A stretch of 55,773 bases of DNA from a virus (lineage: Duplodnaviria; Caudoviricetes). A program made the position numbers and the translations under genes. Every line of letters begins with the position of its first letter. Positions within the stretch are counted from its first letter, which is position 1. The stretch is taken from positions 1 through 55,773 of the IMG/VR virus record IMGVR_UViG_3300020152_000027. The stretch is one strand, 5' to 3'. This document shows, piece by piece, positions 1 through 55,773 of this stretch. Under the pieces are notes generated by a model, which saw only the letters and a program-made list of their open reading frames with translations, was not told the DNA's origin and did no database searches.

Positions 1-193
1 GTCCGAAACCACCCCGCCGCCGCTTCACCTGCTCGATAGGTTCGCCGTTCGCCCGCTTGATCCTGTCCTCTATTAACTTGACCATGCGGAGAGCGTTGGA
101 GAGGTCATACCGATCAGCGTTGGCTACTTTGGCTTTCCAGTCTGCGAGAGCGGCTTGGTTGCGCTCCTGTTCGGTGGATGGGTGCGCGCTCAT
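1..193 (-). CDS. Hypothetical protein spanning the circular junction (MSAHPSTEQERNQ...GGFGHWSRRAR), continuing at the window end to a stop at ~55743
   Basis: ATG at 193 overlaps the stop of 190..864; after merging the 8-nt terminal repeat the frame ends in a TGA overlapping the ATG of 55525..55746 (ATGA coupling). Confidence 0.7.
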   Translation of the reverse strand, partial: MSAHPSTEQERNQAALADWKAKVANADRYDLSNALRMVKLIEDRIKRANGEPIEQVKRRRGGFG

Positions 194-864
194 TGTTCGA
201 TCCTCTTGAAACTGATAACCCATACCCACGGGTTAGAGTCCCATTCAAATCCACGTTTGCTGTTGAGATAATCCCATCCGCCTTTGAACACTTCGCGCAT
301 GAAGCCGGGGGCGATGGAGATAGATTCACATGTCGGGTCGTCGCAGCCTTCGGCAATCGCATCGGCGTCCGTGATGTCTTGCAACCTCTCGACTCTGACT
401 TCTGTTATTTCGAGTGTGAGGCGGGAAGCCCAGCGGGGCATGTAGATCGGGGATACGGGTTTATAAGCGTGTGCGGCGGGGTGATAATCTTCATCGGGTG
501 CGCGGTCTTTAACTCGACATACACCCGGAGTTGCGGCGTAGATGAATATGCGCTTACTGTCAGTGTCTAACTTGCCCGCCTCGCGCACCCACAGACAATC
601 TCCAACGTCACCGTAATGGTCAGTGAGTTCGACAGGCTTTGCGGCTAAAAGAGTCTCCAAAGTGTTTTTGCTCGCTGCGCCGTTCCGATGATTCCACCAC
701 CAATCCTTACCGTCATAAGTTGGCTGCGGTTTAATCACGCGCCGCGTCTGCGTCTTGTTGCCCGCCAGAATCGCCCGCACCATCTCACCTGAAAAGATGA
801 TCGGCCTTTCCTTGATCTGCGGCTTGAGGTCAGCGGGTTGAAATGTTTCAGGGTGCGCGCTCAT
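190..864 (-). CDS. ASCH/PUA-like phage protein
   Basis: ERPIIFSGEMVRAILAGNKTQTRR, SPIYMPRWASRLTLEIT and NPWVWVISF motifs of a widespread phage ASCH-related family. Confidence 0.75.
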   Translation of the reverse strand: MSAHPETFQPADLKPQIKERPIIFSGEMVRAILAGNKTQTRRVIKPQPTYDGKDWWWNHRNGAASKNTLETLLAAKPVELTDHYGDVGDCLWVREAGKLDTDSKRIFIYAATPGVCRVKDRAPDEDYHPAAHAYKPVSPIYMPRWASRLTLEITEVRVERLQDITDADAIAEGCDDPTCESISIAPGFMREVFKGGWDYLNSKRGFEWDSNPWVWVISFKRIEQ

Positions 865-1253
865 TTGGCTTGACCTTTCACCTTGACGGCTTTTTGCTTC
901 CGCAGCTTCCAGCGCGACCCTTCGCCGGCTGGTTGCCAGTTGCGCGGCTTGCCGTCGCGGTACGTAGCTTTGGAGTGGGTGATTCGAGCGGCAGTGATGT
1001 AGCCGCCTTTGATGTCGTACATCACTCCGAACTTATAGACGGGCGTTACTTCCGAAATATGCGCGGAGCAATGAAGCGATTGCGTGCCGTCGGTGATATA
1101 GCGAGCGTGTACCGTTTCGCCTTCGATGTGGGTGACTTCTGCAATCAGGCGAGTACACGGCTTGTCGAACTCATTGATGATCACATATTCGCCAATCAAC
1201 TTGTCGGCGTCTTGCGTCTCCGTGGCGGGCGCGGTGGGGTGATTAGTGGTCAT
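861..1253 (-). CDS. Hypothetical early protein
   Basis: ATGA-coupled within PL operon, GGAG RBS. Confidence 0.6.
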   Translation of the reverse strand: MTTNHPTAPATETQDADKLIGEYVIINEFDKPCTRLIAEVTHIEGETVHARYITDGTQSLHCSAHISEVTPVYKFGVMYDIKGGYITAARITHSKATYRDGKPRNWQPAGEGSRWKLRKQKAVKVKGQAK

Positions 1254-1447
1254 TTGGAGTCTCCTAACGCCTCACGCAACAAAGCTGCTGAGGTGAGACA
1301 ATCGTTGATCAAGTCGTGCATAGCAGCCGTTCGCCCCGGCAACTTCTCGACCTCAAGCGCGATGCGGACTAAATTGCGCTCTGCGATGCGGGCTTGCGCT
1401 TTAAGGAAATCTATATCGGGCGCGGTGGATGGGGTGAATGGTGACAT
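1250..1447 (-). CDS. Hypothetical early protein
   Basis: AAGGAG RBS, coupled stop/start. Confidence 0.6.
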   Translation of the reverse strand: MSPFTPSTAPDIDFLKAQARIAERNLVRIALEVEKLPGRTAAMHDLINDCLTSAALLREALGDSK

Positions 1448-1607
1448 GGTTGCTCCTTAGAAATCTTCCGTTCCCACAGTCAGCACACCCGCCGCCCACT
1501 CTGCTTCAAGTTCCGCATACGCGCGCTCGGCCTGTTCGTCGTTGTAGGCTTGCTCGGCCATTTGCATCTCGTAATCCTGTTCGTCTGTAATCTGCATGGT
1601 TCTCTCC

Positions 1608-1859
1608 TTATCCGCAGTTGGCTTGGTGTCTCGTACCCTCGATTGCAAAACACGACTCGCACCGCATCGCCTCAACCCGCTCCTTCAAAGCGGCCACGGC
1701 GTAAGACTTGATACAGGCAAACTCGGCAATATTTGACTGGCCGTCGAGTGATGCCCAGTAGCCACGCCCGCAGCGCATGACCTGAATGATGTAGCCGTCA
1801 GCGACGATCGTCTCGTCCGTCTCCGTGGCGGGCGCGGTGGATGGGGTGGATGGTGACAT
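1608..1859 (-). CDS. First gene of PL operon, hypothetical
   Basis: AAGGAG RBS just downstream of PL. Confidence 0.6.
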   Translation of the reverse strand: MSPSTPSTAPATETDETIVADGYIIQVMRCGRGYWASLDGQSNIAEFACIKSYAVAALKERVEAMRCESCFAIEGTRHQANCG

Positions 1860-1881
1860 TGCGATTGACTCCTTAACTAAA

Positions 1882-1921
1882 CTGTCTAGAGGATTCTAGA
1901 ATAATCTAGATAAGAAGTCAA
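1882..1921 (-). promoter_or_regulatory. PL promoter/operator OL
   Basis: Minus strand TTGACT-17-TAGAAT; TCTAGA at 1885, 1895, 1905 (10-bp period); 1882-1901 is the exact reverse complement of 4159-4178. Confidence 0.85.
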
Positions 1922-1948
1922 GAGAGTTCTTGAAAATTATTTCAAACG

Positions 1949-1981
1949 CAAAAACGCCCGACCACGTTAATGATCGGGCGT
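1949..1981 (-). terminator. Intrinsic terminator after the 2007-2994 gene pair
   Basis: ACGCCCGAtc...GGTCGGGCGT hairpin followed by a T-run on minus strand. Confidence 0.7.
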
Positions 1982-2006
1982 CCGACGGGCTTTCTATTAA
2001 AGGGCT

Positions 2007-2597
2007 TTAGGCGGGAACTAGCAGGCGGTCAATGTAACGTTGCGCCGCTTTGATGTCGGAGACGATGGGGTCTTTTCGCGCGCGCTTCCTTAACTTATCG
2101 GCCAGCCAGCGCAGCCGTCTTACTAGAAACAAGAGGATCGGCCTGAGCCGCCGCTTGTGCCTAACAGCTAACCGCCACCATACGCTGTAGTTAAAGATGA
2201 TGTAATCGAGGGATTGGCTGGTCTTACTGAGTACATCCTTCGTTCCTTGAGTCCACGACTCCCGCTCTATGTTTAAGTCGCTACCCTCCCCCTCTTCCAT
2301 GCTGTTCAGGAAGGCTTGACGGAGCGCGGCACTAATCGCCGTGTACTCATCAGGGCGTCGCATAATGGCGGTCGTGAGATGATAGACCCTGCGAAACGTC
2401 TGCGAGCGCACGTCTATCTCGCCGCTAACGGCAAGCCGCATTAAATCACAGCGGGCATCTCCAAAATTGGCTTGCGTTCGGAAGACGCGGATTTTATGAA
2501 CGATGTTCCGCCGATCCCGGTACGCGAGGGCGGTCAAGACAAAATTGCGTACAGTCCAGAGGACGGCACAGACGACGACGAAAGCTAGAAAACTCAT
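2007..2597 (-). CDS. Membrane protein in immunity region (N-terminal TM)
   Basis: MSFLAFVVVCAVLWTVRNFVLTAL hydrophobic segment; located between cI and PL. Confidence 0.65.
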   Translation of the reverse strand: MSFLAFVVVCAVLWTVRNFVLTALAYRDRRNIVHKIRVFRTQANFGDARCDLMRLAVSGEIDVRSQTFRRVYHLTTAIMRRPDEYTAISAALRQAFLNSMEEGEGSDLNIERESWTQGTKDVLSKTSQSLDYIIFNYSVWWRLAVRHKRRLRPILLFLVRRLRWLADKLRKRARKDPIVSDIKAAQRYIDRLLVPA

Positions 2598-2601
2598 GGT
2601 G

Positions 2602-2994
2602 TCACTTCCGTTCGTTAGATTTCTTTCGAGGAGACTTTGTTGCCTCACCTTCTAAGGCTCGGCGGGCAGTAGGGGCGTCGGGGAACTCGTTTTTCAAAAC
2701 GATGCGGTCTACTTCTTCGGGACTTAGCCCACACTTATCTTTCAGGAACAGCGCGCGCCACATCCTATTTTCTTCCGCCAGACGCTGGATGCTTCTTTCC
2801 TTCTCGTCTAACGCAGCATTAGCATCCCGATCTTTCCTGCGATCATTGTAACGCTTAAGTGCCCCGCTGGCAATTACCAGAAGAACGGCAACCGCGAGGG
2901 TTCCAGCTACACCTAAAGTGCCTATGAGCGTGTTCCAGAGGGCGGTAAAAGCCTTGACGAACTCCGTCGCCGCTTCCTGAATTATAAATGCCAT
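2602..2994 (-). CDS. Single-pass membrane protein with coiled coil
   Basis: LIGTLGVAGTLAVAVLLVIASG TM followed by charged helix. Confidence 0.65.
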   Translation of the reverse strand: MAFIIQEAATEFVKAFTALWNTLIGTLGVAGTLAVAVLLVIASGALKRYNDRRKDRDANAALDEKERSIQRLAEENRMWRALFLKDKCGLSPEEVDRIVLKNEFPDAPTARRALEGEATKSPRKKSNERK

Positions 2995-3081
2995 AAGAGG
3001 CCGGGCATGGGTGAGATGGCTTTCGGTTCTAGAAATTGCCTGCGGATATTATCAGTCATGCCAATTTATTAGCAAGCAAAT

Positions 3082-3108
3082 AAAAAACCCCGCCGGGAGT
3101 GCGGGGGC
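3082..3108 (-). terminator. Intrinsic terminator of cI operon
   Basis: CCCCGC-loop-GCGGGG hairpin followed by a T-run on minus strand. Confidence 0.7.
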
Positions 3109-3144
3109 AAGTTCTTTGTCGAGAGTTTTAAAGAATTAAGATTG

Positions 3145-3657
3145 TCAGCCAGCGATATTTCTCAGTGCTTTCGACTTCTTAAACCTGTGCGAGACGCCGG
3201 GTTCTTTAATGAGCGGGTATCTTTCATCGTCAGCAAGTTGTAACGAGTCGTCCCACCACACCCACCGACCGGCAACGTCGGCGCGCGGATAGAACTCAAG
3301 TAGCTTTCCGGCGATGTGTAATTTAGACAATTGAAACTCGCCTGACTCTGCTTCAGGATGAAAACTGTCAAGTCTGACCATGCCGGGACTTAGGCTTGTT
3401 AGCAAAGCAATTAGCAACTCTCCGTCGGGATACTCTATTCCGTAAACGCCGCATCCAACGAAGCCGCATTTGAGGAAAATTAGGATCGATCCGACTGAGA
3501 ATCTTGCGTAACCTTCATCTTCAATTTCAAGAAAAAAGCAGGTGTCCGTAGGAGAGTAACCTACAGGGACTCTAAGGTGTTGAACGTCGGGGGGGCTTCT
3601 TCGGGCGATTCGGCTGACACTACCCATATACAATGAGAGGCCAAAGCTGTACAGCAA
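3145..3657 (-). CDS. Stand-alone degenerate peptidase S24/LexA C-terminal-like domain protein
   Basis: Pattern FFLEIEDE..FSVGSILIF..GMVRLDSFHP..LHIAGKLL resembles the S24 fold without the GDSM serine motif; directly downstream of cI. Confidence 0.45.
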   Translation of the reverse strand: MLYSFGLSLYMGSVSRIARRSPPDVQHLRVPVGYSPTDTCFFLEIEDEGYARFSVGSILIFLKCGFVGCGVYGIEYPDGELLIALLTSLSPGMVRLDSFHPEAESGEFQLSKLHIAGKLLEFYPRADVAGRWVWWDDSLQLADDERYPLIKEPGVSHRFKKSKALRNIAG

Positions 3658-3740
3658 GGCGGTGAGTGGAATGCGAGTAACAAGCGTCGCGCCTTTTCCT
3701 TTCTTAGTTTCATACTAAAGCGTTTTTGGTACGTTTTATT

Positions 3741-4109
3741 TTAGCTTGCAGTTTTGCCTTTTTTCGGTTTGTAGGCTTTGCGCCTCTGCATAGGCATCAT
3801 TTGCTCAGGCTCAGATGGTACTTCCCTGATATTGGTTGGTAGTGAGGCGTCCATTTGTTGAAAGTTTAATTGCCGCTCTGCCCGCGCCCGCTCTCGTTGG
3901 CGTGCCCTGTATTCAATCTCGTCAAGTTGAGCATCTTCCCAGAACACGGCATATCTATCGAGTATCTCCACAGCTACTTCTGTCCGGTTCTTTTTGTCGC
4001 CTTTAAAGCGTTCCGCAAGCCGCTCCAATCGCTCCACAAGTTCTTTGGGGGCTTGGACGTTGAATTGCAATTTTCCTTTGTTTTCGCTCACAACAATCAT
4101 AGTAACCAT
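3741..4109 (-). CDS. CI-position repressor, Arc-like ribbon-helix-helix with coiled-coil C-terminus
   Basis: KLQFNVQAPKELVERLERLAE aligns with P22 Arc PQFNLRWPREVLDLVRKVAE; divergent from PR; GGAG RBS before ATG 4109. Confidence 0.7.
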   Translation of the reverse strand: MVTMIVVSENKGKLQFNVQAPKELVERLERLAERFKGDKKNRTEVAVEILDRYAVFWEDAQLDEIEYRARQRERARAERQLNFQQMDASLPTNIREVPSEPEQMMPMQRRKAYKPKKGKTAS

Positions 4110-4138
4110 TTCTAGAAATCTCCACAACTATTTTATCC

Positions 4139-4178
4139 TTGACAGCCCCGCTAGAATCTTCTAGAATCCTCTAGACAG
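4139..4178 (+). promoter_or_regulatory. PR promoter/operator OR
   Basis: TTGACA(4139)-17-TAGAAT(4162); CTAGA at 4151, 4161, 4171; back-to-back minus-strand TAAAAT could be the PRM -10. Confidence 0.85.
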
Positions 4179-4193
4179 ATTGGAGGAAAGCAG

Positions 4194-4373
4194 ATGCCGA
4201 AGTTAAAAAAGGGGCAAGTCGGGCGCTACGTTGTTTGGCCTAAAGACCTCGACAAGTGGCTACAGGACAAAGCCAAAGAGCATGGCCTTAACTCACCCCA
4301 AAAGTTTGCGGTGATGTCTCTTATGGGCGACATGCAGCGCACTGACGACGTTCCACAAAAACGCGCCTCATAA
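4194..4373 (+). CDS. Cro-position ribbon-helix-helix protein, 59 aa (not in ORF track)
   Basis: GGAGG RBS; MPKLKKGQVGRYVVWPKDLDKWLQDKAKEHGLNSPQKFAVMSL... has RHH strand-helix-helix pattern. Confidence 0.7.
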   Translation: MPKLKKGQVGRYVVWPKDLDKWLQDKAKEHGLNSPQKFAVMSLMGDMQRTDDVPQKRAS

Positions 4374-4500
4374 CTCTCCGGCTTTGGGGCGGGAGAAACG
4401 TACCAAGAAACCCCCGCCCCTCCACCGTGCGCCGCGACGCGAAACGGAGAGTAGCAAGTTCACTTGACCATTGAAATCACGACTTGCACGGAATTGTGCT

Positions 4501-4992
4501 ATGAGACCACAAAGCATCCCGCCGCCGTCACAAATCGAAGTTGAGGCCGAGCTACGCGACCAATTCAAGCACGGCGACATCACGGCTGTCTCGATCTGGC
4601 TCGGCCACCGAGACCACACGACGCTCTCTAGGGAGTTGAACTCCGAAGAACCGGCAGAGTCGTCCGCTTACGCTTTCCTCCGCTTTCTGGATGCCTGCTA
4701 CAAGACGCGGTTTGAGCTAGGCACAGCCGTATGGGCTTTGGTCGAACGCTTCAACGCCCGCTACCAGCAGAAGGCCGTAGAGACGCAGACGTTCAGCCCC
4801 GTTGCGGAAACATTCCACACCTTAAACATCGCTGAATTAAACGATCTGCCTGTGAGGGATCGCCTACGCGTGGCGCAGCAGCTTTACTCCGATCTAGGGA
4901 AGTACATCGCGGGTTTGTATCACTTGGACATGGACGCCGACGAAGAAGAGACGCAGTATCCCCGACCCGCCAAAACGGCGGGCGGGAGATAG
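4501..4992 (+). CDS. CII-like phage regulatory protein
   Basis: Position after cro; HTH-like ITAVSIWLGHRDHTTLSRELNS. Confidence 0.5.
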   Translation: MRPQSIPPPSQIEVEAELRDQFKHGDITAVSIWLGHRDHTTLSRELNSEEPAESSAYAFLRFLDACYKTRFELGTAVWALVERFNARYQQKAVETQTFSPVAETFHTLNIAELNDLPVRDRLRVAQQLYSDLGKYIAGLYHLDMDADEEETQYPRPAKTAGGR

Positions 4993-5007
4993 GCTTTTGA
5001 TTGGTTG

Positions 5008-5229
5008 CTAGGGAATCAGTTGAACGATGAACTCGCCAAACCACACCAGCGCAATGTTCCACTCCGAAGCTTCCGCTTCTGGATCGGTAGTCGCAGGGGG
5101 CGCGGCGGGCGGCGGGTTACAGCCGTACACGGTCGTCCAGATCGTGCCGTCTTTACAAGTGGGGTTGTTGGCCTCGACCGGGAGGTATAAGGCCAGCACA
5201 AGGGCAAGGGAGACGAGTAGCTTTTTCAT
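5008..5229 (-). CDS. Secreted pro-peptide (candidate signalling peptide precursor)
   Basis: Sec signal MKKLLVSLALVLALYLPVEA; core CKDGTIWTTVYGC; Pro-rich linker; amphipathic C-terminal helix. Confidence 0.75.
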   Translation of the reverse strand: MKKLLVSLALVLALYLPVEANNPTCKDGTIWTTVYGCNPPPAAPPATTDPEAEASEWNIALVWFGEFIVQLIP

Positions 5230-5235
5230 ACACAT

Positions 5236-5264
5236 AGTTTAATGAACGAAATCAAAACAATCAA
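5236..5264 (-). promoter_or_regulatory. Leaderless-type sigma70 promoter of the pro-peptide gene
   Basis: Minus strand TTGATT-17-TAAACT, 6 nt before ATG 5229; no Shine-Dalgarno. Confidence 0.6.
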
Positions 5265-6120
5265 ACTTCAACTCGCAAGCGTGCCGTCGAATCTTCCCGC
5301 GTGGGGAGATTGGAACGAGCAGGCGAACTGGCGTTTGAGGCTTGGTGAGTTTGACGCCGCGCTTTCGATTCTACGGGTGGCACTTTCGGAGACGGAAGAT
5401 GTCAACGGGCGCGCGGCACTGACCGCAACTCTGGCGCGAACACTCTGCGTTAGCAACCGCAAATCGCTCGCCTATCAGTTGCTATCCGAGTTTGATCAAT
5501 GTGCCATCTCCGATCCCCTCATTCTCGCCAAGTTTCAGCACACGAAGGCGAACGTCTTGGACGAGTCCGGTGAATACGGGAAAGCGTTGATAGAACTTGC
5601 CGGAGCAAGTGCTTATTTCGAGGTGGCAGGGCATCCAGATCGCGCAGAGGTCGCAGCCAACACGGCGAGCGTCTACGTCAAGATAGGTAAGCCCGAAAAG
5701 GCGCACCCCGAACTCGACAAAGCAGAATCCTACTTCCGCTCCATCTCCGATCAGGTTGCACTAGCCCAAACCTTAGAGACCCGCGCACGCGCTTACCTCG
5801 CAGAGAACAGGTGCGATGAAGCGTATGCGGCGATTAAAGAATCCCGTTCATACCTGACAGACGAAGCCCCTTTAATTCTCGAATCTTTGGCGACTGAGGT
5901 TCAGATATTGGATCGGATGAAGAGTATTGCGGAGAGGGAGCGCACCAGACTTGCGCTGTTATTGAGCGCAGGGAACTACAAGGCGGCTGGCAGGTTGTTG
6001 GACATAACGGGAACAGCAGTAAAGAACAGAGTCAAAGCAGACCCGACGCTAAACGCCTTTGAGTCCGGTAGTCATACCGCCGTAGCCAGTATGGATGATG
6101 CCCTTGAGGTCAGGCCATAA
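5242..6120 (+). CDS. TPR-repeat transcriptional regulator with C-terminal Fis-type HTH (candidate peptide receptor)
   Basis: Repeated TPR helices (GEFDAALSIL, GEYGKALIEL, AEVAANTASVYVKIGKPEKA, AQTLETRARAYLAE); ERERTRLALLLSAGNYKAAGRLLDIT matches the Fis/HTH_8 pattern; start uncertain. Confidence 0.8.
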   Translation: MNEIKTIKLQLASVPSNLPAWGDWNEQANWRLRLGEFDAALSILRVALSETEDVNGRAALTATLARTLCVSNRKSLAYQLLSEFDQCAISDPLILAKFQHTKANVLDESGEYGKALIELAGASAYFEVAGHPDRAEVAANTASVYVKIGKPEKAHPELDKAESYFRSISDQVALAQTLETRARAYLAENRCDEAYAAIKESRSYLTDEAPLILESLATEVQILDRMKSIAERERTRLALLLSAGNYKAAGRLLDITGTAVKNRVKADPTLNAFESGSHTAVASMDDALEVRP

Positions 6121-6309
6121 GACACCGAAGCGAGAAACGACCCACGGGATGAGGATGCCCTTGCAATCACCACTCGTTCCGATAGTGCCGAAGAAGTCAG
6201 AGCCAGTGCCGATGATGCCGAAGAAGTTCAACCCGCAGACGATGACACCTTTGAACATCGGGATGATGACACCGAAGCAAGCAATGATGATGCCAAAAAG
6301 TTTTTTCAT
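6049..6309 (-). CDS. Repetitive multi-peptide precursor (86 aa)
   Basis: MKKLF-GIIIAC-F-GVIIPM-FK-GVIVCG-LNFF-GIIGTG-SDFF-GTIGTS-GDCK-GILIPW-VVSRF-GVLWPD-LK-GIIHTG-Y-GGMTTG-LKGV; extended -10 TGCTAGAAT 8 nt before ATG. Confidence 0.65.
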   Translation of the reverse strand: MKKLFGIIIACFGVIIPMFKGVIVCGLNFFGIIGTGSDFFGTIGTSGDCKGILIPWVVSRFGVLWPDLKGIIHTGYGGMTTGLKGV

Positions 6310-6351
6310 AGCGGGAGATTCTAGCAGAAGGGAACAAGACGGCAAATATTT

Positions 6352-6732
6352 TCACGCGTCGGGCTTCGACTCGTTTTTCAGGAGTTCATATTCAACGCTC
6401 CATCTGGCGCAAACCTTGACCAGTCCTACAAGCGAGTTCCATGTGAGGAAGACATAGACACAGATGAGCAACACATCCAGACGCGAGGCCGCACCGGCGG
6501 GCGATACCAGAAGCCAAAGGACGAATATGTTGATGCACGCCAGAAACAACTGGCCTAACACTATCGCCGTCGTCTTGCCGAATATCTGTCTGTATATGGG
6601 CTTGTACGTGATCTTGCGCGGGTCGGGATGGTCGGACTGGATAGCGTTTCTCTTAACGATGTCCGCCCAGATGGGAGTAACGGCCATCACGATCATGCCG
6701 ATTATCGCAAAAACCAACTCACGAAAAGTCAT
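6352..6732 (-). CDS. Three-TM membrane protein (moron)
   Basis: Three hydrophobic stretches; opposite strand to the early operon. Confidence 0.65.
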   Translation of the reverse strand: MTFRELVFAIIGMIVMAVTPIWADIVKRNAIQSDHPDPRKITYKPIYRQIFGKTTAIVLGQLFLACINIFVLWLLVSPAGAASRLDVLLICVYVFLTWNSLVGLVKVCARWSVEYELLKNESKPDA

Positions 6733-6925
6733 AACTAGCCAATCGGATCGGGTGTGAGAAATCGGCGGTGAGTCTATCAGAGCAAAGTACTAACACAAAG
6801 GCTTTTCCCCCCTTGATCAGATAGTCAAGAGGGCAGACGAAAAGGATTAGTTCGATGATCCTACTTATCAAAAATCTACTCTCCATACTCTCCCATGAAG
6901 GTCTATGGCTGGAGGAAACGGTGTT

Positions 6926-7192
6926 ATGAGCGCGCTATTAAAAGTCGTTCCCACGGAACCGGACATCGAGCGGCTGGCTGCAATCCGCAACGAACAGGCG
7001 ACCTTAGCCCAGCGGATGGCGATGCACCTGAAGCACATGGAGCGGGCGCGTGCGGAGTGGACGGCTTTAGGAGATGAGGGGCGGGAACTGGAAGAGGGCT
7101 TCGAGCGGAGACGCAGAGCAAGGCTGCGCGACGAACTGCCGGTGATGGCCGCACCTATCAGGATTGAATTAGTGGAGGGGATGGGATGCTGA
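6926..7192 (+). CDS. Hypothetical coiled-coil protein
   Basis: GGAGG RBS upstream. Confidence 0.55.
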   Translation: MSALLKVVPTEPDIERLAAIRNEQATLAQRMAMHLKHMERARAEWTALGDEGRELEEGFERRRRARLRDELPVMAAPIRIELVEGMGC

Positions 7193-7301
7193 AAACGATT
7201 GTGAGCGTGTTGGCCTATCACTTGAGCAAGGGACTGGAGGCCGCATTCGACAGTGTGGAGATGAAGCTGCGGCTACGCGCACGGCGTAAGGAGGCGAGAC
7301 G

Positions 7302-7826
7302 GTGAACTGGCGAGAATCACACCGGGCAGACAGGCGGGCTAATCGGCTTGCTAAGAGGCACTACACCTGCCAGACGCCCGCAAGCAACCAGTTCGTCAAG
7401 CCGGGGGGATGTTTAGTGCTGGTGACGAAGAACGCGGACGCTCTGTGGGTGACGAGCAGGCAGAAAGCGGAGTTCACCGATCACGCATGGGCGGGAGCAT
7501 GGGAATGCAGTTTATTCAGGAACGAGGGCAGGCTGCTTTCTTCAACTCTAATCTCAGAGGCAGTGGCAGCGACGGTCGCTTACTACGGCGCGCCTCCCCC
7601 GCTAGGCATGATCACGATGATCGATCCGCGCAAGGTAACAGGGTTTCTCAGGCGCACGGCGAAGGGCGTTGAAATGTCGTGGGGTTATTCATTCCAGCGC
7701 GCCGGGTTTGAGTTCGCGGGATGGACTAAAAGCGGGAAGTACGTCTTGCAGCTGCTACCGGAGAAGATGCCAGCAGCTTCCCCGCATGTCGTCCTTCAAG
7801 CTTCCATGTTCTCGGAGGCGGCATAA
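7302..7826 (+). CDS. GNAT/Mom-like fold phage protein (possible DNA modification)
   Basis: KRHY..QFVKPG, CSLFRNEG..SSTLISEAV, MITMIDPRKV..GYSFQRAGF resemble Mom-related motifs. Confidence 0.4.
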   Translation: MNWRESHRADRRANRLAKRHYTCQTPASNQFVKPGGCLVLVTKNADALWVTSRQKAEFTDHAWAGAWECSLFRNEGRLLSSTLISEAVAATVAYYGAPPPLGMITMIDPRKVTGFLRRTAKGVEMSWGYSFQRAGFEFAGWTKSGKYVLQLLPEKMPAASPHVVLQASMFSEAA

Positions 7827-7871
7827 CCGGATAAATAGTTTTCGTCCGCTACAGGAGAAAGAGAAGGACAG

Positions 7872-8237
7872 ATGAATCAGCCCAGCCTCAACTTTCATAA
7901 GCCGAGAGCGGATAAGAACGTTACCGAGACTTCGCGGGAGTCATACGCAGAGGTCAAGGTCAATCTTCGCGGGAAGTATCTGACTGTTCTATCCGCGCTC
8001 GCAAATTACATCCGCTGGAAGCAGCAGGAGCCGACGGCAAAAGAGTTGATGGAGTACATGGCGGTGACCGATCCGAACCTAGTCCGTCCAAGACTTTCCG
8101 AGATGAAGGACGAGGAACATGCGATGCGCTTCGTCGAGGCGAGCGAGACGCCCCGGAAGTGTTCAGTGACGGGCAAAAACGTCTCGACTTGGCGTTTGAC
8201 GCCGCGGGGCGAGGCTTTCTTGAGGGGGCAGAAATAG
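7872..8237 (+). CDS. Winged-helix DNA-binding protein
   Basis: PTAKELM..DPNLVRPRLSEM..RKCSVTGK..WRLT. Confidence 0.6.
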   Translation: MNQPSLNFHKPRADKNVTETSRESYAEVKVNLRGKYLTVLSALANYIRWKQQEPTAKELMEYMAVTDPNLVRPRLSEMKDEEHAMRFVEASETPRKCSVTGKNVSTWRLTPRGEAFLRGQK

Positions 8238-8621
8238 ATGGACAACGCAGCCTTTCAGATGCGGATCATCAAGATCGAGCGGGAGTATCAGACGGCACTC
8301 GAACGCGTCACAGCCGAGAGGATGCAAGCCCTCAACACTCTCTACGCAGAGATTGGCGCAGACGAAACCCCTCAAGACGAACCGGCTGATATTCCCTTTG
8401 ACCGCCCGCCCCGCTCGTCGGCTGAAACGCTCGAAGGAAAGATTCTGGCCGCGCTGCAAAAACTAGGTTACTCGGAAGAAGCATTGAACCGCTGGTGCGG
8501 TCGCCAGTTCCCCGACTTCCAGCCTGACAAGCATGATTGGTCGGAGATGGCACATGAGCGGAAGTTGATGGTGCTGGCAACGTTTGAGGCGAAAGTGACG
8601 GAGAAAGCAGCGGCGAAGTAA
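8238..8621 (+). CDS. Hypothetical protein
   Basis: Abutting ORF in operon. Confidence 0.55.
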   Translation: MDNAAFQMRIIKIEREYQTALERVTAERMQALNTLYAEIGADETPQDEPADIPFDRPPRSSAETLEGKILAALQKLGYSEEALNRWCGRQFPDFQPDKHDWSEMAHERKLMVLATFEAKVTEKAAAK

Positions 8622-8897
8622 ATGACCACGCGAAGTTACACGATCAAGCCTGCTCAGACCTACACCATGCCCGGCGTGCAGGACGAGAGGCGTGGGTTGA
8701 TAGGCGAAATCAGCGCGATGTACCGCAGATATTTCCAGAGGGAAGTTCGTCATGCGCTCTTGGCGAGCTGGATTGATAAATCACCGGCAGAGTTACGGCA
8801 TATCAGGGATTGCTGGGCGAAGGTCAAAGGGCAGGCTCCGGCAATCACCCCGCAGCCAATAGTACGGACACCTGTAGCAATGGGGCTTTTTGAGTAA
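8622..8897 (+). CDS. Hypothetical protein
   Basis: Abutting ORF in operon. Confidence 0.5.
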   Translation: MTTRSYTIKPAQTYTMPGVQDERRGLIGEISAMYRRYFQREVRHALLASWIDKSPAELRHIRDCWAKVKGQAPAITPQPIVRTPVAMGLFE

Positions 8898-8902
8898 CAG
8901 AT

Positions 8903-9928
8903 ATGAGCAAGATCATTCCTAACAGCTTCCAGACCCCGAACGCCTACATAGACGAGTTTATGGCGTTCCTCACGCCTGAAGAGAATGTAGTACTGACCTA
9001 CACGGCGCGGCGCATCTTCGGCTTTCATAAGGATGAGGATCGTATCAGCCTGTCACAGTACGCGGAGGGCATCAAGGCGCACGACGGCTCTATTTTGGAC
9101 TACGGGACAGGGTTAAATAAGAAAGCCGTCCGGCGCGCTCTGGATGCCCTGATCGCCTTCGGACTCATTATCGAAGTCGAGCCTTACGTTATAGAGACAA
9201 GCACCCCGGCCTGCTACGCGCTCCAACTCGACCCCGAAAAGATAGACTCCAGCGGTCTCCACGCGCGCCGTGCTGCTCGCGTGGCGATGGACTCACGACG
9301 GACGGCCAAAGGTAGAAACGTCGCCACACTTAACCGCGCCGAACGGTCAGACCCTAGTGTGTCCGATAACACACCCCCTGTTCTATCCCATACAACAGCC
9401 CCCCCTGTGTTATCGGACACTACACCCCCTGTTCTATCGGATAGCATACCCCCTGTTGTATCCGACACCACTACAAAAGCCAGAGAGAAACAAAGTAGAA
9501 AACCAGAAGAACCTTTAGGCGAGTCGGCTCACGCCTCCCCGCAAAGCCCCTCGCCAAAATCGAGGACTTCAAAGTCTCCACCCGACCCCCGTTCTCAACA
9601 CCCTGCAATCCAACTCGTCAAGAAATTGATGAGCCGTTACCCAGACAAGATTTGGTACGACGACATCATCGAGATCGTCGGAGAAGAACCAGACGTTGGA
9701 AAACTGACAGCCTGTCGCAAGGATTGGATCGGTAGGGGTTGGAACTCAAATTCGCTCGATTGGATACCGTGGTACAGAGACGGCATCCCCGAAAGGAACG
9801 GCAATGGAAAACAGAGCAACGGCAGCGGATCACATGGAAAATCTGGCGAGTCATCGGAAGTTTCTGACGCTACTCGAAAAGTGTCTGGACGCTTCCAACC
9901 TACCGAAACAGTCGGAAGTTCCCTATGA
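8903..9928 (+). CDS. Lambda O-like replication initiator
   Basis: PNSFQTPNAYIDE..RRIFGFHKDEDRISLSQ..TGL N-terminal domain; internal iterons; followed by helicase loader. Confidence 0.85.
   Translation: MSKIIPNSFQTPNAYIDEFMAFLTPEENVVLTYTARRIFGFHKDEDRISLSQYAEGIKAHDGSILDYGTGLNKKAVRRALDALIAFGLIIEVEPYVIETSTPACYALQLDPEKIDSSGLHARRAARVAMDSRRTAKGRNVATLNRAERSDPSVSDNTPPVLSHTTAPPVLSDTTPPVLSDSIPPVVSDTTTKAREKQSRKPEEPLGESAHASPQSPSPKSRTSKSPPDPRSQHPAIQLVKKLMSRYPDKIWYDDIIEIVGEEPDVGKLTACRKDWIGRGWNSNSLDWIPWYRDGIPERNGNGKQSNGSGSHGKSGESSEVSDATRKVSGRFQPTETVGSSL
9351..9475 (+). repeat. Iteron array (lytic origin) inside the O-like gene
   Basis: About five ~24-bp repeats of CCCCCTGT(T/G)(C/G/T)TATC(C/G)(G/C)A encoding PPVLSDTT. 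Confidence 0.8.
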
Positions 9929-10658
9929 CTGCGACGACTGCTCGGATATGGGCGTCGTGTTCGGGAAGCATGAAGTGGACGGCAGACAGTACACCCATGC
10001 CAAGCCCTGCGTCTGCCGTCGGCGCAAGGCCGTCGAGTATTTGATGGAGACCATTGACCAGAGATTCAAACGGTTCGCGCCTCCCCGGCTGGCCGACCTC
10101 TCTCCCCGATATGACTGCTTCCGCGATGACCCGGCAGGCTCGAAATGGGTAGGCGACGCACAGGCTGAAGCGATTGCCTTGATGTGCGCGAATCCCTTCA
10201 GTTCTTTCGTGTTCGGGGGAGACAACGACACCGGGAAAACTCACATGGCCTATTCGCTGCTGGTCAATGCGTGTGAGACGGGGCGCACCTGCGTCCATAT
10301 CAAGCTGAGAGACCTTTTGGACGAGTGGGGCAAGGAAGCCAGAGGGGAGGCGGGGAAGGACGGTAAGGCGTTCCGTTCTACCGTTAGGGCAAGCGACCTC
10401 GCGCGAGGTCAATGGTCAATCCTGCTCGACGAGTTCGACAAGACGGGCGTGACGGAGTTCAGGAGCGCGGAACTCTATAACTTCCTTGATGAAATCTGGC
10501 GCAAAGGCCATCAACTGATCGTGACGGTCAACTTGCGTAAAGATCGGGTGATCGAGAAGTGGTCTCGGATTGATGAGACCTACGGAGCGTCCATCGCCAA
10601 AAGGCTGTACTCGGAAGCTAGAGGCGTCGGCCTGTTCGTTGACGAGATTAAGAAATGA
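9804..10658 (+). CDS. DnaC/IstB-like AAA+ helicase loader
   Basis: CDDC...CVC zinc motif, Walker A GDNDTGKT, Walker B ILLDE. Confidence 0.85.
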   Translation: MENRATAADHMENLASHRKFLTLLEKCLDASNLPKQSEVPYDCDDCSDMGVVFGKHEVDGRQYTHAKPCVCRRRKAVEYLMETIDQRFKRFAPPRLADLSPRYDCFRDDPAGSKWVGDAQAEAIALMCANPFSSFVFGGDNDTGKTHMAYSLLVNACETGRTCVHIKLRDLLDEWGKEARGEAGKDGKAFRSTVRASDLARGQWSILLDEFDKTGVTEFRSAELYNFLDEIWRKGHQLIVTVNLRKDRVIEKWSRIDETYGASIAKRLYSEARGVGLFVDEIKK

Positions 10659-10659
10659 C

Positions 10660-10782
10660 AGTTTCCGTCCGCCACTCAGGGCGGAGATAGAAAGGGACAA
10701 ACAAGATCAGGTAATGAGGCGAACAGGTGATCTTGACGAATTTAATTTGAGTGTGTGAGCGCGTTACCGCGCAAGTGAAAAG
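10660..10782 (+). repeat. Conserved intergenic element, copy 1
   Basis: Hairpin TCCGCC..GGCGGA + TAATGAGGCGAAC (10712) + AGCGCGTTACCGCGC (10758). Confidence 0.7.
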
Positions 10783-12099
10783 ATGAAGCCATTTTATCAA
10801 GACCAAGATCGGACGGTGTACGCGGGCGACAATCGCTTGGTGCTGCCTCTGTTGCCGTCTGACTTCTACGATTCGTGCGTGACCGATCCCCCGGCTGGCA
10901 TCGGCTTCATGAACAAGGAATGGGACAAGGCCAAAGGCGGGCGCGACTCTTGGATCGCGTGGATGGCCGAAGTGATGAAGGAGGTCAAGCGCACGCTCAA
11001 GCCGGGGGCGCACGCGCTTGTATGGGCATTGCCTAGAACCTCTCATTGGACGGCGACCGCGCTAGAAGATGCGGGCTTTGAAATCCGTGACATCGTGAAC
11101 CATTTGTTCGGCACAGGCTTCCCTAAAAGTCTCGACGTGTCGAAAGCGATTGACAAGATGAAGGGCGCGGAGCGGGATGTTATCGGGCAAAAGAATATCG
11201 GGTTAGGTAATCGGCGCGGTAATGGATTCCGACATGCTGGCGATGGTGAAGGCGTCCCGGTGACGCTTCCGGCGACGGAAGATGCCGCCCGCTGGCAAGG
11301 CTGGGGTACTGCCTTAAAGCCTGCCGTCGAGCATTGGATTCTATGTCGCAAGCCTCTTTCTGAAACCTCTGTTGCCGGGAATGTTATTGAGCATGGTACG
11401 GGCGCATTGAATATTGACGGTTGCCGAATAGAAACAGGGGAAAGTCTGTCAAGTGGGCGACATATTCAAGCAGCCCGCACTTATCCAAGTGGGTATAAAG
11501 ATACACACCGAACTGAATATCAGCAGTCCTCTCTGGGTCGCTGGCCTGCCAACCTAATCTTAGACGACTACACGGCAGAGCTACTTGACGAGCAGAGCGG
11601 GCAATTAACAAGTGGGACGGGTGCGGTTAAGCGGGTGACATCTGCAGGCTATCAGTCAAACGCCTATGGGAAAGAAAGTCGCGCCATCGGCACGCCCAAT
11701 GTTGAATATGGAGATACGGGCGGTGCGTCGAGATATTTCTACGTTGCCAAGCCTTCACGGGCAGAGCGCAACGAAGGTCTGGAAGATCGCTCACGCGTCA
11801 ACGTCAACGACGGTCGCAAGACTTCGATAGACAACCCTTTCCAGCGCGGCGACACGCCCCGGCAAAACACACACCCGACGGTCAAACCCATTGAGCTAAT
11901 GCGCTACTTGGTGCGCCTTGTGACGCCCGAAGGCGGGACGGTGCTCGATCCGTTCATGGGTTCGGGTACGACCGGAATAGCGTGTGAGATAGAAGCCCGT
12001 AACTTCGTCGGCATTGAGCTAGATGAGACTTACTGCGACATAGCAGTTAAGCGCATGACGGCCAGATGCCTACCTTTAATGCTGAATGTCGCCCCTTAA
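10783..12099 (+). CDS. DNA N6-adenine/N4-cytosine methyltransferase (beta class)
   Basis: VTDPPA catalytic motif, HPTVKP, VLDPFMGSGTT SAM-binding motif. Confidence 0.9.
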   Translation: MKPFYQDQDRTVYAGDNRLVLPLLPSDFYDSCVTDPPAGIGFMNKEWDKAKGGRDSWIAWMAEVMKEVKRTLKPGAHALVWALPRTSHWTATALEDAGFEIRDIVNHLFGTGFPKSLDVSKAIDKMKGAERDVIGQKNIGLGNRRGNGFRHAGDGEGVPVTLPATEDAARWQGWGTALKPAVEHWILCRKPLSETSVAGNVIEHGTGALNIDGCRIETGESLSSGRHIQAARTYPSGYKDTHRTEYQQSSLGRWPANLILDDYTAELLDEQSGQLTSGTGAVKRVTSAGYQSNAYGKESRAIGTPNVEYGDTGGASRYFYVAKPSRAERNEGLEDRSRVNVNDGRKTSIDNPFQRGDTPRQNTHPTVKPIELMRYLVRLVTPEGGTVLDPFMGSGTTGIACEIEARNFVGIELDETYCDIAVKRMTARCLPLMLNVAP

Positions 12100-12243
12100 T
12101 CGCGTCAAGAAAGCGCAGAGGGGCGGGCACAGGTCAAGTAATGAAGCAAACAGTATCTTGGAAATGAAACGCACGAATCCTTTTTGATTGCAGGGGAGTT
12201 AAAGCTGATGAGGACGGCGATGGTGCTGTGAGAGGTAATAACA

Positions 12244-12537
12244 ATGCGACTTACATGTCCTGAATGTGGCGGCTTTGACATCATGTCCGACAGTGACTTG
12301 CGCGGCGTTTGCTCCTGCGGTTTCGCATGGGACAACACACCAGAGGATGCCGAGCAATCTCCCTTAGAAGGACACCCGATTGACCGTGAAGCGGCAAAGG
12401 GCTGTGGTTTCTGTTACGGACGTGGGCTTGCCGGTTATCAGGATTATTGGGAGAAGCCGTGTCCACGTTGCCAGAGGCAGCATTACCCAAGGCCAAAGGG
12501 CGAATTGGATGAGGTGGAAAATGTTGAACTTTATTAA
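12244..12537 (+). CDS. Zinc-finger hypothetical protein
   Basis: CPEC, CSCG, CGFC, CPRC. Confidence 0.55.
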   Translation: MRLTCPECGGFDIMSDSDLRGVCSCGFAWDNTPEDAEQSPLEGHPIDREAAKGCGFCYGRGLAGYQDYWEKPCPRCQRQHYPRPKGELDEVENVELY

Positions 12538-13490
12538 GTGTTTAATTTGCATCGTTACTGACGGGCACGACCCCGCGCCTACGGGGAGAATAAAACTCCT
12601 GCATCAAGTGGGGGCGGACGAAGGGTTTGCCGCGATGCTTCATTCTGAGTGTATGTTCTGTGGCAAGAAGTTGGGTGACTGGAAGCCGATGGAGGAATGT
12701 CCAGAACGAAAGGAGGAACAGCATGACAGCTAAAGAATGGGGAGAATACATAGTCGGGCAATTGCACATCCCTGACCCCAAGCAGCGCGAGTGGTTGAAG
12801 CGTCAGATCGCGCAAGTTGCGGAAGATAGCTTTGAGGCATCCCGTAAAGTCGCCCATCGCTACATGGACATGTACCCGACTCCTGCGAATAAGTTTCAGG
12901 AAGGGTACAAGTTGGCAGCAACTAATATCGCCTCTGGCATCTGCCTGATAGGGGTTGAAGATGAACCGGCAAAGTAAGTTTGCGTTTGTCCTCTTTTTGT
13001 TGGCCTGCGCGTACTGGGTTTACTTCGTGCTAACGAATTTTTAGAGACGTAGAAAGGAAAACTATGCAAATTGATTTCACGCCTGACGGACGGATTAAAG
13101 CGGACATGACGCCCGATGAACTAACAATGCTGATGATCATGGTAACGAATAACATCTCGCCTTCAAGCATTCTTGAGAAGTCGGATGATCTTGCGAACGA
13201 TGGCACGACCAAATCGGATGCGGGAAGCGGAGATTCGATAGGTCAAGCGGCGGGCATCGTGGCCTGAATAGTTTTCAGAGATGGGAAACGGATATTGAGA
13301 GGGGGAGAGAAATGGTCAATATCATGGAAGCAAACGGCCAGTTGTTTGAAGGTAAAACCGTGATCTGTTCCGGGTGCGGCCAAGAGCATGAATCTTACGA
13401 CCCACATACGCCCGAAGGTGGCTATGAATACTGTGACGATTGCGTTGAAAGTGATCGTGAAGATGAAGCGCGGGAAAGGGCTGATCGCTG

Positions 13491-13925
13491 ATGGGATTGC
13501 AGATGACACCGCAGGAAGTCGAAGCGCACAACGCCAGAGTCATAGCAGGGCGGAGAGGCGTGTCTCAGGTCAATTCTGCGCAAGTACGGCCTAAGCGAGA
13601 GGGGCGCGTCAAAGGTGCGAAGCAGACGGAAGTGGACGGCATCAAGTTCCCGTCGAAGAAAGAGGCGCGCAGGTATCAGGAATTAAAGATCATTCAACGC
13701 GCCGAAGGTATCCGGCGACTGAGGCGGCAGATCACCTTTCCTTTGGTTGTGAAAGGCTGGCCTGTTTATGAAGAGGGCTATCGCGCTGATTTTACTTACT
13801 ACGAACTTGAGCGCGGTGAATGGTTTTATGTTGTCGAAGATACCAAAGGCCACAAGACGGAAACCTACTTAAACAAGAAACGGTTGATGAAGGCTATCTA
13901 CGGCATTGAAATCCGCGAATCGTGA
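13491..13925 (+). CDS. DUF1064-family PD-(D/E)xK endonuclease
   Basis: VDGIKFPSKKEARRYQEL..YRADFTY..VVEDTKG. Confidence 0.85.
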   Translation: MGLQMTPQEVEAHNARVIAGRRGVSQVNSAQVRPKREGRVKGAKQTEVDGIKFPSKKEARRYQELKIIQRAEGIRRLRRQITFPLVVKGWPVYEEGYRADFTYYELERGEWFYVVEDTKGHKTETYLNKKRLMKAIYGIEIRES

Positions 13926-14045
13926 GTCTCCGCCCGTTCGGGTGGAGGGGGAGCAGGATTTGATAATGAGGCGAACGACGAGCCTTGAGTAGTTTTACTG
14001 GTTCTATTGCAGCGCGTTACCGCGCGAGGTGAAGGAGAAGCACTT
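13926..14045 (+). repeat. Conserved intergenic element, copy 2
   Basis: Hairpin CTCCGCCC..GGGTGGAG + TAATGAGGCGAAC (13964) + AGCGCGTTACCGCGC (14011). Confidence 0.7.
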
Positions 14046-14504
14046 ATGTCAACGCAAGCACCAATTCCAGAAGGCCACCCCCTGCGCGCGGCGTGGGATG
14101 CCTATGCGGCTACAGATGAATTTGCGAATAGCCTTAGATGGGCTGAGACGGCGAAGGTGGAAGTAACGCACCCTCATACCCTCGGGTCGATGTGGGCTGT
14201 TTTCGAGGCAGGATTCCGAGCCGGAAATGAGCAAGCCACGGAAAGAAGTAGCGAAGCGATTGACGGACAGTTGAACGAGCCGGGGTCAGCTTCAAGCGGC
14301 AGCATTCAGGGTGCGGACGTGGGGATTCAATTCTTAGAAGAATGCGCTGTGCGAGCAGAGGCGGGCGGGCAGATGACATTAGACCAAGCCCTCAGTCATT
14401 ACGTTTCTGGCAACGAATGGCTAAAGCGAAGGATTGAACAGGGTACGCCGTGTGGATGTGGCGGTTGTCACTACTGCGCCTACAACTACCTCCGCACCAG
14501 ATGA
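14046..14504 (+). CDS. Hypothetical protein
   Basis: AAGGAG RBS; C-terminal Cys cluster. Confidence 0.55.
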   Translation: MSTQAPIPEGHPLRAAWDAYAATDEFANSLRWAETAKVEVTHPHTLGSMWAVFEAGFRAGNEQATERSSEAIDGQLNEPGSASSGSIQGADVGIQFLEECAVRAEAGGQMTLDQALSHYVSGNEWLKRRIEQGTPCGCGGCHYCAYNYLRTR

Positions 14505-14529
14505 ACGCGCAAATTGAAGGAGTAAGCAG

Positions 14530-14838
14530 ATGAAACAGAGGACAGCAAAATCATTGAACTGTGAAGATGCATTGGTTGACTTTACTGCTGCCGTGAATAA
14601 GCGGGATGCGGCGCAGAGCCTAGCTAACAGGATAGCCAATGGCGAAGTTGAGCCTATTGAGGCGCGGGCGATTGCGGGCTATGTCGAGAAACTTTTCATG
14701 TTTATGTCTGAGTTCGTGCCTGAAGATGTGATCCGCGAACACGCAATCAGGAATGGCAAGACGGGCGAGGCGGATAGCTACGAAGAGATGGGCAAGCGGT
14801 TAGTTCCCGTGCCCTCATCTCCGACTTTTTACGCATAG
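14530..14838 (+). CDS. Hypothetical protein
   Basis: AAGGAG RBS. Confidence 0.55.
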   Translation: MKQRTAKSLNCEDALVDFTAAVNKRDAAQSLANRIANGEVEPIEARAIAGYVEKLFMFMSEFVPEDVIREHAIRNGKTGEADSYEEMGKRLVPVPSSPTFYA

Positions 14839-14878
14839 TTGATTTCTTAATCTCTGCCACGCGGCAGGGGGTGGGTAA

Positions 14879-15295
14879 ATGAAGACTCAAAGCCTCAAAG
14901 GTAAGCGATACGGAGACCTCGTAGTCGTGAGAACGTACAAGGTACTGCGTCGCTCTTGGGTGCGCGCCCGCTGCGTTCGCGTGCTGCCGGACGGCGAACA
15001 GTGCGGAAAACTCCGTCACGTCGAAGCCAGAAGGCTGCGTCAGGCCAATGCCTGTGAAGAGTGCTCTGGCAAAGTCTGGCGGACGGGGCAGGTGGTCAGG
15101 AATGAAACGCTATACCTGAACGGGCAAGAGGTAGTTACCCAGTCGAACTACAAGGAAAGGTTCTGGACGCTGGGGATTGAGTACAGAATCGAAGTGTTGA
15201 GGATGATTTATAAGAGGCAGTTGGATAGTGATAACGAATGGGAAGCGGTTGAAGCAGTGGTACAGATGCTTGAGCCTGCCCGACGTTGCGCATAA
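14879..15295 (+). CDS. Zinc-ribbon protein resembling the N-terminus of AP2/HNH-associated proteins
   Basis: LKGKRYGDLVVVR..C..CG..CEEC. Confidence 0.45.
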   Translation: MKTQSLKGKRYGDLVVVRTYKVLRRSWVRARCVRVLPDGEQCGKLRHVEARRLRQANACEECSGKVWRTGQVVRNETLYLNGQEVVTQSNYKERFWTLGIEYRIEVLRMIYKRQLDSDNEWEAVEAVVQMLEPARRCA

Positions 15296-15534
15296 AGAGA
15301 GAGGGAAGCGATGGACGAAGCGACGTTGAGCCACTTGAAGGCTACATGCGAGCGACGGGAAATGCTCGGCACGCTTCGACCCGTGTGCGGGAAGTGCGGG
15401 GAGGCGTTCCAGATTCAGCTACGTGAGTACTTAGGTACACCTGCTAAGTGGAAGTGTCGGACGTGTGGCTACAAGTGGGAATACGAGCCGCCCGCCGCTG
15501 CGCATGAAAGGGTGGTCGCGGTACATAGAGAAGG

Positions 15535-16077
15535 GTGAGGGAGATGGCTAGGCATCCGACAATTAGAGATTATCCCGTAGGTCGTGACGCGGCGGGCAAG
15601 CCTCTGTGTCGCTGGTGCAGGGGTGCTGTGAAGCCGCCACGTCGAACGATGTGTTCCGCTGCCTGTGTTGCCGAATTAGAGCTTAGAACTAATCCCAATA
15701 TTCTACGCGACAAGATATTGAAGCGCGATAAGGGCATCTGTGCGGCGTGCGGGTGTGACACGTTGAAGATCGGGCGAGTGCTGCGATTCGCGGCCATGTC
15801 AAAGTATCGAACCGAAAGTGTAAATAACGTGTTTGTTGGCATGTTCCTTTACGGTGAAGGTAGTCCTATTCGCAGGATTCTCCACTACAACCCGTCGCGC
15901 TCCTACTGGGAAGCCGATCATATCTTGGAAGTCGTGAGAGGCGGAGAGTTTTCACTTGAGAACATGCAGACGCTTTGCGTGCCGTGCCACAAGCAAAAGA
16001 CAGCGAAGTTAGCAAGAGAGCGAGCGCAGGAGCGGAGAGCGTCAAAGGCTCGACCATTACTTGAAAACGTGGCTTGA
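15535..16077 (+). CDS. HNH endonuclease
   Basis: RDKGICAACG..EADHI..GG..NMQTLCVPCHKQKT. Confidence 0.9.
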   Translation: MREMARHPTIRDYPVGRDAAGKPLCRWCRGAVKPPRRTMCSAACVAELELRTNPNILRDKILKRDKGICAACGCDTLKIGRVLRFAAMSKYRTESVNNVFVGMFLYGEGSPIRRILHYNPSRSYWEADHILEVVRGGEFSLENMQTLCVPCHKQKTAKLARERAQERRASKARPLLENVA

Positions 16078-16611
16078 GAAGGGTAGAGGATGCCGATAAC
16101 TAAACTCTGTGCAAATTGCGATCATATAAAAACGCTTCACCATCTCGTCAAGGGTGAAAGTACCGGCTCATGCTCGGTCGCTACCTGTGGCTGTACGGGC
16201 TATAAAAACCGTGCGGAACGGGCAGGTAATCGTGCTATAGTGTCCACTACGGACGCGCGCGAAGAGTTACAAAATGTCCGTCGCACCTTAGTTGGATTGT
16301 TGAGCCGAGTAGATCGCGCGCTCGGGATAGAAAACTAAATCAGAGCCAAGACTCGTTCTCGCTCGCCTTATATGCTTCCCAAGACTCGTTCTCGGAAGAT
16401 AGGGCGAGCGTTTCGTCGTTTTAGGCCAAGTTTATTTTGCTGCAAGCGCGGCGAAAGATAGTCAGCATGAAACTGCAACTTGGAGTCTTACTGCTCACCG
16501 CATGGATCGGTCTGGTGCATCTTGAATTAGATGCGTGGCGGATCGTATTTCGCGGAAGGACGTGGTGCAGGTTGCCATAGCGTTGCTGCAAGCGCAGCAA
16601 TAAGAGCCGAC

Positions 16612-16776
16612 ATGGTAGAGAGAGAAACACAGCTTGAGTTAGACCGCTTTGAGGATGCTTCAAAGGCGGTGTGCTACGACAGAGAAGGTCGTGAGCTGGT
16701 TTTAGATGAAAGCCTGTTGCCCGTCGAAGTTAAAGAGGGTGACGAGTTCATCTTGATTATTCGCACGATAGATTGA
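16612..16776 (+). CDS. DUF3006-like small protein
   Basis: LDRFED..AVC..LLPVEVKEGD pattern. Confidence 0.55.
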   Translation: MVERETQLELDRFEDASKAVCYDREGRELVLDESLLPVEVKEGDEFILIIRTID

Positions 16777-16861
16777 TTCTCTGCGCGCTTCCCTTCCGTG
16801 CGCGAGATGGGGCGGTCAGGTAGAGGTTGAAGCACCTGTTGCTCGCCGCCCCTTTAAAACT

Positions 16862-17179
16862 ATGGACACGACAACCAACCAACAGATCGCCCGCATTGAG
16901 CCGCCAAAAGAGGGCACGGCCACATCGAGCTTCAAAGTCGTCATCGTCTCGGCTCTCGCGCCCGTCGCCTTACTGCTCGCGCTGATCATCGGACTGGCGT
17001 TGATAGACGATCCGGCAGTGAGGTCAATCTTGATCGACGCCCTTCGATATTTAGTGATGACGGGCATTATCGCCGGGGGTGCTATCGGCTGGAAATACGT
17101 AGACAAGCGGGGCGATGTCTCGGTGGCGAAAGTAGAAGCCCTCGCGCAAAGCGTGGCCGGTCAGATGGAGGATAAGTAG
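16862..17179 (+). CDS. Putative holin (2 TM)
   Basis: Two TM helices, charged C-terminus, start of late region. Confidence 0.55.
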   Translation: MDTTTNQQIARIEPPKEGTATSSFKVVIVSALAPVALLLALIIGLALIDDPAVRSILIDALRYLVMTGIIAGGAIGWKYVDKRGDVSVAKVEALAQSVAGQMEDK

Positions 17180-17200
17180 TGAAATGGCGACGAAAGGCGG

Positions 17201-17713
17201 GTGAAAAAGAATGACCCTTTTACTCATACTTATCGCCTGCGCATTGATCGTCTTGCTGATCGCAAAAACGGTCGGAGGCTCGCACGATTGAACCGCTACA
17301 TCAACAACGTGATCGCATTCGTGACCGCCCGCCCGGTGTGGCTCGTCGCCCTGCTCGTGCTCGTCGCGGCTCTCTCCATCGGCGGTTACTCCAGTTGCCA
17401 ATCAGCCCGCTACGACCGCACGGACGCGAAGCATGAAGCGGAAAAGGCAACATTACGCGCTGAACGGGATGCGGCACTAAAGCAAGCCAACGATGCGGAA
17501 GCGCGTGCAGTGTTTGCGGAGGCCAAGAATGCGCAGACTGACCAACTCATTGAAGCGAGCACGGGCAAGATTAAAGAAGCGGAGGCACAACTTGAGGTAC
17601 GCATTGAAGAAGCGAAGCGCGGGGCAGGTAGCTGTAGCGGCATTGTTGACGCTATTGCTCACCGGAGTTGCGTTTGCGCAAAACTCACCGCCGCCGGTTT
17701 CCCCTGCGCCTGA
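17201..17713 (+). CDS. Putative spanin-like protein (TM + coiled coil, C-terminal cysteines)
   Basis: Hydrophobic anchor, Ala/Glu-rich coiled coil, overlapped by the next exported ORF. Confidence 0.5.
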   Translation: MKKNDPFTHTYRLRIDRLADRKNGRRLARLNRYINNVIAFVTARPVWLVALLVLVAALSIGGYSSCQSARYDRTDAKHEAEKATLRAERDAALKQANDAEARAVFAEAKNAQTDQLIEASTGKIKEAEAQLEVRIEEAKRGAGSCSGIVDAIAHRSCVCAKLTAAGFPCA

Positions 17714-18062
17714 CGATCTGGTCGTCGCGTGCGAGCGATGCGTGGACGAACTCAAGGTGCTGCGCGTCGAGGTGTCCGGCCTGCGCGAGCAGTTGCGGAT
17801 GAAGGACGAACTGATTGCCATGCAAGCCAGGTCGCTTGCGGAGAAGGCGGAGATCATCGGCTTCTGGAAAGATGCGGCGACGGCGCGGAAAGAGGCGATC
17901 TCGATTGACAGCCGCATCGAGCAGATACAGAGCGCGCAACTCGTGGAGTGCAAGTTGGAAGTGAGCAGATTGAGAAACCCCGGCTTCTTTCGTTCGCTGT
18001 TTTCGAGGGAAACCATCACGGGCGCGGTGGTGGGGTACGGGGTTGGACGAGTTCAAAGGTAG
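17604..18062 (+). CDS. Exported coiled-coil protein, putative spanin partner
   Basis: TTG start with GAGG RBS; signal peptide ending in AFA; Pro-rich start; C-terminal Gly-rich hydrophobic segment. Confidence 0.5.
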   Translation: MKKRSAGQVAVAALLTLLLTGVAFAQNSPPPVSPAPDDLVVACERCVDELKVLRVEVSGLREQLRMKDELIAMQARSLAEKAEIIGFWKDAATARKEAISIDSRIEQIQSAQLVECKLEVSRLRNPGFFRSLFSRETITGAVVGYGVGRVQR

Positions 18063-18075
18063 GGAGTTTGACAAT

Positions 18076-18330
18076 TTGGGGCTGTCACAACGGACAAGGC
18101 TAAGGCCGGTCAAGTTGCCGCCTGTATGGAGGGAGCCGAAAGGCGTTCGTACCTCGGAGTGGCGCGTCAAACCGGATGGGAAGCGAGTGGTTGACCAGAC
18201 AGCCCTAATTCACTAACGGAGCGGCGACGAGCAAGTGGTTTCGAGCAGCTTGCCCGCCGCCGGATCAAGACGGCAAGTAAACAGCCCACCGTCCCGACCG
18301 CGCGAAGGATAGCCGACGCGCTGGAGGGGC
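18076..18330 (+). ncRNA. Candidate structured non-coding RNA
   Basis: 11-bp closing stem 18076-18086/18198-18208, inner GGTCAA/TTGACC stem, GCCGAAAGGC GNRA hairpin and further downstream hairpins in an intergenic gap. Confidence 0.45.
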
Positions 18331-18377
18331 AGCAAGTGGAATATCAGCAACCACCGGAAATAAGGAGACCGCAAAAG

Positions 18378-18539
18378 ATGAGTGAAGAGAAGGACAGCCC
18401 GAAAGAGAAAGAACCCAAACCGAAAGATGGCGTGATTCTACCCGGCAGCCCCGAGCAGGCTGAACCGGAGGCCGAAGCCGAGCAGGGCGGCGTGATTCTG
18501 CCGGGCAAGGCCGATCCGCCATCTGGTGGGGGTGAATAG
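18378..18539 (+). CDS. Small acidic disordered protein with two GVILPG motifs
   Basis: AGGAG RBS; DGVILPG and GGVILPG encoded 60 bp apart. Confidence 0.65.
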   Translation: MSEEKDSPKEKEPKPKDGVILPGSPEQAEPEAEAEQGGVILPGKADPPSGGGE

Positions 18540-19049
18540 ATGAGCGCGGCAGTGATGGTCGGGCGGATTGAACCGCGCCCGCGCACCGTCTTGAAAGAAG
18601 AGGCGCGCGACGTGGCATCCGCCCCCGCGTATAAATGGCTTGTCACCCGCCGGTTGGACTTGAAACAACTGGCGTGGTGGCAACGCCCGCTCTACAGCCT
18701 GCTTGTCCGGCGGTTAGGACTCCCGCCGAAGCCTCCGACCGTGAGAGGTCTGTTCGACTCGCGGGCAGAGGCGGTCGCCTTTTGCTGTACCAGAGACGAC
18801 CAGATTCAAATGATCCCCTACGGGTGGGCTTATGGATTAGAGCTAGACGAGTTGCAGGGTTATTGCAGGCCGCTTGACCCCCTATTTCGGGCGCAGAACG
18901 AGCGAGAGGCGAAACTGTACGCTGATCCGAACGCGCCCGCCCCGGCTTCAGGCGACCCGACGCTTTGCCGCCTGAGCCAAGTTATTTGCCTGCTTGAGTC
19001 CCTCATTGCGGAACTGCACCGGCTCAAGCTGCCGAGTGAAGGGAAATAA
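18540..19049 (+). CDS. Hypothetical late protein
   Basis: Abutting ORF. Confidence 0.55.
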   Translation: MSAAVMVGRIEPRPRTVLKEEARDVASAPAYKWLVTRRLDLKQLAWWQRPLYSLLVRRLGLPPKPPTVRGLFDSRAEAVAFCCTRDDQIQMIPYGWAYGLELDELQGYCRPLDPLFRAQNEREAKLYADPNAPAPASGDPTLCRLSQVICLLESLIAELHRLKLPSEGK

Positions 19050-19054
19050 GCCTC

Positions 19055-19438
19055 ATGGTAGATGAGCGGGACAGCCTGTGGCAGAAGGTGACGGAACTGC
19101 AATCCTCCGTTCGTCTGCTGGAGACAAAAGTTGACGGAGAAGTGAAAAGCCTTGCCCCCCGTGATTGGGTGCATCAGGTAATGCAACCGATTCAACAATC
19201 CATTACCAGAATGGAGGCATCCGTCTCGCAACTGACCGAAGACGCAAAAGACCTTTTCAACGCCCACAGCACGATGCTGAAAGAGAAGGCCGACCGGGAA
19301 AAGCAGGAGTGGGCGGAGAAGACGCCTTTAGGGCTGATTAAGAAGTACGGCCCGGTAATCGGTTTCATGGCGGGCATCGTCGCGCTGTATCGCGCGCTCG
19401 GGTCGCTATTTGAGGTGTGGCTGCAACAGTACAAGTAA
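19055..19438 (+). CDS. Coiled-coil protein with C-terminal TM (XhlA/holin-like architecture)
   Basis: Heptad helix followed by PVIGFMAGIVALY. Confidence 0.5.
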   Translation: MVDERDSLWQKVTELQSSVRLLETKVDGEVKSLAPRDWVHQVMQPIQQSITRMEASVSQLTEDAKDLFNAHSTMLKEKADREKQEWAEKTPLGLIKKYGPVIGFMAGIVALYRALGSLFEVWLQQYK

Positions 19439-19824
19439 TGGCGAAAATACTAATCGCAGAGGACAGGGACGATGCAGCCGAACTCCTGCGCCAGTTGTTG
19501 ACGCGACAAGGCCACGGGGTAGACGTAACAGATGATGGACAAGAGGCGGTAGCGCGACATGCAGAAGGTGGCTATCAACTCGTCATACTCGACGCGGCGA
19601 TGCCGAATGTTGATGGCTTTACCGCTGCGGGAGAGATCAGAAAGGTAGACGCGGAGACGCCCATTCTGATGATCACCGCGCACACCGATCCGATCACAAG
19701 GGCGCACGCGAGACGAGTAGAAATTGACCACCTTATGTTTAAGCCCTATGAACCGGCGGACGTGATAGAGGCGGTCGAGTATTTGTTGAAGCACGGCAGG
19801 AAGTGGTTGCCGCCGCGCCCCTGA
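19438..19824 (+). CDS. Single-domain response regulator (CheY-like receiver)
   Basis: KILIAED, LVILDAAMPNVDG, PILMITA, FKPY: acidic pocket, phospho-Asp, Thr and Lys all present. Confidence 0.9.
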   Translation: MAKILIAEDRDDAAELLRQLLTRQGHGVDVTDDGQEAVARHAEGGYQLVILDAAMPNVDGFTAAGEIRKVDAETPILMITAHTDPITRAHARRVEIDHLMFKPYEPADVIEAVEYLLKHGRKWLPPRP

Positions 19825-19843
19825 AGGAGAGAGGGGCATCCGA

Positions 19844-19872
19844 TGAAAGGTTTTGAAAGGTTTTGAAAGGTT
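19844..19872 (+). repeat. 10-bp tandem repeat TGAAAGGTTT x3 at the terS start
   Basis: Directly visible. Confidence 0.85.
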
Positions 19873-20249
19873 CTACGGAAATTCTAGCACCAAAACAGGA
19901 GCGAGCCATTGCCGCGCTCCTGTCAGAGCCGACTATTAGAGAGGCGAGCAAGGCTGCCAAAGTGTCTGAGGTGACCTTGTGGCGATGGCTGCGCGAGGAA
20001 TTATTTCAGACAAGGTATAGGGCAGCGCGACGGGATGCGGTAGAGGCTGCTATAGCCAGTCTACAAGCCAGTAGCTCGGTTGCGGTCAGGGTGCTAATGG
20101 AAATCGCGGAAGATACTCAAGCACCCGGCACGGCAAGGGTGGCCGCTGCGCGAGCTATCCTCGATCAAGCGATTGAAGCTGTGCAAGTCACGGACATGAT
20201 TGAACGTTTAGAGAAGATTGAGGCCATAGTAGCAGGGCAAAATAAATAA
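19863..20249 (+). CDS. terS: Terminase small subunit (HTH)
   Basis: KQERAIAALL..TIREASKAAKVSEVTLWRWL; directly upstream of terL. Confidence 0.75.
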   Translation: MKGSTEILAPKQERAIAALLSEPTIREASKAAKVSEVTLWRWLREELFQTRYRAARRDAVEAAIASLQASSSVAVRVLMEIAEDTQAPGTARVAAARAILDQAIEAVQVTDMIERLEKIEAIVAGQNK

Positions 20250-21712
20250 TGGTCGCGCTAGAGAAAAGGCTTGAAAAGGCACATGCGGCGGTCTTGGCTT
20301 ATAGCGTCGGAAACGCATCTGGCGCATGGCCGGAGACGTATGTAAATGCCGATACGGGCAAGCCGTACAAGCCGCACCACGCCGACGAGGAGGCGTTTGT
20401 CTATAGCGACTCCCCTAGATACTGTCTCGCCAAAGGCGGCGAGGGTGGCGGTAAGTCCGTCGCTGGGATAGTCAAGTCTCTTGATCGTCTGAAACGCGGG
20501 ATGTCGGGCATCATGGGATCGTCCGACTTGCAGCACTTCAAAAAGTCCCTCTGGTCGGAGTTCCGCCGCTGGTGCAAGCCCGAGATGGTCATTCCTTCGC
20601 AGCGTTACAGGCTCAAGAAGGAATGGGAGCCGCAGCAGATGTTCACCCTGACGTTTACGACGGGGGCGCAACTCATCTGCGGCGGTTTCGATGATCCGTC
20701 CGGCTGGGAAGGTCCCAACGTCTCCTTTGCACACTGGGATGAAGCGCGACGGCATAAAACTCCGGCGATGCTCAAAGTCTTGGATGGCCGTTGCCGCATC
20801 CCCGGCGCGAACGGCGAGCCGCCGCAACTGTACTTGACCACGACCCCGGCGAAGCACTGGCTTTATGAATACTTCGGGGATGTGCAGGAAGACGATCCGT
20901 TTCGCAGCTTCAAGGCCGATGCGCTGGTCATTTCCCTGTTGACCCGTGACAACGAAGCGGCGGGCAACCTCTCGAAAGGCTTTACCGCGCAGCGTGGACA
21001 GAGTTTGACGGAAGCGGAGAAGCGCGTCCTTCTGGAAGCCGCGTGGGAAGACATCGAAGATGCGACGCGGTTCCTTGAATCAATATTGCTGTGGGATGCC
21101 TGTAAAGATGGCGACCTACCCCCTCTGACAAAGCACGAACCTTTGATACTCGCCCTTGACGGCGCGTGGGCGGCGAAGGGCGATGTATTCGGCGGCGTGG
21201 CCGTGGGCAGGCATCCGGCACGGTCAGACGGCCTTGCGGTGCGCGAAGTGATGGCGTGGGAGGCCGAAGGTAAGCCGCGCGACTTCGAGCAAATCCAAGA
21301 CGATATTAAGAACTTCTGCCTTAACTGGAACGTGCGGAAGATCGTCTACGACCCCATGCAGTTAGTACAGATGATGCAGCACTTGAGCAAACCGTCCAAG
21401 ACTGAGAGCGGGCGGTCGTTCCCCGGCGTCGAGACGGAAGAGTTTAAGCAGGGCGGGGATCGTGCAGCAGCCGATAAGGGATTGCTTGATCTTATCGTCG
21501 CCAGATACATCGCACACTCCGGCGAGCCGCTGCTGAGAAAGCATCTCGATAACGCGGACAAGAAAGTTGACCAGAACAGGAAGCTGCGGATCGTGAAGCG
21601 GACAGAGAGCCAGAAGATTGATCTGGCGGTGTGCTTGAGCATGGCGAGCGCGGCTTATCTAAGTTATGTCGAAGTGGATCGGGCAGTCCACATTTTCAGG
21701 AGGCGCAATTGA
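20249..21712 (+). CDS. terL: Terminase large subunit
   Basis: GGEGGGKS Walker A, WDEA Walker B, LTTTP, RNase-H-like ALDGA...KIDLAV. Confidence 0.9.
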   Translation: MVALEKRLEKAHAAVLAYSVGNASGAWPETYVNADTGKPYKPHHADEEAFVYSDSPRYCLAKGGEGGGKSVAGIVKSLDRLKRGMSGIMGSSDLQHFKKSLWSEFRRWCKPEMVIPSQRYRLKKEWEPQQMFTLTFTTGAQLICGGFDDPSGWEGPNVSFAHWDEARRHKTPAMLKVLDGRCRIPGANGEPPQLYLTTTPAKHWLYEYFGDVQEDDPFRSFKADALVISLLTRDNEAAGNLSKGFTAQRGQSLTEAEKRVLLEAAWEDIEDATRFLESILLWDACKDGDLPPLTKHEPLILALDGAWAAKGDVFGGVAVGRHPARSDGLAVREVMAWEAEGKPRDFEQIQDDIKNFCLNWNVRKIVYDPMQLVQMMQHLSKPSKTESGRSFPGVETEEFKQGGDRAAADKGLLDLIVARYIAHSGEPLLRKHLDNADKKVDQNRKLRIVKRTESQKIDLAVCLSMASAAYLSYVEVDRAVHIFRRRN

Positions 21713-23061
21713 ATCCAGACATCCAGTGGGCGTTAGACGCTATCTCTGCGCGCTCCGCAGACTACGACCTTGCGCGGGCTTACTACGACGGCCAGCACCG
21801 CCTCGACTTCGTGCCGTCGGAGTTTCGCCACGAGTTCGCGGCACTGCTTCGCCGCGCCCGCCTCAACATGTGCCCGGCGGTCGTGACGAGCGTGCGGGAC
21901 AGGTTGAAGCTGACCGGTCTGACTCACAACGGAGAGGTCAAAAAGGAGACGGAAGAAGGCCGTGAGCGGATTGTGAGCGACCCCGTGGGCGAACGCTTGA
22001 ACGCGCTCTGGCGACGTAACCGGATGGAGCAGAGAGCCGGGGAGATACACCTTGAGTCCCTGACGGTCGGAGACGCCTACGCTATCGTCTGGCCGTCTGC
22101 TCGAACCGGGGAAGTGACCATCTATCCGAACTTCGCCCACATGGTCGCGGTGCAGTATGACGACGAAGAGCCGGACATGATCGTCAAGGCCGCCCGCAAG
22201 TGGGCTGAACCTGACAAACGTGTCGCCTTGAACCTCTACTACCCCGACCGCATTGAAAAGTACCTGACCGTTAATCCTCTCGCGCAGGGCGGGCAACTTA
22301 AGGCCAAGATGTTTGCTCCTGTCGCGGGTGAAGAGGTTGTTTTCAACCCTTACGATCAAGTGCCCGTCTTCCACTTCGGCAACGGCGCGGGGTGTGGGCG
22401 GCTTGGGACTTCCGAGTTGAAAGAGGCGATCCCGGTTCAGGATGCGTTGAATAAGACCCTGCGCGACATGCTGATCGGAGGGGAAGAGCAGGCGTTCAAG
22501 CAGAGGTACGCAACAGGCGTAGAACTCCCGACCGACCCCGAAACAGGGCAGAAGATCAACCCGTTCGTCGCTAATGAGTTTTGGGCGACGGCTGCTAAAG
22601 ATGCCACGTTCGGGGAGTTGGAGGCCGCTAATCTTGAGCAGCTACAGACGGTCAAGGACGGCTACAAGATGGACATGGCGATGGTGACAGGTTTACCTCC
22701 GCATCACTTCTTCGCCGGGGGCGGGACGCCACCGAGCGGTGAATCTCTCAAGACTCTGGAGCAACGCCTGACCTCGAAGGTCGAAGACCGGCAGACGGCC
22801 TTTGGGGCGACGTGGGAGTCGCTGTTCAAGTTCGCCCTGCGACTTGATTCCGAAGTTGAAGATGTCGAGTTAGACGCTCTCTGGCGCGATACGACCCCGC
22901 GAAACGAGCAGGAGCAGCAGGGCATGGTGTTGGAGCGGGTGGAGAAGTTAGGCGTGCCGCCGGAGCAGGGGTTGAAGGAGTTAGGTTATACCGGGGAGGA
23001 AGTGGCGAAGTTTGCGGAGTGGAAACGTACTCAGGGCGTGCAGCCGGGGGGAGCGCAATAA
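21709..23061 (+). CDS. Portal protein (SPP1 gp6-like)
   Basis: YYDGQH, NMCPAVV, NPYDQVPVFHF, PSGESLK; GGAGG RBS before TTG 21709. Confidence 0.85.
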   Translation: MNPDIQWALDAISARSADYDLARAYYDGQHRLDFVPSEFRHEFAALLRRARLNMCPAVVTSVRDRLKLTGLTHNGEVKKETEEGRERIVSDPVGERLNALWRRNRMEQRAGEIHLESLTVGDAYAIVWPSARTGEVTIYPNFAHMVAVQYDDEEPDMIVKAARKWAEPDKRVALNLYYPDRIEKYLTVNPLAQGGQLKAKMFAPVAGEEVVFNPYDQVPVFHFGNGAGCGRLGTSELKEAIPVQDALNKTLRDMLIGGEEQAFKQRYATGVELPTDPETGQKINPFVANEFWATAAKDATFGELEAANLEQLQTVKDGYKMDMAMVTGLPPHHFFAGGGTPPSGESLKTLEQRLTSKVEDRQTAFGATWESLFKFALRLDSEVEDVELDALWRDTTPRNEQEQQGMVLERVEKLGVPPEQGLKELGYTGEEVAKFAEWKRTQGVQPGGAQ

Positions 23062-23597
23062 TGACGGCCATCGTGGGCATCGCAGAAAAGGGAAAGGTCT
23101 GGATCGGCGGTGACAGTCAGGGCACACGCGGGGGAACGAAGGTCAGGCTTGCGGAGGGGAAAGTTACATTTAACGGAGAGTTTCTAATAGGCACTTGCGG
23201 GACGCACCGGCTGGCTAATCTTGCTCGCCACATCTTCGTGCCGCCGCCGCTGGTAGCCGCCGCCGATCTTGATGGCTACATGGCGAGAGAGTTTTCCGAC
23301 GCTTGGCGAGAGTGCGTTCGCTCAAGTGGGCAGTTAAACGTAGAGAATGGTTATGAATCCTGCGACGGCAACATGCTAGTCGGCGTGAGAGGTCGTTTGT
23401 ACGAACTTGATAGTAGTTTCGGGGCTGTGCGCTCTCTTGACTGTTACGCGGCCATCGGGAGCGGCGACAACATCGCACTTGGGGCACTGCACGTCACCAA
23501 AGGCACGAAGCCTGAGAAGCGCGTCAGACTGGCACTGGAAGCTGCCGCGAAGTGGAATGATGGGGTTAGTGCCCCGTTTCATATTAAACACATCTGA
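23061..23597 (+). CDS. HslV/proteasome-beta-like Ntn-hydrolase
   Basis: N-terminal M-T-AIVG..IGGDS, conserved K, YAAIGSG..ALGAL. Confidence 0.8.
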   Translation: MTAIVGIAEKGKVWIGGDSQGTRGGTKVRLAEGKVTFNGEFLIGTCGTHRLANLARHIFVPPPLVAAADLDGYMAREFSDAWRECVRSSGQLNVENGYESCDGNMLVGVRGRLYELDSSFGAVRSLDCYAAIGSGDNIALGALHVTKGTKPEKRVRLALEAAAKWNDGVSAPFHIKHI

Positions 23598-23611
23598 GAG
23601 GGCGTGAAAGC

Positions 23612-23887
23612 ATGAACAGTTATGGAGACGCGATTGCGTGGTGTATCCAAAACGAGGCGGTGATGCGCTTCGTTAATCGTGACGTGCGGCCTGAGTTCTA
23701 CAGGGAGTTGAAATCAGGAGAGATAGCGTTAGAACTTGCCGTGACGATAGGCGGCAAGGTGCGGGTTGCCCACTACCCTATAGACAAGTCCATTGAGCCG
23801 GGGAAGTCCATCGGCTTGGCTATGATGGGCTGCGTTAAATACTTCATAGAGAAGGGGGCGGCACTTGCGGCGGCGAGCAGCAATTGA
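23612..23887 (+). CDS. Hypothetical protein
   Basis: GAGGG RBS. Confidence 0.5.
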   Translation: MNSYGDAIAWCIQNEAVMRFVNRDVRPEFYRELKSGEIALELAVTIGGKVRVAHYPIDKSIEPGKSIGLAMMGCVKYFIEKGAALAAASSN

Positions 23888-24720
23888 CCTATGAAGCACC
23901 TCAAAACACTTGAACAGGCGGTAGTAACAGACCAGAAGGGGCGTATCCTTCATACATCGGCAACGGTGGAGATTTATCTGTGCGAGTGCGGGGAACAACT
24001 TGGCCGCATACCCGAACTCTCCTACCAAACCGAGCATAACGAGTGTCCGTCCGATACAGGTTTATTAAATGAAGAAACAAAAGAACGCGCCTGACCCCGC
24101 ACGTCTTACCGATGACGAGTGCGATTTCATTCTCCAACGCATCTGTTGGAAACTCCGCGATGCCGTCAACCCCGTGGAGTTCTTTCGCGCTACGGGGCGC
24201 GGGGCGGTGTTTGAGCCGACGGATAGAGAAAAGGCCAGGGGGTTGGTCAGATTGTTTGTGAGTGCCGAGAACGGTAAATGACATATGGAACATGAACACA
24301 ATTGCGCCATCTGCATCGCCACGTTTGAATGTGCCGCGCTAAAGCACTGGCTTCAGGAGCCGTGGAGTTTTGTTTGTAGCGGGTGCTGGCAACTTCATGC
24401 TGCGAAAAGGTTGGTAGTGAAGAAACTGCGATTGAGATAATTTTAGTGTCAAGTACTCCAATGAAGCACGCAGCCTCAAGTATCAACATCACCACGACGA
24501 ACGCGCACGAGTTCAAGGCGGGCAGAACAACCGTCTTTACGATGGTCGGTAGGCTTATCGCTGGCGTCGCCCGCGCCGATGGTTCTAACGTTCCCTACTC
24601 CATTCAGGCGTTGTCGGTGGTTAGAGTGTTCATCATGGAGCAGGCGAACCCGCAGGAGTTAGATATGGTGGAGAAGTTAATTAAAGAGCGGCGCGGTGTG
24701 TAGTTTGGTATAATGAACGC

Positions 24721-25065
24721 ATGACCAAGCGAATGCTCACCTTGCTCAAAACGGGCAACCATATTGCCATAGTAGGCGACAGAAGCGGCAAGCCGATGGT
24801 TACAAGTATGTCCGTTGTCCGTCAAGCACAAAAGGGCTTCTATGATGCGCCCATCACTGTATTGCAATCTTATACCGTCATTAGGAGAATCGTGCGGGTA
24901 GGCACGGAGACGATGGGCATTAATGATGAACTTTATTTACAGACGGCGCGATTTGAAGGCGCGGGAGAAGTGTTAGAGGTTGAATGCGCTTTTGATGAGA
25001 TAGAGCATGTTTGGTATGTGCAAGACAGCGCGCTTGTCGGTAGTGACGTAGATTCTAGAGTTTGA
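24721..25065 (+). CDS. Hypothetical protein, likely leaderless mRNA
   Basis: TGGTATAAT extended -10 with TATAAT at 24709-24714, 6 nt before ATG. Confidence 0.55.
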   Translation: MTKRMLTLLKTGNHIAIVGDRSGKPMVTSMSVVRQAQKGFYDAPITVLQSYTVIRRIVRVGTETMGINDELYLQTARFEGAGEVLEVECAFDEIEHVWYVQDSALVGSDVDSRV

Positions 25066-25075
25066 GTGAAAATAC

Positions 25076-25255
25076 TTGCGCACAGAAACGAAATGTGCTG
25101 TATAATGTGCCCCGTGTTTGAAAGCTGAATTTACGGGAAGGTAAGGCCAGAAACCCCCGACCCATTCATTCAGCCAGACACTTAAAATTTAACGCTTCGA
25201 TTAAGAGGCCGATTGTTTGAACCTTCACTGGTTCGCAATCGGCCTCTTTTTCGTT
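25076..25255 (+). promoter_or_regulatory. Promoter and structured leader/attenuator upstream of scaffold
   Basis: TATAAT at 25101-25106; long hairpin AAGAGGCCGATTG..CAATCGGCCTCTT followed by a T-run. Confidence 0.55.
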
Positions 25256-25272
25256 TCCCCAAAAAGGATTTT

Positions 25273-25854
25273 ATGGCAGAAGAAACCATCACCGATCAAA
25301 CTGCTACCACGTCCGAGACGACGGAAGAAACTACCACCGGCAGCGAATCGGGCGCGGACACTCAGGCCGCTTCAACCACTGAGGGCGAGAAGCAATTCTC
25401 ACAAGCCGAACTTAACCGCATCGTCAGGCGCGAGACCGAGAAGGCCGTCAAAAAGGCTCAACAGGACGCGCAAACAGCCGCACAACAGGCGGCGATGACC
25501 GAGGCGGAAAAATTGAAGCTCAGGGCAGAAGCGGCTGAAAAGGAACGCGACGACGCGCGCACCGAAGTCCTCCGGCAAAAGGCGCGCTCGAAAGTGCTCG
25601 ATTATTTGACCGACCCGAAAGAGAAAGTCGGGGCGCGAAACGCACGGGCGGTGCTGCGCATGATCGAGCCTTCCTTCGAGTACGAAGACGACGGGGAGAT
25701 TTCCAACCTGAAAGAACTCGTCGCCCAAGTCAAGCGTGAAGCTCCTGAGTTGTTTATGACCAGTACGGGTTCGGCCAACGGCGGATCGGGTCGCACGACC
25801 CAGACCCACGTTGACATGAACGCCGCTATCAGGCGAGCAGCCGGGAGACAGTAA
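25273..25854 (+). CDS. Capsid scaffolding protein
   Basis: Acidic N-terminus, FSQAELNRIV motif, C-terminal DMNAAIRRAAGR; directly before MCP. Confidence 0.8.
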   Translation: MAEETITDQTATTSETTEETTTGSESGADTQAASTTEGEKQFSQAELNRIVRRETEKAVKKAQQDAQTAAQQAAMTEAEKLKLRAEAAEKERDDARTEVLRQKARSKVLDYLTDPKEKVGARNARAVLRMIEPSFEYEDDGEISNLKELVAQVKREAPELFMTSTGSANGGSGRTTQTHVDMNAAIRRAAGRQ

Positions 25855-25856
25855 AC

Positions 25857-26795
25857 ATGGCTTACGACAACATCATCTCGCGCACCGACGCGCAGGCCAC
25901 GATCCCCGAAGACGTGGCGCAGGGCATCATCGGAAACATGCCCAAGCAGTCGGCGGCGATGACCCTTTTCCGCCGCGCGACGATGGCGACGAACCAGCAG
26001 CGGATGCCCGTCATGGCCGCCCTGCCCGTCGCCTACTTCGTCAACGGCGACACGGGACTCAAGCAGACGACCGAGATCAACTGGGCGAACAAGTATCTGA
26101 ACGCCGAAGAGATCGCGTGCATCGTTCCGATCCCCGAAAACGTCCTCGACGACTCCAGTTTCGACATCTGGGCGGAAGTGCAGCCCCGCATCGAAGAGGC
26201 CGTCGGGCGCACGCTCGACGCCGCGATCTTCTTCGGGACGAACAAGCCCGCTTCGTGGCCTACCGACATCGCGGCATCCGCCGTTTCTGCCGGGAACGTC
26301 ATTGCACGTGGTACGAACAACGCCGCCGCCGGGGGCATCGCCACCGACATCAGCGACACGATGGGCACAGTGGAGACGGACGGCTTCGACGTGAACGGCT
26401 TCGTCACTTCTCGCTCGTATCGTCGCTTCCTCCGCAACGCCAGAGACACGCAAGGCCAGAAGTTGCTCGACATCGCCCTGAGCACTATTGAAGGCGAGCA
26501 GGTGGTCTACGCCCTGAACGGCCTCTGGCCTTCGGGCGCGAGCGCGGCGGAGTTGTTCGCGGGAGACTGGACGCAGTTCGTGTTGGCCGTCCGCAAGGAC
26601 ATGACCTACAAGATTCTGACCGAGGCGGTCATTCAGGACAACACGGGCGCGATCATCTACAACCTCGCGCAGCAGGACATGGTGGCGATGCGCCTCACGT
26701 TCCGCGCGGCGTGGCAGACTTCCAACAACATCACCTATGACCAGCCGACGGAAGCTAACCGCTATCCCATCGGCGTGCTCAGAAGCCCGGCGTAA
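25857..26795 (+). CDS. Major capsid protein (HK97 fold)
   Basis: AEEIACIVPIPENVLDD, NLAQQDMVAMRLTFR. Confidence 0.9.
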   Translation: MAYDNIISRTDAQATIPEDVAQGIIGNMPKQSAAMTLFRRATMATNQQRMPVMAALPVAYFVNGDTGLKQTTEINWANKYLNAEEIACIVPIPENVLDDSSFDIWAEVQPRIEEAVGRTLDAAIFFGTNKPASWPTDIAASAVSAGNVIARGTNNAAAGGIATDISDTMGTVETDGFDVNGFVTSRSYRRFLRNARDTQGQKLLDIALSTIEGEQVVYALNGLWPSGASAAELFAGDWTQFVLAVRKDMTYKILTEAVIQDNTGAIIYNLAQQDMVAMRLTFRAAWQTSNNITYDQPTEANRYPIGVLRSPA

Positions 26796-26945
26796 TGAGT
26801 CTGGCGGATGAAGAGACCCGCGCGCGAGCGTATCGCACGAGCCAACGGAGGCGGTGCGCCGCAGAGCGTGCGCGAGAGGCGAGTTTGCGCGGGTCAGGGT
26901 CGGCCTCTCAGGGGCTTTACGAACGCACAGAGGCGTTAAGGAGAG

Positions 26946-27218
26946 ATGAAGGCTATGACGGATACGAAGAAGAGTGCCGGGAGCACCCGGAGCAGCAAGT
27001 CTGACGATCTCGGCGCGGACGAGGTGCAGGCGACGGTGGATGCCGAAAACGAGCAGGGGTTCAGGGGCACGAAGGTTGACCCGACGCCGAACGCTAACTA
27101 TTCGATGCAAACCCCGTCGGACGCGCCCACGCCGGAGACGGATGCGAAAGCCGCCGCCAAAGCGCGCGAGGCGACGAACATCGGCGGAACGAAGTTCGAG
27201 GCCGGAGGTGAGAAATGA
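26946..27218 (+). CDS. Small head-associated protein
   Basis: AAGGAG RBS; QGFRGTKVDPTPNANYS; position after MCP. Confidence 0.55.
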   Translation: MKAMTDTKKSAGSTRSSKSDDLGADEVQATVDAENEQGFRGTKVDPTPNANYSMQTPSDAPTPETDAKAAAKAREATNIGGTKFEAGGEK

Positions 27219-27634
27219 GCGGAGAAGCCGTAGGACTGACAATGACTCTGGCGACGCCGATTGACGCCGCCGCTGCCAGTGCGGACAGTAGCGGGGCTTA
27301 TATCGTCGCCCCCTTCGACGGTGTAGTCACCGCCGCCGCCATCTTGGCCGCTGCCGCTCTGACCGGGGCGAACACGGAGAGCCGCACCTTCCAACTCCAC
27401 AACCGGGGGCAAGACGGGTCGGGCACGACGCTTATGGCAAGCAAAGCTATGACATCCGGGGTCAACGCCGCGGCGGACGACTCGACCTCTCTCACGCTGT
27501 CGGCCACTGCCGCCGATCTGGTAGTGGAAGAGGGCGACGTGTTGGAGTTCACCAGTCTGCACGTCGGGGCGACCGGCCTTGCCGCGCCGAAGGCTTTGGG
27601 GCGCGTTACGTTCAGCCGCACGGCGGGGGCTTAA
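27215..27634 (+). CDS. Putative capsid decoration protein
   Basis: Ala/Thr-rich beta protein (APFDGVVT..VEEGDVLEF). Confidence 0.5.
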   Translation: MSGEAVGLTMTLATPIDAAAASADSSGAYIVAPFDGVVTAAAILAAAALTGANTESRTFQLHNRGQDGSGTTLMASKAMTSGVNAAADDSTSLTLSATAADLVVEEGDVLEFTSLHVGATGLAAPKALGRVTFSRTAGA

Positions 27635-27637
27635 ATT

Positions 27638-27994
27638 GTGTTCGTCGGAACCGAAGAAGAGGCGCGGGCGGAATTGGAGACGATGGTATCGGCTTCGAGC
27701 GACCCCGCGCTCAGTTCCGACGAGGTTACGAGCCTGCTTCTCAAGTCAAAGCGCGCTGACCGCTTCGGCGTTCGTCCGGGTGATGACGGGTGGGAAGAGA
27801 CGTGGGACTTGGACTCCGCCGCTGCAAAGGGGTGGGAACGGAAAGCAGGGAAGGCTGCTAGTAGGGTGGATTTTTCTGCCGATGGCGCAAACATTCGAGG
27901 CTCGCAGACCTACGAAGCCTGCATGAAAATAGCGGCCACTTACGCAGCCAAAATAGTTACGTCTGCTCCAACACGGTTGCGAGCCAGATACTAG
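27638..27994 (+). CDS. Head-tail adaptor
   Basis: Position; WDLDSAAAKGWERKAGKAA..DFSADG. Confidence 0.65.
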   Translation: MFVGTEEEARAELETMVSASSDPALSSDEVTSLLLKSKRADRFGVRPGDDGWEETWDLDSAAAKGWERKAGKAASRVDFSADGANIRGSQTYEACMKIAATYAAKIVTSAPTRLRARY

Positions 27995-27998
27995 GCAT

Positions 27999-28382
27999 AT
28001 GAGCGTTAGCGAAGCGCAGATAGCGGAGATGCGGACAGCCTACGATCTGACGCTCCGCGATCTTGCAACAGTCAAAAAGCCCTCCAATACGGAGACGCGG
28101 GACGCTTACGGAGAGCTAACAACGGCTGACGAGACGGTAGTGTCAGGTGTTAAGTGTGGTTACCGCATTTTGAACGGCATGGAGCGGATCGTAGCAGGCG
28201 GGCAGGCTGCGGCGGGGGATGTTGAAATCAGGTTCGAGTCGTCTGTCGCGGGAGTCGTCAAGCCTGAAATGACTGTTGTGATAGAAGCGCGCGATCCATT
28301 GCCGGAAAGAACTTTCAAGGTAACTAGAGCACTGGAAACTTCGTTGACAGTAGGGGCAAGGGTCATAGCGGTAGAAGCCTAG
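27999..28382 (+). CDS. Head closure/stopper protein
   Basis: Position; RDAYG motif. Confidence 0.6.
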   Translation: MSVSEAQIAEMRTAYDLTLRDLATVKKPSNTETRDAYGELTTADETVVSGVKCGYRILNGMERIVAGGQAAAGDVEIRFESSVAGVVKPEMTVVIEARDPLPERTFKVTRALETSLTVGARVIAVEA

Positions 28383-28401
28383 CGATTCAAGGAGCTAATC
28401 A

Positions 28402-28707
28402 ATGGCGGACGTAAAAGAAAACACTGAGATTGTCTTAGGCGAGTTCAAAGCCCGCGATAACAGCGACCGCGAGGGCGTTGAGATTCGCCTTAGCGATGAA
28501 AAGCACAACAGCAACGGCGTGTTTCGCCTGAAGTCGCTACGGGGAGAGTTCGAGCGGGGAACGGTCTATGAGGTCGTGGCGCGCGTGAAAGAGGCTGCGC
28601 CGGAGACGCCTACCATCACGGCTGAACTGCCCGCCGAAGATCGCCAAGCCTTGCCCCGATCTGCGGAGATCGTAGGCCAATCGAGCAACGTGAAAGTAAA
28701 GAAATAA
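28402..28707 (+). CDS. Hypothetical protein
   Basis: AAGGAG RBS. Confidence 0.55.
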   Translation: MADVKENTEIVLGEFKARDNSDREGVEIRLSDEKHNSNGVFRLKSLRGEFERGTVYEVVARVKEAAPETPTITAELPAEDRQALPRSAEIVGQSSNVKVKK

Positions 28708-29043
28708 GTGGAAGTCGGCCTTAGAGTTAAGAGGATGCAAAACCGACGCCGCGAACTCTCCAGACAGGGGCGGCAGGCGGCGGCGACGTGGAACGCTAAG
28801 AACGCGGAAGAGGTTGCAAAGGACTACCGGGCAAACGTCCATGTGATCACCGGGGCGACGCGAGACAGTATCGCGGTTGAAATCGACAGGGCGACGGGCA
28901 GCGCGGCTGTAGTGGCGGGAGAGGGGGCGATATTTGAAGAGTTCGGCACGGTGAATCGCCCCGCACATCCGGCTTTAATCCCGGCCATTGAGCGGCAGAA
29001 GAAGAAGATGCGCAACCGCCGCGTCAACATCTTTAAGGGTTAA
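28708..29043 (+). CDS. HK97 gp10-like tail completion protein
   Basis: TGATRDSI..EFGT..PAHPALIPA. Confidence 0.8.
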   Translation: MEVGLRVKRMQNRRRELSRQGRQAAATWNAKNAEEVAKDYRANVHVITGATRDSIAVEIDRATGSAAVVAGEGAIFEEFGTVNRPAHPALIPAIERQKKKMRNRRVNIFKG

Positions 29044-29048
29044 TCAAT

Positions 29049-29507
29049 GTGTTCGAGTCAATCTACTGTGACGCCTTTTTGGAGTTCGTGCTCAACGGCG
29101 ACGCGACCCTTATTGCCTCTGACGCCCTCAATGGTGAATACGTCTACAACTCCGTCGCTCCTGCTAATAAGCCTTTCCCACGGATCATCTATAACGTGCA
29201 GGCGGGAGGGGATGTAAATACTTTAAACGCCACCCGGCTTTTCGCCCGCCCGCTCTATCAGGTTCGTTTAGTGGCGAAGGTAAAAAACGGGGCGTTAGAA
29301 GATGCCGCAAGAGTTCGGAAAGCGGCTAACCGCATGGACGAGTTGTTGAGATCGATCAGGCGGCAGAGCTTCACGGTTGAAGGCGTAGAGATGAATTTCA
29401 ACGTGTGGCGGGAAGACGAGATACCCGTGAGGACGGAACCGGGGGAGACGGCGGATGTCAGTTACAGGAATTATGGCGGACTGTACCGCGTCGAAGCGTT
29501 CATGTAA
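29049..29507 (+). CDS. Tail terminator protein
   Basis: VYNSVAP..PFPRIIY; position before tail tube. Confidence 0.65.
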   Translation: MFESIYCDAFLEFVLNGDATLIASDALNGEYVYNSVAPANKPFPRIIYNVQAGGDVNTLNATRLFARPLYQVRLVAKVKNGALEDAARVRKAANRMDELLRSIRRQSFTVEGVEMNFNVWREDEIPVRTEPGETADVSYRNYGGLYRVEAFM

Positions 29508-29520
29508 GGAGCTAAGTTAA

Positions 29521-30507
29521 ATGGCGACCAATCCATCAGTCGGAGTAGTCAACCAATACGGCGCAGAGACGACGCGGGGCACGGGTGTAACTGCGGCTAA
29601 GAAGTGGGCGGCTGCTTCGATGACGTTCTCCCCACAGACGCAGAGCGACTTCTTCCGCCGCGCCGGTTCGCTGTTCCCGACATCCGCCGTCGGGCATCGT
29701 TCATGGTCTGCCGGTGCTCTCGACGGTCGCGCAAGCTATAACGAACTCCACACGTTCCTCGCTATGTATCGCGGGCATGAAACGGTGACTAACCCCGAGG
29801 CCGGGGCGTACCTCTGGCCTACGATCTTCGGGGCGTCCGCCAACGACGGGTTTAAAACCATCACCGGACAGCGCGGTAGCTCTCAGGCAGCATGGGAAGT
29901 CAACTACCTTGCACTTGCCTCCCTGTCCATGAGTTTTGGTCTGGACTCCATCACCATCGGAGGGGATGTTGTAGGGCGTTCGATAGATAACTCCGCCACG
30001 CTCGACACGGTGACGACGGAGATCGCCCCCGCTCAAATATCTATTGCCGATCTAAAGTGGTTCATTGACACAACTTCGGGCGGGCTTGGCACGACGCAAT
30101 GGAATACGGTCATGGAGGCCGAGCTTTCATTGCCGACCAATAAGGCGGCGCGCTTCGTGCAAAACGGCACGGCGACCTTTGACGAGTTGGTTGAGACGGC
30201 GATGGAGGATGGTCGCCTGACAATTCGGGCGCAGAACGACACGCAGAGCCGGGCGATCATGGATGCGATGTACGTTGATTCACGACCGATTCGCTACATC
30301 CGGTTCAATGCGGACGGCGAAATTATTGTCGGGTCAACTGTTCAACGACTACGGGGCAATTTCGCCGTTGCACTTGAATCGGTGACTGAGATTGCGGACT
30401 TGCAGGGCACGACCTATGGGCTGGAGTTCAATTTCCGCATCATGTACTCGACGACGTGGGGGCGTGCGGGAGATATGTCGGTCACTAACAATCAGGCCAC
30501 TTTGTAA
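29521..30507 (+). CDS. Major tail tube protein
   Basis: QYGAETTRGTGVTA N-terminus; position; strong RBS. Confidence 0.75.
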   Translation: MATNPSVGVVNQYGAETTRGTGVTAAKKWAAASMTFSPQTQSDFFRRAGSLFPTSAVGHRSWSAGALDGRASYNELHTFLAMYRGHETVTNPEAGAYLWPTIFGASANDGFKTITGQRGSSQAAWEVNYLALASLSMSFGLDSITIGGDVVGRSIDNSATLDTVTTEIAPAQISIADLKWFIDTTSGGLGTTQWNTVMEAELSLPTNKAARFVQNGTATFDELVETAMEDGRLTIRAQNDTQSRAIMDAMYVDSRPIRYIRFNADGEIIVGSTVQRLRGNFAVALESVTEIADLQGTTYGLEFNFRIMYSTTWGRAGDMSVTNNQATL

Positions 30508-30516
30508 AAGGAACTT

Positions 30517-30816
30517 ATGAGCGAAGAATTAGATTTTAACGACGTAGAAGAGGCGCGCACCGATCTTGAGTTCAAAGTTGTCGTGACCTTGAACGTAAAG
30601 AACGGTGATGGCCAGTTTCATGCGAAGGAACATGAAATTTACTACCGCCCGATCACTAATGAGATGTTGCAGCTAGAGACCGCCCCCGCACTGGCCGCTG
30701 CGATCACCCGCTGGCCTTTCAAGGAGAAGCCGACAGTAAAGGTTTTGTCGAAACGCCCGCAGCCATTCCTTAACAAAATCCGCGACGCGATCATGTCTGA
30801 CTACTTCCCAAAGTAG
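30517..30816 (+). CDS. Tail assembly chaperone (gpG-like)
   Basis: Between tube and tape measure; ends with slippery C CCA AAG. Confidence 0.75.
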   Translation: MSEELDFNDVEEARTDLEFKVVVTLNVKNGDGQFHAKEHEIYYRPITNEMLQLETAPALAAAITRWPFKEKPTVKVLSKRPQPFLNKIRDAIMSDYFPK

Positions 30817-31100
30817 CAGAGGCGGCTTTGCTTCAGCGTTGGTATACCGAAGGCGGTAAGGTTGGACACGCGCCGGTTGACATCCATGTATTTGAGGCGG
30901 CGTTACGATTTAAGGTCAGCCCCGATGAAGTAAGGAAGCATCCGCCGGATGTATTGCAAGTGGCCGACATAATGAATAAGAAACCTGCTGAAGTGGCGAC
31001 GTGGCACAGACGAGATCGGGCACATTTAATTGTCACGCACACAGCGCAAACGGCTGCTGCTCCAGAGCTAGAGAGACGAGCGGCACAGAGAAACAGGTGA
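30807..31100 (+). CDS. Tail chaperone -1 frameshift extension (gpGT-like)
   Basis: CCCAAAG at 30807-30813 in X XXY YYZ register; -1 frame open to 31100. Confidence 0.7.
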   Translation, partial: PKVAEAALLQRWYTEGGKVGHAPVDIHVFEAALRFKVSPDEVRKHPPDVLQVADIMNKKPAEVATWHRRDRAHLIVTHTAQTAAAPELERRAAQRNR

Positions 31101-31103
31101 GAC

Positions 31104-33830
31104 GTGGCGCGACGCGTTGTAGAGACATTAGAGACGCAATTCACGTCAGACCTGCGGGGGCTGGACAGGGGCTTCCGCGATGCCGAGCAGAAGACTAATC
31201 AGTTCTACGGAAAGATGCGCGATGCGAGGGGGCGATTTGTTTCAGGTGCAGGGGCAATATCGTCAAACTCACTCCTTCCCGGCCTCGCAAATATCTCAAA
31301 CATAATTCAAGGGCTTCCGCAGATCGGCAACCTTGCCAGTGCCCTTATCTCTCCGCTGAAGGACGCCGCCGAGGAAGGCGTGCGCTTCAACATGCTTGTC
31401 GAGTCCGCACAAGTCGGATTCCGAGGCGTGACGGGGGGTGCAAAGGAATCTGTTAAATACGTCAAAGAGTTAACGGACTTCGCCGCCGCTAATCCCATCT
31501 TCAATACTCAAGGCACGATCCGCGCTGCGCGCATGATGTCCACCTTCGGCTTTGAAACCCGGCAGACCACCGGCTACCTCAAGGAGTGGGGCAGTGCGTT
31601 AGCCGCAGGCGGGCAGATGAACGATGAAGCCCTGCAAGGCGTCGTTAGAGCCTTCGGGCAGATGCGTAGTTTGGGGCGCGTTAATGCCGAAGAAATGAAT
31701 CAACTCGCAGAACGCGGGATACCTTCCTGGGAACTCTTGGCGAAGGCAATCGGCAAAACGGTTGCCGAAACTCGCAAGCTAGGCGAGCGCGGGCAGTTGA
31801 AGGGCGGCGCAGCGGTTGACGCCATCACGGCGATGCTCAAGGTTGATCCACGCTTCGCGGGGCAGGCCGACGCTTTTGCGGGAACGCTGGAGGGGCGTTT
31901 AGCGCAGTTACAAGACTTGCAGGAAGTGGCGCAGGGCAGAGCTACGGAAGGGCTAACCGGAAGCCTTAACCGCACGCTCGAAGCGGGCATGAAGGGGAGC
32001 GTACCCGACATTGTTAATTGGATGGCTGGCAATATCAACTCAGCCATTACTCCCGTTGCCGGAATTATCGAAGCGAGCGCGAAAGGATTATTAGGGGGCG
32101 GACTGACGAGCGGGCTGTCTCAGGGTATAGCGGCGGGGCGAGGGATGGTCGAGACGGCCATCACAGACTTAGCCAATGATAGCGTGATCGGCCTGTTTGG
32201 CAATCTTATTAAGTCTCACTCCCCCTCTCAGGTATTTCACAACTACGGACTCGACATAACGCAAGGTCTTTCTAATGGTTTTCAGGATGGAGCACGCCGC
32301 GCTACGCCATCAATGGTCGCAGATGCCGAAAGAATCATCGAAGCCTTAAGGCGTGCGATCATCGGGCAAGAGTCGGGCGGCGATAGCAGTGCGGTCAATC
32401 CTTTCAGCGGAGCAACCGGCATGGGTCAGGTGATGCCCGCTAACATCCCGGCATGGACGCGAGAAGCACTAGGCACGTCTATGAGCGTTGAAGCGTTCCG
32501 TAAAGACCCGGCAGCGCAAAATCAGACCATCACTTTCAAACTTCGGCAATACTTTAACGAAGAACTAGAGAAAGCAGGCGGAGATGCGGAATTAGCCATG
32601 CGCCGTGTTGCCTCCAGATGGTATTCGGGTCAAGGGGCTTGGCATACATCCACCCGCCCACAGAAAAATAACCACCCGTCCATTTCTGCTTACAGCACAA
32701 GCGTTGTTAATCGTGCGCGAAGTTTCATGTCGGACGACGGTGCATCGGCAGGTTTTGGCCTCGGTGCTAGTGCGGGCGACGCGCGGGGTCGAGTAGGTAT
32801 CGGGCTGGACGCGGGCGCGGCCTTCGGTGCTGGCGTTAGCGTGAACGCAGGGCGCGGCATACCCGTACAGGTCACGAATTGGGAACAGGCAAACGGGCTG
32901 CGCAACCGGGACAGGCGAGAGCACGGAAGTTTTGAGCCGTGGGTTGAAGTGCCGAAAAAAGAATCATGGTATGGGGAAATGTTTCTCGGCTACGACACGG
33001 ATTGGAGCGGGGGAGCGCAACAGGGGGCATTGTCTCGCGAGCAGATAGTTGCGGGACTTAGAGAAGCGTCCGCAAATCGCCTTGTCGAAACCACAGGACG
33101 CATCAATACGCATCTCTCCCGGCAGGTCACAACGCTTGCACAGACCGCCGATGGTTTTAAGAGTGCGGAAGCGGCAGCAGGGTCTTTCTATGATTCCGTT
33201 GTTGGTAAAGATGAAACCACGCGTTTTTTAGGCGCGAGAGTACAGGACATGGCTACGGGCTTTGAAAACGCTTTTGCGACTACGTTTTCAAATTGGGAGG
33301 GAGGCTTCAAGGGCGTCGCCTCTCGTATGGTTGTAACTTGGGCACAATCAGTCGCAGACATGGTGCTGCAAGCGCAAGCGGCGCGACTGACAACCGCCCT
33401 TTTTGGTGGATTCGATGAAGGGGGCAAGTCAACCGGCGGCGGCTTGCTTGGAGGCTTCCTTAAGATACTAGGAATAGGTGCAGGGGCGGCATCGGGTGGC
33501 GGTAGCAGTAGCTTCGGCGGTTACTCTTCCGGCTTCTACGCCGACGGAGGAAGTTACCCCGCTAATCGCCCGCGCATAGTTGGCGAAAAAGGCATTGAGT
33601 TGGACATTCCCCATTACCCCGGAGCGGTCGTTTCTAATCGTGATATTAGAGCCGCGTTAAGTGGCGGCGGGCAAAGCAACGCCCGACCGGAAAAGAGCGT
33701 TGTGATCCACTACGCGCCCGTCTTTCACGCGAACCCGCAAACCGGGAAGTATGATCGACAGTCGGCCACACAGTCGGCGCGCATGATGCTGGGCATGATA
33801 CAAAAAGAGATGGATAGGGGCGGTGCATAA
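31104..33830 (+). CDS. Tape measure protein with lytic transglycosylase domain
   Basis: AEEMNQLAERGIP tape-measure motif; QESGG..A..GATGMGQVMP SLT motif; FYADGG..VGEKGIEL. Confidence 0.9.
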   Translation: MARRVVETLETQFTSDLRGLDRGFRDAEQKTNQFYGKMRDARGRFVSGAGAISSNSLLPGLANISNIIQGLPQIGNLASALISPLKDAAEEGVRFNMLVESAQVGFRGVTGGAKESVKYVKELTDFAAANPIFNTQGTIRAARMMSTFGFETRQTTGYLKEWGSALAAGGQMNDEALQGVVRAFGQMRSLGRVNAEEMNQLAERGIPSWELLAKAIGKTVAETRKLGERGQLKGGAAVDAITAMLKVDPRFAGQADAFAGTLEGRLAQLQDLQEVAQGRATEGLTGSLNRTLEAGMKGSVPDIVNWMAGNINSAITPVAGIIEASAKGLLGGGLTSGLSQGIAAGRGMVETAITDLANDSVIGLFGNLIKSHSPSQVFHNYGLDITQGLSNGFQDGARRATPSMVADAERIIEALRRAIIGQESGGDSSAVNPFSGATGMGQVMPANIPAWTREALGTSMSVEAFRKDPAAQNQTITFKLRQYFNEELEKAGGDAELAMRRVASRWYSGQGAWHTSTRPQKNNHPSISAYSTSVVNRARSFMSDDGASAGFGLGASAGDARGRVGIGLDAGAAFGAGVSVNAGRGIPVQVTNWEQANGLRNRDRREHGSFEPWVEVPKKESWYGEMFLGYDTDWSGGAQQGALSREQIVAGLREASANRLVETTGRINTHLSRQVTTLAQTADGFKSAEAAAGSFYDSVVGKDETTRFLGARVQDMATGFENAFATTFSNWEGGFKGVASRMVVTWAQSVADMVLQAQAARLTTALFGGFDEGGKSTGGGLLGGFLKILGIGAGAASGGGSSSFGGYSSGFYADGGSYPANRPRIVGEKGIELDIPHYPGAVVSNRDIRAALSGGGQSNARPEKSVVIHYAPVFHANPQTGKYDRQSATQSARMMLGMIQKEMDRGGA

Positions 33831-34486
33831 TGGGCATTACATTCCACGAAATAGTGCTGCCACAAGAATACTCGCCGTCACCCTCCGGCGGGCCGGAGTT
33901 CTCCCATTCAGTGTTTCCTATTCCAAGATCGGGTGTCGAGGACATCAACGCCAACCGCGCCTCGGCACTTCATCGCTACACGATCCCCTTCACGATGATG
34001 ACCCCGGACAAGCAGGCGTGGCTCTACTCCTTTTTCTTGGCTGTAGGCGGGATCGGCGGCGCGTTTCGGATGCTCGCACCCGAACCTTTCAACCGATCTT
34101 TCAACAACGAACTGCTGGCAACGACGGACGGGACGGAGACTGATTTCAACTTGATCAAGACGCACTCCGTAACGGCAGCTACTTTCTATGGCGGCGCGAC
34201 GACGAGCTATGTGCAGCGCATCGTTAAGCCGGTATACAACGAAGTGGAGCTATATCTCGACGGGGCAGCGGTAGACCTTTCAGCGGACGGGGCGATGGAT
34301 TGGACAACAGGTAGATTTGCCTTTAACGATCCTCCCGACGAAGGGCTGGAATTGAGAGCGACCGGACGCTATCACTTGCCGGTCAGGTTTACGGATGACT
34401 GGTTCAGCGCAAGCTATGACGTGACGAGCGAAAGCCCGAACATCGGACTACAGGAGGTTTTACCGAAGACAATCGGCATAGACTAA
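33830..34486 (+). CDS. Distal tail protein, DUF2460 (GTA-like)
   Basis: FHEIVLP..GGPEF..SGVE..RIVKPV..PVRF. Confidence 0.85.
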   Translation: MGITFHEIVLPQEYSPSPSGGPEFSHSVFPIPRSGVEDINANRASALHRYTIPFTMMTPDKQAWLYSFFLAVGGIGGAFRMLAPEPFNRSFNNELLATTDGTETDFNLIKTHSVTAATFYGGATTSYVQRIVKPVYNEVELYLDGAAVDLSADGAMDWTTGRFAFNDPPDEGLELRATGRYHLPVRFTDDWFSASYDVTSESPNIGLQEVLPKTIGID

Positions 34487-34488
34487 TC

Positions 34489-35298
34489 GTGATGGATCAC
34501 CTGATTACATTATGGAAGATCACCGCCCGCTCAGGGTTAGTCGTGCGCGTCTGTAATTATGAAAGTGACCTGACCTTTGAAGGCGAAGTTTATACGGCTG
34601 TCTCGCTTGACCCGACCGAGGTACAGCAGGCGTCCGGCCTCTCACCCGACAATGCGGAGATCACGATCCCACTGGCCGCGCCTTTCACGTCAACAAATCT
34701 CTTGGGCGGCTTCTGGCGCGGGGCGAAGGTAGTCATGCAGGTCGTGGACTTTACCGCGCTGGACGATCCGGCGGTAAGTAAACACGTCGGCTATCTGGGA
34801 GAGATCGGCGTGAACGATTTCGCGGCGACGCCGGAATATCGCAGCCAATCTCAACTTCTAAATCAGGTAATCGGGGATCAATATTCCGAGACGTGCAGGG
34901 TGAAGCGGTTTGGCGATTCGTTGTGTAAAGCCCCGCTCGAACCTTACACACACGCCGCAACGGTCACGGCGGTAACGGACGAGCAGCGGTTTACTGTTTC
35001 AGGTACGTACACGAACAACATTCTGCATAAGGGATGGATCGTGTTCGACTCCGGCGAGAATGAGGGGCTGGAAGAAGAGATTTGGGCTAACGACGATGGC
35101 GATCTGACTCTCTTTAAACCGATGATCGGTGCGGTGGAGGTCGGTGACGCAGTAACGATAGTAGAAGGGTGCGACCGCAGTAAGGAGCGGTGCATGCAGA
35201 TCGTCAATCTCGCCAATCCATCGGGAACGAACATCGAAAACATGAGAGCGGAGCCTTACTTGCCGGGGCGCACTAAAGTATTCACATTCCCAAGCTGA
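34489..35298 (+). CDS. Baseplate hub, DUF2163/BR0599 (GTA-like)
   Basis: CRVKRFGDSLC..GCDRSKERC..NMRAEPYLPG cysteine pattern. Confidence 0.85.
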   Translation: MMDHLITLWKITARSGLVVRVCNYESDLTFEGEVYTAVSLDPTEVQQASGLSPDNAEITIPLAAPFTSTNLLGGFWRGAKVVMQVVDFTALDDPAVSKHVGYLGEIGVNDFAATPEYRSQSQLLNQVIGDQYSETCRVKRFGDSLCKAPLEPYTHAATVTAVTDEQRFTVSGTYTNNILHKGWIVFDSGENEGLEEEIWANDDGDLTLFKPMIGAVEVGDAVTIVEGCDRSKERCMQIVNLANPSGTNIENMRAEPYLPGRTKVFTFPS

Positions 35299-35744
35299 TG
35301 ATTACACGACAACAAATCATTGACACGGCGCGCTCTTATATCGGCGTGCCATACGCGCAGCAGGGCAGATCGAGAGAGATCGGGCTTGATTGCGTCGGCC
35401 TCCTAATCAAGATCGCGCACGACACCGGATACTCCGACTTTGATTTTCTCGCTTACGGCAGCAACCCCGACGGGGAGACGATGGAGAGGCTGTTAGGGGA
35501 GCAGCTTGATCGGCTGGAATTTATTGATCAGGCTCAAGAGGGTGACGTTATCTCGATGGACTTCGGAGGCGGCGAGCAGCACGTCGGGGTGTTGAGCAAG
35601 ATGAGTCCGAAGGGAATTAAGTACAGTTACATGATCCACGCCTTACGCGATCACGGAGTCGTAGAGGGGCGTCCGTTTGGAAAGTATTTGCGTAGCATTA
35701 GAGGCGCGTATCGGTTGAAAGGCATCGTTGATGTGCAAGGTTAG
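35298..35744 (+). CDS. NlpC/P60 tail-associated peptidase
   Basis: ARSYIGVPYAQQGR..GLDCVGL..HVG..IHA. Confidence 0.9.
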   Translation: MITRQQIIDTARSYIGVPYAQQGRSREIGLDCVGLLIKIAHDTGYSDFDFLAYGSNPDGETMERLLGEQLDRLEFIDQAQEGDVISMDFGGGEQHVGVLSKMSPKGIKYSYMIHALRDHGVVEGRPFGKYLRSIRGAYRLKGIVDVQG

Positions 35745-36258
35745 ATGTACAGAACATAATGCGGTGGTGGCCGAGAAGGTTGAACCATGCCCGGAGTATC
35801 CGCATGGAGCTATTCGCCTGCTTGATAAGCACCACGGCAAAAGATGTGAAACGGTGATCCCGCTTTCGGGTGCTGCCCAGTCGTTAGTAAAAAAGGTGCT
35901 CAAGGTTGAACATGGCGCACAGCCTCAGGCGACGATTTAATGCAACTTCCGCCCCACCTAATTTCCGCCCGATGCCGCTACTTAGTCCCGCCTCAACGCT
36001 GCCTTGAATGAGGGGCGTGAGTTCTAGGACTTGCGCCCGCCTCATAGCGGGAAACTGGAGAGGATCGAAAGCGCAATAATTTGTGGACATAGCCGATCTT
36101 TTGCGCTTCATGTTGTGGTAAAATAGCAGTGTTATTTGTTCGGTGGTTGGGGTGTATAGGGCATCGCAACTGCCCTTAAAACTCAATCACCGAAAAGCCA
36201 ACCCGCTCCGCTCTTGCCCTATACTTGAACGGCCAGCGGGTTTCGCTTTTTCGCTTAG

Positions 36259-36498
36259 ATGGATGATGCTATGAAACTAAAGATAATCAGTGACGGCACG
36301 CCTTATGGTACTGAGGTTCAAGATGAGAGTGGGAACGTTATCGAAAACGTGACCGAGATTGTCTGGCGCATTGGTACACAGGGTCAGGCATCGGCAACCA
36401 TGACGATTGAGCATATTGCTATAGAAGCAAGCGTAAGTGATTTTGAGGTAGTTGAGCAGAAGACTACATACAAAGAGGTATCAACCCGATTCAAGTGA
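36259..36498 (+). CDS. Hypothetical protein (moron)
   Basis: Plausible beta protein after an intergenic hairpin region. Confidence 0.5.
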   Translation: MDDAMKLKIISDGTPYGTEVQDESGNVIENVTEIVWRIGTQGQASATMTIEHIAIEASVSDFEVVEQKTTYKEVSTRFK

Positions 36499-36585
36499 AA
36501 ATAATTTCGCACGCGCGTTGATTTTATATCTAGCAATCGCGGAGACGCCCCGGCATCTCAAGGGGAAAGGTAGGAAGGACGCGAA

Positions 36586-37023
36586 ATGGACAAAGCCAGC
36601 GCAACTAAAAGCGTCTTCGGATTTACCCGGGGCGATAGCAACGCAGAAATGCCGCCTCTGTCGCCTGCCCAGTACCGGAACTTAACCAGCATACTTAGCC
36701 TGTTAGATGAGGCCGATCCCCTCTATGATCACAAGGATACGAAACAATATGCGGCCAAGTTTGCCCAAGCCAGAGAATTAAATGAGCAGAGCGGCGATCT
36801 ATTTCCGCACCGCGATCTGCGCTTGAATCTGCTGAATGCGACCGTCCACGCCTATAGAGAGGTTGGAGTCTTATTGTTATCGGCAGACCTCAAGCAATAC
36901 GACGAATCCCCTGATCCGACGATGTTGGCCGGACGCATGAGAAAACTATTCCTCAGGAAAATTATTGAAGGCAAATTGGAGGCTGCGGAGCGAGATGCGC
37001 TGGATTTCTTGCTAGGCCAATGA
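36586..37023 (+). CDS. Hypothetical helical protein (moron)
   Basis: AGGAAGG RBS. Confidence 0.55.
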   Translation: MDKASATKSVFGFTRGDSNAEMPPLSPAQYRNLTSILSLLDEADPLYDHKDTKQYAAKFAQARELNEQSGDLFPHRDLRLNLLNATVHAYREVGVLLLSADLKQYDESPDPTMLAGRMRKLFLRKIIEGKLEAAERDALDFLLGQ

Positions 37024-37032
37024 GGCTGCCTT

Positions 37033-37716
37033 TCATTGACTCTTTTTGTCTATAGAAAGCTTGAGTAGCTGCGCAGCTTTTGCAGAGTGACGCCCCGCCG
37101 ACCCCCAGATAACATCTAGGATGGCACTTCGCTTGATATACTCCCCGCTCTTAAATTTTGTTATCCCTAAGTTATACCTGCCATTTAAATAGAAGGCGGT
37201 ACTTGATTTGGCCGGAATCCCGTCCCGGTACTGAAGCGACTCACTCCACACCCTTCCCGCAATGGCATAGTCATCTAAGGCGAGTACGATTGAATGTTTA
37301 ATCTCCCCTTCAGGGACATAAATAAGAGCCTCGTCAACTTCTGTTTTCGCTTGAACCAAGAGAGTGCCGTATTGTGTATACGTTATTCCTACCTCAATCG
37401 CTCCGGCCAGCCTGGACAAAGATTTAAGAGCCTGAAAAGCTCGCTCACCTGCTTCACTTAGAGCATTGTTTTTCGTTGGCGTGTCGTTGGCAAATTCAAT
37501 GCGGGCTATGGAGTCAATTTTTATCGTCGCTTCAACCACGCCTTGCTGTATTTTTATGGAGTCTGCGGTTGCACCCAAGAATACTCCTTTAATCGGATCA
37601 CCTTCCTTCAAATTCACCTGAACTTGATACTTGTGCGATACGTCTTGACCATAGGCACTAGCAGCCAGAACGCACAACAATATGGCAAGTAAAAAGGCGT
37701 GAGAGGTTTTCATCAT
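37033..37716 (-). CDS. Secreted protein (signal peptide, Sm-like N-domain)
   Basis: MKTSHAFLLAILLCVLAASAYG signal; VNLKEGDPIKGVFLG..IKIDSIARIEF. Confidence 0.65.
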   Translation of the reverse strand: MMKTSHAFLLAILLCVLAASAYGQDVSHKYQVQVNLKEGDPIKGVFLGATADSIKIQQGVVEATIKIDSIARIEFANDTPTKNNALSEAGERAFQALKSLSRLAGAIEVGITYTQYGTLLVQAKTEVDEALIYVPEGEIKHSIVLALDDYAIAGRVWSESLQYRDGIPAKSSTAFYLNGRYNLGITKFKSGEYIKRSAILDVIWGSAGRHSAKAAQLLKLSIDKKSQ

Positions 37717-37865
37717 TCTATCCTTTCGTGATGAAGAATTGTGGTAATATGTTCGCTGTCTAGAGCGTGAGCATATCACGCATGCTAATAATTTAGAGCG
37801 ACCTTGATCGCCCCAAAGCCGGACTCGATCCGTTGACTTTGGGGCGATTGTGTTTGTGCATGAAC

Positions 37866-38303
37866 TCAATGAGATTGGATCGCAGGACGATCCTTTACCA
37901 CCTCAACCGTTTTGTTCTTTATGTTTTTATCTTCAAGGGGGCGCATTTCGCGCATTTGAAAAGTGGCCTGTTCAGGCGGCATTAAGTGGATTGATTGGTT
38001 GAAACCAAAGCCTGCCGGCACTTGGCTAACGCGCACATAGTAAGTTTTCCCCGCTTCAACTTTGAGCAGGGTTTCTGATTGCTTTTGGCGCAGCCGTAGG
38101 CCGTATTCACCTGATGGCAGGCGAAGGGCGATAAAGCTATCTTCGGGCATTTCAAGTAATGGCTTGTCGTTTAACTTCACTTTGACTTTGCGGCTGTCAA
38201 GTTTAGACGCTTCCTCAACCCGATAGATGTAGACAGTCGCTTGATCGGTAGTCTGCGGCACATGACTTAGAGCGAATAGCAGGAACACTAAAGCGAGTCG
38301 CAT
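37866..38303 (-). CDS. DUF2846-like secreted protein
   Basis: Signal peptide; ATVYIYR..LPSGEY..VEAGKTYYVRV. Confidence 0.75.
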   Translation of the reverse strand: MRLALVFLLFALSHVPQTTDQATVYIYRVEEASKLDSRKVKVKLNDKPLLEMPEDSFIALRLPSGEYGLRLRQKQSETLLKVEAGKTYYVRVSQVPAGFGFNQSIHLMPPEQATFQMREMRPLEDKNIKNKTVEVVKDRPAIQSH

Positions 38304-38318
38304 ACGGCTCTCCTTTCG

Positions 38319-40688
38319 TTGGCGATGATACTACTACTCTTCATTATTTGGTTGCTACTTTTGGTAGCTACGTTTTCGCAGTCAGCCCGATGCGGCGTCG
38401 CCAACTATACACTACGGGGCTATCTTCACGATCCTATCTCCGGCACTGCGATCTTAACCTCGCTCCTTATTTCAGCGGCCACGAGTGCTGCAACTTACGG
38501 CCTTCAAAGGCTGCTAATCAAACCTAAACCGATTAAGCAGAACCGCGCTGGCGATCACCTTCTCATTCAAGATTCCGAGTGGGGGTTATTCATACCAGAG
38601 ATATACGGCGCACGCCCCGCAGACGGGAAAGGCGGAATTAAACTAGCAGGCAATATCATTGATGCCTCTACCATTCGCGCACAAACCACCACATCAACAG
38701 TCGAGAGTGGAGGTAAGGGTGCGCCCAAGCAAACGGTGGATAAAACCTCGTATTATCAAGACTTGGACATCTCGTTTGGCCGTGGCCGCCTTCGCTTCCT
38801 CAAGTTGTGGGCGATAGGCAGCGCAGGCGCGAAGGTCATCTATGACATCACGGCAACGGGAGCGACCGGGATCATAGATGCCACATACGATCCGCCCGAC
38901 CCGCAAGACTACTTTCTCTTGGATGATCCCCGCGATCCTGATCCTACCCCGGCAGGCCGTTACGGGTTTATGCCTGTGCCGGACTTTGAGGGGATGATTG
39001 ACGCTCAGATAGTTGGCGGTGGATATGCCAACGTTCGCGTTTATGACGGAGGGGAGGATCAACTACCCGACCCGTTGTTTGAGTCAATCCACGGCGTCGG
39101 CACGGTTCCTGCCTATCGCGGGCTGGCACACGTCGTTCTCGAAAATTATGACATCACAGACGGGCATCCGACGTTCCTTGCGCTCGTAGAAAACATGGAC
39201 TGCCAGACGCTCGACGAGATCGTGGAAGCTCGCGCCCTTCGAGCGGGTCTGGAAGCAACAGACGTTGACTTCTCCGCTCTGGCGACGAAAGAGGTCAGGG
39301 GCTTTCTTATCTCACAACTCCAGCCACCGCGAACCGACATGGAATTGTTAGGCAGAGTCTACGATGCCGACTTTTACGAAGGCGCAAATGGCAAAGTCAA
39401 CGGCGTGCTGCTCGATGAAACCATAGTCGTCACGCTTGATGAAGATTATTTAGGAGCCGGAGAGACTAACGGCGGGCTGTCCGCATCGGTTCAGTTCAAA
39501 GGCCGTGATGTTGCCGATCTGCCTTTTCGTCTCGACATTTCGTGCTTCGACGTGGACAACAATTTCGAGACGGCGACGCGCCACGCTACCCGGCAGATCA
39601 CCTCAAGCCAGAAACACGAGCCGCTTGATCTGCCTCTCGCCCTGACCACTGAAGAGTTACAGAGACTAGCGAACCGTGAGTTACAGGAGAGGTGGCGGGC
39701 GGACGGTTCCTACACCTTCACAACCACACATCAATATAAACACCTGATGCCGACACAGAAGATCAAAGTGCCTTTCAAGGGAACTTTGAAAGAGATGCGG
39801 ATCAAGGAAATTCAAGGTTCCATTCCCGGCATCCGCACCTTCACTTGCATCCCCGCGAGCGGAGTAGTCCTAGATTCGGTGGGCGATGCGGTCGCCGTGA
39901 GCACCAGCCAAACTCCTGCTGTCCCGGCCAATACCGTACTGATTTTAATTGACGTGCCCCGCCTGTACTCCCCGCAAGACACTCCCGGCTTCATGTGGGC
40001 GGCTGCTCCGCGCGATCCGTTGTCGGGTGAATGGTCACGCGCTGCTCTCTACATGGAGAAAGGTTCGGGCACGCAGTTCGTTGACACGACCGACGGCGCG
40101 GCCACGATGGGGCGGGTGGTTATAAGTGCCCTCTCTGACGTTCCGGTCGGATGGGCAGAAGGTGAGTGGGATGACGACTCGACGATCACGGCTGACCTCT
40201 TCTATGGCGAACTAGAAACGTTGACGGACGCAGAAGTGCTGGATGGGGGTAATGTTTTCGTCGTCGGTAATGAAGTCGTCGGCGTAGCGACTTGGGTACG
40301 AGTGGAGGGGGAGCCTAACCGCTGGACGGGTTCACGCTTGCAACGTCGGCTCAAGGGCACGTCTTCGGCGGGACACCTACTTAATGAACGCATCGTGCTT
40401 TTAAACAATGCCGTCCGTTTTGTCAGGGTTGACGAATCGGAAAAAGACATCCCCCGAACCTATAGAGCGGCCACCCTTGCCCCATCCGCTTCACAGTCCG
40501 TAGCAGACGCCGCGCCGGTTGATTTTACTTGGACGGGGCAGACCATCACCGACCCGCAAGGCTCTTTTGCTGTCATCGAAGGCGATACGATCATCATCAA
40601 TAACGAGTTGAACTTCGATTCGGATGCGGCACGCGATCTGTCTCGAAAGAATCTAGGCGCGGCTGACGAGATTTCACAATGGCTGTAA
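38319..40688 (+). CDS. Central tail tip/host-specificity protein (GTA baseplate-like)
   Basis: IPEIYG..KLAGNII, PAYRGLAHVVLE, VGNEVV..RRLKGT; start uncertain. Confidence 0.85.
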   Translation: MAMILLLFIIWLLLLVATFSQSARCGVANYTLRGYLHDPISGTAILTSLLISAATSAATYGLQRLLIKPKPIKQNRAGDHLLIQDSEWGLFIPEIYGARPADGKGGIKLAGNIIDASTIRAQTTTSTVESGGKGAPKQTVDKTSYYQDLDISFGRGRLRFLKLWAIGSAGAKVIYDITATGATGIIDATYDPPDPQDYFLLDDPRDPDPTPAGRYGFMPVPDFEGMIDAQIVGGGYANVRVYDGGEDQLPDPLFESIHGVGTVPAYRGLAHVVLENYDITDGHPTFLALVENMDCQTLDEIVEARALRAGLEATDVDFSALATKEVRGFLISQLQPPRTDMELLGRVYDADFYEGANGKVNGVLLDETIVVTLDEDYLGAGETNGGLSASVQFKGRDVADLPFRLDISCFDVDNNFETATRHATRQITSSQKHEPLDLPLALTTEELQRLANRELQERWRADGSYTFTTTHQYKHLMPTQKIKVPFKGTLKEMRIKEIQGSIPGIRTFTCIPASGVVLDSVGDAVAVSTSQTPAVPANTVLILIDVPRLYSPQDTPGFMWAAAPRDPLSGEWSRAALYMEKGSGTQFVDTTDGAATMGRVVISALSDVPVGWAEGEWDDDSTITADLFYGELETLTDAEVLDGGNVFVVGNEVVGVATWVRVEGEPNRWTGSRLQRRLKGTSSAGHLLNERIVLLNNAVRFVRVDESEKDIPRTYRAATLAPSASQSVADAAPVDFTWTGQTITDPQGSFAVIEGDTIIINNELNFDSDAARDLSRKNLGAADEISQWL

Positions 40689-40969
40689 CACCTAAACCGC
40701 TGGGCGATGGTCAACTCCCCACCACTAAGGCGACGCTCTACCAATGCCCGGCTGATACGCGGGCAATCGTCAAACTCGTCTCGCTCGTCAACGTCTCGGC
40801 TTCCCTGCGCACGGTCAATATTTACGTCAACGTGTCGGGTACGAGTCGGAGGGTAGTGCCGAAAGATTGGCCGATAGCAGTGGGGGAGCAGGTGTTGATT
40901 GAAGACATCGGCCTGTACTTGGACGCGGGAGATTTACTTGAGGGCCGCATCGGCGGCGACTTCGATTGA
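40679..40969 (+). CDS. Small virion protein
   Basis: TLYQCPA..IVK..N..LDAGDLL pattern common in tail regions. Confidence 0.55.
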   Translation: MAVTPKPLGDGQLPTTKATLYQCPADTRAIVKLVSLVNVSASLRTVNIYVNVSGTSRRVVPKDWPIAVGEQVLIEDIGLYLDAGDLLEGRIGGDFD

Positions 40970-41010
40970 CTTCGTAGTTTGCGGAGTGGAGTACACGGAG
41001 AGTTAAAGAT

Positions 41011-41997
41011 ATGCCGATCACCAGATTGCCAGTGCCGGTAGAGACGTTCTACCAACCGGGCGGGACGGACGTAGCCGTGGCCGACGGTGGTACGGGTGCG
41101 TCTACGGCGGCGGACGCGCGCACTAACCTCGGATTAGGGAATGTTAACAACACTTCAGACGCTAATAAGCCTATCTCTACGGCCACACAGACGGCTTTAG
41201 ACGGCAAGCAGCCGCTAGATGGAGACCTCACGACCATCGCCGCCCTGACGCCCTCCAACGACGATATTATTCAACGCAAGGCAGGGTCATGGGTCAGCCG
41301 TACTCTCGCGCAACTGAAGGCCGATCTAGCCCTGGCGTGGGGGGACATTAGCAAGGCCGGATCATCACTTGCCGACCTCGCCACCCGTTCCGCCTCAGAC
41401 CTCAATAGCGGCACGCTTCCGGCTGGCCGGATGCCCGCCCTGACCGGCGACGTGACTTCCGTAGCCGGGGGCGTGGCTACCACACTTGCGAACTCCGGCG
41501 CGGCAGCCGGGACATATACCGGGCTGCTCGCAATCACGGTTGACGCCAAAGGGCGTATTACCTCTATTTCGGCATCTCCTGACCCGGAAGGGGCGCACGT
41601 CACGAACAGCACCGATACGCCCATCCCCGACACGACGCGCACGGTGCTCAACTGGAACACGGAAACAAAGGACGTGGGCGGGGTGCATAGCACAGCCTCA
41701 AACACCTCACGCCTGACTGCTCCGGTCTCAGGCTGGTACACGATCTTCTGTGCCGTGGTTTTCTACCCGAACTCTGCCGGGATCAGGCAGGTCACGATCA
41801 AGTTGAACGGCACAACCGATCTGCCAACGGAGTCAATCATCAGCAATTCAGCAACGCTGGGCACTTACGTCAGCGCGGGCACGCTCTACTACTTGAGCGC
41901 GGGGCATTATGTGGAGGCGGACGTTAAACAGACGAGCGGTGCGCCGCTCAGTATTTACGCCCCTTCAAGTTCTTTCTCAATGGTGCGAAACAGGTAA
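41011..41997 (+). CDS. Tail fibre with C1q-like C-terminal head
   Basis: VADGGTGASTAADARTNLGLGNVNNTSDANKPISTATQTALD; TVDAKGRIT; SRLTAPVSGWY. Confidence 0.8.
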   Translation: MPITRLPVPVETFYQPGGTDVAVADGGTGASTAADARTNLGLGNVNNTSDANKPISTATQTALDGKQPLDGDLTTIAALTPSNDDIIQRKAGSWVSRTLAQLKADLALAWGDISKAGSSLADLATRSASDLNSGTLPAGRMPALTGDVTSVAGGVATTLANSGAAAGTYTGLLAITVDAKGRITSISASPDPEGAHVTNSTDTPIPDTTRTVLNWNTETKDVGGVHSTASNTSRLTAPVSGWYTIFCAVVFYPNSAGIRQVTIKLNGTTDLPTESIISNSATLGTYVSAGTLYYLSAGHYVEADVKQTSGAPLSIYAPSSSFSMVRNR

Positions 41998-42003
41998 ATA
42001 AAG

Positions 42004-43866
42004 ATGGCTACAATCACGATTGCAAGCAGCACGGTAGAACCGGCATGGCATGGCGGAACGCCGCCGCGGTTACGAATCTTTGCAAACATCCCCTTTATGA
42101 CCGCGGACGGCTCGCCCGTCCAACAAGGCAGCCCATCGTCCGGCCTTGCATACCTTGATGCTGCGTGCACGCTCGACGAGGAGGGGCGGGTCGTCGTGCC
42201 GGAGATCGAGCTACCGTCTACCACGGATTCTACTGCTCCGAATGCACGTCCATACACCGCCTATCTCTACAGTCTAGGTGCAGATCAGAGCGGGCAGTAT
42301 TCAGAGTTCGCCACTTTCGGCGCGGGCTTCGCGCTGGATCATACCGATCTGACTCAGACGTGGGAAGACATCCGGGCGTTCAATGACGGTACGCTCCCGA
42401 TGAACGCGACCGACTACAGCATGTCCGGCGATCTGGATATAGGCGGTGGCCTAGACGTAGGCGGATCGGGCACGTTCGGAGGGGCATTGACCGCCGCCAG
42501 CCTCCACATCACCGGCGGGGCGCAGATAGACGGTGCGATTACCTCCAATGACACCCTTCTGGTAAACGACGACGCCCAGATTAACGGGATCGTGACCGCG
42601 CAAGCCTTCGTCGGCAACGGAGCGGGGATCACAGGATTAACCGGAGCTACCGGGGGAGTCGCCAACACCGGCTCTACTACCATCGGTGCTGACACGAATG
42701 CGGACGGGATCGGCGTCATTGACTTCCAGATCGGCCTCGCAACCAAAGCCAGACTGAACAACGACGGTACGTTCGAGGCCATCGGCGGGCTGAACGTGTC
42801 GGGCGGGGCGATGGCCTTGAATGGCGCGTATGGCGCGTTCACTGCCAACAGTTCGCACTTACAGACCTTCAATCAGGTCAATACCGGGCTTGGCCTGACG
42901 TATCCGGTTTATGCCGGGTTCATCTTCGACACGCCATCAAACTCCGGCGCGCAGTTCGGGATCGTCTCGAAGGTCAACACTGGCACAAGCACGCAAATCA
43001 ACCGTCCGGCTGCGCATCAGGCGTTGTACAAGGTGGCGATCTACGGCGAGTGTGTGACGATTCCCGGCAACAACTCGGATAGCCTGTGCTATGGGGGCAA
43101 CGTCTTGGCCGAGGTCAACACAGGTCATCTAGCTTTCAGTTGGGGATTTGAAATCGATCATAACAACAGCATGATCCTCAAGCCCGATTCGTATGCCAGC
43201 CAGACGGTTGATCCCACGTTTACGGGCGCACTTCACGTCGCAACAGGGGGTATCTATCCAACGCAAGTTGGTATCCAGACCTACGCGCTCGCCGGTTCGG
43301 AGTTCAATTGGGCTATTGACATCAACCGCGCGTCCTATTCCAGATTCGGGATCGCGGTCGGTGCAACCAACATCTTCAACACGACGACGGCAGCAGGCGG
43401 GCAGGCAGCAGAGTTAGCTATCGGCCACGTCAACACGCGCACAGCCCTCCTGATCCAAGAGAACGGGGCGACGGGTGCGTTAATCAAACTGCGCAACGCA
43501 GCCAACAACGGAGACTGGGGGCGCGTCGAGCGTGACGGCACATTCCTCAGCATCACGTCGTCAGGTGGTTTCACGGTTCTCAAGGATGAAGCACCGGGAG
43601 CGACGCGAGGTTTCCAGATGACGGCCACGGACACGGCCAATCTGGTAGGCGAGGACTTGCTTTTCAATTCAATCAGGGACGGGGTACGCACCGAGAGGTT
43701 GCGTCTCTACAACAACGATCAAGCCATCGTGCTTGGAGCGGCGGTCGTGCTGGGCTGGGGTTCGGGCGCACCGGCAGCGGCCTACCCGGACGGCTCGGTG
43801 TACTTCCGTACAGGTGCTGGGGGAATGTTCTACGTTCGACAATCGGGAGTTTGGACGGCTAAGTAA
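42004..43866 (+). CDS. Tail fibre/spike (receptor-binding protein)
   Basis: Gly/Thr-rich beta repeats; C-terminal GSGAP..DGSVYFRT..W. Confidence 0.7.
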   Translation: MATITIASSTVEPAWHGGTPPRLRIFANIPFMTADGSPVQQGSPSSGLAYLDAACTLDEEGRVVVPEIELPSTTDSTAPNARPYTAYLYSLGADQSGQYSEFATFGAGFALDHTDLTQTWEDIRAFNDGTLPMNATDYSMSGDLDIGGGLDVGGSGTFGGALTAASLHITGGAQIDGAITSNDTLLVNDDAQINGIVTAQAFVGNGAGITGLTGATGGVANTGSTTIGADTNADGIGVIDFQIGLATKARLNNDGTFEAIGGLNVSGGAMALNGAYGAFTANSSHLQTFNQVNTGLGLTYPVYAGFIFDTPSNSGAQFGIVSKVNTGTSTQINRPAAHQALYKVAIYGECVTIPGNNSDSLCYGGNVLAEVNTGHLAFSWGFEIDHNNSMILKPDSYASQTVDPTFTGALHVATGGIYPTQVGIQTYALAGSEFNWAIDINRASYSRFGIAVGATNIFNTTTAAGGQAAELAIGHVNTRTALLIQENGATGALIKLRNAANNGDWGRVERDGTFLSITSSGGFTVLKDEAPGATRGFQMTATDTANLVGEDLLFNSIRDGVRTERLRLYNNDQAIVLGAAVVLGWGSGAPAAAYPDGSVYFRTGAGGMFYVRQSGVWTAK

Positions 43867-43884
43867 TTTACTAAGGAGCGGATA

Positions 43885-44289
43885 ATGTCAAAAGTTACGA
43901 GGATTAGAGAGAAGCAGAAGGTGGGACAGCTTGAATTGACGGTGCAGCAGTTGGTTAATTCCAAACAGGCGTTATCGTCGCTGGTAAGTCAGCCCCTAGT
44001 TTTTGGGACATCGTTCAAACTGGCGAAAGTGGTGAAGGCGGTCAATGAGGAGCTGCAGACCTATGACGATCTGCGGCGGAAGCTTTGCGAGAAGTACGGA
44101 ACACTGACAGAGGACGAGTCGCAATACGACATCCCGGCGAACAAGCAGAAGGAGTTTAACGCGGAGTTCGCAGAGTTGCTTGCTACGCCGATCCAATTAC
44201 CGGGGTCGCCCCTGCGTCCGGCTGAGTTCGGGCGTGTGGAGATGAGCGCGGGCGATCTGCTTGCTCTGGAATGGCTGATAGTGGAGTGA
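43885..44289 (+). CDS. DUF1617-like tail-associated protein/chaperone
   Basis: SFKLAK..RRKLCEKYG..EFNAEFAELL. Confidence 0.55.
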   Translation: MSKVTRIREKQKVGQLELTVQQLVNSKQALSSLVSQPLVFGTSFKLAKVVKAVNEELQTYDDLRRKLCEKYGTLTEDESQYDIPANKQKEFNAEFAELLATPIQLPGSPLRPAEFGRVEMSAGDLLALEWLIVE

Positions 44290-44691
44290 GGGAAGATGTG
44301 TTCAGATGAAGGTGAGGGGTGGGAAGTAGTGCGTTAGCCGAGAGGTTTAAGACTACTTCACCCGATCAACCTTCAAAGCATCTTTTAGCGGTGCTATCTC
44401 ATAAGCGGAACACTCTTCTGCATGATTATCAGGATTGACCGTTCCCATCCAACATCTACAGACTGCCTTTTGAGACTCTTCATAGGCTTGAACTACAAGA
44501 GCGGTAATCATGCGGACTATGTATTCCCGTTCAGTAGGGACATTTAAACAATCTGCCAGAAATGCCGCTTTTGCTTCAACCTCTTCCCTAGTCATTCTCT
44601 CTCCTAATCATATGCTAATCCTCTCCCCTCTCTACTATGAAGCAACCCCGGCATCATCCCAGATCGCCGGGGCGCGGCTCTAGTGAAGAGA

Positions 44692-45033
44692 TTAAGTGGA
44701 GGTTAAGATTTGCTGACGCCTCAGAGTTTTCTTGCCGCCCGCCTGTTGGCAATAGCTGTAAGCGCGGTTGTAACTTATACCCAGCATCTCTGCGACCCTT
44801 GTTATCTTGCCGCCCGCTATTACAAGTTCCAACACATGCCGCTTAGTGTGCTCAGATTCGTCGCATAAATTTAAGGTGGCATGGCAATACTGACACTTCC
44901 ACGAGTTGTCAAACGCCACGACGGGCGACAGCAGGACGCTACGCACCTGCCTTAATGCGTTAATGGCTTCATCAACAGCATCGCGGCGACGCTCCAGATC
45001 GTTTAAAACTGCCTCGTAGTCAGCACGCTTCAT
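44692..45033 (-). CDS. Coiled-coil + zinc finger + HTH protein
   Basis: CQYCH; GGKITRVAEMLGISYNRAY. Confidence 0.55.
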   Translation of the reverse strand: MKRADYEAVLNDLERRRDAVDEAINALRQVRSVLLSPVVAFDNSWKCQYCHATLNLCDESEHTKRHVLELVIAGGKITRVAEMLGISYNRAYSYCQQAGGKKTLRRQQILTST

Positions 45034-45054
45034 GGTTGCGTCTGTGCCTCTCCT

Positions 45055-45264
45055 TTATAGTGTGGCGGGCGGCGGGGGAGATTCGATTTCCTTGACCATT
45101 GCCTGACAACATTCTCGAAAGGGACTAAACCCGCCGTCCTCATAAGTGAGTGCAACGGTTACGCCGCCTTGCGGTTTCCAGCCCAACGATATGTAGCGAC
45201 GACCCTCTTGTGTCAACTCATATACCGTGTCTGCTTTAAGTATCTCGTATTCCACTTTTCCCAC
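45055..45264 (-). CDS. DUF1737-like protein
   Basis: YEIL..GWKPQGG..QAMVK. Confidence 0.7.
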   Translation of the reverse strand: MGKVEYEILKADTVYELTQEGRRYISLGWKPQGGVTVALTYEDGGFSPFRECCQAMVKEIESPPPPATL

Positions 45265-45294
45265 TCCTTTCTAAATCAGCCCACTCCCAGAAAC

Positions 45295-45729
45295 TTAAGA
45301 TTCAGGGGATGAGGTAGCACCCGCTTCCCCATCGGAATCTCCGCTGCTTACTTCCTTCGCGTTAGGTGCTGCTTGCAAGCCCAAGAAGAAGCCGCAGCCC
45401 GCAATCATGCAAACCATCCAGACTAAATCAAACCATCCGCCGCGCTGGCGGTAGACACCAAAAGCCAGCGTCGCGGACACTCCACACAGAATGATAGAAG
45501 GCCAGAATCCGACCTCGGAAGCGCGCACTTTTCCAGCCCCGCGCGATACCTTCAAGGAAGTCTCGCCGCGCCACAACACAGACCATGCACAAAAGGCCAA
45601 GACGTAGAAAATCTTAAAGCGGTCGGAGATGCTCTGCGGCTTTAATTGAAAGCCGTGCGTCTCCCCTTCTTCCAGCGGTCGCCATTCAGATGCCTTCACG
45701 TTCAACTCCTTCCCCATCGTCTGTTTCAA
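45295..45729 (-). CDS. Membrane protein
   Basis: Three hydrophobic segments. Confidence 0.5.
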   Translation of the reverse strand: MKQTMGKELNVKASEWRPLEEGETHGFQLKPQSISDRFKIFYVLAFCAWSVLWRGETSLKVSRGAGKVRASEVGFWPSIILCGVSATLAFGVYRQRGGWFDLVWMVCMIAGCGFFLGLQAAPNAKEVSSGDSDGEAGATSSPES

Positions 45730-45750
45730 TAGCGGGGCGGGCGGACGAAC

Positions 45751-46059
45751 TCAGGCGGCGCGCGACTCTTCTATCTCTTCCTCTTCAACGTCGCACCACT
45801 CTCCATCTTCAAACCTTTCGACGCCGCCCATGTTCGCGTAGTCCGGCTTGATTTTGTTCTCAAACTGGAAGAGGTCATAGTTAGCGAGCACGTCGGCAAC
45901 GATAGCGGCGGTTTCCATGTTCGGAACCGGCACATAGAACGGTGGAATATCCGCGCCAACTTGCGGCATCCACCAGACTCTAAGCGCACCCTCTGTAGCC
46001 TCGTCGCGGGCTTCATCGGGCGGCGTTGTTAGATACTCTTCAAGACCTTTAATAGACAT
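45751..46059 (-). CDS. P22 gp17-like superinfection-exclusion-related protein
   Basis: LRVWWMPQV..FYVPV..LANYDLFQFENKIKPDYANMGG. Confidence 0.75.
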   Translation of the reverse strand: MSIKGLEEYLTTPPDEARDEATEGALRVWWMPQVGADIPPFYVPVPNMETAAIVADVLANYDLFQFENKIKPDYANMGGVERFEDGEWCDVEEEEIEESRAA

Positions 46060-46122
46060 TTTCGACTCCTTTTTCGCCGCGCCTACCGCTGGGGAGAGGG
46101 CGGACAGACTCAAGACGTGCAA

Positions 46123-46494
46123 TTAGGTCTCACGCCCCGAACCTCTTCCCCGCCCACAACATTCCGCATGTGCTAGGTTGCCGCTTGTTTCCAGCGCGGT
46201 CTGACAGATCGTGCTTATCGCTCGCACCATGCGTGCCATCTCGCGCCGATACTCTGGATCATCCCACTCGTAGCAGCCGCGACTTTCAGCAACCCACGCA
46301 TAGCCACCAGCGGTGCGCCAGACCTCTTCTAAGGCGGCAGCGAGTCCCGAACGGTCTGTATGTAGAATGTCTTTAAGCCGCTCGACTTCGCTGTTAGCTG
46401 CGACCTCCTTCACGGCATCGGCATAGGTACAGCCGGGCGCGCACAGTGTTAAGGGCTTCGCGTCACACCCCGGACAACCTGCATAGTTGCTCAT
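46123..46494 (-). CDS. Hypothetical protein
   Basis: GAGG RBS; operon context. Confidence 0.5.
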   Translation of the reverse strand: MSNYAGCPGCDAKPLTLCAPGCTYADAVKEVAANSEVERLKDILHTDRSGLAAALEEVWRTAGGYAWVAESRGCYEWDDPEYRREMARMVRAISTICQTALETSGNLAHAECCGRGRGSGRET

Positions 46495-47115
46495 CTGAAC
46501 CTCACTTTCTAGTCAACATTCCATTCCCACATGAAGCGCGATCCATCGGCAAACCGCATCCCTCTTGGGCTTACTTTGTTATCCCTTTGTCGCTGGTAGG
46601 CTGCTCTGCTATCTCTTCCTGCGCCTTTGCTATCAGATCGTTCCAATCACTTTCAGACTCGCACTCGAAAAACCTGAATAGCGCGTCCTTAAGTTCGGAG
46701 GCGGATTCGCGGTTAGATACATCTATCCAGCACCTTTCCAGCATGTCCCAAACAGGAATCGCGCCAAAGTGTTTGCGATACAATGCGCGCAGCTTTCTAT
46801 TGGTCAGGCTTGGGACATATCCGCAGTTAGGACACGCTTTCATCGCCGCCCTCTCTCCCGCGCACGACCTTGCTTGCCTTCATACAGCCATTTGGGATCG
46901 GGGCGTGGCTTATGGTCTGCCCGACCTCGCAACTTGACCTCTTGCCAAGCCGTGACGAGTCGCCCGTCCGGTAAACGCACTTCGATTTCAACGTCTGCCG
47001 TGATCGTCCAGTTGCCGTTAGCCGCGCGCTTCACTCCGACGACGCAAGCCTTTTTCTTGAGCGAGAGCGTTTCATTCAGCCCATAAGATTCTTTAGGTAC
47101 GGCCATCGTTACACC

Positions 47116-47346
47116 TTAACTAACTTGCAATTCTGCCAGCCTTTCCTTTGCAGACTTGAGCGTGTATTCAGCATCTTCAATCTCTTCTTTCAGCCGCTCG
47201 ATTTCCTCGTCTCGCTCAATCTCCGCGCGCTCAATGTTGCCGCACCGTTCGCAGATGATGATGTTCGGAAACCACTTGTTACTCGTCAGCCCGTCGTTTA
47301 AGTCGAACCACTTTCCGCACTTTTCGCAGGGTGTTGGCATTTCCAT
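47116..47346 (-). CDS. Zinc-ribbon + coiled-coil protein, first gene of the second leftward operon
   Basis: CEKC..CERC; AAGGAG RBS. Confidence 0.6.
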   Translation of the reverse strand: MEMPTPCEKCGKWFDLNDGLTSNKWFPNIIICERCGNIERAEIERDEEIERLKEEIEDAEYTLKSAKERLAELQVS

Positions 47347-47375
47347 AAGAAACAATCTCCTTTCTACTCAAAACT

Positions 47376-47450
47376 ATTATACACGTCAAACCCTTTTAAC
47401 TCAAGGAAAAAGATTAGCCTTGTCAAACAGTTTAACGTGTGCTAAAAATC
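47376..47450. promoter_or_regulatory. Divergent promoters with inverted-repeat operator
   Basis: Leftward TTGAGT-17-TATAAT; rightward TTGTCA-17-TAAAAA shortly before ATG 47456; ACACGTCAAAC (47381) / GTTTAACGTGT (47430) inverted repeat. Confidence 0.7.
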
Positions 47451-47455
47451 CGCGC

Positions 47456-47638
47456 ATGATACTGACCGTGCAAGAGGTAGCAAACCGTTTGGGCGTGACG
47501 CGAGAGCGCGTCTATAAGCTCATCACCGATAAGCGGCTGCCAGCTACAAAGTTCGGGCGCGACTGGCAGATACAAGAGAAGCATTTAAAACTCGTCCAAA
47601 ATCGTAGAGTCGGCAGACCCCGTAAAGAGGCCGCATAA
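47456..47638 (+). CDS. Excisionase-like HTH_17 DNA-binding protein
   Basis: MILTVQEVANRLGVTRERVYKLI..LPATKFGRDWQI; C-terminal GRP. Confidence 0.85.
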   Translation: MILTVQEVANRLGVTRERVYKLITDKRLPATKFGRDWQIQEKHLKLVQNRRVGRPRKEAA

Positions 47639-47639
47639 C

Positions 47640-48440
47640 ATGAAGACTATCGCCATCGCAAATCAGAAGGGCGGCGTAGGTAAAACGACTACCGCTGTTA
47701 ATCTTGCCGCTGCCCTACAGTCGCAAGGCCGGAGGGTGCTGGTGCTCGACCTAGACCCGCAGGCAACCGCCACCCGCTTCCTGCTCGACCGCTACGGGGC
47801 TGACGGGGAGACGATGTATGAAGTCCTCTTGAACAGTAAACCTCTCTCCGAAGTCATCCAGAAATCCCCCGCCGGTATCCCCATCGCGCCCAGCAACTTC
47901 AATCTGGCGTCGCTCGACCTCGACCTGAACAACGCCCTGAACCGCGAGCACCGCCTGACCGCCGCGCTGGAAGAGATTCCCGGCTACGACTACACGCTGA
48001 TTGACTGCCCGACGTTCTTAGGCTTCGCCAACATCAACGCCTTTGCCGCATCCCAAAGCGTGCTGATACCGATTGAATGCGCGCCGGAATCATGGGAAGC
48101 AGTTCCCTACTTGATGCAGACCTTACGCAAGATCATCACGCAGCTTAAACACCCGTTGAAGGTGTTCGCGCTGCCGACGTTCTTAGAGCGCACTAACATC
48201 GCCAGAGACATCCACGAAGAAATCAAAGAGCATTTTGAGGCGTACACCCTCAGTCCGATCAACAAGAACGTGAAACTGAAAGAGGCTTTCAACGCGAGAA
48301 AGCCGATCACTCAATACGACCCGGCGGCGTCGGGTGCTATGGACTACCTGAGAGCGGCTAAGGAGATCATTAGTGAACACGAAACCGAAAAGGAAATACG
48401 GCGAAGTAAAGAAGGGCGCGGAAACGACGCTCGGAACTAA
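47640..48440 (+). CDS. parA: ParA/Soj partition ATPase
   Basis: NQKGGVGKTT, DLDPQ, IDCP. Confidence 0.95.
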   Translation: MKTIAIANQKGGVGKTTTAVNLAAALQSQGRRVLVLDLDPQATATRFLLDRYGADGETMYEVLLNSKPLSEVIQKSPAGIPIAPSNFNLASLDLDLNNALNREHRLTAALEEIPGYDYTLIDCPTFLGFANINAFAASQSVLIPIECAPESWEAVPYLMQTLRKIITQLKHPLKVFALPTFLERTNIARDIHEEIKEHFEAYTLSPINKNVKLKEAFNARKPITQYDPAASGAMDYLRAAKEIISEHETEKEIRRSKEGRGNDARN

Positions 48441-49446
48441 TCAGTCGGTATTCGATAAGTTCCTGCCCTCCACAGATACGACCGTACCTAGCACCCCTCC
48501 TAGCCCCCGTCCTAGTACCCCTGCTAGGCAGCCTAGCCCCCGCGACGTAGCTCCGAACCGCGACTTTCAGAAGGTGGCGAACTCAATCACGCGAGATGCC
48601 ATCCCTTCGGGGATGTTCAACGGCAAGGCCAAGCAGTTGTATGACTGCCTCTACAGCCTGACGAGAGGCGCGATAGTTCCCTCCATGACCGTCCGTATCA
48701 GCCGCGCCGCCTTGATGAAGAAATCAGGCATCGGCGCAAAGGTCACGCTCGAACAGAATCTAAGACGCCTCGCGCTCTCCGGCCTCGTCTCCATTAAAAC
48801 CATCGGAGGCGTACAGGGCGGCAACGAGTACACAGTGAGATTGCCGGAAGAAGCCATACCTAGTACCCCTCCTAGTACGGGTACTAGCCTACCTAGCCCT
48901 CCTAGCAGTGGCGAGAATGTAGGAGTCCTAGCCCCCCTAGAAAGTAGCCCTCCTAGCCACGGTTTAAGTGCTGATTATCAAACAACTTCTGACGATCCCA
49001 AGACTCTTATTAAAGACAGAGAAAGAATTGATGATGAGGCTGCGCCGCTTCGAACGAAAGCCTTCGAAAAGTTCGAAGTTTTCACAAACGCAATAGAATC
49101 ACTAGATGTAGTTGTCAAAGAGCTAACAGGCAAGGGAATCAGTAAATCAGACGCTTCGAAGTGGTCTGAATTGTTCGAACTTCTCGCCACGGAACTCAAG
49201 ATCGCCGCTGCTCGCACAACCGTTTCCAGCGTGCCCGCATTTCTCACGGAACACTTGCGTAGAAGGCTCTTTAAACGCTCGGCAGACGAGATGCGAGTAG
49301 AGAGCAGGGAAGCGGTAAATTCGCCCGCTGCACAGCCCGTAGACGCAAGCAAATGCCTCGACTGTGGAAATACCGGCTGGTGGTATCCTGAAGGGCCGGA
49401 GAAGGGTGTGGCCCGCTGCGCGCACGCAAGGTTAGGGGCCGAATAA
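48373..49446 (+). CDS. Plasmid-type replication initiator (winged helix)
   Basis: FQKVANSI..KAKQLYDCLY..ISRAALMKKSGIG..L..SGLV..GNEYTV wHTH; internal CTAG repeat clusters; downstream of parA. Confidence 0.65.
   Translation: MNTKPKRKYGEVKKGAETTLGTNQSVFDKFLPSTDTTVPSTPPSPRPSTPARQPSPRDVAPNRDFQKVANSITRDAIPSGMFNGKAKQLYDCLYSLTRGAIVPSMTVRISRAALMKKSGIGAKVTLEQNLRRLALSGLVSIKTIGGVQGGNEYTVRLPEEAIPSTPPSTGTSLPSPPSSGENVGVLAPLESSPPSHGLSADYQTTSDDPKTLIKDRERIDDEAAPLRTKAFEKFEVFTNAIESLDVVVKELTGKGISKSDASKWSELFELLATELKIAAARTTVSSVPAFLTEHLRRRLFKRSADEMRVESREAVNSPAAQPVDASKCLDCGNTGWWYPEGPEKGVARCAHARLGAE
48485..48960 (+). repeat. Two clusters of CCTAG(C/T)-core repeats (48485-48540, 48857-48960): iterons or parS
   Basis: More than 10 CTAG-containing units such as CCTAGTACCCCT and CCTAGCCCT. 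Confidence 0.7.
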
Positions 49447-49508
49447 CGTGCGGTCCCGAAACCCCCTGTTTTAGCCGCTGGACCAAGTATAAATGTTGAA
49501 AGTGTGTG

Positions 49509-49537
49509 ATTTAACATTGGTCCCAAGTATTAGGACC
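49509..49537 (-). other. dif/cer-like XerCD site candidate
   Basis: Minus strand GGTCCTAATAC-TTGGGAC-CAATGTTAAAT vs E. coli dif GGTGCGCATAA-TGTATA-TTATGTTAAAT. Confidence 0.45.
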
Positions 49538-49658
49538 GCAAGGTGGCCATTTTAGCCCTCTAACGTGTCCCATTCTCTCTATTCACAACGTTTAATGCCG
49601 GGCCAGCGACTTCTCCCGCGCTTGAATCGCTGACAGGGAAGTGCACAACCTCAATCCA

Positions 49659-49775
49659 TGCTATACTTCTCTTTACAATCATCCCGTTAAGGCGGTTTAC
49701 GTCTGACGGCCACCGCAAGGTTGCGACCTGCGGATAACGGAAGCCCTTCGCTCAGGTGAGGGGCTTTCGGTTTAA
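49659..49775 (+). ncRNA. Candidate ~95-nt small RNA with own promoter and terminator
   Basis: TGCTATACT extended -10; CCGTTA/TAACGG stem; terminator AAGCCCTTCGC..GTGAGGGGCTT. Confidence 0.45.
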
Positions 49776-50015
49776 GTAGAGACGAAGGAAGGCCGCTGCA
49801 TGATCGTCGCTCGGAAGCATGTCAGCGGCAGCGATAACGCGGCACGCTTCGCCAATCTCTCGATGAAGCATAACGATCCGGTCGAAGAGATGCACCTTTG
49901 TTTTCTGCTGAGTTCTTCTGTCATAATCGTGTCGCAGGATTGACTCCTGTTCAGCGATTAATCTTTCCAGTATCGCCGTACACTCAGCCCGCAAACTCGC
50001 GCGCCCATCTCCCAT
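49752..50015 (-). CDS. Hypothetical protein, last gene of the leftward operon
   Basis: AGGAG RBS. Confidence 0.55.
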   Translation of the reverse strand: MGDGRASLRAECTAILERLIAEQESILRHDYDRRTQQKTKVHLFDRIVMLHREIGEACRVIAAADMLPSDDHAAAFLRLYLNRKPLT

Positions 50016-50030
50016 ATCTTCTCCTGCCTT

Positions 50031-50246
50031 TTACCCGACGAACTGATCCGGCAGAGTCCGCATCACTGCTAAGATCGCCTCTTCCGGTAACTCATAATCA
50101 TCTGCCAGCACCGTTACGCTCTCCCCGGCCTGAAAGCGTTCCGCAATCGCATCAATGACACGATGCCGGGCATCCCCGGCGCAGCACAGGGCGCACTCTC
50201 CAAGCAGAGGGAAGTAGCGATCAAGTTCATTGTTCGATTCACTCAT
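50031..50246 (-). CDS. DUF433-like protein
   Basis: IAERFQAGESVTVLADDYELPEEAILAV. Confidence 0.65.
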   Translation of the reverse strand: MSESNNELDRYFPLLGECALCCAGDARHRVIDAIAERFQAGESVTVLADDYELPEEAILAVMRTLPDQFVG

Positions 50247-50510
50247 CTTTTCCCCTGCCTTTCACCCTATCGTTGCCAGACTTTCTCCCCGAACTGCGCG
50301 TAGAACTCTTCCGGCGTCAACTCTTCGGCCTTCTCGCAGATCGGACAGAACCGACCGGGCTTATCCTTCACGCGCGCAGGGCGAAACGAATGAGGACAGG
50401 TGCGGCGGTCATACCAGAGACGGAGCGAGTCTAAGCGCGCTCGCCACGTGTTGAGCCATAGCTTGAATGTTCGTCTCATATCTTTCCTCTCACCAGATGC
50501 CGGGACGCGG

Positions 50511-50696
50511 CTAGGGCTTTTCAACCACCCGTTTGAGATATACCTTATTCTGCTCCCGCCAACCCTTACGCCACGCCCGCACTTGCTTGGAGTCGCTGTA
50601 AGGACATTTTCGGTAAGGTATGTTGTTCACACGCGCGTCCATACCTTGCATCTTAGCCAGCAGCACCTCCGTTCGCGTGATAGTGTTGTCGCCCAT
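50511..50696 (-). CDS. Rmf-like small protein
   Basis: QG..A..CPY..RAWRKGW motif. Confidence 0.5.
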   Translation of the reverse strand: MGDNTITRTEVLLAKMQGMDARVNNIPYRKCPYSDSKQVRAWRKGWREQNKVYLKRVVEKP

Positions 50697-51116
50697 CTTT
50701 TCTCTCCCTGCGTCCCGTTCCCCGGCGACGGCATACAATTCAGCGAAGGTTACACACCCTGTTTCACACCCGTTAATCCAAGTCTGACAGTGATTGGAGG
50801 CTGATATGTGCGCTTAGTTACAGTGTTTCCGATAATACCCCTTTGACGAACCTGCGATCTGCTACCTCAATAGGTCGAGCCGCATTAACTCGCGCCTTGC
50901 GACCTCTTGCGCTCGCATCACGGCGTACAGCTTGGCGTCCTCAATGTCGCCGTCGAATCGTTCCCGTAACAGCGTGACGTAATAGCCCGCGTTGGCGACC
51001 CGTACATTCCAACCGCCGCTTGCGGGCGTGAGTTGGATATTTATCAGGTCGGTTTTTAACAGGTGCTCCCCGTTCCCACCGTTGACCGACCATGCGATCT
51101 GTTTCTTGCCCATCGT

Positions 51117-51485
51117 CTACCCTCCCTCTCCTGTGTCGTGTACCGGCGGAAACTCGGCCAACAGCTTCAGGTAGATGTCTACATGGCATGGCTGGCTCAA
51201 AGGACACCAGCAGGCTAAGAACTCATAATCCCGCAGAGGTTCTAGCCAGTTCGGAGCGGTAGCCAGAATCTTGCGGCAGTAAGCCTCGAACGCCACCAAA
51301 CAGTTGTCCGCAGTCACCAGACCGTCATCGAGATACTGGCCGTAGTGCTTCAGGAAACTATCGCCTTCATCGAACCTATGCCCGACTACAAAGGGATTGC
51401 CGCGCACGCCCGGTCTGCCGACGTAGAGCGCACCTTCAGGCATCCGCCAACCTTTGACCCTTTGGCGTTGTATCCTTTTCGGCAT
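51117..51485 (-). CDS. DUF4326 domain protein
   Basis: PKRIQRQRVKGWRMPEGALYVGRP..GNPF..LACWCPL..CHVD. Confidence 0.85.
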   Translation of the reverse strand: MPKRIQRQRVKGWRMPEGALYVGRPGVRGNPFVVGHRFDEGDSFLKHYGQYLDDGLVTADNCLVAFEAYCRKILATAPNWLEPLRDYEFLACWCPLSQPCHVDIYLKLLAEFPPVHDTGEGG

Positions 51486-51486
51486 C

Positions 51487-52146
51487 TTACTTTTCCTCCA
51501 CGGCCTCAACTGAAGCGGCGGCAAATAAATCTTTCATGCGTTGGAACGTCTTAGGGGCTGCAAGACCGTTTGACCAATCCCAGCCGACTTCACCGATAAA
51601 CAACTCTTTAAGTTCATCCCAGTGGTCAATGATCGCAGCCCACTTCGGGGAGAGAGCGCGGATGCGGGGAAACGCATCTCTGACTTCCGGCACTTCGTCA
51701 ACCAGCAACAGGCATCTATTAAAGTCAGAGGGGTCGGATGGTGCGCTTGCATACCTCCGGCTCACACCTAGAGCGGTAAAGGCCATCGTCTCTGACGAAA
51801 CGCCGGGCTGACCTTGAGCGAGCCAGTCGAGAATCTTGTCTCGCTTCTCGACCTCTGCGACTAACCAATCAACGTCTTGAGGGGCGGACTCGATGAACTT
51901 GAAGTGCGGCGTCTCGTTTAAAGGCGTGCCGCCGATGTCCGTCGGGGAAGATGACAGGATGACTAGAAAATAGTTCACGACGCGCGCGATTCTATCGCCT
52001 ACGCCCCCGTCTCGATTGTCGGGGTCGCTTAACGCCCAGTGTCGAGTGCGCCCTGATAGGTAGTCACGCCCCCACTTCCAGCGTTTCAGCCCCAGCCCCA
52101 GCCCCGCCCGCCGCTCTTTAATCTCTGCTAATAGTTTGTTGTCCAT
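51487..52146 (-). CDS. Conserved phage hypothetical protein
   Basis: GVSSETMA..PSDPSDFNRCLLL motif. Confidence 0.6.
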   Translation of the reverse strand: MDNKLLAEIKERRAGLGLGLKRWKWGRDYLSGRTRHWALSDPDNRDGGVGDRIARVVNYFLVILSSSPTDIGGTPLNETPHFKFIESAPQDVDWLVAEVEKRDKILDWLAQGQPGVSSETMAFTALGVSRRYASAPSDPSDFNRCLLLVDEVPEVRDAFPRIRALSPKWAAIIDHWDELKELFIGEVGWDWSNGLAAPKTFQRMKDLFAAASVEAVEEK

Positions 52147-52160
52147 AGATATGCTTTCCT

Positions 52161-53021
52161 CTAACTGGAAGGGAACTCGTCCCATGTGCGACCCGAGCCT
52201 TTTACCTGTCGGCGGTATTTGACGTTGACATAATCTGTGGGTAGGTATTGCTGCAAATCTTCCTTGATGTAGTGATCGTTTCCGGTCTCTGCGAGCAGTT
52301 CGATAACCTGCTTGGTGAACGCCTTCCAGTCCGTGCGCTTCGTCAGCGTCGAGTAGTTGATACGCCCGATCTTGTACAGGTCAACGAAGGTGTGAGTCTG
52401 GCGGATGATTTCGAGCGTCACGTCAGGGTCAATCACAGGTTCAAGGCTGACCCATGTATACAGCCCGGCTTCGTGGAAACGTTTCAACGTCTCAATGCGG
52501 TCTGCCGGGGAAGCCGCGCCCGCCTCCATCCTCATTGATGTCGCTTCATCCAAGAGCGTCAGGCTTGAGGCGAAAGCATCGCGGTCAGGGCGAAACAGAT
52601 CGAGGTCGCGAAGCGCGCGGCTCCCGCCTTTGGTGAGCGTGCAGAAGGCCATCCCGTGCTGGATGAGTGTTTGAATCGTCTCGCGCGTCAAGGACGTGTC
52701 GAACGGGTGATACGGATCGGTGGTGAAACAGAGCAAGACCTGTTCGGTAATGCCGAGTGATTGGTATTTGCGTGCATCTTTTGGAAGTTGTTCGCGGTAG
52801 ATCGCCCGATCTTTCGCGCCTGCGTCGAACTCTGCGCGGCTCATCTTCAAGACGCTCGGAACATAGCAGTAAAAACACTTATGGCCGCACCCTCGGTACA
52901 TGTTGGTCGCAAGTCGCGCATACTCTCCGGCCTGACCAGCGGGCGCGTAGATAATCGAACAGTTTTTGACGGAGTACCCGTCAGCGTTGAGCGTTGGTTT
53001 CATTGCAATTTTATTTGGCAT
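52161..53021 (-). CDS. Radical SAM protein (spore photoproduct lyase-like)
   Basis: YRGCGHKCFYCY CxxxCxxC; TTDPY; LTK; WVSLEPVI. Confidence 0.85.
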   Translation of the reverse strand: MPNKIAMKPTLNADGYSVKNCSIIYAPAGQAGEYARLATNMYRGCGHKCFYCYVPSVLKMSRAEFDAGAKDRAIYREQLPKDARKYQSLGITEQVLLCFTTDPYHPFDTSLTRETIQTLIQHGMAFCTLTKGGSRALRDLDLFRPDRDAFASSLTLLDEATSMRMEAGAASPADRIETLKRFHEAGLYTWVSLEPVIDPDVTLEIIRQTHTFVDLYKIGRINYSTLTKRTDWKAFTKQVIELLAETGNDHYIKEDLQQYLPTDYVNVKYRRQVKGSGRTWDEFPSS

Positions 53022-53090
53022 GTGCGTTTTCCTTAAATTACTTTCCTCTGTCATAGGGAATTTAGGTTGATGAAATTGCACCCTCTTGAG

Positions 53091-53663
53091 CTACGTTTGC
53101 ATCCCCGCTAGACGCGCTACCTCAACCAGCCACTTAGCGAACTCAATCGGGGTATGCTCGCGCTCTGGCTTTGGAATCTCAGGCTTGTAGTTGCGCTTGA
53201 TGCCCTTCGCGTGGTTCTGTGTCAGCACATATTCCGGCTCTCCGATTCTGTAGGGGATGGCCGGTAGATTTTCCGGTTCAATCCCTACGACATAGAGCCA
53301 AGTCAACTTGTCCGCTTTATGCCCCCACCACCATTGAGAGACGACCAAAGTGAAGCCGCCGAAAGCATCCCGCTCGCCCGGCTTGGGCAATCCGGCCTCC
53401 GCCCACAGTTTCGAGCGTGAAGGATGCTCCAACACGCCGCCCCATGTTCGGACTTGCTCAACCGCCCACACTGCTAACTGCCGCTCGCTCTCTGGCCGGT
53501 TCGACAAGTGCGACATCTGCCCCCACGCCGCGCACGGGGGATGCGCCACGACGGAACACCCGCCCGGCCACCTGAGCGCATCCCGCTCCGCATCCCACAC
53601 GTCACAGCCGGGGAGCGTCTTGTAGATTGAATCGCGCCGTGCGAATAGAATTGCGACTGTCAT
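53091..53663 (-). CDS. Truncated/atypical C5 DNA-methyltransferase-like protein
   Basis: VVAHPPC, VLEHP (ENP-like), QWWWGH..K.TWLY, REHTP..FA. Confidence 0.65.
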   Translation of the reverse strand: MTVAILFARRDSIYKTLPGCDVWDAERDALRWPGGCSVVAHPPCAAWGQMSHLSNRPESERQLAVWAVEQVRTWGGVLEHPSRSKLWAEAGLPKPGERDAFGGFTLVVSQWWWGHKADKLTWLYVVGIEPENLPAIPYRIGEPEYVLTQNHAKGIKRNYKPEIPKPEREHTPIEFAKWLVEVARLAGMQT

Positions 53664-54494
53664 TACTTTTGCTTTCTCACCCTCTACGCCGATACCCGCC
53701 CCTCTCCCGCAGATAGCTAATGAGGGGCGGACAGATTCAGTTGACATATTCCCCTGCCATCTCAAGCATGATGTTGCGCCAGTTGATCAACATCCGCGCT
53801 CCGCAACGGGAGCAGAGTATTTCCGGCATGTCGGCCACAGCCGCATCGAAGGGGTGCAGCGGGCGTTCACCTTCGGGCAGTTCGATGATCTGTCCACATG
53901 GACGGCAACTAGCGCGATAGCCTTCCAGATATTCCGCTTCCTTGCTCATTCGTTTGTCGTCTAGTGAGAGCATCATTTGAAACTCTTTATTGATTCTCTC
54001 CCGTAGAGGCGGCAGCACGGTCAGCAAAAACATCTTTAACGACCTGCTCTACTCTTGCTTTAGCCAAGCCGCTCGCAATGAAAATCTCGCAAACATGCCG
54101 GCAGTAGCTCAGATCAAACTTTCGATTGACAAGCAACGTTTTGAGCCGGCTAGCTTGCCCGTCAGCGATTTCCTCTCCCGCTTGGGCGGCGCGGTCGCCT
54201 GAATATTTGCTCATTAAAGTTTCCTCTGTGTAGGGTCAAGATGGGCTATTGGGAAAACTCCAACCTGAACCGTATAGGCGACACCGATAGCTCGGCATCA
54301 AAGCGCGCGATGAATGTGCGCGCCTCTTGCGGTAGGCGAGCGACGCGCGTTGCGCTTCTCGCGGTTGGCTGAACCCCTGCATAGGTCTCTACGACATACA
54401 AAAGGTATCCTTGTGATACGGTTTCGGTTTCAGCCCCTTACCGCGATTCATCGGCTTCGAGGGATGGGGCATGGGAGAGCGGCGCAGCATGGCG

Positions 54495-55097
54495 TTAGTC
54501 CGTGTAGATGGTGACGATAGCTTTGTTTCCATCTATCCCAACGCCACCGCCGAAGTGGCCGGGATGCCCTTCGAGCGTCGGCACGCGACCATCTATCAGC
54601 ATCATCAACTCGCGGTCAGACGGCCACTCGCCATCATCCAAGACGACAACGGAGGTCTTGGTGGCGCGCGTGCTGCTTGCGCCCTTGATCGTCAACTTCG
54701 CGCCCTTCCATGAAATCCGTTTGCCGTACTGCGACCAGTTCGGAGGCAACTTGACCTTGCCCCATTCTTCGACCGGGATGTGATCGTAAGGCGGCAGGAG
54801 CAGTGCCTTGCCTTCCGCATCCGCTTCAACACGCATCACTGCTCCTTGCGGGTACACGTCGCGGCGAAACAAGCCCCACTGTGTTTGTTTAAGCGACACT
54901 GAATGCTTTTCGGACTCCTTGCGATAGGCGTATTCAGTCGGGTCATAAGGGAAGATGAACGTCTCACCTATCGCCAACTCGTCATATCTGATTTCTTCGC
55001 TCACGTCCGTTTCTCCTTTTAAGTGTCGCGCCCCTCGCTTTATGTAGTGACGTGCGCCGGGGATCATGGTCAATTCACCAATCGCCTTCGTCGGCAA
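54495..55097 (-). CDS. Hypothetical protein
   Basis: Long ORF in leftward operon; start may be the GTG at ~55004 after AAGGAG. Confidence 0.55.
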   Translation of the reverse strand: MPTKAIGELTMIPGARHYIKRGARHLKGETDVSEEIRYDELAIGETFIFPYDPTEYAYRKESEKHSVSLKQTQWGLFRRDVYPQGAVMRVEADAEGKALLLPPYDHIPVEEWGKVKLPPNWSQYGKRISWKGAKLTIKGASSTRATKTSVVVLDDGEWPSDRELMMLIDGRVPTLEGHPGHFGGGVGIDGNKAIVTIYTD

Positions 55098-55249
55098 CTT
55101 CTCTAAACTCAGGGCAGTTGCAATCTAGACGGCAGCATTTGTGCGGCTCTTTCTGACCGTGATTGCCCCACTTGTGGGCGCACGTCGCACACTTCTCAGA
55201 AGCGCGCCGCCCATTGATGATCGGGTCTCGTTTTGCCATTTCCTTCTCC

Positions 55250-55528
55250 TCACTCGCTAATCAATTCAGCGCAATCAAGACATCGTTCAGTGATCGCGTC
55301 GTAGCCCGTCCCGCGCACGTCTCCACCGGCACGCTCGACAACTACCGTTTGTTCATGGGCGCATTCTCTGAAACCGGGGCATTCGCAGATGCCGAGAGGT
55401 TCGTTAGACCAGCAGCTATCACCGTCGCTACTGTGTTCGCTTCTATCGTGGCCGCACTTGCACCTGCGTTCATCGAAGAGGTGAGGCATGGGAGTCCAGC
55501 GGGGTTTGGTTATGGTTGGTGCGCTCAT
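55250..55528 (-). CDS. Cys/His-rich hypothetical protein
   Basis: CKCGH..H..C..CECPGF; ATGA coupling. Confidence 0.55.
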   Translation of the reverse strand: MSAPTITKPRWTPMPHLFDERRCKCGHDRSEHSSDGDSCWSNEPLGICECPGFRECAHEQTVVVERAGGDVRGTGYDAITERCLDCAELISE

Positions 55529-55746
55529 GCTGCCTCGCTTTCCGCTGTGTATTCAGCTTCGCACCTGACACAGAGAGGAAAGCCTTTACCGACCTCAGCA
55601 TCGCGCTTGATGGAAGCGATCTGTTCAGGCGTCGGCTCGACGACATACGCGCCCGTCAGGTTTCCACACGGCGAGTAGTCCATGTGCGGAGATTGACCAT
55701 CTGCGCGTCTCCGCTTGATGTGGCAGTCGTTGATGGAATCTTTCAT
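55525..55746 (-). CDS. Hypothetical protein
   Basis: AGGAG RBS; coupled to the junction-spanning ORF. Confidence 0.55.
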   Translation of the reverse strand: MKDSINDCHIKRRRADGQSPHMDYSPCGNLTGAYVVEPTPEQIASIKRDAEVGKGFPLCVRCEAEYTAESEAA

Positions 55747-55773
55747 CTCGCTCTCCTGCTCCAGTGTCCGAAA

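Follow-up and report, generated by a model that had tools for sequence, protein, structure and literature searches.

The window, i.e. the entire stretch of DNA that was analysed (55,773 nucleotides from a soil phage of the Caudoviricetes), contains in its early region a TPR gene, a small gene divergent from it, a second small ORF at its 3' end and, further upstream, an early gene and a promoter/operator-like region (Table 1). It had been predicted that an exported pro-peptide is encoded head-to-head with the TPR gene at a distance of 12 bp. The 73-aa ORF and the 12-nt gap were both confirmed, and the ORF starts with what is predicted to be a Sec-type signal peptide. Because a spacer of this length is too short for promoters, the promoters must overlap coding sequence; no sigma-70-like site was predicted near the spacer, and no Shine-Dalgarno sequence was found in the window upstream of the peptide 1 gene or the TPR gene.

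Table 1. Features in and around the TPR/small-gene locus of the window
Feature	Positions	Strand	Details
Divergent promoter/operator-like region	4096-4174	.	Between 128-aa (-) and 59-aa (+) genes; consensus matches only
Upstream early gene	4471-4992	+	173 aa; HTH-like lead; no family
Candidate pro-peptide gene 1	5008-5229	-	73 aa from MKK; 75 aa with alternative ATG start at 5235
GTIWTT, proposed signal-bearing core of peptide 1	5131-5148	-	Translation and family pattern
12-nt spacer between divergent start codons	5230-5241	.	ORF coordinates
Soluble TPR sensor and putative C-terminal Fis-type HTH regulator	5242-6120	+	292 aa
Predicted C-terminal helix-turn-helix region	5935-6060	+	Residues 232-273; aligned with HTH_8 regions of relatives
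Candidate multi-copy pro-peptide 2	6049-6309	-	86 aa, predicted exported; 72-nt overlap with the 3' end of the TPR gene
Sigma-70-like promoter before ORF 6049-6309	6318-6345	-	TTGCCG-16-TAGAAT with TG; consensus match only

Peptide 1, the product of the divergent small gene, consists of signal-like residues 1-20, a 7-aa Cys-bearing insert, GTIWTT, PPP and a hydrophobic tail, i.e. NNPTCKDGTIWTTVYGC lies between the 20-aa signal-like N terminus and PPP in the translation. The score per codon of its ORF (0.184) is close to that of the TPR gene (0.181), while an overlapping ORF on the plus strand (5027-5242), whose stop codon forms TAATG together with the TPR start codon in a layout suited to translational coupling, scores 0.018. 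Export of small ORF products was called from a hydropathy/charge heuristic and A-x-A sites. By the hydrophobicity/charge heuristic, 12 small ORFs in the 55.8-kb window are signal-peptide-like; the combination of a signal peptide, PPP and a hydrophobic tail was found only in the peptide 1 ORF among the small ORFs of the window, and in 0 of 10 shuffles.

The original prediction singled out GTIWTT as the active part of peptide 1, and this guess agrees with the motif of the precursor family described below. The family pattern G-x-[IM]-x-[TN]-[PGTS], a 6-residue motif that was defined after the family had been inspected, is present in only 3 of the 763 ORFs of the window, and composition-preserving shuffles of peptide 1 matched it in 1.3% of trials. 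Moreover, GTIWTT aligns with GDIQTT of the phage locus L069, and peptide 1 aligns with the precursor family, including the invariant Gly. The Cys-Cys pair is present in 0 of the 36 other aligned precursors, and a loop formed by it would be particular to the window peptide. When a family HMM built from 13 bacterial precursors was run against the 763 window ORFs, peptide 1 was not listed at E<=100; the best match in the window (13325-13564, minus strand) is an unconvincing shadow ORF over plus-strand genes and was rejected. Peptide 1 is also missing from a collection of 5.8 billion proteins, i.e. it was not called as a gene there. In total, its position, layout and 6-residue motif suggest that peptide 1 is a member of the precursor family.

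The TPR protein matches TPR_12 and TPR_19 above the Pfam cut-off, with repeats that begin near residue 20, and is predicted by AF2 to form an all-helical superhelix (pLDDT 88.3). It has no membrane segment (maximum 19-residue hydropathy 0.85), and neither an AAA+ domain nor a receiver was detected in it by Pfam. The further claim that the protein ends in a Fis-type HTH stands with respect to its relatives: HTH_8 was matched in 7 of 10 scanned relatives, all aligning end to end with the window protein, and the alignment extends through the HTH_8 region; Pfam HTH_8 gave no direct match to the window protein at E<=1. Moreover, a PDB profile search matched the HTH_8 peptide 7zbs_X at profile positions 232-254 (E 0.0036), and the AF2 model has three short C-terminal helices (246-253, 257-266 and 268-273).

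The best 60 of the 148 matches in the PDB profile search comprise PPR proteins, kinesin light chain and SRP72, the top Foldseek matches are LGN/Pins and kinesin light chain, and the first 50 BFVD matches are TPR proteins of a generic kind. The absence of RRNPP chains from these best 60 PDB profile matches and from the listed Foldseek ranks bears out the original view that the system is distinct from RRNPP, and the window TPR protein had no Pfam or NCBIfam match to Rap, NprR, PlcR, PrgX, Rgg or AimR. NCBIfam similarities to PrdR, AtoC and NifA were all below cut-off. As judged from sequence comparison and from the model, the TPR fold is generic and without specific likeness to peptide-pheromone receptors. 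When the TPR protein and the mature peptide were modelled as a complex, without controls, the prediction had a score of 0.02 and a mark of 0.32 and is evidence neither way.

In a profile search with the TPR protein, 589 proteins passed E<=0.001, and 126 of them passed E<=1e-10. In a tree, the window TPR protein, a divergent family member, branches deeply and separately from the chromosomal paralogs; its sole close relative is P0002. The contig encoding P0002 was not found in two metagenome scans, in pattern scans of viral and genome contigs, or in scans with the single protein and with an alignment. Similarly, neither P0103 nor the TPR-S24 motif was found in viral contigs, INPHARED phages gave no tblastn match, and no close homologue of the phage TPR protein (E<1e-30) was found in 401 genomes of the class, with 6 candidates scored per genome. 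Four other soil DNA runs contained only short fragments that are identical to the window and, thus, no variants for a selection test, and no RNA data set was listed as containing the locus.

Three phage contigs, i.e. the window, L068 and L069, have the TPR/small-gene pair. In the latter two, it adjoins recognisable repressors of lysogeny, being located to the right of an S24 repressor in L068 and to the right of an XRE + M78 pair in L069, and the divergent small genes of both contigs have good ribosome-binding sites. The L068 TPR protein lacks an HTH, while that of L069 is sister to the chromosomal paralogs in the tree. Both contigs also have, in the same position, a gene sized like the 173-aa gene of the window, and the 173-aa protein has a weak local match to an L069 protein (E 0.006).

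The labels cro and cII, which had been given to early genes of the window, found no support in family searches: these genes had no match, and only the 173-aa protein had an HTH-like lead. PHROGs searches with nine early proteins gave no family except phrog_24928 (function not known), and the ESM Atlas gave sub-threshold leads only. Neither a recognisable repressor nor an integrase was found in the window by family searches, and its control region consists of the promoter/palindrome region and unclassified small genes. The promoter/palindrome region contains TTGACA-17-TAGAAT (11/12 match) as well as TTCTAGAA palindromes (D20, I13), and this switch region and the promoter before ORF 6049-6309 have a TTCTAGAATC-like sequence in common (inverted pair I22: 4157-4168/6317-6328). 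ParA is also encoded in the window, which suggests that the phage is a plasmid prophage. In contig L002, which is related through the portal, the early region is absent.

ORF 6049-6309, which falls within the coordinates of the original prediction but went unmentioned there, bears four family motifs (GIIGTG, GTIGTS, GIIHTG and GGMTTG), two of which lie inside a tandem 10-aa repeat (30-nt tandem repeat 6176-6235). It holds four of the six motif matches of the whole window, and 0 of 20,000 shuffles of this ORF reached three matches. Its codon score is 0.257, and its product has been called as a protein elsewhere, with no family; it has neither a proline run nor the family tail. Both small ORFs that flank the window TPR gene have the family motif.

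Pairs of TPR-Fis proteins and short peptides had been suggested to occur in Blastocatellia, and such pairs were indeed found in Pyrinomonadaceae/Blastocatellia genomes. The TPR homologs generally have an adjoining candidate pro-peptide gene: a divergent exported small gene is present at 35 of 43 unique loci and at 35 of the 40 TPR loci with usable upstream DNA (3 of the 8 loci without a small gene have <300 bp of upstream DNA). In five genomes, 35/39 TPR matches have a divergent small gene just upstream, and all 35 strong matches to the small family (E<=7e-11) adjoin a TPR match, with none elsewhere, as compared by eye. The TPR sensor module is present in 5-12 copies per genome, and the family HMM gives 1e-46 to 1e-67 on bacterial TPR loci. 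The small gene accompanies TPR-HTH_8, TPR-HTH_8-receiver and TPR-sigma54 AAA-HTH_8 proteins as well as the HTH-less TPR protein of L068; bacterial relatives of 750-780 aa (L009- and L015-type) are full sigma-54 activators with the TPR module as sensor. We conclude that the small gene follows the TPR sensor and not the output domain. The receptors are soluble, 47 of 48 being without a 19-residue stretch above hydropathy 1.6. Host-type genomes encode 3-4 OppA-type binding proteins each, which is permissive only, and no dedicated protease or transporter linked to the module was found.

The precursors have four features in common, i.e. a conserved signal peptide with an A-x-A-type site, a short motif at the mature N terminus (G-x-[I/M]-x-[T/N]-x), a proline run and a hydrophobic tail that is likewise conserved. 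The motif is paralog-specific and often tandem; of 37 precursors analysed, 34 of them bacterial, 13 have it in repeated form, and each of these 13 is bacterial. Among close precursor pairs (n=21), identity is 0.70 in the motif, 0.56 in the signal peptide, 0.49 in the tail and 0.35 in the middle. Thus, the motif after the signal peptide appears to behave like the functional core. Among Rap-Phr systems of phages, pro-peptides with the pheromone in tandem copies have been described (PMC11343458, PMC9765709). A PEP-CTERM reading of the small proteins was rejected, as the tails, which end in an ..LLQSVLSLF-type sequence, have neither Pro-Glu-Pro nor a cluster of Arg. The sequences also spoke against lipoproteins and double-glycine leaders, which were rejected as well, and NCBIfam searches with 14 members at E<=1 gave only four unrelated single matches.

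Altogether, these comparisons indicate that the phage carries at this locus a copy of a two-gene module that is typical of Pyrinomonadaceae (Acidobacteriota). What was directly observed is the genes themselves and how they are paired, laid out and positioned. We attach about as much belief as doubt to the reading that the locus is a non-homologous analogue of RRNPP/arbitrium signalling, in which we infer export, processing, uptake and binding of the peptide as well as the sign and target of regulation. The TPR-HTH protein would be a cytoplasmic one-component regulator with the TPR superhelix as sensor and the C-terminal Fis-type HTH as output, while the divergent gene would encode a small Sec-exported precursor that is subsequently cut by signal peptidase. 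Cleavage would free a short G-x-I-x-T peptide, GTIWTT in the window, with extra copies possibly supplied by the four-motif ORF 6049-6309. This peptide would build up outside the cell, return via an oligopeptide permease and, upon binding in the TPR groove, alter DNA binding by the HTH. Given its place in the early operon, next to the putative immunity region, the module would most likely control the choice between lysis and lysogeny. In a diderm host, the peptide would have to pass the outer membrane twice, which counts against signalling.

Alternatively, the small exported protein could be an effector in its own right, i.e. an envelope/periplasmic or bacteriocin-like protein or one for superinfection exclusion, with the TPR regulator merely controlling its expression and sensing something else. 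Divergent regulator-target pairs are common, and the palindromes CTTGCAAG..TTGCAA and GGCGCATCTTAAC..GTTAAGATGCGCC, which are conserved in bacterial intergenic regions, are possible autoregulation operators. Moreover, the conserved amphipathic tail and the proline run suggest a structural role beyond that of a short signal, and next to the very hydrophobic ORF 6049-6309 comes an ORF for a multi-pass membrane protein (6352-6732), an order reminiscent of a bacteriocin/immunity pair. However, the small gene goes with the TPR sensor whatever the output, even with an HTH-less TPR protein, and strict sigma-54 -24/-12 promoters are present in 0 of 35 intergenic regions (one loose match in each direction), suggesting that sigma-54 activators are not obvious drivers of the small gene. 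It would also be odd if 5-12 regulators per genome had as their sole conserved neighbour a protein of 50 aa in which the best-kept part is a 6-residue, paralog-specific motif that is often repeated. An effector is unlikely in our judgement.

The same signal-receptor chemistry could also serve another social use, with the phage eavesdropping on or jamming the peptide modules of its host, of which host-type genomes have 5-12. Parts of PMC13389391 describe Vibrio phages with receptors for host autoinducers, and the L069 TPR protein is sister to chromosomal paralogs. The phage motifs also resemble host motifs (GDIQTT of L069 and host GEIQTT/GEIQTP; GIIEQP of L068 and host GIIESP; GTIWTT of the window and host GIITTW); however, these resemblances are short and were chosen by eye. 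Moreover, all three phages have a precursor gene of their own beside the receptor gene, which favours self-signalling, and we find eavesdropping or jamming quite unlikely.

In type III secretion, class II chaperones release an activator when their cargo has been secreted (IpgC-MxiE, SicA-InvF). In a similar secretion-coupled partner switch, the TPR protein would bind the unexported precursor, e.g. at its conserved tail, and the activity of the regulator would report the rate of export. Because the partner is made in the cytoplasm, in which the receptor is also located, such a switch would need neither re-import nor crossing of the outer membrane. The tail is conserved across paralogs, but it cannot account for the paralog-specific repeated motif, and Sec substrates usually leave quickly. 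The TPR region has a weak NCBIfam similarity to the type III secretion chaperone SctY (E 3e-4 to 2e-5), but chaperone similarities are far under the curated cut-offs. On balance, a switch of this type is improbable.

Finally, it is highly improbable that the 73-aa ORF is a chance or shadow ORF and that the only real feature is a phage TPR-HTH transcription factor, possibly coupled to the plus-strand ORF via the TAATG overlap, because, although gene callers skipped the 73-aa ORF and it lacks a Shine-Dalgarno sequence and a family-HMM match, its codon score exceeds that of the plus-strand ORF, its architecture is found in no other window ORF or shuffle, and L068 and L069 also have the divergent gene, there preceded by good ribosome-binding sites, as do 35/43 bacterial loci.

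Extending the signalling reading from the locus to the family, we tentatively propose, as a possibility that we rather doubt, that Pyrinomonadaceae use undescribed pairs of peptide pheromones and receptors in 5-12 orthogonal channels per genome, in which generic TPR sensors have Fis-HTH, receiver or sigma-54 domains as their outputs and the G-x-I-x-T peptides come from precursors that often contain them in tandem. Temperate phages would have adopted the module as an arbitrium-like lysis-lysogeny counter, and the window phage would have one receptor together with a single-copy and a four-copy precursor gene. If the module does signal in this way, Acidobacteriota, an abundant but little-understood phylum of diderm soil bacteria, would have evolved peptide quorum sensing of RRNPP logic independently and would have a large and diversified set of signalling channels, and temperate phages in soil whose hosts are not Gram-positive may use peptides to count one another or their hosts. 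The repeated paralog-specific motifs indicate which synthetic peptides to make, and the idea is directly testable with purified receptors.

No description of the module was found in full-text literature searches. In the portions of PMC10075063, PMC11343458 and PMC13389391 that were covered, Bacillota and their phages are the only organisms for which TPR-read peptide signals and phage-phage communication by peptides are described, and the covered portion of PMC13389391 has 0 mentions of Gram-negative bacteria or Acidobacteria.

Similarly to arbitrium (AimR-AimP-AimX), the system is phage-encoded, with a predicted cytoplasmic TPR receptor that would double as a DNA-binding protein, an adjoining small gene for a precursor, here predicted to be Sec-exported, and, in the relatives L068 and L069, a position near the lysogeny control region. 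We consider that the system is not homologous to RRNPP/AimR, because its predicted HTH is C-terminal and of Fis type, its TPR fold is a generic one and its host is likely to be diderm. Neither in sequence nor specifically in fold does the window TPR protein resemble AimR, in which the HTH is N-terminal, and no aimX-like output was identified at the locus. While aimP lies directly downstream of aimR on the same strand and its mature hexapeptide is at the C terminus of the pro-peptide, the peptide gene here is divergent and upstream, the candidate signal is at the mature N terminus and the precursor has a conserved hydrophobic tail; moreover, the host here is probably a diderm acidobacterium.

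With the RRNPP(A) systems (Rap/Phr, NprR, PlcR/PapR, PrgX, Rgg/SHP), the module shares the combination of a cytoplasmic TPR receptor and a pro-peptide, here predicted to be exported, the many paralogous modules per genome, the tandem signal copies in some pro-peptides (documented in parts of PMC11343458 and PMC9765709), and the existence of members with and without a DNA-binding domain, the TPR protein of L068 being without one. By contrast, the XRE-type HTH or Rap 3-helix bundle N-terminal of the TPR in RRNPP(A) proteins is absent here, the outputs are Fis HTH_8, sigma-54 AAA+ and receiver domains, and the module belongs to Acidobacteriota instead of Bacillota. With NtrC/Fis-family (HTH_8) regulators, relatives of the window protein share the C-terminal HTH_8, and the bacterial relatives of 750-780 aa are sigma-54 activators with an N-terminal sensor, whereas the window protein consists of sensor and HTH only; in full-text literature searches, no member of this family was found described as having a TPR sensor and a partner gene for a small exported protein. 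Finally, as in Vibrio-type phages, described in part of PMC13389391, a temperate phage would use a homologue of a host-type receptor for timing its life-cycle decision; however, those receptors respond to small molecules made by host enzymes, while the candidate peptide here is encoded by the phage itself.

The original prediction, an arbitrium-like peptide communication locus at 5008-6309, had described a 73-aa ORF divergent from a TPR gene, and both ORFs and their spacer were found as described; the observation is real. The 73-aa ORF resembles the phage's long genes in codon usage: it scores 0.184 per codon, close to the TPR gene (0.181) and unlike the overlapping plus-strand ORF (0.018). 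In a six-frame scan of the whole window, 12 small ORFs passed our own heuristic for signal peptides in small ORFs, and among these the 73-aa ORF alone also had a PPP run and a hydrophobic tail, a combination obtained in 0 of 10 shuffles. Neither of the two genes is preceded by a Shine-Dalgarno sequence.

Features of the window and of the related phage contigs L068 and L069
Contig	Feature	Position	Strand	Remarks
Window	sigma-70-like promoter and palindromes	4110-4174		left of the module, between divergent small genes; promoter with 11/12 consensus match (TTGACA-17-TAGAAT)
Window	small ORF, 73 aa	5008-5229	-	one pattern match, GTIWTT
Window	overlapping ORF	5027-5242	+	stop overlaps TPR start codon as TAATG
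Window	TPR ORF, 292 aa	5242-6120	+	12-nt spacer from small ORF
Window	86-aa ORF	6049-6309	-	four pattern matches
Window	126-aa ORF	6352-6732	-	several hydrophobic segments; directly upstream of 86-aa ORF
Window	phrog_24928 match	7302-7826	+	E 1e-48; function of phrog_24928 not known
Window	ParA-type ATPase	47640-48440	+
Window	radical SAM protein	52161-53081	-
L068	205-aa TPR protein			without HTH; divergent 46-aa precursor
L068	PAS-domain protein	2327-2737	-	E 8e-10
L069	324-aa TPR-HTH_8 protein			HTH_8 E 3e-10
L069	57-aa precursor			divergent, start 50 bp away; signal peptide, GDIQTT, PPPPP, hydrophobic tail
L069	PAS-domain protein	826-1263	-	E 3e-11

A degenerate DNA pattern for the conserved stretch ETRARA[YF]LA[EQ] of the TPR protein family identified 27 sites in species-representative genomes, 18 of which encode family members; the record titles of these 18 are Pyrinomonadaceae (14), Pyrinomonadales (1), Blastocatellia (1) and Acidobacteriota/Acidobacteria (2). 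There, the TPR module serves as the sensor of 500-780-aa proteins with HTH_8 alone, HTH_8 and a receiver, or a sigma-54 AAA+ domain and HTH_8 as output. We looked for the small gene first heuristically and then with an HMM of 13 precursors. Of 43 unique loci, 35 have such an ORF immediately upstream of the TPR gene and divergent from it; three of the other eight have <300 bp of upstream DNA. Thus, the main inference of the original prediction, for which TPR homologues without a pro-peptide neighbour had been set beforehand as the refuting outcome, survived the computational test able to overturn it. The spacing between the two genes is mostly 50-200 bp, and AGGAGAA is present in front of the small gene in 18 of 29 intergenic regions. 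In five genomes, a small-protein profile gave 39 matches; in a comparison by eye, all 35 with E<=7e-11 adjoin a TPR match on the opposite strand, and 35 of the 39 TPR matches (12, 10, 6, 5 and 6 per genome) have a small-gene partner. No Pfam or NCBIfam model covers the small family, of which a collection of 5.8 billion proteins contains 178 members at E<=0.001. Nearly all are labelled hypothetical, one bears an unrelated JGI name, and those with a stated organism are from Acidobacteria or Blastocatellia. The family HMM did not match the window 73-aa peptide.

In one orthologous locus type (L003, L015, L017, L022 and L029), an ATP-dependent DNA ligase precedes the small gene, and a 480-550-aa protein combining SurA-like, PPIase and DsbA-like thioredoxin domains is encoded downstream of the TPR regulator; the neighbours are different at other paralogous loci. 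Bacterial intergenic regions (e.g. L006, L016, L039; L050, L055, L047, L057) contain conserved elements, i.e. a 12-13-nt inverted repeat GGCGCATCTTAAC..GTTAAGATGCGCC and CTTGCAAG..TTGCAA located ~15 nt before a TAGAAAGG box at the TPR gene, and in some a GC-rich hairpin with a T-run. Such elements could serve as operators, promoters and insulating terminators.

In the precursors, a well-conserved signal peptide with an A-x-A-type site at its end is followed by a short motif, G-[EDQN..]-[IM]-x-[TN]-x, starting with an invariant Gly; next come, in most cases, a proline run, and then a variable Thr/Ser/Gly-rich stretch and a conserved amphipathic tail (..TEIALNLLQSVLSLF type). A repeated 5-mer (at least two copies, at least 4/5 identical) occurs in 13 of 37 precursors, all among the 34 bacterial ones, and its copies repeat the motif after the signal peptide; some precursors consist almost wholly of 8-residue units in a row. 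In 21 comparisons between close receptor pairs (TPR p-distance <0.35), conservation of the precursor was highest at the six motif residues (identity 0.70), ahead of the signal peptide (0.56), the tail (0.49) and the middle (0.35); among distant paralogs, motif identity drops to 0.34-0.37. Pheromone precursors have this look: a conserved signal for export and a core that is short, repeated and specific to each paralog. In phage Rap-Phr systems, pheromone copies in tandem have been documented (PMC11343458; PMC9765709).

The window TPR protein contains TPR_12 and TPR_19 above Pfam cut-offs and has no Pfam match to HTH_8. Its AF2 model, from a 10-row alignment, is an all-helical superhelix (pLDDT 88.3) with a long helix at 209-241 and three short helices. 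A word-indexed search returned only the protein itself and one relative, P0002 (63% identity, 274 aa), and an exhaustive profile search returned 589 proteins at E<=0.001. One group of relatives (270-300 aa) aligns with the window protein over its full length; among the 10 scanned, seven carry a C-terminal Pfam HTH_8, which Pfam does not detect in P0002, P0088 and P0136. Moreover, a PDB search with the profile of this alignment gave a match to an HTH_8 peptide (positions 232-254; E 0.0036). Because these relatives carry HTH_8 there, we accept the predicted TPR plus C-terminal Fis-type HTH architecture for the window regulator. After P0002, the closest proteins are fusions of TPR to a C-terminal Peptidase_S24 (P0003-5 and P0010; E 1e-41 to 1e-36), an unusual sensor-plus-autoprotease architecture. 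These four metagenome proteins have 420-460 aa and no recognised HTH; S24 is the LexA/CI-type self-cleaving domain. In a midpoint-rooted FastTree tree without support values, the window protein and P0002 are on a deep branch apart from the other clades. A hydropathy peak resembling a membrane helix was present in 1 of 48 family proteins.

A narrower alignment of short TPR-HTH_8 proteins identified two further viral contigs with the module, L068 and L069, in which the small genes have good ribosome-binding sites. In L068, an S24 (LexA/CI-type) repressor is encoded ~1.5 kb to the left of the pair, and in L069 the genes to its left include an XRE repressor with an M78 (ImmA/IrrE-type) peptidase. 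Each of the three phages has, ahead of the pair on the plus strand, a 158-173-aa protein of no known family, and these proteins resemble one another marginally at best (E 0.006). The small PAS-domain proteins of L068 and L069 have an N-terminal Cys-rich segment, and their genes adjoin the lysogeny repressor genes; by eye, we take them to resemble photoactive-yellow-protein-type PAS domains, and they could provide the switch with a further sensory input.

The small gene accompanies the TPR sensor across four output architectures. Because it tracks the sensor, was found nowhere else in five genomes, is predicted to encode an exported product while the sensor is cytoplasmic, and has a short repeated motif as its best-conserved part, the most economical reading, with about an even chance of being right, is that the two encode signal and receptor. 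Beyond the existence and pairing of the genes, we infer the steps: the precursor would be exported and trimmed to a peptide, which would be taken up again (OppA-type proteins are available) and bound in the TPR groove, altering DNA binding by the regulator. The main rival, that the TPR regulator controls the small gene as its target, is doubtful; against it stand the lack of sigma-54 promoters ahead of the small genes in a strict search and the L068 TPR protein, which lacks an HTH. Host eavesdropping or mimicry is unlikely, and a cytoplasmic partner switch is very unlikely. That the window 73-aa ORF, with its phage-like codon usage, is spurious is highly implausible. If the pair does signal, its place in the phage genomes suggests that it feeds into the choice between lysis and lysogeny.

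The pattern G-x-[IM]-x-[TN]-[PGTS], derived from the bacterial small family, matches only 3 of 763 window ORFs: the 73-aa ORF, the 86-aa ORF and an unconvincing shadow ORF (13325-13564). In composition-preserving shuffles, one match arose in 1.3% for the 73-aa peptide, and at least three matches in 0 of 20,000 for the 86-aa ORF. The latter has a signal-like N terminus and a codon score of 0.257, contains a 10-aa repeat in tandem and is preceded by a promoter-like site of its own. It overlaps the last 24 codons of the TPR gene, a disordered part, and, because it has neither proline run nor family tail, is only a candidate second precursor. Together with the 126-aa ORF, it could alternatively be a bacteriocin-like peptide with an immunity/membrane protein, or a moron.

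The promoter at 4110-4174 is overlapped by TTCTAGAA-type palindromes, and a related TTCTAGAATC sequence lies at 6317-6328 in the -10 region of the promoter-like site before the 86-aa ORF. The first region fits a switch region in its sequence, and the relatedness of the palindromic sequences suggests that a single repressor may control both sites. The genes around the first region have no family match, and among 10 early-region proteins compared with PHROGs only that at 7302-7826 had a match. The record (55,773 bp, linear, estimated completeness 54% in IMG/VR) encodes a replication O-like protein, a DnaC-like loader and a DNA methyltransferase, and also a large terminase, portal, major head protein, tape measure and tail proteins, and is therefore from a tailed phage. 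Given the ParA-type ATPase and no integrase among the 20 ORFs compared with Pfam, which also included no classified repressor, the phage may persist as a plasmid prophage. Contigs from four further soil metagenome runs contain fragments identical to the locus. One soil contig, from run X2, is identical to window 6095-6229 and differs to the left of 6095, which may point to a variant or recombinant form of the TPR gene's 3' end.

A full-text literature search returned no paper joining RRNPP with Acidobacteria and no description of a module of TPR protein and exported small gene, and the text of a 2026 review of phage communication (PMC13389391) contains neither 'Gram-negative' nor 'Acidobacteri'. 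The top Foldseek matches of the window TPR protein are LGN/Pins and kinesin light chain TPRs, the best 60 of 148 PDB profile matches include PPR, KLC and SRP72, and the top 50 BFVD matches are generic. The window locus opens onto a large uncharacterised family. As predicted from its genes, it shares the pair logic of RRNPP and arbitrium systems; however, judging by these fold and profile matches, it is not related to them by descent, and its predicted HTH is of another class and at the opposite end of the protein.

Follow-up and report, generated by a model that had tools for sequence, protein, structure and literature searches.

A repeat mini-protein gene with a conserved leaderless-type promoter in temperate phages of soil Acidobacteriota

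The stretch of viral DNA that we analyzed (the window; 55,773 nt) carries on its minus strand, at 6049..6309, a gene for an 86-aa repeat mini-protein (P0001; stop codon at 6049-6051). Convergent to it on the plus strand is the gene of a 292-aa TPR protein (5242..6120; Pfam TPR_12, 31.6 bits) with a C-terminal helix-turn-helix-like end, the last 24 codons of which overlap the repeat gene over 72 nt (6049..6120). Divergent from the TPR gene lies a minus-strand gene (5008..5235) for a small protein of 75 aa with a signal peptide as read by eye, preceded by a plus-strand ORF of 173 aa that is unassigned to any family (4471..4992). On the other side, upstream of the repeat gene and co-oriented with it, is an ORF of 126 aa with hydrophobic segments as judged by eye (6352..6732, minus strand), which may be co-transcribed with the repeat gene and was not found at the other loci described below. 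A consensus scan also placed a terminator-like hairpin on the plus strand beyond the repeat gene (6358..6380), a weak prediction given that four such sites were found against 2.2 expected; its use would place the 3' end of the TPR mRNA antisense to the entire repeat gene.

P0001 is made of ten units of the form [F/K/Y]-G-[I/V]-I-x-[T/P], continued by either G-x-D-[C/F] or x-[C/F]. A previous interpretation, based on the letters of the DNA and its ORFs (hereafter the sequence-only reading), had described the product as a string of hexapeptides. All nine units that it named are present, each after F, K or Y, but their true spacing is 7-11 residues and not 6. The motif [FKY]G[IVTG][IVLM] occurs nine times, compared to a mean of 0.54 upon shuffling of the same protein, and nine or more occurrences were obtained in none of 20,000 shuffles. 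Across the family presented below, the period is mostly 8 or 10 residues (20 and 16, respectively, of the 51 spacings in nine proteins). At the DNA level the repeats are degenerate: TRF reported no tandem repeats in the repeat-gene DNA and a repeat search gave only copies that are 60-85% identical, with spacings in the three-copy and adjacent families that are multiples of three. A near-identical strain variant contains one additional in-frame unit. The contigs compared belong to the same phage at low depth and gave no polymorphic positions, and the sequencing runs listed for this DNA include none from RNA.

By searching for relatives, we found a family of ten proteins (42-132 aa), typically starting with M-N-x-Y-G-I-I-x-T-G-x-D, whose sources are soil metagenomes, phage contigs and prophages of Pyrinomonadaceae (Acidobacteriota), and nothing else. 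Besides the window, DNA is at hand for three loci: L002, where the repeat gene lies by tail genes; L003, where it lies by an integrase gene and is tandemly triplicated; and L010, in prophage G057. P0001 matched no family in Pfam (E up to 1), NCBIfam or PHROG, and a sequence search of the PDB gave nothing below E 0.19. As for eight other members in NCBIfam, five had no family at E up to 1 and three only matches far under the cut-off. Further members were found neither in IMG/VR, whether by protein, by alignment or by a C-K-G-I-I DNA pattern, nor in INPHARED (blastn and tblastn), nor in GTDB species genomes with the family alignment. An IMG/VR search for three copies of GGCATCATC also brought none among the 31 stretches returned, as the 36 open-frame translations from 29 of these 31 loci, judged by eye in the matching frame, are unrelated simple tandem repeats. 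Two candidates from a HMMER scan, P0004 and P0005, were likewise set aside by eye as unrelated repeat proteins. Together, these data define a new, small and previously unannotated family carried by temperate phages and prophages of soil Acidobacteriota.

Then, we compared the coding potential of the two strands. First, the repeat ORF has a codon score of 0.325 per codon, which lies within what 14 confidently called phage genes span (0.058-0.471), and the other five frames over it score 0.146, -0.07 and lower. Second, GC3 is 0.67 for the repeat ORF of the window and 0.67-0.89 in the sense frame of all six family ORFs with DNA, compared to 0.33-0.52 in the open antisense frame. Third, the Gly codons that start the units vary synonymously (GGC 24, GGT 6, GGA 1, GGG 2), and the protein sequence, frame and start are kept among loci despite diverged DNA. 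Codon usage, GC3 and synonymous Gly-codon variation thus all favor the minus-strand frame and establish the ORF at 6049-6309, on sequence criteria, as a genuine protein-coding gene. One could still argue that the ORF merely arises from the opposite strand, with its acidic D-D-A tail frame, or from a repeat at the DNA level. Only one stop in 258 nt interrupts the antisense frame that is in phase with the TPR ORF, its codon score is above zero (0.146), and a 117-aa ORF of L002 reads through the entire antisense frame. However, GC3 of the open antisense frame is below that of the 14 confident genes of the window (0.58-0.87) and of the genes next to the L002 repeat gene (0.66-0.84), stops interrupt this frame in three of the six family ORFs, and the promoter and start codon are conserved. 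Moreover, the three tandem family ORFs of L003 sit in two absolute frames, so that the antisense ORF there reads two different antisense frames, its phase shifting between the copies. We therefore regard the idea that the ORF is not a gene as largely refuted and scarcely credible.

The sequence-only reading had also assigned an extended -10 box to the ORF, 8 nt ahead of its ATG. Indeed, TGCTAGAAT is found there (6318..6326, minus strand) and is the sole sigma-70-like site that our scan reported between 4900 and 7000, where 1.2 are expected by chance. A candidate -35 hexamer, TTGCCG, lies at 6340..6345 on the same strand with a 16-nt spacer, as picked up by consensus scan only. In all of the window, a single TGNTANANT-N8-ATG is found, compared to 0.20 expected. 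The layout is kept at all four loci with DNA (window, L002, L003 and L010), where TG-n-T[A/T]nAnT, 8 nt and ATG precede the first family ORF, the L010 version of the box being TGGTTGAAT. The strict promoter-ATG pattern is present exactly once each in the window, L002 and L003, and the sequence of the 8-nt spacer varies among loci. In the window, a TG-extended TAGAAT begins 14 nt upstream of the start and no Shine-Dalgarno-like motif precedes the ATG; among 25 gene starts examined, that of the repeat gene is the only one with TANNNT at -14. According to PMC3160421, leaderless genes can be recognized by a TANNNT about 12 nt upstream of the start, and this box without a Shine-Dalgarno motif is what we found at the repeat gene. 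Since the -10 box is 8 nt from the ATG and a Shine-Dalgarno motif is lacking, the mRNA should be leaderless, with a transcript start predicted at the AUG or within about 2 nt. A leaderless prophage gene is well known in lambda cI transcribed from PRM, and phage morons have their own promoter; the repeat gene is similar to these in its own promoter, its predicted AUG transcript start and its position in or beside the immunity region, its product being unrelated.

The AF2 model of the TPR protein is confident (pLDDT 80.6) except for the tail (residues 270-292), where pLDDT is below 50. The overlap at 6049-6120 agrees with the earlier statement that the last repeat units are antisense to an unstructured TPR tail. 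The best PDB folds for this model are the TPR domains of LGN/Pins and of kinesin light chain, which bind extended peptides. RRNPPA receptors are absent from the 50 best fold matches, which are LGN/Pins, kinesin light chain or designed TPRs, and phmmer of the protein against the PDB did not give an RRNPPA receptor either. The helix-turn-helix was read by eye and has no Pfam match. As for the 75-aa protein, the sequence-only reading had compared the repeat units to its GTIWTT core. The likeness is there, with DGTIWTT as the best unit-like stretch, but it is weak: its PSSM score is 9.5 bits compared to a family median of 15.5, and was reached by 42 of 5000 shuffles.

In prophage G057 (L010), an ORF, a gene for a small protein with signal peptide, a TPR gene and the repeat gene stand in the same order and orientations as their four counterparts in the window. 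The 62-kb contig stretch of L010 has only three ORF pairs in common with the window, and the cassette is inverted relative to the one well-conserved shared gene. Its partners are dissimilar: a 79-aa protein takes the place of the 75-aa one without significant sequence similarity, a 190-aa ORF has the position and orientation of the 173-aa ORF and is not similar in sequence, and the TPR proteins are barely alike (E 0.02), that of L010 being devoid of the DNA-binding end. TPR proteins are common in Pyrinomonadaceae (298 of 401 genomes matched). None of the 20 neighboring ORFs tested at L002 and L003 was a TPR gene, which leaves adjacency at two of the four loci with DNA (window and L010) and indicates that the repeat gene can stand alone. 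The proposed link between the repeat gene, a TPR gene and a small secreted protein recurs in one further prophage.

The convergent overlap suggests another explanation, namely that overlapping transcription from the strong promoter of the repeat gene disturbs the TPR gene (or, at L002, the operon in which the repeat gene sits) and that the peptide is secondary. Transcription is convergent at three of the four loci, the antisense overlap covers 72 nt in the window and the whole repeat gene in L002, where the convergent 117-aa ORF is a different one without Pfam family, and the plus-strand terminator-like site lies only beyond the repeat gene. However, the 72-nt overlap is not conserved, as L010 has a 10-nt gap instead; the repeat-gene RNA does not fold more stably than shuffles (z = +0.74) and matches no Rfam family; and it is the protein sequence, frame and start that are conserved while the DNA diverged. 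The overlap and the run-on tail are, as read from the DNA, a consequence of the nearly stop-free antisense frame. We consider a role at the RNA level very unlikely.

Structure prediction gave no confident fold for the mini-protein. AF2 with the 9-row family alignment gave an unusable model of P0001 (pLDDT 38.7). The ESM Atlas model has a pLDDT of 0.51, with curlin and RTX repeat proteins among the nearest folds, and the nearest clusters by features score 0.76-0.77, under the 0.9 lead level. The Gly/Asp turns between stretches of 3-4 hydrophobic residues are shared with beta-roll and solenoid repeats (RTX nonapeptide, pentapeptide, curlin). Unlike these, P0001 has an irregular unit length and no confident AF2 fold, and it matches none of RTX/HemolysinCabind, Pentapeptide, Curlin_rpt or Hexapep at E up to 1. 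The first 37 residues of P0001 are hydrophobic like a membrane segment (19-residue hydropathy of 2.51). An IIAC at residues 8-11 was rejected as lipoprotein signal, being too near the N-terminus and not conserved, and so was a type IV pilin leader, as there is no E at position +5.

These features bear on the possibility that the gene is an autonomous moron encoding an uncleaved repeat protein, membrane-inserted or -associated or self-assembling and beta-rich, that works independently of the TPR gene. Superinfection exclusion, a toxin-like peptide or envelope interference can be offered as examples of what such a moron does. Its own promoter, its variable position (by tail genes or integrase), its occurrence without a TPR gene, the tandem triplication in L003 and its place directly downstream of the hydrophobic 126-aa ORF all fit with this possibility, as do the ESM Atlas neighbors, despite the low pLDDT of the model, and the hydropathy of six of nine family proteins, which peaks at 1.6 or more over 19 residues. 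But the three other members have no membrane-like stretch, including the most regular one, L003A (maximum of 0.48), and G, P, D and K interrupt the hydrophobic runs every 3-4 residues. In addition, the variable unit length without super-period speaks against a regular solenoid, AF2 gives no fold, and the four-gene arrangement is repeated in an almost unrelated prophage. An autonomous moron is therefore possible but rather doubtful.

By comparing the units with peptides of candidate hosts, as the sequence-only reading had advised, we found that they resemble an octapeptide, GIVMTGAD, in a secreted subtilase of Pyrinomonadaceae. This conserved protein of about 1000 aa contains 16 identical copies of the octapeptide in its pro-region, behind the signal peptide and ahead of its own S8 protease domain, and an AAA-TPR-wHTH-BTAD regulator is encoded beside it. 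The octapeptide is invariant in seven of seven orthologs (72-100% identical overall), each with the same regulator upstream, and the array is present in 268 of 391 sampled Pyrinomonadaceae genomes, a tally that includes unpublished genomes and the two genomes with family prophages. A name or description for the array was not found in the literature. L003A is 37% identical to the host repeat over 49 aa (BLASTP E 6e-6), and G[IV][IVL]xTGxD occurs eight times in six of the ten family proteins, which none of 2000 shuffles equaled. The 10-residue unit type corresponds to G-I-V-M-T-G-A-D plus two residues. P0001 itself has a host-type unit at residues 31-38 (GIIGTGSD), the only one of its ten units that fits the octapeptide pattern. 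The family profile matches the host protein only marginally (E 8.6e-4), hhalign aligns only 10 columns, and the phage TPR protein has no specific kinship with the regulator beside the subtilase (E 0.025).

Phage and host repeats appear to share the core G-[I/V]-[I/V]-x-T-G-x-D, with a G-V-x-Y-P variant. The host array belongs to the bacterial family of the prophage copies and lies next to a TPR-containing regulator. In contrast to the host array, the phage proteins are free-standing (42-132 aa) and without signal peptide, and their units are all different, mostly of 8 or 10 residues, with additional C/F-K/F junction residues. The likeness concerns short motifs rich in Gly and Ile, which may have converged, and the host repeats may be a mere structural domain.

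The sequence-only reading had proposed a precursor, cut at F/K/Y, of pheromone-like peptides that address or jam TPR receptors of the host or of rival phages, and had named no described equivalent. In such a model, the product would be exported and its peptides of 6-10 residues re-imported. The claim of no equivalent is too strong, since, according to PMC11343458, the propeptides of phage Rap-Phr systems (phi3T, phi105) carry one to four tandemly duplicated pheromones. According to the same paper, RRNPPA propeptides are 50-120 aa long and Sec-exported, and their receptors combine C-terminal TPRs with an HTH or effector domain at the N-terminus. As in these systems, a small gene for several similar short units lies beside that of a TPR-type protein, and the carrier is a temperate phage. 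The window differs from them by about 10 units, the lack of an export signal and its origin in Acidobacteriota, RRNPPA systems having a Sec signal and being confined to Bacillota (PMC11343458). Also in comparison to the receptors described there, the TPR domain of the window protein is N-terminal and LGN/KLC-like, its HTH-like end being C-terminal.

Unit length (7-11 residues, compared to 5-10 for RRNPPA pheromones; PMC11343458), the precedent of tandem pheromones in Bacillus-phage propeptides and the TPR protein of the cassette suit a cleaved library. The host array, too, resembles a precursor joined to its processing enzyme, and P0001 begins with MKK and a hydrophobic stretch. Streptococcal SHP pheromones, which are short and hydrophobic, are exported without a Sec signal. 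However, by eye, P0001 is the only family member with MKK and a hydrophobic start as in a Sec signal peptide, and at least five of ten members have D or K within residues 5-15, so that no export signal is conserved and secretion and cleavage are unsupported. Nor does the cleavage context, said to be consistent, hold: of 61 residues before a unit G, 23 are F, 19 K and 19 others, and F and K represent two distinct protease contexts. The units follow each other directly, with neither spacers nor recognition sequences at their flanks; among the neighbors tested in the window, L002, L003 and L010, none was seen to encode a transporter or protease; and the known systems (PMC11343458) are restricted to Bacillota, with an N-terminal HTH in their receptors. 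In view of this, an exported pheromone library is improbable.

A RiPP-type precursor with several cores, for example Cys-based ones cross-linked by a radical SAM or other enzyme, could account for the richness of the proteins in Cys, Thr and Gly and for the tandem paralogous small genes of L003. The window does encode a radical SAM protein (52161-53081). It was rejected as maturase, as it is of the PA0069/Rv2578c type, the wrong subfamily, and is 46 kb away. There is, moreover, no leader peptide, as the repeats start at residue 4-6 in family proteins, the Cys at the unit boundary is freely swapped for F, L, Y or M, and the neighbors tested at L002, L003 and L010 do not include a modifying enzyme. 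We judge a RiPP precursor highly unlikely.

We tentatively favor, as a reading that may well prove wrong, a non-exported array that mimics peptide units recognized by TPR-type partners. The mini-protein would be produced in lysogens or at an early stage of infection and would stay in the cytoplasm, acting as a multivalent mimic of the units bound by a TPR groove. This groove could belong to the TPR protein of the phage itself or, where no TPR gene adjoins, to one of the host or of a rival phage, and the mimic would take the place of a peptide-sensing input or block it. By convergent transcription, the repeat gene and the TPR gene might also dampen each other. The similarity of the TPR fold to peptide-binding superhelices, the recurrence of the cassette and the host-like units are in favor of such mimicry. 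On the other hand, the hydrophobic start of P0001 is more in keeping with a membrane protein than with a soluble decoy, two of the four loci are without TPR gene, and the cassette has a single replicate (L010) with dissimilar partners.

Mimicry of this kind can be compared with two known phage strategies. In the arbitrium system (aimR-aimP-aimX), the lysogeny region of temperate phages holds the genes of a TPR receptor and of a secreted propeptide and, downstream of them, a small gene. The window likewise has a three-part module in such a region; aimX is, for its part, co-directional and not a repeat protein, and neither phmmer against the PDB nor the best 50 PDB fold matches relate the window TPR protein to arbitrium in sequence or fold. 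The phage protein paratox (Prx) reportedly blocks the ComR peptide receptor, that is, a prophage protein jams host sensing inside the cell. Paratox is a folded globular protein, unlike P0001 with its string of peptide-like units.

An unlikely extension is a full peptide-signaling circuit of a new kind in Pyrinomonadaceae, in which the secreted subtilase would free many copies of GIVMTGAD from its own pro-region, the AAA-TPR-BTAD regulator would sense it, and non-exported phage arrays would mislead or block sensors of the host or of rivals intracellularly. The phage arrays are diversified, presumably leaderless and sometimes accompanied by their own TPR protein and secreted peptide. Such a circuit comes close to the jamming cassette proposed in the sequence-only reading, with the difference that it would act inside the cell.

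At its most sober, the finding is a new small-protein family with a conserved leaderless-type promoter, whose stop-free antisense frame gives neighboring genes run-on tails. So far, Bacillota are the only group in which phages and bacteria are known to communicate by peptides, and the cassette described here lies in a temperate phage of Acidobacteriota, a dominant and little-studied soil phylum. Should the link between the repeat family and TPR-type sensing prove functional, peptide sensing and the ways in which phages subvert it would reach into another phylum, and this by a new mode, an intracellular array of signal look-alikes.

The nine hexapeptides listed by the sequence-only reading were all found in P0001, the 86-aa product of the repeat gene (6049-6309, minus strand), each of them after F, K or Y. 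The pattern [FKY]G[IVTG][IVLM] occurs nine times against 0.54 expected, a count that none of 20,000 shuffles reached. Since TRF detected no tandem repeat in the gene, the DNA copies are only 60-85% identical and their spacings (three-copy and adjacent families) are multiples of three, the repetition is kept at the protein level. With 14 confident window genes as the training set of a codon model (their own range 0.058-0.471 per codon), the repeat-gene frame scored 0.325 per codon, inside that range, the antisense frame in the TPR-gene phase 0.146 and the remaining frames at most -0.07. The six family ORFs with DNA all have a third-position GC of 0.67-0.89 when read in sense, against 0.33-0.52 in their nearly stop-free antisense "D-D-A" frame. 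Both measures favour the minus-strand repeat frame over the antisense. The glycine codons that open the units show synonymous variation (GGC 24, GGT 6, GGA 1, GGG 2). At locus L003, three tandem family ORFs occupy two different absolute frames, so that the one long antisense ORF over the trio switches between two antisense readings, while each sense ORF retains its G-I-I reading and its own start and stop. We are highly confident that the repeat gene is real, and that the ORF is no gene at all is scarcely credible. In another soil run (X4, record 12) of the same phage population, a contig identical over window positions 6095-6229 diverges at 6095 into sequence that reads as one extra in-frame unit, G-I-M-L-P-G-L-K-G-I-I-H; hence repeat number varies between close strains.

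The repeat gene overlaps the TPR gene (5242-6120, plus strand, 292 aa) by 72 nt. The tail of the TPR protein had been called unstructured, and residues 270-292 are indeed disordered in a good model (overall pLDDT 80.6). The overlap is not conserved: locus L010 shows a 10-nt gap instead, and at L002 a different convergent ORF of 117 aa reads through the whole antisense frame. As GGN-ATC-ATC reads in antisense as GAT-GAT-NCC, free of stop codons, a convergent gene that enters this phase runs on to the AT-rich -10 box. In the window, the TPR frame past its stop (TAA, 6118-6120) holds 67 more open codons (6121-6326, plus strand), acidic and D/E/A-rich, and ends at a TAG inside the repeat-gene -10 box; it is what the G-I-I codons give when read on the opposite strand, free of stops. 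No Rfam family matches the repeat-gene RNA, whose folding is no better than that of shuffles, and we consider a mainly RNA-level antisense role quite unlikely.

An extended -10 element, TG-n-TAGAAT, lies 8 nt ahead of the repeat-gene ATG, as described from the sequence, and no Shine-Dalgarno-like motif was found ahead of the gene. This is the only sigma-70-like site reported by the scan within 2.1 kb. The window has a single instance of TGNTANANT-N8-ATG (0.20 expected), as do L002 and L003, always starting a family ORF, and L010 carries the variant TGGTTGAAT-N8-ATG. Because the 8-nt spacer differs in sequence among loci, the layout rather than the sequence is conserved. Among 25 window gene starts examined, the repeat gene alone has TANNNT at -14. 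A -10 box this near the start codon is described in one published account as a signature of leaderless genes (PMC3160421), and from its layout the promoter is predicted to be of leaderless type. In the L003 trio (50, 45 and 42 aa; 9847-10294, plus strand) only the first paralogue has such a promoter; the second begins 1 nt past the stop of the first, and GGAG lies upstream of the third. Conservation between L002 (7817-7860) and L003 (9781-9825) covers the roughly 45 nt ahead of the promoter (CATCCTnAAnCTTCCnTTTCCT), a stretch in which unrelated divergent genes have their start and ribosome-binding region; the mobile unit may therefore exceed the ORF and its -10 box. The 75-aa signal-peptide gene next to the TPR gene (5008-5235, minus strand) may also be leaderless: TAAACT (within 5229-5247) stands immediately before its first ATG (5235) and, at a distance of 6 nt, before a second one (5229), which starts MKKLL. 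Between this gene and the start of the divergent TPR gene lie only 6-12 nt.

Searches over billions of proteins, word-indexed and by exhaustive HMMER, yielded only a few relatives. P0002, P0003, P0006 and P0008 are known as protein sequences alone; P0007 lies on L002, a phage-like metagenome contig with tail genes, and P0009 on L003, a Pyrinomonadaceae MAG contig, where two further paralogues flank it and a tyrosine integrase as well as hpf and rpoN, both host genes, lie close by. Bona fide members occur in two of 401 Pyrinomonadaceae genomes searched, G001 (which holds L003) and G057 (which holds L010), with none further in a sample of 401 genomes across the phylum. None was found in IMG/VR, INPHARED or a first scan of GTDB species genomes, and a second GTDB scan yielded just the L003 contig. 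The family is mobile and so far confined to temperate elements of Pyrinomonadaceae-like hosts. It is unannotated, with no family match in Pfam, NCBIfam or PHROG; no solved structure matches P0001, and AF2 gave no fold (pLDDT 38.7). Possibly a distant relative, judging from its 8-residue G-V-I-T-x-G repeat (profile E 4.9e-5), is a 110-aa signal-peptide protein of genome G392 (L009 9832-10164, minus strand) with five perfect FAGVITAG repeats, encoded in a chromosomal setting beside a GGDEF-EAL gene.

Across nine family proteins we counted 61 units, with the consensus [F 23 / K 19 / other 19]-G-[I 27 / V 27]-[I 40]-x-[P 24 / T 16]. Spacings of 8 (20 times) and 10 residues (16 times) are commonest, corresponding to two unit types, K/F-G-I-I-aromatic-P-x-C/F (8 residues) and K/F-G-I-I-x-T-G-x-D-C/F (10 residues). 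The consistent cleavage context originally suggested for F, K or Y thus dissolves at family level, where no single context exists; nor is any export signal conserved, and a secreted, cleaved library of pheromones is accordingly unlikely. The junction cysteine is freely swapped for F, L, Y or M, and a RiPP precursor seems very improbable. A possible reading, though not the favoured one, is an accessory protein that acts on its own and is membrane-active or self-assembles; this would fit the very hydrophobic N-terminal 37 residues of P0001 and the six of nine members that pass a hydropathy threshold of 1.6.

The window phage has tailed-phage genes (terminase, portal, major head, tape-measure, tail) on a 55.8-kb IMG/VR virus record, held in DNA runs of soil metagenomes. 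A ParA-type partition ATPase (47640-48440, plus strand) suggests plasmid-like prophage maintenance, and no integrase was seen among the window ORFs scanned. The phage also encodes a radical SAM protein of the PA0069/Rv2578c/SplB-like type (52161-53081, minus strand). A 174-aa ORF without Pfam family (7302-7826, plus strand) is 62% identical to a G057 prophage gene, its sole match in the 401 Pyrinomonadaceae genomes, which hints at a Pyrinomonadaceae-like host.

In the window, a 173-aa ORF (4471-4992, plus), the 75-aa signal-peptide protein (minus), the TPR protein (plus) and the repeat gene (minus) follow one another. L010 repeats this order and these orientations with a 190-aa ORF, a 79-aa signal-peptide protein (Cys/Pro-rich, acidic, with a hydrophobic tail, like its window counterpart), a 231-aa TPR_12 protein and a 42-aa family member, alongside the XRE and ImmA/IrrE genes of a prophage immunity region. 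The two elements have just three ORF pairs in common over 62 kb, one at 62% identity. Measured against that gene, the cassette has opposite orientations in the two elements and so behaves as a unit. Other observations speak against this: sequence similarity between the cassette partners is slight or none, TPR domains are common in Pyrinomonadaceae (298 of 401 genomes, a tally including unpublished genomes), and none of the 20 ORFs tested at L002 and L003 was a TPR neighbour. In two of the four loci the repeat gene has both a TPR gene and the gene of a small secreted protein beside it. The units had been likened to the neighbouring GTIWTT. Unit-like stretches do stand at the mature N-termini of both secreted proteins, DGTIWTT in the window and AGTMYPG in L010, but as weak matches (9.5 and 6.7 bits; family median 15.5; reached by 42 and 103 of 5000 shuffles, respectively).

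A marginal profile match in genome G149 led to a secreted subtilase of 995 aa (Peptidase_S8, PPC, weak SLH), whose pro-region holds 16 identical GIVMTGAD copies in runs of two or three with variable spacers. Its gene (L077, contig G149:C5, 6439-9426) follows that of a 1149-aa regulator (2743-6192) with AAA_16, TPR_12/MalT-like TPR, winged-helix and BTAD domains; the pair also occurs at L069-L072 and L074-L076. In all seven loci inspected the same regulator lies directly upstream and the octapeptide is unaltered, though the proteins themselves are only 72-100% identical. Of 391 Pyrinomonadaceae genomes sampled (including unpublished ones), 268 carry the array, G001 and G057 among them, in frames nearly always of about 1000 aa. 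The subtilase has the look of a precursor of peptides joined to the protease that would process it; we found no publication containing GIVMTGAD-type peptide strings. The phage 10-residue unit equals the host octapeptide plus two junction residues. L003A, the most regular member of the family, is 37% identical to the host repeat over 49 aa (E 6e-6), and G[IV][IVL]xTGxD occurs in eight copies in six of ten family proteins, which none of 2000 shuffles reached; in P0001 it is GIIGTGSD (residues 31-38). The family unit thus resembles that of a conserved host pro-region array. The suggested comparison with host genomes yielded a similar peptide unit; the phage TPR protein has no specific relationship to the regulator beside the subtilase.

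In its modelled fold the window TPR protein resembles the TPR superhelices of LGN/Pins and kinesin light chain, which bind extended peptides, and no RRNPPA receptor is among the best 50 fold matches listed. RRNPPA receptor-propeptide pairs of Bacillota and phages, including propeptides with 1-4 tandem pheromones (PMC11343458), are the nearest described systems. The repeat gene is like them in where it lies and in the size of its units. It departs from them in two defining features: no Sec signal is conserved among the family proteins, and the partner TPR protein differs in architecture from RRNPPA receptors. It therefore falls outside the RRNPPA systems, although its mode of action may be related. 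We tentatively propose that the mini-protein would remain unexported and act as a multivalent look-alike of the peptide units that TPR grooves recognise, replacing or blocking peptide-sensing input, while convergent transcription would couple the repeat gene negatively to the TPR gene. The interest of the family rests mainly on the recurring cassette and the link to the host octapeptide, both of them computational leads.
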